IMG/VR virus record: IMGVR_UViG_2563366891_000008 | Strand: one strand, 5' to 3' | Length of the DNA: 6,847 nucleotides | Source: a virus | Lineage: Duplodnaviria > Heunggongvirae > Uroviricota > Caudoviricetes | The notes under the pieces: model-generated | Databases searched by the model: none | The model's input: only the letters and a program-made list of their open reading frames with translations | What the model was told of the DNA's origin: nothing | Made by a program: the position numbers and the translations under genes | Shown here: positions 1 to 6,847 of the stretch, piece by piece | Numbering within the stretch: position 1 is the first letter of the stretch | Layout: the number at the start of each line of letters is the position of its first letter

Positions 1-575
1 TTCAGTATGCTGGTGGCGGTCTGCTCTCCCGGTACGATGTCGCTTTCACGGTACATTGAGCGGATTTTTTCCGCACGCAACCCCAGCGAACGACGTAATA
101 CCGCTTCCGGTAGCGCGTCCGCCACCTGATTGCGGACCGCCCACCAGGATAATTCAGCCAGCGATAATTCCCGCTCCTGCGAGCCATTCATTGCATGGCG
201 TATGACGTCAATCATCCATGCAGACAGGTTTTGGTGAGCAAGTTGCCCGAGTGATTCGGAGGTCTGGTCGCGCAGCTGGTTGTCGCAGTGCCAGCACAAC
301 ACCATTGCGCCGGTACCATAACGGTGAATGACGGTTTCGCTGTGGTGATAATCGCCGTGTGGCCACTGGCAGGATTTAACATGGCGCAGTAACCAGTCAG
401 ACAATGCGCCAGCGCCACCAGCAGCACGAATCACTCGTTCGTCGCTGAAAAATGGCAGTAATGATTTATCCTCCGCCAGCGGCTGGCGAACGGCAGGAAC
501 GACCCCGGACGGCAGATTACGCATGCTTTTCGGTTCCGGCTCCACCAGCACTCGAGGGTTATGAAATACTTGCAT
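1..575 (-). CDS. Conserved prophage protein, YdfU/DUF968-like (tentative); 3' end lies beyond the left edge. Start uncertain: ATG at 575 or 719, or a continuation of the 649..921 frame through a frameshift
   Basis: Minus-strand frame open from 722 to position 1 with no stop, so it is absent from the ORF track. Hand translation gives protein-like sequence with Cys/His clusters (…KSCQWPHGDYHHSETVIHRYGTGAMVLCWHCDNQ…). Position after hok matches the hokD-rem-ydfU-quuQ order recalled for Qin. Family name is from memory. Confidence 0.55.
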   Translation of the reverse strand, partial: MQVFHNPRVLVEPEPKSMRNLPSGVVPAVRQPLAEDKSLLPFFSDERVIRAAGGAGALSDWLLRHVKSCQWPHGDYHHSETVIHRYGTGAMVLCWHCDNQLRDQTSESLGQLAHQNLSAWMIDVIRHAMNGSQERELSLAELSWWAVRNQVADALPEAVLRRSLGLRAEKIRSMYRESDIVPGEQTATSIL

Positions 576-648
576 GGATTCACAGCCCGGCCTAAGGACC
601 ACAAGCCCGAGTTCCGGTACCAGAACAGGTCGAAGTAATATCCGCACG

Positions 649-921
649 TTACCTCCAGATCCGTTGCTGGTATGTGCGGGATGGGCGCGTTGGGCGTTCG
701 GAATAAGGGAGCCTGACATAGATTATCCAGTGACGATAATCGAGGCTGAGGGCTTTCTTAATCTCGTATCCGCGTCTGCGGTAGTTATGAATTAGCCATT
801 CGGCCTGTTCTTCAGTACATGGTGGGTGTTGGTACCAGTCGGTTTTAAATGCGTGTGAACGCCGCCCATGCCGGATGGCAAGGTCGGTATCAGAATTGTG
901 AAATTTGGTTTTGTGCGCCAT
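649..921 (-). CDS. Small prophage protein (90 aa), in the position occupied by rem in Qin; alternatively the N-terminal part of a frameshifted YdfU-like gene
   Basis: ATG at 921..919 and stop at 651..649. First ~65 aa look protein-like (MAHKTKFHNSDTDLAIRHGRRSHAFKTDWYQHPPCTEEQAEWLIHNYRRRGYEIKK); the tail is R/P/S/T-rich and overlaps the open frame of the downstream gene. Confidence 0.45.
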   Translation of the reverse strand: MAHKTKFHNSDTDLAIRHGRRSHAFKTDWYQHPPCTEEQAEWLIHNYRRRGYEIKKALSLDYRHWIIYVRLPYSERPTRPSRTYQQRIWR

Positions 922-990
922 CTGTTTTCTCTGCTGGCGCAGCAGGTGTCAGGTGTTCAGGCTGACGTGCGAATTGTAAACCAGAATGCC

Positions 991-1020
991 AGAAAAAAAC
1001 AAAACCCGCCGAAGCGGGTT
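991..1020 (-). terminator. Intrinsic terminator downstream of hok
   Basis: On the minus strand: 7-bp stem (plus 1003-1009 aacccgc / 1014-1020 gcgggtt) with a UUCG tetraloop, followed by a U-tract (plus-strand A-run 991-1002). No U-tract on the plus strand, so it is unidirectional. Confidence 0.7.
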
Positions 1021-1088
1021 AAGTGCGGGTGCGTTGAGGATGCCTGACACATCAGAGGTGGCGAGGGATTTCTCCCCCGCCAGGTCTC

Positions 1089-1244
1089 TTACTCCTCAGG
1101 TTCGTAAGCTGTGAAGACAGCGACCTCCGTCTGGCCGGTTCGGATTCGTACCTCGCAGAGGTCTTTCCTCGTTACCAGTGCCGTCACTATGACGGTTAAA
1201 CAGATGACGATCAGGGCGATTAACATCGCCTTTTGCTGCTTCAT
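1089..1244 (-). CDS. hok: Hok/Gef-family type I toxin (HokD/RelF-like), 51 aa
   Basis: Hand translation of the minus strand: MKQQKAMLIALIVICLTVIVTALVTRKDLCEVRIRTGQTEVAVFTAYEPEE. It has the Hok transmembrane segment and the conserved RKDLCEV...TGQTEVAVF...AYE core. Below the ORF-track length cutoff. SD-like AAGGAG upstream. Confidence 0.85.
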   Translation of the reverse strand: MKQQKAMLIALIVICLTVIVTALVTRKDLCEVRIRTGQTEVAVFTAYEPEE

Positions 1245-1868
1245 AGCCTGCTTCTCCTTGACCTTTCGGTCCGTAAGAGGCTAATCTCTATGTGTCGCAT
1301 AGATATGGCCTCAGATTAATGTTAAGCGTCTTGCAGGACGCGTAATGTTAACTGGGGCTTTTCTCTATCTGCCTTTTGGTGTTCATGCCTGAGACAGATA
1401 GCCTCAAGCACCCGCAGTCATTCTACTTAACTCCCGTTACCTCGCCAATATAAAATCAATCAGAAAGGCGATCCATAAGAACAACAGCAAGACAATAAAT
1501 TGCCATTACAGCTGCAATAGCCAGCGCACATTTGAGAACCAGCACGACAACCTCCTGTATTGGACGTACACCAGTCCTGATAAATATGAGGCTGTCTCAT
1601 CATTGATGAGATACAACTATTGGGTATAGTTTCTGTGATTTTGTTCTGTAGAAATGGAACACAACAACCAGTCACCACCAGCACTTCTTTAAATACGCCA
1701 AGTCCGACGCAAGCTAACCTTCTAGTCCGCTTTGAGCGAAAAGCAGACTGTCACGCGTTGAAGTTAATTGTATTACTTAGATAAACACTATCATTTTCCT
1801 GACGTTAAGTTGTATCTTTGATAGGATTAAAAAACGTATAGATAGCTTATGCTACTGAGGGAATAAAA

Positions 1869-2678
1869 ATGACGAAAATTAGTGAACGATGGAAGCACAA
1901 TGGCATTACTGAAGGTTATTGCAATATTTGTGGGAAATATGGCTTGCTCACAAAAGATCATGTTCCTCCAAAGTGCGCCATAACCTTAGGCCCTGTTTTG
2001 CAGAAAACAGTTAGCGAATTTTTTGGTATTCAGGAACCAGTTAAACCATTAAATGCTAAAAATGGCTCTTATTTCAGAACCATTTGCAGCCACTGTAACA
2101 ATAAGGTATTAGGTGGGCTCGATGTTGCAATTGAAAATGTAACAAAGTCCTTTAAAGAACAGTTAAGTCGATATATGAATGGTATGAATGTATATCCATT
2201 CATTAGAATACCTTTTGATAGCATATCTTTCACTAAGGCTATGATTGGGCACGTGCTATCAGCAACTTCAGTTGAAGATTGTAAAAAAGAACCCGTAGAT
2301 AGCCCCTTCTATACACCTTTAAAGGATTATGTTTTGGGTAAAAATTCAAGTTTTGAGGAAACTCATGATATTTACTACTGGTTTTACCCACACAGAATGC
2401 ACATATCCGCTCAAAGTGTAGCATTTATGAACGAAGGACATGTGGCATTTATTTGTGCTTTACATTTTTTTCCTATCGGTTTTATTATCACAATGAAAAA
2501 TGAAGGAACATACCCTGCCCACTCTACAAAATTAGAACTTGAAGATAAATTCCTTACATTTAATATGACCTCTATAAATTATGAGTATACGACATTTCCA
2601 TTTGTAAATCTTAAGGGAAACCAAATGTATGCGATAAGCAACGGTCATACTTGTGTGAGTTATCCAATAATTAAGTGA
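1869..2678 (+). CDS. 269-aa protein with N-terminal HNH-like (beta-beta-alpha-metal) zinc-finger nuclease motif and unknown C-terminal domain; AT-rich cargo gene, candidate defence/abortive-infection nuclease
   Basis: Long ORF with SD GAGGG 7 nt before ATG 1869. Motif C18-x2-C21 ... D30-H31-V-P-P ... C73-x2-C76-N-N-K79 fits the HNH pattern apart from a ~40-aa insertion. GC is visibly lower than the flanking phage genes (rough by-eye estimate high 30s vs mid 50s percent). Opposite strand to neighbouring phage genes. Confidence 0.7.
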   Translation: MTKISERWKHNGITEGYCNICGKYGLLTKDHVPPKCAITLGPVLQKTVSEFFGIQEPVKPLNAKNGSYFRTICSHCNNKVLGGLDVAIENVTKSFKEQLSRYMNGMNVYPFIRIPFDSISFTKAMIGHVLSATSVEDCKKEPVDSPFYTPLKDYVLGKNSSFEETHDIYYWFYPHRMHISAQSVAFMNEGHVAFICALHFFPIGFIITMKNEGTYPAHSTKLELEDKFLTFNMTSINYEYTTFPFVNLKGNQMYAISNGHTCVSYPIIK

Positions 2679-2731
2679 CGGCTAAATCATACAATCTACG
2701 CATGTTCACTTTCTACATATACCATCTATAA

Positions 2732-2757
2732 TGTCCGCTGTTGGCACAAAGCGGACA
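2732..2757. terminator. GC-rich hairpin between convergent genes; possible bidirectional terminator or cassette boundary
   Basis: 8-bp perfect stem tgtccgct (2732-2739) / agcggaca (2750-2757) with a 10-nt loop, lying between the stop of the + gene (2678) and the stop of the - gene (2825). No clean U-tract on either side. Confidence 0.35.
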
Positions 2758-2824
2758 ACCACGCTAGCTCTACCCTGTGCCACAAAATGTCAATTAATAC
2801 CTGAACTAATGCTCTTTAATTTCG

Positions 2825-3241
2825 TCACTTCAATAAATACCGAACATTTCCCTGATAAAATTCCAGTATGCGCTGCATAACTTCGCTCTGACGACACTCG
2901 CGACAAATTATATTCTGTCGTCTGTTGTAACGGCGTATTTCGCCATCTAGCAATGAATAAATCAGGTCAGGATCGCTCTTCTTTTTCACTGCCGCTCTCG
3001 ACATTTTTTTGCGGGCTTTTCCCCAGTCCTTACGAGCCTGCTCCGAAGGAAATATTCCATGTCCTGAACTATATATTGCGCCACTAACTACCAGCTCTTT
3101 CGCCAGAACTTCTATCAGATGTCTCGTAGCCCCGGTTTCATTTTCCAGTTGTTTACGCGTTTTTCGCCCATCTCTGCGTACCAGTTCCACAATGCGCGCC
3201 TTCACTTCTTCCCGCAGTTCGGGAGTAAAAACTTTTGCCAC
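2825..3241 (-). CDS. 138-aa basic protein with HTH-like N-terminal region and C-terminal CxxC; function unknown
   Basis: ORF with GTG start at 3241..3239 preceded by strong SD AGGAGG (4-5 nt spacing). Immediately downstream of the O-like gene in the same operon. The 3' end is more AT-rich than the 5' end. Confidence 0.7.
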   Translation of the reverse strand: MAKVFTPELREEVKARIVELVRRDGRKTRKQLENETGATRHLIEVLAKELVVSGAIYSSGHGIFPSEQARKDWGKARKKMSRAAVKKKSDPDLIYSLLDGEIRRYNRRQNIICRECRQSEVMQRILEFYQGNVRYLLK

Positions 3242-3278
3242 AAGCCCTCCTGAAAATTACCCCATGACCTGAAATCTG

Positions 3279-4349
3279 TTACCCTCTGAATCCCGGCGGA
3301 ATTTCGGTGTCCGGTTCAGAAATATGATTAACACAACGCTGGTTGTTCGTGCCGCTTACCGGGAGCAACCAGGGGTTTTCAAAATTCCGGTCCGGTCCAA
3401 AAAACGTCGTCGCTCGCTGAACAAATTCCGTTCCCGTTTTCCCGGTAGCAGCCAGGTATCTTGTGTAACGCCTCACACCATCCAGCATGGCCTCTGGTGG
3501 CACCCCCTCGCGTAATCTGGCCTTCCAGGCACTGAAAGCGGATTTTTTCGGGTTTGCCCCGGCTCGTAACGGGTATTCCCGCCAGACCTGTTCGAACACA
3601 TCCGGATAATCCACTCGTCCCACAGGCTGCCCGATGTTTTCCGGGACTACCCGATCGGCTTCCCGCTGAATGGCGGAATCGGCTTCAGGCTGCTGCAGTT
3701 GGTGTGATTGCTCCGACCCTGCGGTCATCGCCTGCTGCACAGCGCCCGAATCGGCTTTCAGCGCATACGCTGAATCGGCTTCCGGTGTCGTGCCTGCGGG
3801 CTGGCCAGGAGTGACGGTCTGAACATCCCCTACATGGTTCGTGGCGTTTTTTACGCCATGGACCATAGTGTTTTGATCTTCTTTATCTGTATCTCTATCT
3901 GTATCTTTATCTGTCGTGACTCGTCGTGACATGTGCGTGACATTTCGTGACGCGCCGTGACAATCGCCATTTTGTTCCCGCTTTCTTTCCCTCTCACGCT
4001 GCGCCCTCTTGCGCTCTGCCGGAGATTTTGCGGTTTGCGAAATATTGCCGTTGTCCTCTTTAAGCACCTGGCGTTTTTCCCATCCAGTGATTAAATCACC
4101 ATCAAGTACCCGCCCCTGCATCGTCTGCAAAATTGAATCAATTACCTCTTCTGTCACGTCGAGCGCACTTGCCAAATCTTCTGTCGTGACATCAATGTGA
4201 CCTCGCGTGACATTTCGTGACGCGCTCACCAGGAGGTGGATATACACTGCCATCACTGTTGCAATTGGTTGCCCTGACACCCTGGCAATTGTTCGCCACT
4301 TAGGGTCATTTGGCATGTCATGCCATAATCTGAGCCAGGCGTTAGCCAT
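3279..4349 (-). CDS. Phage replication initiator (lambda O-like functional analogue; possibly YdaU-like) carrying internal origin iterons
   Basis: Long ORF; probable start ATG 4349..4347 with SD GAGGTGAG (the track's 4355 is an upstream GTG). Sits after the cro/cII-like genes. Contains two clusters of 10-bp-periodic CGTGAC repeats plus AT-rich hexamer repeats, as the lambda ori lies inside O. Confidence 0.8.
   Translation of the reverse strand: MANAWLRLWHDMPNDPKWRTIARVSGQPIATVMAVYIHLLVSASRNVTRGHIDVTTEDLASALDVTEEVIDSILQTMQGRVLDGDLITGWEKRQVLKEDNGNISQTAKSPAERKRAQRERERKREQNGDCHGASRNVTHMSRRVTTDKDTDRDTDKEDQNTMVHGVKNATNHVGDVQTVTPGQPAGTTPEADSAYALKADSGAVQQAMTAGSEQSHQLQQPEADSAIQREADRVVPENIGQPVGRVDYPDVFEQVWREYPLRAGANPKKSAFSAWKARLREGVPPEAMLDGVRRYTRYLAATGKTGTEFVQRATTFFGPDRNFENPWLLPVSGTNNQRCVNHISEPDTEIPPGFRG
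3884..3913. repeat. Tandem hexamer repeat TATCTN x5 (AT-rich block adjacent to iterons)
   Basis: tatctg tatctc tatctg tatctt tatctg read directly from the sequence; encodes a TDKDTDRDTDK linker in the O-like protein. Confidence 0.7.
3911..3961. repeat. Putative origin iterons, cluster 1: five direct repeats of CGTGAC at 10-11 bp spacing
   Basis: CGTGAC at 3915, 3925, 3936, 3946 and 3956. Helical-turn periodicity, inside the initiator gene. Confidence 0.65.
4181..4225. repeat. Putative origin iterons, cluster 2: four (C)GTGAC repeats at ~10 bp spacing, including an exact 21-bp copy of cluster 1
   Basis: (C)GTGAC at 4185, 4196, 4206 and 4216. The 21-mer gcgtgacatttcgtgacgcgc is identical at 3935-3955 and 4205-4225. 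An inverted copy GTCACG lies at 4153-4158. Confidence 0.6.
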
Positions 4350-4420
4350 ACTCACCTCTTCTGATACCGAATCTTTTTACTCACGAGTTGCCGGAAGCGA
4401 TTCGATATGGCTATTGTCAG

Positions 4421-4846
4421 TCAATGTACTGCCACAGCATTTCCTGCCGGGCCACCACGGTTCATCTGATTGAAACCGGCGATTGCCACTGCGACAAAAT
4501 CATCAGCGTCTCTCACCAGTCGCTCCCGCGTCTCCACCAGCTCCCGAAAATAAGCTGAACTGTGGCTGCGCATTCTGGCCACCAGCAAAGGTGGCATTGC
4601 CTTTTCGATCGCTGGTAACAACGCCTGAATTTTTTCAACTGCATCAGGGGTGTCTTTCTCTACCCAGCGGAAAATTTTCTGGGTATTGCGAGCCAGGGCT
4701 TCCGGATGGCTGTCGTCATACAGTTCCGGGAACGTCATTCCCAGCTCGAAATACGCTTTGGTAATTTTCGCAGCCGGTACTTTTTCGCCGTCCGGATGCG
4801 CCCAGGCATTCATCGCCATGCGGATGTGTTCATGCTTGATTTTCAT
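4421..4846 (-). CDS. YdaT-like protein (CII-like functional analogue of Rac-type prophages), 141 aa
   Basis: Start ATG 4846..4844 with SD GGGGGG; protein begins MKIKHEHIRMAMNAW.... The ORF-track start at 4918 is an upstream in-frame ATG without SD. Overlaps the end of the cro-like gene by 17 nt. Family assignment is from memory. Confidence 0.7.
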   Translation of the reverse strand: MKIKHEHIRMAMNAWAHPDGEKVPAAKITKAYFELGMTFPELYDDSHPEALARNTQKIFRWVEKDTPDAVEKIQALLPAIEKAMPPLLVARMRSHSSAYFRELVETRERLVRDADDFVAVAIAGFNQMNRGGPAGNAVAVH

Positions 4847-5072
4847 GAATCCCCCCTTGGTTAGAAGGCGGATTATGATCAGAACCGGGAATGACAACCG
4901 TCGGTATGTGTAACTCATATTTGAGCGCCCCGGCAGTGACTGCCTGAATTAGCAACGCCCATTTCCACGGAACCTCTTCCCCCCACATGCTGACTGTGGT
5001 TTTTGACGTTCCTAGAGCTGCGGCTGTTTTAACAACTCCGCCAAAATAGCCTAATACTTCTGATTTTTTCAT
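4830..5072 (-). CDS. Cro-like HTH regulator (YdaS-like), 80 aa
   Basis: Start ATG 5072..5070 with SD GGAG at 6-nt spacing. HTH signature VKTAAALGTSKTTVSMW. Divergent from the CI-like gene. Confidence 0.75.
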   Translation of the reverse strand: MKKSEVLGYFGGVVKTAAALGTSKTTVSMWGEEVPWKWALLIQAVTAGALKYELHIPTVVIPGSDHNPPSNQGGIHENQA

Positions 5073-5100
5073 GAGTCGCTCCATAAAACTGAACGTCAAA

Positions 5101-5163
5101 AGTTTAATAATCAAAACCAAAGAAAGTCAAGAAACAAAACCATCTGTGTTTTAAAATCAAAAC
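5101..5163. promoter_or_regulatory. OR-like operator region with divergent promoters (pR on the minus strand, pRM-like on the plus strand)
   Basis: Three GTTTT-N6-AAAAC-type sites at 23-bp spacing: 5102-5117 gtttaataatcaaaac, 5125-5140 (degenerate) and 5148-5163 gttttaaaatcaaaac. Candidate pR on the minus strand: -35 TTGACT (5130..5125), 18-bp spacer, -10 TAAACT (5106..5101). Candidate pRM: -10 TAAAAT (5152-5157), 6 nt before the cI ATG, implying a leaderless transcript. Confidence 0.5.
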
Positions 5164-5802
5164 ATGAGCAAGCAAACTATATCTGAACGCATAACCCAAC
5201 GTATGCATGCGCTAAACCTGAAAGGCAAAGACCTTGTCAATGGCACTGGCGCATCAAAAGGCTCCGTAAGTCAATGGATGAACGGTGGAGGAGCGCCGTC
5301 CTCGCGTTACATAAGTTCACTGGCAAAAATATTGAAAGTAAACGAAAATTGGCTTCTTAATGGAGGAGAGTTAAATACAGGTGATTCGCTTGATCTATCT
5401 TTACCGCCGATAAAAACGGTTCCGCTACTATCACTTCAGCAGGCAGCAAGCTGGAGTGATTATATGAAAAATTCCTCAATAACCTCTTGTGTGCAGCTTG
5501 TCGGAGAAATCCCGGTCAATACCTTTGCAGTTGTTCTAGAGAGTGACAGTATGTCAACATCTGGTGGGGGAGTTTCCATCCCAAATGGTTCAACAGTTTT
5601 TGTTGATCCCGATCGAACCGTACAACCAGGAAATATTGTCCTTGCCTTACCCAAAGGGACCACAACACCTGTCATTCGTAAACTGGAGATAGAAGGGCCG
5701 GATATTCTTTTAGTCCCCACGAATCCTCGCTACCCTTCAATTATGCTGGATGATCTATCTTGCATATTGGGCGTATGCTTTAAAATTCAACAAGATATTT
5801 AA
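5164..5802 (+). CDS. Lambda CI-type immunity repressor (N-terminal XRE-type HTH, C-terminal S24/LexA-like autocleavage domain), 212 aa
   Basis: HTH segment GASKGSVSQWMNG. C-terminal ...SDSMS...VFVDPDRTVQPGNIV...VIRKLE...LVPTNPRYPSI... parallels lambda CI GDSM...VDPEQAVEPGDF...FKKL...LNPQYP (Ser/Lys dyad). Divergent from the cro-like gene. Confidence 0.9.
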   Translation: MSKQTISERITQRMHALNLKGKDLVNGTGASKGSVSQWMNGGGAPSSRYISSLAKILKVNENWLLNGGELNTGDSLDLSLPPIKTVPLLSLQQAASWSDYMKNSSITSCVQLVGEIPVNTFAVVLESDSMSTSGGGVSIPNGSTVFVDPDRTVQPGNIVLALPKGTTTPVIRKLEIEGPDILLVPTNPRYPSIMLDDLSCILGVCFKIQQDI

Positions 5803-5865
5803 CCAACCTCATCTATTTGATTAACTGTATGCCATCGTGGTGATGGCTTAACAGCTGCCTGCTTA

Positions 5866-5914
5866 AAATGTTTTGATAAAAAAACATTGACCTGAAAAGT
5901 TCGTTTTTCTAAAC
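5866..5914 (+). promoter_or_regulatory. pL-like promoter with overlapping OL-like operator
   Basis: -35 TTGACC (5886-5891), 17-bp spacer, -10 TAAACT (5909-5914). Operator-type palindrome AATGTTTT-gataaa-AAAACATT (5866-5887), with the GTTTT-N6-AAAAC core at 5869-5884, overlaps the -35. Confidence 0.55.
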
Positions 5915-6094
5915 TCCATTCATTCCCTCACCCCATCCTACAGAATGCAGGGCAATACTTCGAGTTACCAGGCAGTGGTCAGGGGTTAAGTAGCCAGCCC
6001 GAGGCGTAAGAACATGACGGCAGGGTTCAACTTTAATAACTATGCAGCAGGTTTTTGTTCCGCTACCCCGGCGTTAAGGGGAAATGAGGTCAGC

Positions 6095-6250
6095 ATGGAT
6101 ACTATCGATCTTGGCAACAACGAATCTCTGGTGTACGGCGTGTTTCCCAACCAGGACGGCACGTTCACCGCGATGACGTATACCAAAAGCAAAACGTTTA
6201 AAACCGAAAATGGTGCCCGTCGCTGGCTGGAAAGAAACTCAGGTGAGTGA
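6095..6250 (+). CDS. Small early-left protein, 51 aa (YdaF-like, tentative)
   Basis: ATG 6095 with SD GAGG at 5-nt spacing: MDTIDLGNNESLVYGVFPNQDGTFTAMTYTKSKTFKTENGARRWLERNSGE. The track ORF from 6014 is an in-frame upstream extension with a weaker SD. Confidence 0.6.
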   Translation: MDTIDLGNNESLVYGVFPNQDGTFTAMTYTKSKTFKTENGARRWLERNSGE

Positions 6251-6251
6251 T

Positions 6252-6380
6252 ATGGATTTCGACACAATCATGGAAAAGGCTTACGAAGAATACTTCGAAG
6301 GCCTTGCCGAAGGCGAAGAAGCTCTCAGCTTCAGTGAGTTTAAACAGGCGCTTTCCAGCTCGGCAAAATCTAACGGCTGA
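6252..6380 (+). CDS. Small acidic protein, 42 aa (YdaG-like, tentative), translationally coupled to the upstream ORF
   Basis: ATG 6252, two nt after the upstream stop (6248-6250), SD GGTGAG: MDFDTIMEKAYEEYFEGLAEGEEALSFSEFKQALSSSAKSNG. Below the track length cutoff. The overlapping track ORF 6247..6456 is its K/R-rich alternate frame. Confidence 0.55.
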   Translation: MDFDTIMEKAYEEYFEGLAEGEEALSFSEFKQALSSSAKSNG

Positions 6381-6409
6381 TAAGCGAAGCAGCACCGCGA
6401 GGAATCAGT

Positions 6410-6628
6410 ATGCAGAAACGAGAACCCGTCATAATCGCGCCAGACTATACCGATGATGAACTTTATGAGTGGATGCGCCAGAAAATTAATGCAGCGCAGG
6501 ATCTGAAATGGGCTAATGAAGCCAGGGCTAAGCAGGCTGAAAATCTGTCCGCTCTGGAGCAGGATATCACCAATCTGGAAAAAGCAGCGGCATTAAGCAT
6601 TGCCAGAATGATTACATACCCGCGTTAA
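6410..6628 (+). CDS. Hypothetical small protein, 72 aa, predicted helical; early-left operon
   Basis: ORF with SD GAGGAA upstream; not recognised at family level. Confidence 0.6.
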   Translation: MQKREPVIIAPDYTDDELYEWMRQKINAAQDLKWANEARAKQAENLSALEQDITNLEKAAALSIARMITYPR

Positions 6629-6634
6629 TAGCTA

Positions 6635-6718
6635 ACCAACGAAGCTAAGGTTGGTAATTAAGGAGTTCTCCACGGGTGAGGTGGAGTGCGTGCGCCGGAC
6701 ACGGGTGAGCATCCGGCA
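6635..6718 (+). other. Structured non-coding segment: three hairpins and a 10-bp direct repeat; possible terminator or small RNA
   Basis: Hairpins accaac/gttggt (6635-6655), ctccac/gtggag (6668-6686) and gccgga/tccggc (6694-6718). Direct repeat CACGGGTGAG at 6671-6680 and 6700-6709. No convincing ORF on either strand. Confidence 0.3.
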
Positions 6719-6847
6719 CTGACAGTTTACTGAAAGGATATTTCCCTGAAAAGTCAGACCATAACGCGAAAGCGCACGGCGAGGTAGCTGGTTCATAGAT
6801 AGCCTGTCGTTAAATTTTCGTCGACCGTGCGCTTCCGGTTGTGGCAA

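Follow-up and report, generated by a model that had tools for sequence, protein, structure and literature searches.

The window is a 6,847-nucleotide stretch of viral DNA (IMG/VR record IMGVR_UViG_2563366891_000008, Caudoviricetes) and belongs to a Rac/Qin-like lambdoid prophage of E. coli. The early operon of this element, including the genes for a DUF977 protein, an O-like protein and YdaT, is encoded on the minus strand. The O-like gene occupies positions 3279–4355, and the DUF977 (YdaW/LygF-like) gene, the last of the replication block, is located at 2825–3241 (Pfam DUF977, E = 2.7e-28). On the other side, the type I toxin gene hokD, an ORF at 1089–1244 of the minus strand, bears this name in a RefSeq locus with 95% identity; it is accompanied on the same strand by the sok antitoxin RNA and hok regulatory region (1242–1413), recognised by the Rfam model RF01794 with 106.7 bits and E = 3.4e-24 (gathering score 59). 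The hokD and DUF977 genes form the left and right conserved flanks of a slot. This slot contains a variable spacer (1433–1748), delimited by homology breakpoints and ending at a hairpin, and a 269-aa ORF at 1869–2678 on the plus strand. The ORF starts with ATG and is preceded by a GAGGG Shine–Dalgarno sequence at 1857–1861, 7 nt upstream of the start codon. The initial annotation had placed a gene with its own Shine–Dalgarno sequence here, antisense to the early operon and between a hok toxin and the replication genes, and this arrangement is present as claimed.

The ORF is a real gene, as follows from dN/dS values of 0.14 and 0.10 against two other copies, from the occurrence of the identical 269-aa protein on at least 1,000 contigs and from the matches of the family profile to at least 1,785 representative clusters (50% identity). 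The family ranges from Gammaproteobacteria to Cyanobacteria, and the cassette carrying the gene is present in 134 of 5,426 complete E. coli genomes (about 2.5%). The protein, RefSeq WP_000161640.1, appears in databases as a ‘hypothetical protein’, a ‘chaperonin’ or a ‘metal-binding protein’ and belongs to PHROG 21495 (E = 1.9e-195), a group of unknown function. A windowed GC calculation bore out the AT-richness previously noted for the gene relative to the surrounding phage genes. Its GC content is 0.349 (GC3 0.296), against flanks of about 0.50; the respective values are 0.460 and 0.417 for the DUF977 gene, 0.537 and 0.532 for the O-like gene, 0.528 and 0.556 for YdaT, and 0.519 and 0.673 for hokD. 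In a sliding window, GC falls to 0.33–0.37 across 1650–2850 and amounts to 0.49–0.57 on both sides.

Comparison with related phages shows that the slot is filled differently from one element to another. Positions 1433–2841 differ from a cassette-free lambdoid relative, in which four small genes fill the slot, and homology resumes at 2842. The spacer is shared with phages Tritos and Evi at 96% identity and is missing in phage vB_EcoS-813R8. In Tritos, the slot holds an opposite-strand gene matching the PADLOC candidate defence family PDC-S15 (E = 1.2e-98) and containing an FRG domain; further alleles of the slot carry QueH or DUF7167. The gene of phage HannyBb named ‘HNH endonuclease’ was considered as a possible relative and rejected, being a DUF968/YdfU gene located beyond the slot. 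An extra gene of deviant composition, in a slot that relatives fill otherwise, corresponds to the usual description of a moron.

The cassette itself is a mobile unit of about 1 kb. The initial annotation set its limits at 1690–2830, and comparison of the copies corrects them: the stretch common to a P2-like phage covers 1783–2756 and that common to a plasmid covers 1725–2756, the wider interval of 1433–2841 being the difference from the cassette-free relative. Repeat searches and the positions of the junctions revealed a hairpin at each end. The left hairpin, GTCCGCTTT-GAGCGA-AAAGCAGAC (1725–1748), has a 9-bp stem with one mismatch; the homology with the plasmid copy begins inside it and the homology with Tritos and Evi stops at its 3′ edge. 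The right hairpin, GTCCGCTGT-TGGCAC-AAAGCGGAC (2733–2756), marks precisely where the cassette ends on its 3′ side, since divergence starts directly 3′ of it in the lambdoid, P2-like and plasmid contexts alike. Its stem sequence is retained in a Pectobacterium copy with 82% nucleotide identity. The hairpins were considered as intrinsic terminators, but have no U-tract, and as attC sites, for which they are far too short; the window contains these 24-nt hairpins and no repeat of attC length.

The non-coding parts of the cassette comprise merely 86 and 78 nt. The upstream one, at 1783–1868 of the plus strand, includes the Shine–Dalgarno sequence and is apparently a conserved regulatory region. 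It shares 82 of 86 nt with the copy in the P2-like phage, a divergence of 4.7%, compared with about 16% at synonymous sites of the ORF. No site in this region reached the threshold of a sigma-70 scan; inspection by eye found weak sigma-70-like hexamers, CTGACG-17-TAGGAT, with 8 of 12 consensus positions.

The 269-aa protein appears to have a two-domain architecture. The N-terminal domain, approximately residues 12–105 (1902–2183), was delineated using invariant alignment columns, Pfam HNH_5 matches and predicted secondary structure. It contains the motif C18-x2-C21...D30-H31-V-P-P...C73-x2-C76-N77. An alignment of 89 homologues sharing 20–45% identity shows no variation at C18, C21, H31, C73, C76, N77 or D85, while D30, conserved in at least 90%, is almost invariant. 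The four cysteines are proposed as putative zinc ligands, and D30-H31 and N77 as putative catalytic or metal-binding residues. Strands are predicted at residues 24–32 and 67–73 and a helix at 74–103, with D30 and H31 falling on the first strand and N77 on the helix. This predicted strand–strand–helix order is compatible with a ββα-metal fold, in which an insert of about 35–40 aa would separate the DH strand from the CxxCN helix.

Profile searches point in the same direction at the level of the family. No Pfam family recurs nearly as often among the 89 members as HNH_5 (PF14279), which matches 51 of them at E ≤ 0.1 (best E = 2.3e-6); its matches span profile positions 1–22 and 13–54 in the correct order. 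The gathering score of HNH_5, 27.5 bits, is reached by no member with a reported bit score (13–19 bits). The protein of the window scores 11.6 bits (E = 0.29), far below this gathering score, and the only other Pfam match, also sub-threshold, is zf-TFIIIC. Matches to Endonuclease_7 are weak and occur in six of the 89 members (best E = 6.5e-4). Fold searches retrieved no HNH structure; a sequence search against solved structures yielded a single chance match (E = 1.2) for the full-length profile and none for the N-terminal profile. An HNH-like nature of the N-terminus is thus supported at the family level by the HNH_5 matches in 51 of 89 members, the invariant four cysteines, histidine and asparagine, and the nearly invariant aspartate. 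The zinc-finger HNH nuclease proposed in the initial annotation therefore holds for the motif residues and for the family, and is not carried by the protein’s own HNH_5 score or by a retrieved HNH fold.

The C-terminal domain, approximately residues 106–269 (2184–2675), is predicted to be mixed α/β and includes the invariant residues G127-H128, W171, P202 and P244. It had been described as matching nothing recognisable, and indeed no Pfam family or solved fold was matched by these ~165 residues; nor was similarity to SRA, PUA, EVE or another solved reader fold detected. Pfam domains of the NUMOD, IENR1, AP2 and HTH types were found neither in the window protein nor in the 89 relatives. Apparent domain fusions in longer family members were rejected, the extensions being Arg/Pro-rich translations of upstream DNA from mis-called starts. 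A weak EAD2 match in one family member was not seen again when 10 longer members were re-scanned.

Homologues of the gene are found in many kinds of mobile element. A cassette copy 94.5% identical to that of the window lies between the tail sheath and tail fibre genes of the P2-like phage pro147, within unrelated flanks, and plasmid pC21A02010 carries an identical ORF. The tail-gene region of P2 has been described as a hotspot for defence and accessory genes (PMC13586616). In a P4-like satellite of Serratia, a homologue alone occupies the interval from the integrase to psu/delta; the int–psu interval is the main defence hotspot of P4 (PMC9122126; PMC13586616). A Plesiomonas homologue is a cassette of an integron array with 18 repeats of about 128 nt, copies of which lie on both sides of it. 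The same array holds HEPN_AbiU2 and SduA_C (Shedu) genes. In Vibrio cholerae, a VCR-like attC follows the homologue. Recombinase islands also contain homologues, as do prophages of the filamentous, lambda-like and Mu-like types.

A survey of 45 loci from 31 genera, covering ±3.5 kb, revealed no conserved partner gene, only the homologue itself being recurrent, which agrees with the earlier description of the cassette as single-gene cargo. A conserved neighbouring methyltransferase was likewise missing from these 45 loci. Nearest neighbours include GajA (two loci), an oligonucleotide cyclase/SMODS (two loci), AbiTii and a type I restriction–modification S subunit, as well as resolvases and integrases.

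Using PADLOC-DB 2.0.0, no family was matched by the window protein at E ≤ 10, so the defence-system check suggested earlier found no known defence model; NCBIfam gave no match either. No literature mention of WP_000161640 or A0A0L7ACS6 was found, including among the accessions in the DefensePredictor supplements. The family was also not found in the text of the papers on P2 and P4, DefensePredictor, integrons and domain-centric defence.

Among known proteins, the N-terminal domain most resembles HNH_5 and Cys4 His-Me finger nucleases, such as T4 endonuclease VII and McrA-type enzymes, in its CxxC...D-H...CxxC-N pattern and predicted strand–strand–helix order. In contrast to these, the motif of the window family is split by the 35–40-aa insert, and the C-terminal domain fused to it is one that described HNH families do not have. 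E. coli McrA, encoded by the e14 prophage, is a lone polypeptide of about 270 aa with an HNH and a second domain. Like McrA, the window protein is prophage-borne and is a single chain comprising an HNH-like and a second domain, with neither a methyltransferase nor an immunity partner; however, the domain order is reversed, the HNH-like domain being N-terminal, and sequence similarity is absent. In type IV restriction enzymes, a nuclease is joined to a recognised modified-base reader; the C-terminal domain of the window protein shows no match to a reader of this kind.

As to its genomic position, the gene is comparable to PDC-S15 and to the single-gene cargo of P2 and P4 defence hotspots, examples of which are the DUF4238 system, Toga and Reve. 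The likeness consists in a lone gene in the P2 tail region, P4 int–psu or the lambdoid slot; the protein family is different and, judging by the text of PMC9122126 and PMC13586616, is not among the systems described there. The cassette also resembles lambdoid morons, with an extra gene of deviant composition and opposite strand placed between conserved modules, a conserved upstream region of its own and a hairpin at the 3′ end. It differs from them in its non-canonical promoter and terminator, and in being common to non-lambdoid elements and, as an integron cassette, to Vibrionaceae-type hosts.

According to these data, the cassette is somewhat more probably than otherwise a mobile moron of about 1 kb encoding a two-domain HNH nuclease, which would be expressed from the prophage and act as a lone protein protecting the lysogen. 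The C-terminal domain would supply specificity or a trigger. It may read some characteristic of foreign DNA, for instance a base modification, resulting in type IV restriction-like action, or it may sense a phage-induced signal. The HNH domain would then cleave DNA, the targets possibly being superinfecting phages or other invading DNA, and host DNA would be spared with the involvement of neither a partner methylase nor an immunity gene. This reading is favoured because the cassette or its family is hosted by the P2 tail hotspot, the P4 int–psu hotspot and integron arrays, because homologues adjoin Gabija, CBASS-type, AbiU2 and Shedu genes, and because the same lambdoid slot holds the candidate PDC-S15 in Tritos. 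The initial suggestion of a defence nuclease or moron thus stands as regards the cargo cassette and its hotspot contexts, and the defence function is inferred from them. Its recurrence, across many mobile elements, at sites known as defence-gene hotspots makes the gene a good candidate for a single-protein anti-phage system of a new kind.

Four other explanations were weighed. A nuclease with another role in conflict or addiction, serving as a barrier to plasmids or transformation or as a post-segregational stabilising toxin, seems unlikely. The surroundings could suggest it: hok/sok adjoins the cassette in the window, ParE/RelB adjoins the Pectobacterium copy and relBE lies near the plasmid copy, and HNH nucleases are common toxins. 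The Plesiomonas copy is on the strand opposite to most nearby cassette ORFs, an orientation common in toxin–antitoxin cassettes of integrons. Nevertheless, an adjacent antitoxin or immunity ORF is not conserved in the 45 loci, the short non-coding parts of the cassette speak against the role as well, and the stable carriage of the exact protein on at least 1,000 contigs argues against unchecked toxicity.

A nuclease serving the life cycle of its carrier, whether a terminase-associated HNH protein, an endonuclease VII-like junction resolvase or a degrader of host DNA, is quite improbable. By eye, the Cys4/DH/N pattern does look like that of T4 endonuclease VII, and the weak Endonuclease_7 matches mentioned above, one homologue adjoining terminase genes and another lying co-oriented within a Mu-like head module are consistent with such a role. 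However, no significant similarity to T4 endonuclease VII (PF02945) was detected: hhalign of the N-terminal profile against an endonuclease VII sequence was uninformative, giving a probability of 1.9% over 10 columns, and there was no PDB match. Close phage relatives do without the gene, which is transcribed against the early operon in a prophage already encoding RusA, and homologues occur in a plasmid, integron cassettes, the P4 hotspot and the end of a filamentous phage, which have no such packaging or lytic cycle. An equally low probability is assigned to a metal-binding protein of the zinc-ribbon or treble-clef type that is not a nuclease and acts in regulation or otherwise, its resemblance to HNH being superficial. 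The database names, ‘metal-binding protein’ among them, have no supporting evidence. The invariance of H31 and N77 and near-invariance of D30 at 20–45% identity is more than a purely structural zinc site would require, and the HNH_5 matches cover the two halves of the profile in their proper order.

The earlier main alternative, a free-standing HNH homing endonuclease that acts selfishly, cleaving a cognate site in endonuclease-free phage genomes and being copied in by repair, is very unlikely. No target gene is common to the near-identical cassettes, which sit in the early region of a lambdoid prophage, among P2 tail genes and on a plasmid, or to the homologues, which reside in P4 satellites, chromosomal islands, integron cassettes and prophages of the filamentous and Mu-like types. 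The HNH-type motif, the sporadic occurrence among related phages and E. coli genomes and the partner-free single gene would suit it; yet cassette-free relatives hold alternative cargo instead of an empty intact site, NUMOD-type and other homing DNA-binding modules are missing, and the low GC, the antisense placement and the conservation upstream of the ORF suit a moron expressed in the lysogen.

For the moron encoding a protective nuclease, a bolder and tentative proposition is that the protein is the founding member of a widespread family of single-protein immune nucleases, so far undescribed, combining a split HNH zinc finger with a sensor of new fold in a hairpin-ended cassette and distinguishing self from non-self with no partner gene. 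If it protects against phages, the defence repertoire would gain a compact, partner-free nuclease system of 269 aa, and its recognition domain, having no known fold, raises the mechanistic question of how a lone HNH nuclease spares its host. In E. coli the gene goes by names that mislead, ‘chaperonin’ being one of them. Cargo is exchanged at the hokD/DUF977 junction of Rac/Qin-like prophages, where the cassette gene, PDC-S15/FRG, QueH and other genes replace each other. The cassette family moves among at least six classes of mobile element, integron arrays included, and is therefore a useful marker of the shuffling of defence cargo.

The window comes from a Rac/Qin-like lambdoid E. coli prophage, of which it spans the immunity, replication and early-right region; over its full length it is 95% identical to a prophage of strain 120899. 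The cI-like repressor gene (5164–5802) lies on the plus strand. Reading leftward, the minus strand carries a cro/DicC-like gene, a YdaT-family ORF (4421–4918), a replisome-organiser (O-like) gene (3279–4355), a DUF977 gene (2825–3241; Pfam E = 2.7e-28), sok (1242–1413; Rfam, 106.7 bits), located left of the region under study, hokD (1089–1244), a small gene left of hokD that related records label ‘hypothetical’ or ‘Rem’ and, last listed, DUF968/YdfU. The AT-rich cassette, a unit of about 1 kb, is flanked by DUF977 and the O-like gene on one side and by sok/hokD on the other. Its 269 aa ORF (1869–2678, plus strand) is preceded by GAGGG 7 nt 5′ of the ATG. The ORF with its own Shine–Dalgarno sequence, its antisense placement relative to the early-operon genes and its position between the replication genes and a hok toxin are therefore as the initial annotation described them. 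The AT-richness proposed there was also found by calculation: the GC content of the ORF is 0.349 (GC3 0.296), compared with 0.46–0.54 in adjacent phage genes, and the GC profile falls to 0.33–0.37 over positions 1650–2850.

ORF 1869–2678 is a real gene under selection, since its dN/dS is 0.14 against a copy with 94.8% ORF identity and 0.10 against a copy with 82% identity, the exact protein (WP_000161640.1) is present on at least 1,000 contigs, and 1,785 representative clusters match the family at E ≤ 1e-3 in an exhaustive profile search (347 at E ≤ 1e-30), nearly all of 260–290 aa. WP_000161640.1 is labelled ‘hypothetical protein’, and other public records of the family read ‘chaperonin’ or ‘metal-binding protein’. 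The ‘chaperonin’ label finds no support among the present results and seems to be a propagated mis-annotation.

The extent of the cassette was set by comparison with a cassette-free lambdoid relative, a P2-like phage and a plasmid. Cassette-free phage vB_EcoS-813R8 is homologous over window positions 1–1432 and 2842–6084; in place of the intervening 1,409 bp it has about 1.6 kb, whose annotated ORFs include four small same-strand genes. Peduovirus pro147 shares a 974-bp segment (window 1783–2756) at 94.5% identity, with unrelated sequence on either side; its copy of the gene is situated between the genes for the tail sheath and the tail fibres, which is where P2 has its Z/fun locus. According to a 2026 survey, the P2 tail genes include a hotspot of defence and accessory genes (PMC13586616). 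Plasmid pC21A02010 carries window 1725–2756 at 99.7% identity, with an identical ORF. Similarity ends directly after a right hairpin, GTCCGCTGT-TGGCAC-AAAGCGGAC (2733–2756), in all three contexts, and the stem sequence is retained downstream of a Pectobacterium copy whose DNA is only 82% identical. A related left hairpin, GTCCGCTTT-GAGCGA-AAAGCAGAC, occupies 1725–1748; plasmid homology starts inside it, and the homology of spacer 1435–1748 to phages Tritos and Evi stops at its edge. These two 24-nt hairpins, which share the pattern GTCCGCTNT-N6-ANAGC[G/A]GAC, enclose the cassette, and in several contexts homology breaks off at them. They lack the T-run (U-tract) of a canonical terminator; attC sites were also considered, and the hairpins are not attC-like. 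They might serve as a recombination junction, an RNA end or a protein-binding site. At least 80% of the query segment 1690–2830 is present in 134 of 5,426 complete E. coli genomes, and the whole hokD–cassette–DUF977 arrangement in 62.

The spacer shared with Tritos and Evi also contains a 29 aa hydrophobic ORF, MLVLKCALAIAAVMAIYCLAVVLMDRLSD (1456–1545, minus strand), with AGGAGG 5 nt before a GTG start; it has no Pfam match, carries no annotation in the RefSeq record and resembles a small membrane peptide or a type I toxin. A 74 aa Cys-rich ORF overlapping the spacer (1460–1684, minus strand) and a plus-strand ORF annotated ‘hornerin’, located between hok and the slot at a roughly corresponding position in 813R8, are both probably spurious calls.

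The lambdoid and P2 copies differ at four positions in the 86 nt 5′ of the ORF (4.7%), compared with about 16% of synonymous sites in the ORF, which suggests a constrained regulatory region. A sigma-70 scan of this upstream region passed no site; just weak sigma-70-like hexamers are readable. The 78-nt cassette tail, 91% conserved in the P2 copy, contains two sigma-70-like sites: one at 2705–2732 on the plus strand (TTCACT-16-TATAAT, 10/12), just 5′ of the right hairpin, and one at 2715–2686 on the minus strand (9/12), directed back into the 3′ end of the ORF. A small sense or antisense transcript from the tail is conceivable.

The hokD/sok–DUF977 junction is a cargo hotspot, the gene content of which differs among related prophages. 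Four small genes occupy it in 813R8, other small genes in HannyBb, and a DUF7167 gene with hypothetical genes in other prophages. In phage Tritos (OV696610, L015) it holds a single gene on the opposite strand (4112–5446, plus strand); the 444 aa product has matches to PDC-S15, a candidate defence family of PADLOC (E = 1.2e-98), and to Pfam FRG. An ImmA/IrrE gene and a hypothetical gene are inserted on the other side of the Tritos hokD. The slot of E. coli FDAARGOS_772 (L017) contains an unusual cargo, a gene annotated as epoxyqueuosine reductase QueH (1982–2647, minus strand), on the same strand as the early operon.

Homologues with 31–84% identity were located on longer contigs. In a P4-like satellite of Serratia fonticola, the stretch from the integrase to psu/delta contains this gene and no other; this interval is the main P4 defence hotspot (PMC9122126; PMC13586616). 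The chromosomal integron-like array of Plesiomonas shigelloides (CP027852, L008, 1–16813) contains 18 attC-like repeats of about 128 nt, spaced at 600–1700 bp, copies of which directly flank the gene on both sides. Other cassettes of this array encode HEPN_AbiU2, SduA_C (Shedu), a PLD/NgoFVII-like nuclease, Fic and NUDIX proteins, and the HNH-family cassette lies on the strand opposite to most of them. A 969-bp V. cholerae contig, recovered in 12 samples, ends with a VCR-like attC. Further copies are found at the end of a Vibrio filamentous prophage, in an Enterobacter lambda-like prophage (adjoining the terminase genes, opposite strand), in a Mu-like prophage from a metagenome read-run assembly, in a Pseudomonas island inserted in an FKBP gene and flanked by serine recombinase genes, in a Pectobacterium integrase/AlpA/primase island next to ParE/RelB, and in variable chromosomal islands of Motilimonas and Photobacterium. 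A scan of species-representative genomes yielded 58 family loci, the majority in Gammaproteobacteria, with homologues of about 30% identity in Cyanobacteria, Herbaspirillum, Candidatus Electronema and a Cloacimonadota genome.

All ORFs up to 3.5 kb either side were clustered for 45 of the 58 loci, representing 31 genera. No ORF family other than the gene itself is common to all 45; the commonest neighbour is a small serine recombinase (7/45). Taking the closest ORF on either side gives 90 neighbours, among them two proteins each of the GajA (best E = 1.2e-188), oligonucleotide cyclase/SMODS and SRAP types, a single AbiTii, a single type I R-M specificity subunit, three resolvases and two integrases. 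On this survey, the HNH-family gene works without a fixed partner and, in raw counts not corrected for background, it accompanies mobile-element and defence genes. A conserved two-gene module, encoding a 259 aa SMODS-type nucleotidyltransferase and a 169–180 aa protein that by eye seems to be membrane-associated, lies beside it in Raoultella, Tenebrionibacter and Serratia (L029 6908–8190, L030 6904–8222 and L032 3512–4806), directly adjacent in two of the three.

Among 89 family members, with 19–45% identity to the window protein, residues C18, C21, H31, C73, C76, N77 and D85 are invariant, as are G127, H128, W171, P202 and P244; D30, P33 and P34 reach 90% conservation or more. HNH_5 matches 51 of the 89 scanned singly (best E = 2.3e-6) and Endonuclease_7 matches six (best E = 6.5e-4); no other family was found in more than two members. 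Profile positions 1–22 of HNH_5 align to the CxxC…DH segment and 13–54 to the CxxCN helix segment; a family-specific insert of about 35–40 aa splits the two halves, so that no single match is strong. The zinc-finger HNH assignment of the initial annotation is supported by the Cys/DH/N pattern and the recurrent matches across the family, and not by the window protein's own match (aa 18–35), which is non-significant (E = 0.29). It is on this residue conservation and these recurrent matches that the N-terminal domain is called HNH_5-like. In a confident AlphaFold2 model (pLDDT 86, pTM 0.88), D30-H31 lie on strand 24–32, followed by strand 67–73, ending at C73, and a long helix 74–103 with C76-N77 at its start; this order is expected for a zinc-braced beta-beta-alpha-metal nuclease, and the model is consistent with that fold without proving it. 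Structure comparison failed to retrieve an HNH fold: Foldseek against PDB gave nothing below E = 0.2, and a viral fold library returned just one uncharacterised 266 aa phage protein. The N-terminal profile found no PDB sequence, and hhalign against T4 endonuclease VII, using an approximate sequence of that enzyme, aligned only the first CxxC. The C-terminal part, also unrecognised at the outset, comprises about 165 residues with no relative in Pfam, NCBIfam or PDB. Longer family members were considered as domain fusions and rejected as mis-called starts.

The gene has a foreign composition, stands singly, lies on the opposite strand, has a private conserved upstream region, is under strong purifying selection, occurs in P2, P4, integron and lambdoid cargo hotspots and has, as an alternative occupant of its slot, a recognised candidate defence gene. 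This combination matches the profile of a prophage- or satellite-borne anti-phage gene and, with the invariant HNH-type catalytic residues, makes a nuclease that would attack invading DNA the simplest model. The protein is, on balance, probably a defence nuclease. The earlier reading as a defence/abortive-infection gene or moron agrees with the cargo features and hotspot contexts; the defence function itself we infer. No methyltransferase, antitoxin or immunity gene travels with the gene at the 45 loci and the exact protein is stably maintained, on at least 1,000 contigs, so discrimination would have to be built into the protein, most plausibly into the C-terminal domain. This domain might recognise a property of foreign DNA, resembling prophage-borne McrA, a type IV restriction enzyme, or might respond to a phage-induced trigger, as an abortive-infection nuclease would. 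A modification-dependent variant of the defence nuclease is rather doubtful. A toxin, addiction or anti-plasmid role is possible. A non-catalytic zinc protein is disfavoured, because the His and Asn are invariant and the Asp nearly so. A homing endonuclease, initially the main alternative, is unlikely, since the cassette and its relatives turn up at many unrelated sites, phages without the cassette have other cargo rather than an empty target and the protein has no homing-type DNA-binding module. The protein is also unlikely to serve replication or packaging of its carrier, as close relatives dispense with the gene and it is found on plasmids, satellites and integrons.

An HNH nuclease as prophage defence cargo is a known kind of thing; what appears undescribed is this family, with its split HNH finger and C-terminal domain, together with the behaviour of the cassette. 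The family is covered by none of the models in PADLOC 2.0, Pfam and NCBIfam, in line with the undescribed system initially suggested, and PHROGs lists it as unknown (phrog_21495). The defence-discovery literature searched, coverage of which is incomplete, mentions neither the accessions nor a matching protein. The HNH-family gene is a solid candidate for experiment.

What the first reader, a model, noticed from the sequence alone, without database searches (positions are those of the whole stretch)
1725..2756. Similar 24-bp hairpin-forming sequences bracket the cargo gene
gtccgctttgagcgaaaagcagac (1725-1748) and gtccgctgttggcacaaagcggac (2733-2756) match at 18 of 24 positions, and both can fold as stem-loops (the right one with a perfect 8-bp stem). 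They sit about 120 bp upstream and 55 bp downstream of the HNH-like gene, about 1 kb apart. They may be recombination or target-site remnants, or promoter-insulating and terminating hairpins typical of morons.
Basis: seen in the sequence. Interest (0 to 1): 0.5.

Follow-up and report, generated by a model that had tools for sequence, protein, structure and literature searches.

The report
Recombination sites bracketing a swappable prophage cassette
The two "hairpins" are two copies of a widespread 24-bp inverted-repeat recombination site that mark the exact ends of an exchangeable accessory-gene cassette in a lambdoid prophage, probably served by a small, undescribed tyrosine recombinase encoded elsewhere.

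Summary
Both 24-mers are at the stated coordinates, and the pattern GTCCGC-N12-GCGGAC is expected 0.01 times per window by chance.

They are not terminators: there is no T-run, and the left one is not a stable hairpin. They belong to a family of sites, GTCCGCT-NN-(6 bp)-NN-AGCGGAC, with two centre classes: L (GAGCGA, 1725-1748) and R (TGGCAC, 2733-2756).

In E. coli genomes and viral contigs the same backbone, outer arm and centre is joined to at least 17 unrelated cargoes at L and 21 at R. The break always falls at the centre/inner-arm border. The window's segment 1725-2748 recurs at 99.9% identity in a non-phage context and ends exactly at these sites.

A 200-aa tyrosine recombinase ("Int200") lies in this slot in other prophages, and in islands and plasmids. 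Its stop codon is followed by a stem-loop, a GTGCCA centre and one arm. Sites are enriched around it (28 against at most 1 in shuffles) and oriented 68:4 relative to it.

The window's R site is the unoccupied form of a site that carries int200-containing cassettes in another genome.

Best reading: heterospecific site-specific recombination sites for cassette exchange in a prophage accessory and defence slot. No description of the sites or the recombinase was found in the searchable literature. No enzymology was possible.

The parts
1725..1748 (.). L-type site. Outer (backbone-side) arm GTCCGCTTT is 1725-1733, centre GAGCGA is 1734-1739, and inner (cargo-side) arm AAAGCAGAC is 1740-1748.
   Evidence: Searches confirm the sequence and its rarity. 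The same flank, outer arm and centre is joined to 17 unrelated continuations that start at the inner arm. Homology to L015 starts exactly at 1725.
2733..2756 (.). R-type site. Inner (cargo-side) arm GTCCGCTGT is 2733-2741, centre TGGCAC is 2742-2747, and outer (backbone-side) arm AAAGCGGAC is 2748-2756. It is the unoccupied form of a site that holds int200-containing cassettes in L015.
   Evidence: Most listed matches among the roughly 1000 E. coli genomes that hit the DUF977-side flank start at 2730-2734. There are 21 unrelated cargo-side continuations. The L015, L008 and L013 junctions break after 2748.
1740..2741 (+). Exchangeable cassette: inner arm, the 269-aa cargo gene (1869-2678, + strand, opposite to the phage early-right operon) and inner arm. 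G+C is low.
   Evidence: Window 1725-2748 is 99.9% identical to L015 1879-2902 in a non-prophage context. G+C is 0.32-0.39. The cargo protein has no Pfam, NCBIfam or PADLOC hit and belongs to PHROG 21495 of unknown function.
2705..2732 (+). Promoter-like TTCACT-N16-TATAAT that abuts the R site and reads outward. It travels with the cassette end.
   Evidence: One search gives 10 of 12 matches. The same 28 bp plus half-site are found next to int200 in L008, L013 and L015. Function was not tested.
2825..3241 (-). Backbone gene on the right of the slot: DUF977, a Ren-like protein.
   Evidence: Pfam PF06163, E = 2.7e-28. PHROG 142.
1089..1413 (-). Backbone on the left of the slot: the hokD toxin gene (1089-1244) and the sok/mok regulatory region (1242-1413).
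   Evidence: ORF. Rfam sok, 106.7 bits. Annotated hokD in the relatives.

Best explanation
The two 24-mers are double-stranded recombination sites rather than functional hairpins. They belong to a family with 7-bp inverted arms (GTCCGCT / AGCGGAC) around a 10-bp middle. The central 6 bp of that middle come in two classes: L (GAGCGA, window 1725-1748) and R (TGGCAC, window 2733-2756).

Together they delimit an exchangeable accessory-gene cassette in the slot between hok/sok and the ren-like DUF977 gene of a Qin/Rac/PPompW-type lambdoid prophage.

Shown: the backbone keeps the outer arm plus centre, and every cassette brings its own inner arm. Exchange therefore happens at or in the central 6 bp.

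Inferred: the catalyst is a 200-aa, catalytic-domain-only tyrosine recombinase (Int200, e.g. WP_001752951.1). It is not encoded in this window and would act in trans. It occurs in the same slot of other prophages, and in genomic islands and plasmids.

Inferred: because L and R have different centres they should not recombine with each other. The cassette would then be stable in place, yet could be swapped by paired LxL and RxR exchanges with another DNA molecule carrying the same site pair, as in recombinase-mediated cassette exchange.

Inferred: units flanked by two R sites (int200-hyp476, DUF2254-BCCT) could excise as circles and insert into a free R site such as 2733-2756.
For: 1. Rarity. 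Two sites were found against 0.01 expected.

2. Breakpoints in E. coli genomes.
- Left-flank homology ends at window 1739-1748 and right-flank homology begins at 2729-2734 in most listed relatives.
- Between the same two sites lie DUF5677, two hypothetical genes, DUF4209/PDC-S39, AbiH plus a hypothetical gene, or MFS-GGCT-LysR-DUF2254-BCCT.

3. Nucleotide-precise junctions. There are 17 unrelated continuations after ...GTCCGCTTT GAGCGA, and 21 before TGGCAC AAAGCGGAC AACCACG.

4. Cross-backbone transfer.
- Window 1725-2748 equals L015 1879-2902 at 99.9%, with different DNA outside.
- The L016/L015 shared block ends at the last base of an R site.

5. Occupied and free forms of the same site.
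- The window R site versus L015, L008 and L013, where the same flank, arm and TGGCAC continue into the int200 unit.
- L120 versus L026.

6. Recombinase linkage.
- In E. coli, viral contigs, Providencia and marine contigs the int200 stop codon is followed by a stem-loop, then GTGCCA, NN and AGCGGAC, with a different partner beyond it each time.
- A related motif, CGGCCA-NN-AGCGGCC, follows 61-65%-identical homologues in Pseudomonas and Burkholderiales.
- The motif occurs in 16 of 79 downstream stretches against 21 of 3836 random windows.
- 28 full palindromic sites lie in 80 int200 loci, against at most 1 in shuffles.
- Site orientation relative to int200 is 68:4, and an L-type site sits at -63 of the start codon in 9 loci.
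- int200 lies in the very same hok-DUF977 slot in L150.
- Homology to the int200 unit starts at the TGGCAC centre in all listed rows of the ~770 E. coli genomes that carry most of the unit.

7. Int200 looks catalytically intact. It matches Pfam Phage_integrase, and its HxxR...H...Y motif aligns with XerD H244, R247, H270 and Y279 (residue numbers from my knowledge of XerD).

8. The conservation pattern fits a protein-binding site.
- Positions 1-7 and 18-24 are conserved.
- Pairs 8-17 and 9-16 are Watson-Crick in only 32-39 of 84 contexts.
- Pair 4-21 is mismatched in 30-40% of contexts, because C/T and G/A variants of the arms assort independently.
Against: - No recombinase of this family is encoded in the window, nor in the 46-kb prophage of a close relative. 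Activity here would have to come in trans, or the sites may be relics.
- No experiment exists, and binding or cleavage cannot be computed.
- No genome was found with the two backbone flanks joined through a single site.
- The outer arm and centre are nearly invariant, so the exact crossover point inside the site cannot be resolved. The same pattern would arise if any process always cut at the inner edge.
- A 10-bp region between the conserved arms is longer than the 6-8 bp typical of tyrosine-recombinase sites.
- The R-site statistics for positions 10-24 are biased, because the viral scan used TGGCACAAAGCGGAC as its pattern.
- int200 could itself be just a frequent passenger cassette.
- In the most distant homologues only 20-30% show a recognisable half-site.
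Confidence: 0.6

Rival explanations
1. Conserved linker model. The 24-mers are conserved for some other reason, such as a regulatory operator or an RNA or DNA structure. They would merely be the only sequences shared between otherwise unrelated cassettes. General or phage-encoded homologous recombination (Red or RecET-like; an exonuclease gene is present in the relatives) would then exchange cassettes through them, as proposed for PeSL elements of T4-type phages and for boundary sequences of lambdoid mosaics.
For: The backbone flanks offer hundreds of bp of homology, and the sites 15-24 bp. Relatives carry a RecE-like exonuclease and RusA. The window has no site-specific recombinase for these sites. 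A promoter-like element abuts the R site, which recalls the promoter plus stem-loop arrangement of PeSL.
Against: - Homologous exchange in the flanks does not explain why 17 and 21 unrelated cargoes all start at the same nucleotide.
- It does not explain why the same cassette ends exactly at the sites in unrelated backbones.
- It does not explain why sites cluster around, and are oriented with, a conserved recombinase gene whose own unit ends at the site centre.
- Fifteen bp of identity is a poor substrate for RecA or Red-type recombination (established knowledge).
Confidence: 0.15
2. Transposon-like cassettes. The cassettes are non-autonomous elements with terminal inverted repeats, made of the inner arm plus, in about a fifth of them, a roughly 40-bp block ending in GGGAGCAGGT. 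An unidentified transposase would move them, for example an HUH enzyme acting on hairpins as in IS200/IS605 or REP/RAYT, into a palindromic target.
For: Cassette ends are inverted repeats of each other. Many carry longer inverted terminal blocks. The L and R sites have a fixed relative order on one strand, as do the left-end and right-end hairpins of IS200/IS605.
Against: - No transposase gene recurs in the loci, whereas a tyrosine recombinase does.
- There are no target-site duplications.
- The flanks on both sides are themselves inverted copies of the arm, which fits a two-arm recombinase site rather than a transposon end plus target.
- The long terminal blocks are absent from most cassettes, including the left end of this one.
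Confidence: 0.08
3. Moron-insulating hairpins. The two sequences are transcription terminators or attenuators that isolate the oppositely oriented cargo gene from the early-right operon.
For: The R site lies between the convergent genes at 1869-2678 (+) and 2825-3241 (-). It folds well (z = -3.65 as DNA; -10.8 kcal/mol with RNA parameters).
Against: - No U/T tract follows on either strand, and the terminator scan does not report them.
- The left one is not stably folded.
- Stem positions do not covary.
- The same sites flank cargo genes of either orientation, and they occur as adjacent R-18 bp-L pairs with no gene between them.
Confidence: 0.05
4. Chance similarity of two short palindromes.
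For: Only 18 of 24 positions are identical, and palindromes are common in intergenic DNA.
Against: The expectation is 0.01 per window. More than 130 distinct contexts of the same site were found at cassette borders elsewhere.
Confidence: 0.01

Closest known systems
Integrons (IntI, attI, attC/59-base elements)
   Same: - A tyrosine recombinase gene sits next to a primary half-conserved site.
- Polar arrays of cassettes are separated by inverted-repeat sites.
- Junctions lie inside the sites, and the cargo includes defence genes.
- The R-18 bp-L double sites (66 bp) resemble the classical picture of a 59-base element as two 'simple sites', each a pair of inverted binding domains (from my knowledge of Stokes et al. 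1997).
   Different: - Int200 is 200 aa with no N-terminal domain, and it scores far below the integron/XerA model cut-off (53.6 against 220 bits).
- The sites are 24-bp near-perfect palindromes, GTCCGCT...AGCGGAC, with no GTTRRRY core.
- The recombinase-adjacent site lies downstream of the gene's stop codon, not upstream.
- Two heterospecific site classes bracket many cassettes.
- Cassettes can be multi-gene and in either orientation.
- The platform can be a prophage.
pdif (Xer-dependent) modules of Acinetobacter plasmids
   Same: Discrete gene modules are bracketed by short arm-6 bp-arm recombinase sites. The same modules are found in different replicons, with borders exactly at the sites, and neighbouring sites alternate in type.
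   Different: The sites have no similarity to dif (best local score 4 of 28; the dif sequence is from memory). A dedicated small recombinase is linked to the sites, rather than the host XerC/XerD. The hosts are Enterobacterales prophages and islands.
Recombinase-mediated cassette exchange with heterospecific lox or FRT sites (engineered)
   Same: Two sites have the same arms but incompatible centres and flank a cassette. This prevents excision or inversion while allowing a swap by double exchange.
   Different: That is an engineered use of Cre or Flp. Here it would be a natural arrangement, and whether the L and R centres are incompatible is inferred, not tested.
PeSL (promoter-early stem-loop) elements of T4-type phages and lambdoid boundary sequences
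   Same: Short conserved stem-loop-containing sequences flank variable accessory genes in phage genomes and coincide with mosaic joints.
   Different: Those are thought to work through homologous recombination and carry a defined early promoter. Here the joints are nucleotide-precise, the sites also occur outside phages, and a dedicated recombinase is linked to them.
R64 shufflon sfx sites and Rci
   Same: It is a tyrosine-recombinase system. As I recall it, the crossover core is GTGCCAA with only one well-conserved arm. The int200-adjacent half-site reads GTGCCA(A/G) plus one arm.
   Different: The resemblance is recalled from memory and was not tested. Rci is about 384 aa, and shufflons invert segments of one gene rather than exchange cassettes.

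Membership tests
Intrinsic (Rho-independent) terminator or moron terminator | A G+C-rich stem-loop immediately followed by a T/U tract on the transcribed strand. | tested here: not met
   The scan of 900-3400 reports only 1003-1020 and 1502-1521. The sequences after the sites are TGTCACGC and AACCACGC on the + strand, and TAGAAGGT and ATTATAGA on the - strand.
Intrinsic (Rho-independent) terminator or moron terminator | Selection on base pairing, seen as compensatory changes in the stem. | tested here: not met
   Pairs 8-17 and 9-16 are Watson-Crick in 32-39 of 84 R contexts and 18-21 of 54 L contexts. Pair 4-21 is mismatched in 30-40% of contexts. The left site folds no better than shuffles.
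Tyrosine-recombinase core-type site | Two inverted recombinase-binding arms around a short asymmetric central region. | tested here: met
   The 7-bp arms GTCCGCT and AGCGGAC are conserved (information content 1.1-2.0 bits). The central 6 bp are asymmetric and fall into two classes. The 10 bp between the conserved arms is longer than the usual 6-8 bp.
Tyrosine-recombinase core-type site | Natural recombinant joints map to the central region, with arms exchanged as units. | tested here: met
   The dinucleotide next to the centre travels with its own flank: TT, GT or AA with three different outer flanks of the same cassette.
Tyrosine-recombinase core-type site | A cognate recombinase binds and cleaves the site. 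| not testable with these tools
   Only genetic linkage is available: the half-site after int200, enrichment and orientation.
Tyrosine recombinase superfamily (for Int200) | The catalytic domain with the R...HxxR...H/W...Y residues. | tested here: met
   Pfam PF00589, E = 1.1e-17. HSMRR and GH...Y align with the XerD box II residues. The box I Arg (LRGCD) is assigned by eye only.
Integron | An IntI-type integrase of about 320-340 aa with the IntI-specific insertion. | tested here: not met
   Int200 is 200 aa. The best NCBIfam hit, XerA/integron integrase, scores 53.6 bits against a cut-off of 220.
Integron | attC sites of 57-141 bp with the R''/L''/L'/R' boxes and a GTTRRRY core. | tested here: not met
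   The sites are 24 bp with the consensus GTCCGCT-N10-AGCGGAC. The 66-bp R-linker-L double sites are only an analogy.
Integron | A polar cassette array next to the integrase gene. | tested here: met
   The orientation of sites relative to int200 is 68:4. Arrays are seen in L015, L016, L149 and L150.
pdif / Xer modules | 28-bp XerC arm-6 bp-XerD arm sites related to dif. | tested here: not met
   The best local alignment score with E. coli dif is 4 (the dif sequence was recalled from memory).
IS200/IS605 or REP/RAYT elements | An HUH (Y1) transposase gene associated with the hairpin ends. | not tested
   No systematic search was made. The annotated loci show no such gene near the sites.

The most novel reading that the evidence does not exclude
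A previously undescribed, integron-like but mechanistically distinct cassette system. A roughly 200-aa tyrosine recombinase is conserved at 61-95% identity from Enterobacterales to Pseudomonas and Burkholderiales. It would use two heterospecific 24-bp palindromic sites (L and R) to shuffle accessory and anti-phage cassettes among lambdoid prophages, genomic islands (including one in E. coli Nissle) and plasmids. The window shows one loaded L-cassette-R slot with a free R site.
Probability: 0.45. Interest if true: 0.85.

Novelty: new variant of a known kind. Interest (0 to 1): 0.72.

Why it matters
The slot between the replication genes and hok/nin is a major variable region of E. coli lambdoid prophages. 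Here it is seen to hold AbiH, PDC-S39 and many unknown genes.

If the 24-bp sites are substrates of a dedicated small recombinase, that would explain at nucleotide resolution how such accessory and defence genes are exchanged between prophages, islands and plasmids.

It would also:
- give a sequence signature for delimiting cassettes and so discovering new defence genes;
- add a third natural cassette-shuffling platform beside integrons and Xer/pdif modules;
- supply a compact natural recombinase with two candidate heterospecific sites for cassette exchange.

About a fifth of complete E. coli genomes carry the R site next to DUF977 (1054 of 5426). About 14-18% carry int200.

Tried and rejected
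- Empty-site test. A query made of the two backbone flanks joined together found only one genome with both flanks close together. That genome is an internal deletion of the AbiH cassette and keeps both sites. No single-site empty form exists for this backbone in 5426 genomes.
- Terminator reading. Rejected on the scan, the folding and the absence of covariation.
- Known RNA families. Rfam gives only sok, plus sub-threshold isrK and noise. Nothing falls at the sites.
- A leader or Shine-Dalgarno reading of the conserved block ending in GGGAGCAGGT next to many inner arms. Rejected because no start codon follows at a fixed distance, and the block occurs inverted at both cassette ends.
- YdfW/IntK, next to a site in Qin-type prophages, is not related to Int200.
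- The 269-aa gene next to int200 in E. coli Nissle is unrelated to the window's 269-aa cargo gene.
- A third occupied/empty pair for the DUF2254-BCCT unit in one backbone was sought and not found.
- Literature. Searches by topic, by the site sequences and by protein accessions found no description. The Tai defence paper mentions prophage hotspots but not these sites.
- My first regular expressions for the half-site used the wrong spacing and gave false zeros. This was corrected.

Full report
**Setting.** The window is the early region of an E. coli lambdoid prophage of the Qin/Rac/PPompW type.
- On the - strand run cro, a YdaT-family gene (4421-4846), a replisome organiser (3279-4355), a DUF977/Ren-like gene (2825-3241), then hokD (1089-1244) with its sok region, and a DUF968 gene.
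- cI (5164-5802) lies on the + strand.
- Between DUF977 and hok lies a low-G+C segment (0.32-0.39 against about 0.5). It holds one 269-aa gene on the opposite strand (1869-2678). That gene has no Pfam, NCBIfam or PADLOC match.
- No genome in the E. coli collection is identical. The best matches are 95.5% identical over the whole window.

**Observation.**
They match at 18 of 24 positions directly, and at 20 of 24 when one is reverse-complemented.
- GTCCGC-N12-GCGGAC with at most one mismatch occurs twice, against 0.01 expected.
- The right one is a stable hairpin (z = -3.65). The left one is not (z = -0.98).

**What relatives show.**
- A search with window 1000-3400 against 5426 complete E. coli genomes found that left-flank homology stops at window 1739-1748 in many genomes. 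Right-flank homology starts at 2729-2734.
- With a 111-bp probe across the right site, most listed matches among 1063 records start at 2730-2734.
- Between the same two sites other prophages carry DUF5677, two hypothetical genes, DUF4209 (PADLOC PDC-S39), AbiH plus a hypothetical gene, or a five-gene block of MFS, GGCT, LysR, DUF2254 and BCCT.
- Pooling these loci with 120 viral contigs found through the pattern TGGCACAAAGCGGAC gives the counts. The identical backbone flank, outer arm and centre continues into 17 unrelated sequences at the left site and 21 at the right site. In each case the divergence starts at the inner arm.
- The sites fall into two classes by their central 6 bp: L (GAGCGA) and R (TGGCAC). 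They always lie in the order L-cargo-R on one strand.
- Adjacent R-(4-18 bp)-L pairs mark joints between neighbouring cassettes in at least 10 contexts.

**The cassette moves as a unit.**
- Window 1725-2748 is 99.9% identical to L015 1879-2902, in the chromosome of strain B25FEP, where the flanks are unrelated and not prophage-like.
- The match starts at the first base of the L site and ends after the centre of the R site.
- In L015 the R centre continues into a 200-aa tyrosine recombinase gene (Int200) and a 476-aa gene. An R site follows, then DUF2254-BCCT, then another R site. After that last site the similarity to prophage L016 stops at the last base of the site.
- The window's R site is therefore the unoccupied form of the L015 site.
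- A second pair of this kind is L120 (free) and L026 (int200 unit). These two also differ by a swap of everything between two R sites.

**The recombinase.**
- Int200 matches Pfam Phage_integrase only.
- It is closest to the Xer/integron and Fim-type models but far below their cut-offs.
- It keeps the HxxR...H...Y residues when aligned to XerD.
- It has more than 8000 homologues of about 200 aa, at 61-95% identity in Enterobacterales, Alteromonadales, Pseudomonas and Burkholderiales.
- In E. coli its DNA is present in 773-970 of 5426 genomes. In the listed rows homology begins at the TGGCAC centre, at query positions 25-37.
- It occupies the same hok-DUF977 slot in prophage L150, and it sits in a site-delimited array in an E. 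coli Nissle island.
- In four enterobacterial and viral contexts and in the Providencia and marine loci, its stop codon is followed by a stem-loop, GTGCCA, NN and AGCGGAC, with a different partner beyond each time.
- Pseudomonas-type homologues show CGGCCA-NN-AGCGGCC instead.
- The half-site motif is about 37-fold enriched downstream of the gene.
- Full sites number 28 in 845 kb around int200 genes, against at most 1 in shuffles.
- Sites are oriented 68:4 relative to the gene, and an L-type site sits 63 bp before the start codon in nine loci.

**Hairpin or protein site?**
- Across 84 R and 54 L contexts, positions 1-7 and 18-24 are conserved.
- The two pairs next to the centre are not maintained.
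- The C/T and G/A variants at positions 4 and 21 assort independently, so many sites have a mismatch in mid-stem.
- That pattern is expected of half-sites exchanged by recombination, not of a selected stem.
- R positions 10-24 are biased by the search pattern. The L sites were not selected in that way and show the same picture.

**Interpretation.**
- Shown: the 24-mers are nucleotide-precise cassette borders. They are shared by prophages, islands and plasmids, and they are genetically linked to a conserved small tyrosine recombinase.
- Inferred: Int200 is the enzyme, exchange occurs in the central 6 bp, and the L and R centres are incompatible. LxL plus RxR exchanges would then swap cassettes, while R...R units could excise and insert.
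- The window has no int200, so the sites would be used in trans or may be relics.

**Rivals.**
- Homologous exchange through conserved linkers (0.15).
- Transposon-like cassettes (0.08).
- Terminators (0.05).
- Chance (0.01).

**Comparison with known systems.** The system works like an integron or a pdif-module platform, and formally like engineered cassette exchange with heterospecific sites. It fails the defining tests for integrons (integrase type, attC structure) and for Xer sites. I found no paper containing the site sequences, the accessions or a matching description. The library is incomplete, so prior description cannot be excluded.

**Verdict.** The feature is probably one instance of an undescribed recombinase-and-site cassette system. 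Interest is 0.72, and confidence in the full mechanistic statement is 0.6.

Noticed in passing
window 1456-1545 (- strand): A 29-aa hydrophobic ORF (MLVLKCALAIAAVMAIYCLAVVLMDRLSD) is preceded by CAGGAGG. It lies in the backbone segment between sok and the L site, which is conserved in many prophages. It could be a second small membrane peptide or toxin.
   Followed up: no
window 3911-3962 and 4181-4225: Clusters of CGTGAC-containing repeats (tcgtgac, gcgtgac, ccgtgac) lie inside the replisome-organiser gene. They look like origin iterons, as in lambda O (read).
   Followed up: no
L006 4250-4290 and 6402-6441; L022, L034, L107 and others; partial relic at window 2700-2732: About a fifth of the cassettes carry an extra roughly 40-bp block just inside the inner arm: RTTGCTAnCAGC..TGTGTGAAT/TATGTTAG..GGGAGCAGGT. 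It is inverted at the two ends, and no start codon follows it. Its function is unknown. It may bind an accessory protein or be a former site.
   Followed up: partly
L149 6922-6987; L150 11625-11690; L035, L039, L085, L112: Composite R-18 bp-L double sites of 66 bp, with the conserved linker ..ACTGAGCTGAAG, lie between neighbouring cassettes. They recall the two 'simple sites' of an integron 59-base element.
   Followed up: partly
L016 5208-9282 (strain HCP17S3_I4, Qin-type prophage): relBE-ydfV-flxA-ydfW-ISEsa1 is inserted right at the hok start (window about 1243-1258, a stretch present on both sides). This separates hokD from its sok/mok region. Site copies lie inside the annotated ydfV ORF and next to ydfW. 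The ydfV copy is present in 1276 of 5426 genomes.
   Followed up: partly
L001 2217-3413 (strain EFF60); L007 6569-7549: IS5 is inserted 8-11 bp to the left of the L site (window 1714-1717 is duplicated). In another prophage it lies just beside the R-side DUF977 gene.
   Followed up: no
window 2705-2732 (+ strand): A good sigma-70-like promoter match, TTCACT-N16-TATAAT, reads out of the cassette into the R site and antisense to DUF977. The same 28 bp accompany the half-site next to int200 in L008, L013 and L015.
   Followed up: partly
window 999-1080 (- strand): A sub-threshold Rfam isrK match (27.2 bits, gathering score 50, E = 0.008) overlaps the hok 3' region and the terminator at 1003-1020.
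   Followed up: no
It has no Pfam, NCBIfam or PADLOC hit and belongs only to PHROG 21495, of unknown function. Neighbouring slots hold AbiH and PDC-S39, so a defence role is plausible but untested.
   Followed up: partly
L138-L143 (marine metagenomes, Cycloclasticus-like) and L144-L148 (Providencia): int200 sits between the arsenic-resistance and copper-resistance modules of an ICE-like island, and inside smpB-adjacent islands. This suggests the same site system partitions cargo modules of integrative elements well outside E. coli.
   Followed up: partly

Follow-up and report, generated by a model that had tools for sequence, protein, structure and literature searches.

A candidate replication origin of helically phased repeats inside the replisome organizer gene of a lambdoid prophage

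Introduction

Short direct repeats inside a phage gene for replication initiation raise the question of whether they form the origin on which the encoded protein acts or have some other role. The repeats considered here lie in a 6,847-nucleotide stretch of viral DNA (the window; IMG/VR record IMGVR_UViG_2563366891_000008), and the element that carries them is an E. coli Rac/Qin-like lambdoid prophage in which the initiator gene stands in the context repressor, cro, cII-like, initiator. An initial annotation, made from the letters alone, had read these repeats as origin-like iterons embedded in the initiator gene. Each sequence-level prediction of that reading that was checked held, and the repeats most likely represent a lambda-type in-gene origin, although both the protein and the repeat design are unlike those of lambda. 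They are probably the replication origin of the prophage, and the domain that binds them is probably the N-terminal domain of the initiator itself. The full-text literature on replisome-organizer iterons and in-gene phage origins yielded no description of the origin of this family, and a paper on the replication region of Stx phages mentions neither origins nor iterons. The homologues used for comparison come from a scan of one genome per species; a scan of viral contigs returned only loci that are 99% identical.

Repeat arrays in the initiator gene

The initiator gene occupies positions 3279–4349 on the minus strand and encodes 356–358 residues. The mechanical open reading frame starts with GTG at 4355, and the database homologues start with ATG at 4349 (MANAW...). 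The gene contains two arrays of direct, helically phased repeats, with five and four cores that are 10–11 bp apart. Cluster B (3915–3961, minus strand; nt 389–435 of the gene) features five GTCACG cores on the coding strand with 10/11/10/10-bp spacing. On the plus strand these read CGTGAC and start at 3915, 3925, 3936, 3946, and 3956 (spacing 10, 11, 10, 10), so that the five copies initially placed here are all exact and at helical-turn spacing. Cluster A (4185–4221, minus strand) had been described as four further CGTGAC copies, of which three are exact (plus-strand starts at 4185, 4206, and 4216). The fourth is a one-mismatch variant since positions 4196–4201 read TGTGAC; on the coding strand the cluster consists of three GTCACG and one GTCACA with 10/10/11-bp spacing, which along the plus strand is the helical spacing of 11, 10, 10. 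A lone inverted core, GTCACG on the plus strand at 4153–4158, is located 27 bp off cluster A in the Asp-Val-Thr codons GAC GTG ACA; it was missing from the initial list of repeats.

The clusters share a two-iteron unit of 21 bp, GCGTGACATTTCGTGACGCGC, which occurs with the same letters at 3935–3955 and 4205–4225 and is absent from shuffled sequences, confirming the reported identity. The two copies are separated by 270 bp (90 codons) and share a reading frame. The peptides predicted from the repeats were also found, ASRNVT twice and TDKDTDRDTDKED.

CGTGAC occurs 10 times in the whole window (2.4 expected), a count attained in 0 of 200 shuffles, and the gene has 6 helical spacings, where codon shuffles have at most 1. 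Recent slippage or gene conversion could yield an exact 21-bp duplicate, and the repeats might on that account be a functionless recent duplication, a recombination scar, or chance. However, no shuffle matched the observed counts and, as described below, the architecture is kept in distant homologues. We give this explanation practically no weight and regard it as refuted because the repeats are conserved family-wide.

A promoter-like match at 3937–3964 was rejected; it is made of iteron sequence, and the number of such matches (4 versus 2.7 expected) is at chance level. An Rfam search returned sok alone, thus no known RNA element accounts for the region.

An AT-rich tract and a palindrome next to cluster B

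Five tandem TATCTN hexamers adjoin cluster B at 3884–3913, as had been reported, and Tandem Repeats Finder returned a period of 6/12 at 3880–3914. They are included in an AT-rich tract (3867–3914, minus strand) that is a candidate DNA unwinding element. Its coding strand is purine-rich, with the pattern (GATAAA/GATACA/GATAGA)n, and codes for TDKDTDRDTDKEDQ. Among 40-bp segments of the gene, 3871–3910 has the highest AT content, 75% versus 46%. At 67–75% AT the tract is milder than classical unwinding elements, and several intergenic stretches of the window exceed it. In 68 homologues the 36 nt past the last iteron have a mean of 65% AT and 74% purine, compared to gene means of 44% and 57%.

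Two features lie beyond the region first described, namely the start of the tract at 3867 and an imperfect 33-bp palindrome at 3834–3866 that adjoins it. The palindrome reads ATGGTTCGTGGCG-TTTTTTA-CGCCATGGACCAT and codes for MVHGVKNATNH; as single-stranded DNA it has a folding energy of -12 kcal/mol (z = -7.0). A hairpin at the equivalent relative position is enriched across the 68 homologues (block-rank test, Wilcoxon p = 8e-7), an enrichment that may partly stem from the GC-rich composition of linker regions. An earlier test based on the site of the most stable 36-nt segment gave weak enrichment (21% vs 11%). The palindrome is also present in POCJ13, where the initiator has a different N-terminal domain. 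The proposed resemblance to lambda ori, with iterons followed by AT-rich DNA but a different iteron, agrees with the order of the elements and with their position in the gene.

The initiator protein

The protein belongs to phrog_3729, 'replication initiation protein' (E about 9.8e-252), its NCBI name is 'phage replisome organizer', and its nearest cluster at 90% identity has 5,786 member sequences. The initial annotation had called the protein O-like. The assignment as a replication initiator stands on the basis of phrog_3729 and the NCBI name; homology to lambda O does not, as the protein has no match to PF04492 (Phage_rep_O), no Pfam match even at E ≤10, let alone above threshold, and a BLASTP E value of 0.22 against lambda O. 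The protein is O-like in function only because it is not homologous to lambda O.

Two PHROG 'replisome organizer' families match the initiator (E 3.5e-6 and 3.8e-4). The N-terminal domain gave 12.9 bits with PF09681, below the cut-off of 23.3, and the match to TIGR01714, 15.5 bits with a cut-off of 49.8, is aligned end to end (residues 7–127 to 1–119 of 119). These matches tie the N-terminal domain weakly to known DNA-binding families. The AlphaFold model of the full-length protein has low overall confidence (pLDDT 58), with moderate confidence for the N-terminal domain and pLDDT <50 for the linker (aa 130–245). A Foldseek search of the model against the PDB found nothing significant (best E 1.7), and a profile search with the N-terminal domain against PDB sequences found no match; helix-turn-helix DNA-binding domains top the Foldseek list, but these matches are not significant and are no more than suggestive. 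Cluster A codes for aa 43–56 in the N-terminal domain, which form the end of helix 3 and a low-confidence loop. Cluster B codes for CHGASRNVTHMSRRVTT in the linker, which is modelled with low confidence.

The C-terminal domain and tail are encoded at 3279–3620 on the minus strand. The domain (aa ~246–335) is modelled with a pLDDT of about 90, and the PHROG matches of the initiator include families of DnaD-like helicase loaders and of primosomal proteins. The tail, SEPDTEIPPGFRG, aligns with SEPDSQIPPGFRG and SEPDNHIPPGFRG from the C-terminus of DnaT chains 2ru8, 6aep, and 9zbt, and it has the DnaT tail motif SEPDxxIPPGFRG as a near match to E. coli DnaT. The initiator was not identified as a full-length DnaT, since NF002770 gave 18.2 bits versus a cut-off of 201 and the last 24 residues alone match. 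Next to the initiator gene the prophage encodes no helicase or loader, and no P-like loader gene follows it. These features are consistent with a C-terminal domain that is presumed to be a helicase or primosome recruitment module.

Conservation of the repeats and selection at the DNA level

Among 79 homologous genes from different species, 69 have one hexamer that is repeated at 10- or 11-nt spacing beyond any of 200 codon shuffles, and the repeats are located at constant positions, nt ~130–165 and ~350–450. Comparison across homologues had been suggested as a check, and the case that would speak against an origin, homologous initiators with no conserved repeats at this position, is not what was found. 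The architecture persists down to 33–40% gene identity in the Gamma-, Beta-, and Alphaproteobacteria. Two-iteron units common to clusters A and B are found in 24 of 58 homologues, with spacers that are lineage-specific.

The repeats could also be viewed as protein repeats, with SRNVT and TDKD selected for the role of the initiator and the DNA pattern as a secondary result. Both 21-mers are in one frame and each codes for ASRNVT, and acidic/basic low-complexity linkers are frequent in proteins. However, successive cores fall in all three reading frames because of the 10–11 bp phasing, which is no multiple of three; the cores of cluster B are in frames 1, 2, 0, 2, 0, and the dipeptides that the core encodes differ accordingly (CH, SR, VT). 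Cluster B and the tract also code for a segment that is modelled with very low confidence. Entropy is 0.11 bit at the four-fold degenerate sites within the cores, compared to 1.60 bit at 24 other conserved four-fold sites (22 species, p = 9e-5), whose codons vary freely, and the four-fold sites of the cluster A cores are near-invariant in 22 species. At the inverted copy, Val65 is encoded by GTG in 20 of 20 GTCACG-class genes that retain this Val (22 compared); this site had no role in the selection of the compared sequences. The pattern indicates that selection on the repeats acts at the DNA level and not at the peptide level. The protein-level explanation is highly improbable, and is effectively refuted because the synonymous sites of the cores are frozen.

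Alternatively, the arrays might be bound by the initiator for control, through autoregulation, titration or 'handcuffing', or superinfection exclusion of related phages, with the true start of replication elsewhere. Plasmid iterons have such a dual role, as they double as control elements. The arrays are within a transcribed gene, where bound protein could obstruct RNA polymerase, and cluster A is 224 bp from the AT-rich tract and absent in six of the homologues, so it is not universally required. Against this, the last iteron adjoins an AT-rich purine tract and a hairpin across the family, an arrangement typical of origins rather than operators. Additionally, the complete 46-kb genome of the related phage Tritos has motif clusters in this gene alone (9 of 25 motif sites), with no other cluster that could be an alternative origin. 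We consider control alone to be unlikely, and an origin within the gene remains the preferred explanation.

Repeat classes and mosaic genes

The repeated hexamer differs with initiator lineage, being GTCACG in 28 genes, CGAACG/GAACGC in 23, GTAACG in 5, GCAACG in 4, and GTGACG in 2, and it switches in both clusters together. Mosaic genes are informative about the part of the protein with which the repeats travel. Three homologues share the N-terminal domain, differ in their C-terminal domains, and keep the repeats; POCJ13 shares the C-terminal domain, has a different N-terminal domain, and has no repeats. The recombination joint of the modular initiator is located immediately past the AT-rich tract. 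As judged from these genes, the repeats are co-inherited with the initiator N-terminal domain and vary with it. The link of the repeat classes to the protein classes cannot be separated from phylogeny, and no class-tracking residue of the N-terminal domain could be assigned among the homologues because class and clade coincide.

That the initiator binds the repeats is a step that we infer, and the binder might be a different one, such as a host factor, a terminase acting on a packaging signal, a partition protein, or a transcription regulator, with the site lying in the initiator gene incidentally. Packaging sites within genes are found in some phages, as with pac in terS genes. However, both main hexamer classes occur in Pseudomonas hosts and in Acidovorax hosts, so the hexamer is not set by a host factor, and the repeats persist on exchange of the C-terminal domain but vanish on exchange of the N-terminal domain. 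The virion modules around the gene differ among relatives, which according to their record names are siphoviruses, a myovirus, and a podovirus. DnaA boxes (TTWTNCACA, ≤1 mismatch) are not enriched, with 15 in the window versus 14.6 expected and none in 3834–3961; a DnaA-dependent origin was rejected on the lack of a box cluster in the window. An unrelated binder or process is improbable, and binding by the initiator itself is retained in what follows.

Proposed mechanism and significance

In the proposed mechanism, the initiator would bind the repeats and fire the origin. The helix-turn-helix-like N-terminal domain would recognize the 6-bp GTCACG cores, and with one core per helical turn the bound monomers would be aligned along one face of the DNA. 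A multi-protein complex would form on the five cores within the code for the linker (cluster B), the four cores 270 bp upstream (cluster A), and the inverted core, and the DNA between the clusters might be looped. This complex, along with rightward transcription through the gene, would open the AT-rich, purine-skewed tract of 48 bp, with the 33-bp palindrome as the boundary of the opened DNA. Recruitment of the helicase-loading machinery of the host would then fall to the C-terminal domain with its DnaT-like tail. Both the melting of the tract and this recruitment route are steps that we infer.

A more extended proposal, possible but rather doubtful, is that this is a widespread and undescribed bipartite origin of Proteobacteria phages. 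One cluster would be recognized by the same DNA-binding domain that it helps to encode, both clusters would be homogenised and grow or shrink by 21-bp quanta, and the initiator would bridge clusters A and B with the DNA looped. The mimic of the DnaT C-terminal tail would lead to the replication-restart primosome of the host in place of a loader of the phage. Since 21 bp is equal to two helical turns and to seven codons, such an origin could evolve without frame breakage, and it would be a clean case of a cis element and a reading frame that share the same bases.

If the origin assignment is correct, it would provide a sequence rule for origins in a large family of Proteobacteria temperate phages and prophages that is currently without an annotated origin: phased hexamers at two fixed sites of the 'replisome organizer' gene, followed by a purine-rich AT tract and a hairpin. 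The classes GTCACG, GAACG, GTAACG, GCAACG, and GTGACG would be a natural set for the study of co-change in initiator and iteron specificity, and could help to forecast replication incompatibility or cross-activation among co-resident prophages. The DnaT-like tail and the absent loader gene suggest a testable route of host helicase loading. The 400-bp segment and the gene are a candidate compact replicon. A search for plasmids with the gene as sole replicon gave 11 matches, which are large plasmids that contain inserted prophages, chromosomes filed in the wrong category, or phage-sized Pseudomonas circles.

Comparison with known phage origins

Lambda O features an N-terminal domain that binds ori and a C-terminal domain that binds P, and ori consists of four iterons, an AT-rich region, and a palindrome. 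The locus described here resembles lambda in that the iterons occupy the middle of the initiator gene, where the linker is encoded (nt 349–433 of O in lambda and nt 389–435 in the window) and are followed, along transcription, by an A-rich, purine-skewed tract and an inverted repeat. The genes around the initiator and its modular build are also lambda-like. The repeats themselves differ, as lambda has four 18-bp iterons and the cores in the window are 6 bp long, direct, and one per helical turn. The lambda iterons have internal dyad symmetry and are bound by O dimers. The window additionally has a second cluster in the code for the N-terminal domain and one inverted copy, and its initiator has a DnaT-like tail instead of a P-like loader gene after it.

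In the Bacillus phage SPP1, oriL is located in gene 38, where 'AB boxes' bound by the replisome organizer G38P lie beside an AT-rich unwinding element, and a 356-bp fragment is necessary and sufficient for in vitro replication (PMC5737612). The window protein has the same NCBI functional name and weak matches to replisome-organizer families; however, the kinship is remote or unproven, with HMM scores under the curated thresholds, and both a helicase and a loader are encoded by SPP1 itself. SPP1 likewise has two separate regions that bind G38P, oriL and oriR, but its second region is elsewhere in the genome, whereas that of the window is 270 bp away in the same gene.

The origins of the lactococcal temperate phages TP901-1 and Tuc2009 consist of short direct repeats within a gene of the replisome-organizer type, and when cloned these repeats confer phage resistance through titration of the initiator. 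The host phylum and the repeat sequences are different from those of the prophage described here. The satellite phage P4 has 8-bp iterons in two separate clusters, ori and crr, both of which are bound by the alpha protein and needed in cis. Its clusters are separated by kilobases and are located outside the code for the initiator DNA-binding domain, and alpha is an unrelated primase-helicase, but P4 provides a precedent for a bipartite origin that is bridged by its initiator.

Prophage region and the initiator gene

The 6.8-kb window belongs to a lambdoid E. coli prophage of the Rac/Qin type and represents its immunity and replication region. Sequenced temperate phages (e.g., Tritos and Evi) carry nearly identical DNA, as do thousands of E. 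coli genomes. The region features a LexA-family cI-like repressor (5164-5802, + strand), a P22-Cro-like gene (4830-5120, - strand), a YdaT/cII-like gene (4421-4918, - strand), a 358-aa initiator ORF (3279-4355, - strand), and a DUF977 gene (2825-3241, - strand). Over its full length the initiator matches the 'replication initiation protein' family PHROG 3729 (E 1e-251), and NCBI names it 'phage replisome organizer'. As called mechanically, the YdaT/cII-like ORF shares 89 nt with the cro-like gene; it probably begins in fact at an internal Met (MKIKHEH...), given that its match in PHROG starts at residue 22. The window also holds a complete hok/sok-type toxin-antitoxin module (1089-1413), consisting of a Hok/Gef ORF (1089-1244, - strand) and the sok RNA (1242-1413, - strand; Rfam RF01794, 106.7 bits). 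In a moron-like position, with the replication module on one side and the hok module on the other, an AT-rich 269-aa ORF on the opposite strand (1869-2678, +) encodes Cys-x2-Cys pairs (CNICGK ... CSHCNNK); it has no match in Pfam and matches only the unknown-function family 21495 in PHROG, and Tritos carries a different gene in the same slot.

Iteron clusters in the window and in the family

All elements of the candidate origin are located within the initiator gene. The window contains 10 copies of the hexamer CGTGAC (+ strand), which reads GTCACG on the coding strand, versus 2.4 expected; no shuffle had as many as 10. Cluster B (3915-3961) has the five copies originally described, at spacings of 10, 11, 10, and 10, and five TATCTN hexamers were likewise located in an array at 3884-3913. 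Cluster A (4185-4221) had been described as four copies; three are exact, whereas the fourth is a variant, TGTGAC, at 4196. The 21-mer said to be identical in both clusters is present in exact copies at 3935 and 4205, and a single inverted copy of the core lies at 4153-4158. The only motif clusters in the complete 46-kb Tritos genome are the two inside the initiator gene.

A scan of one genome per species gave 80 loci, with N-terminal regions 33-98% identical, to which homologues from phage records were added. Comparison of iterons across homologues, named as a check in the initial annotation, revealed repeats at two fixed gene positions: 69 of 79 genes repeat a single hexamer at a spacing of 10/11 nt (or double), exceeding all 200 codon shuffles, and the repeats always fall at gene positions nt ~130-165 and ~350-450. 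A few homologues have the second cluster alone. The hexamer is GTCACG in 28 genes, CGAACG/GAACGC in 23, GTAACG in 5, GCAACG in 4, and GTGACG in 2, and within any one gene both clusters use the identical hexamer. Close relatives can show a single-base change in all copies together, as in the loci L107 and L109 (GTAACG) versus L111 (GTCACG). Pseudomonas and Acidovorax each host both main classes, and the class therefore tracks the phage protein and not the host.

The repeats belong to the N-terminal module of the initiator. Alignment of database homologues revealed mosaic proteins, in which the same N-terminal domain is joined to another C-terminal domain; these retain both the Cys-His, Ser-Arg, Val-Thr signature in the protein and the cores in the DNA, as seen in E. 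albertii (L088, with a DnaT-like PF17948 domain), Aeromonas (L002), and Pseudomonas (L003). The initiator gene of Shigella phage POCJ13, which has the same C-terminal domain and a different N-terminal one, contains no such cores. The junction of the two modules is located directly past the AT-rich tract.

Constraint on the DNA

Comparison of synonymous sites indicates that the repeats act at the level of DNA and not of peptide. Read in succession along the coding strand, the cores use all three frames and give the dipeptides Cys-His, Ser-Arg, and Val-Thr. The stronger test covers 22 GTCACG-class genes from different species: the seven four-fold degenerate third positions inside the cluster A cores are almost invariant (mean entropy 0.11 bit), versus an average of 1.60 bit for 24 further conserved four-fold sites in the same domain (Mann-Whitney p = 9e-5). 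The His51 codon is CAC in 22 of 22 of these genes, whereas other His codons are mixed. The Val codon of the Asp-Val-Thr encoding the inverted copy is GTG in 20/20, which is an independent confirmation because this site was unused when the sequences were selected.

At 10 + 11 bp, a pair of cores spans 21 bp, a length equal both to two helical turns and to exactly seven codons. In 24 of 58 homologues, identical two-iteron stretches of at least 14 nt occur in clusters A and B, and the lineage-specific spacers point to repeated homogenisation of the two clusters. Natural variants change in 21-bp (7-aa) steps; an extra TCHGVSR, for instance, is present in cluster A in several proteins of E. coli and in E. 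albertii L088. The exact 21-mer of the window is therefore a recurrent trait of the family and no oddity of a single sequence. A separate repeat, AATCGGCTT(C), occurs in four copies at 3654-3785. Their spacings (24, 72, and 24 nt) are each divisible by three, and the copies encode a (P)EADSA peptide that is repeated in the linker. In-frame deletions between the copies distinguish E. coli homologues (e.g., P0002 and P0006), and the motif is found in POCJ13 too, despite the different N-terminal domain of its initiator. It may act as a peptide motif, or the repeat may be prone to recombination.

AT-rich tract and palindrome

The last core of cluster B is followed by a 48-bp AT-rich tract (3867-3914), which reads (GATAAA/GATACA/GATAGA)n on the coding strand and includes the 40 bp with the gene's highest AT content (75% vs 46%). 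The matching 36 nt in 68 homologues average 65% AT and 74% purine versus gene means of 44% and 57%. Beyond the tract is an imperfect 33-bp palindrome (3834-3866) that folds as single-stranded DNA (-12 kcal/mol, z = -7). Stable hairpins are enriched at the corresponding position in the family (p = 8e-7), to which the GC-rich composition of the linker may contribute. Presence and position of the hairpin are conserved across homologues, but its sequence is not. In non-enteric homologues it is often a C-run/G-run stem, e.g., CCCCCCTGAGGGGGG, and several others have C(TTCG)G-type loops; hairpins past the purine tract lie ~40-70 nt beyond the last iteron in L003, L004, L093, L096, L099, L100, L109, and L129. 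The palindrome also scores as terminator-like on the + strand, antisense to the initiator, with a 14-pair stem and then a T-rich tail. It could be a stop for antisense transcription, or the score could be a coincidence of the neighbouring pyrimidine-rich tract. The E. coli homologue P0018 (302 aa), a natural variant, has an in-frame deletion (CHGAS-----PEAD), aligned to window ~3780-3945, that takes out most of cluster B, the AT-rich tract, and the palindrome. If the repeats are an origin, a prophage with P0018 should not be able to replicate.

Initiator protein and helicase loading

The AlphaFold model of the initiator features five helices in aa 6-80 (pLDDT 60-80), a helix at aa 112-129, and a confident C-terminal domain (aa 246-335). 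Cluster A is encoded at a low-confidence loop (aa 49-54), while a region of very low confidence (aa 130-245) accommodates cluster B, the AT tract, and the palindrome, which places the cis-acting elements in the parts of the protein that structure constrains least. The N-terminal domain has sub-threshold matches to PF09681 and TIGR01714 and matches replisome-organizer families at PHROG level; a structure search with the initiator model and a profile search of PDB sequences with this domain gave no significant match.

The C-terminal tail NHISEPDTEIPPGFRG (aa 335-358, window 3279-3350) is nearly that of E. coli DnaT, NTVSEPDSQIPPGFRG, and its last 13 residues, SEPDTEIPPGFRG, are a near copy. Other family members have a complete DnaT-like ssDNA-binding domain (PF17948) in place of this tail. 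Together these features suggest that the initiator may engage the host's replication-restart primosome or its DnaB-DnaC complex. Past the initiator the prophage has no helicase or helicase-loader gene, but instead the DUF977/Ren-like gene (2825-3241), whereas relatives in Aeromonas, Pseudomonas, and Ralstonia do have one. Among the relatives compared (loci L002, L003, L006, and L168), Aeromonas pAEv1818 has a protein of 246 aa with the annotation 'replicative helicase', POCJ13 a DnaC loader, Pseudomonas a primase-helicase, and Ralstonia DnaB.

Comparison with known origins

The initial annotation had proposed an origin inside the initiator gene, and comparative evidence that was able to refute this proposal supports it. 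Most probably the repeats serve as the phage's origin of replication, which the N-terminal domain of the initiator itself would read. The chief rival reading is that initiator binding to the arrays serves control and not initiation. The candidate origin is notable mainly for its clean DNA-level constraint and its reach across a large phage family. A description of this origin was not found in the literature searched, although one may still exist.

The kind of system is already well known, and the present case is a variant. The annotated iterons of lambda lie at nt 349-433 of O with an A-rich purine tract next; cluster B lies at nt 389-435 of the initiator gene with the same downstream order, and the initiator has no detectable protein relationship to lambda O. 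The oriL of SPP1 has iterons and an AT-rich unwinding element within the replisome-organizer gene and is necessary and sufficient for in vitro replication (PMC5737612). Unlike lambda and SPP1, the system in the window lacks a loader gene and has direct 6-bp cores, one per helical turn, an inverted core copy, and a second cluster in the coding region of the putative DNA-binding domain.
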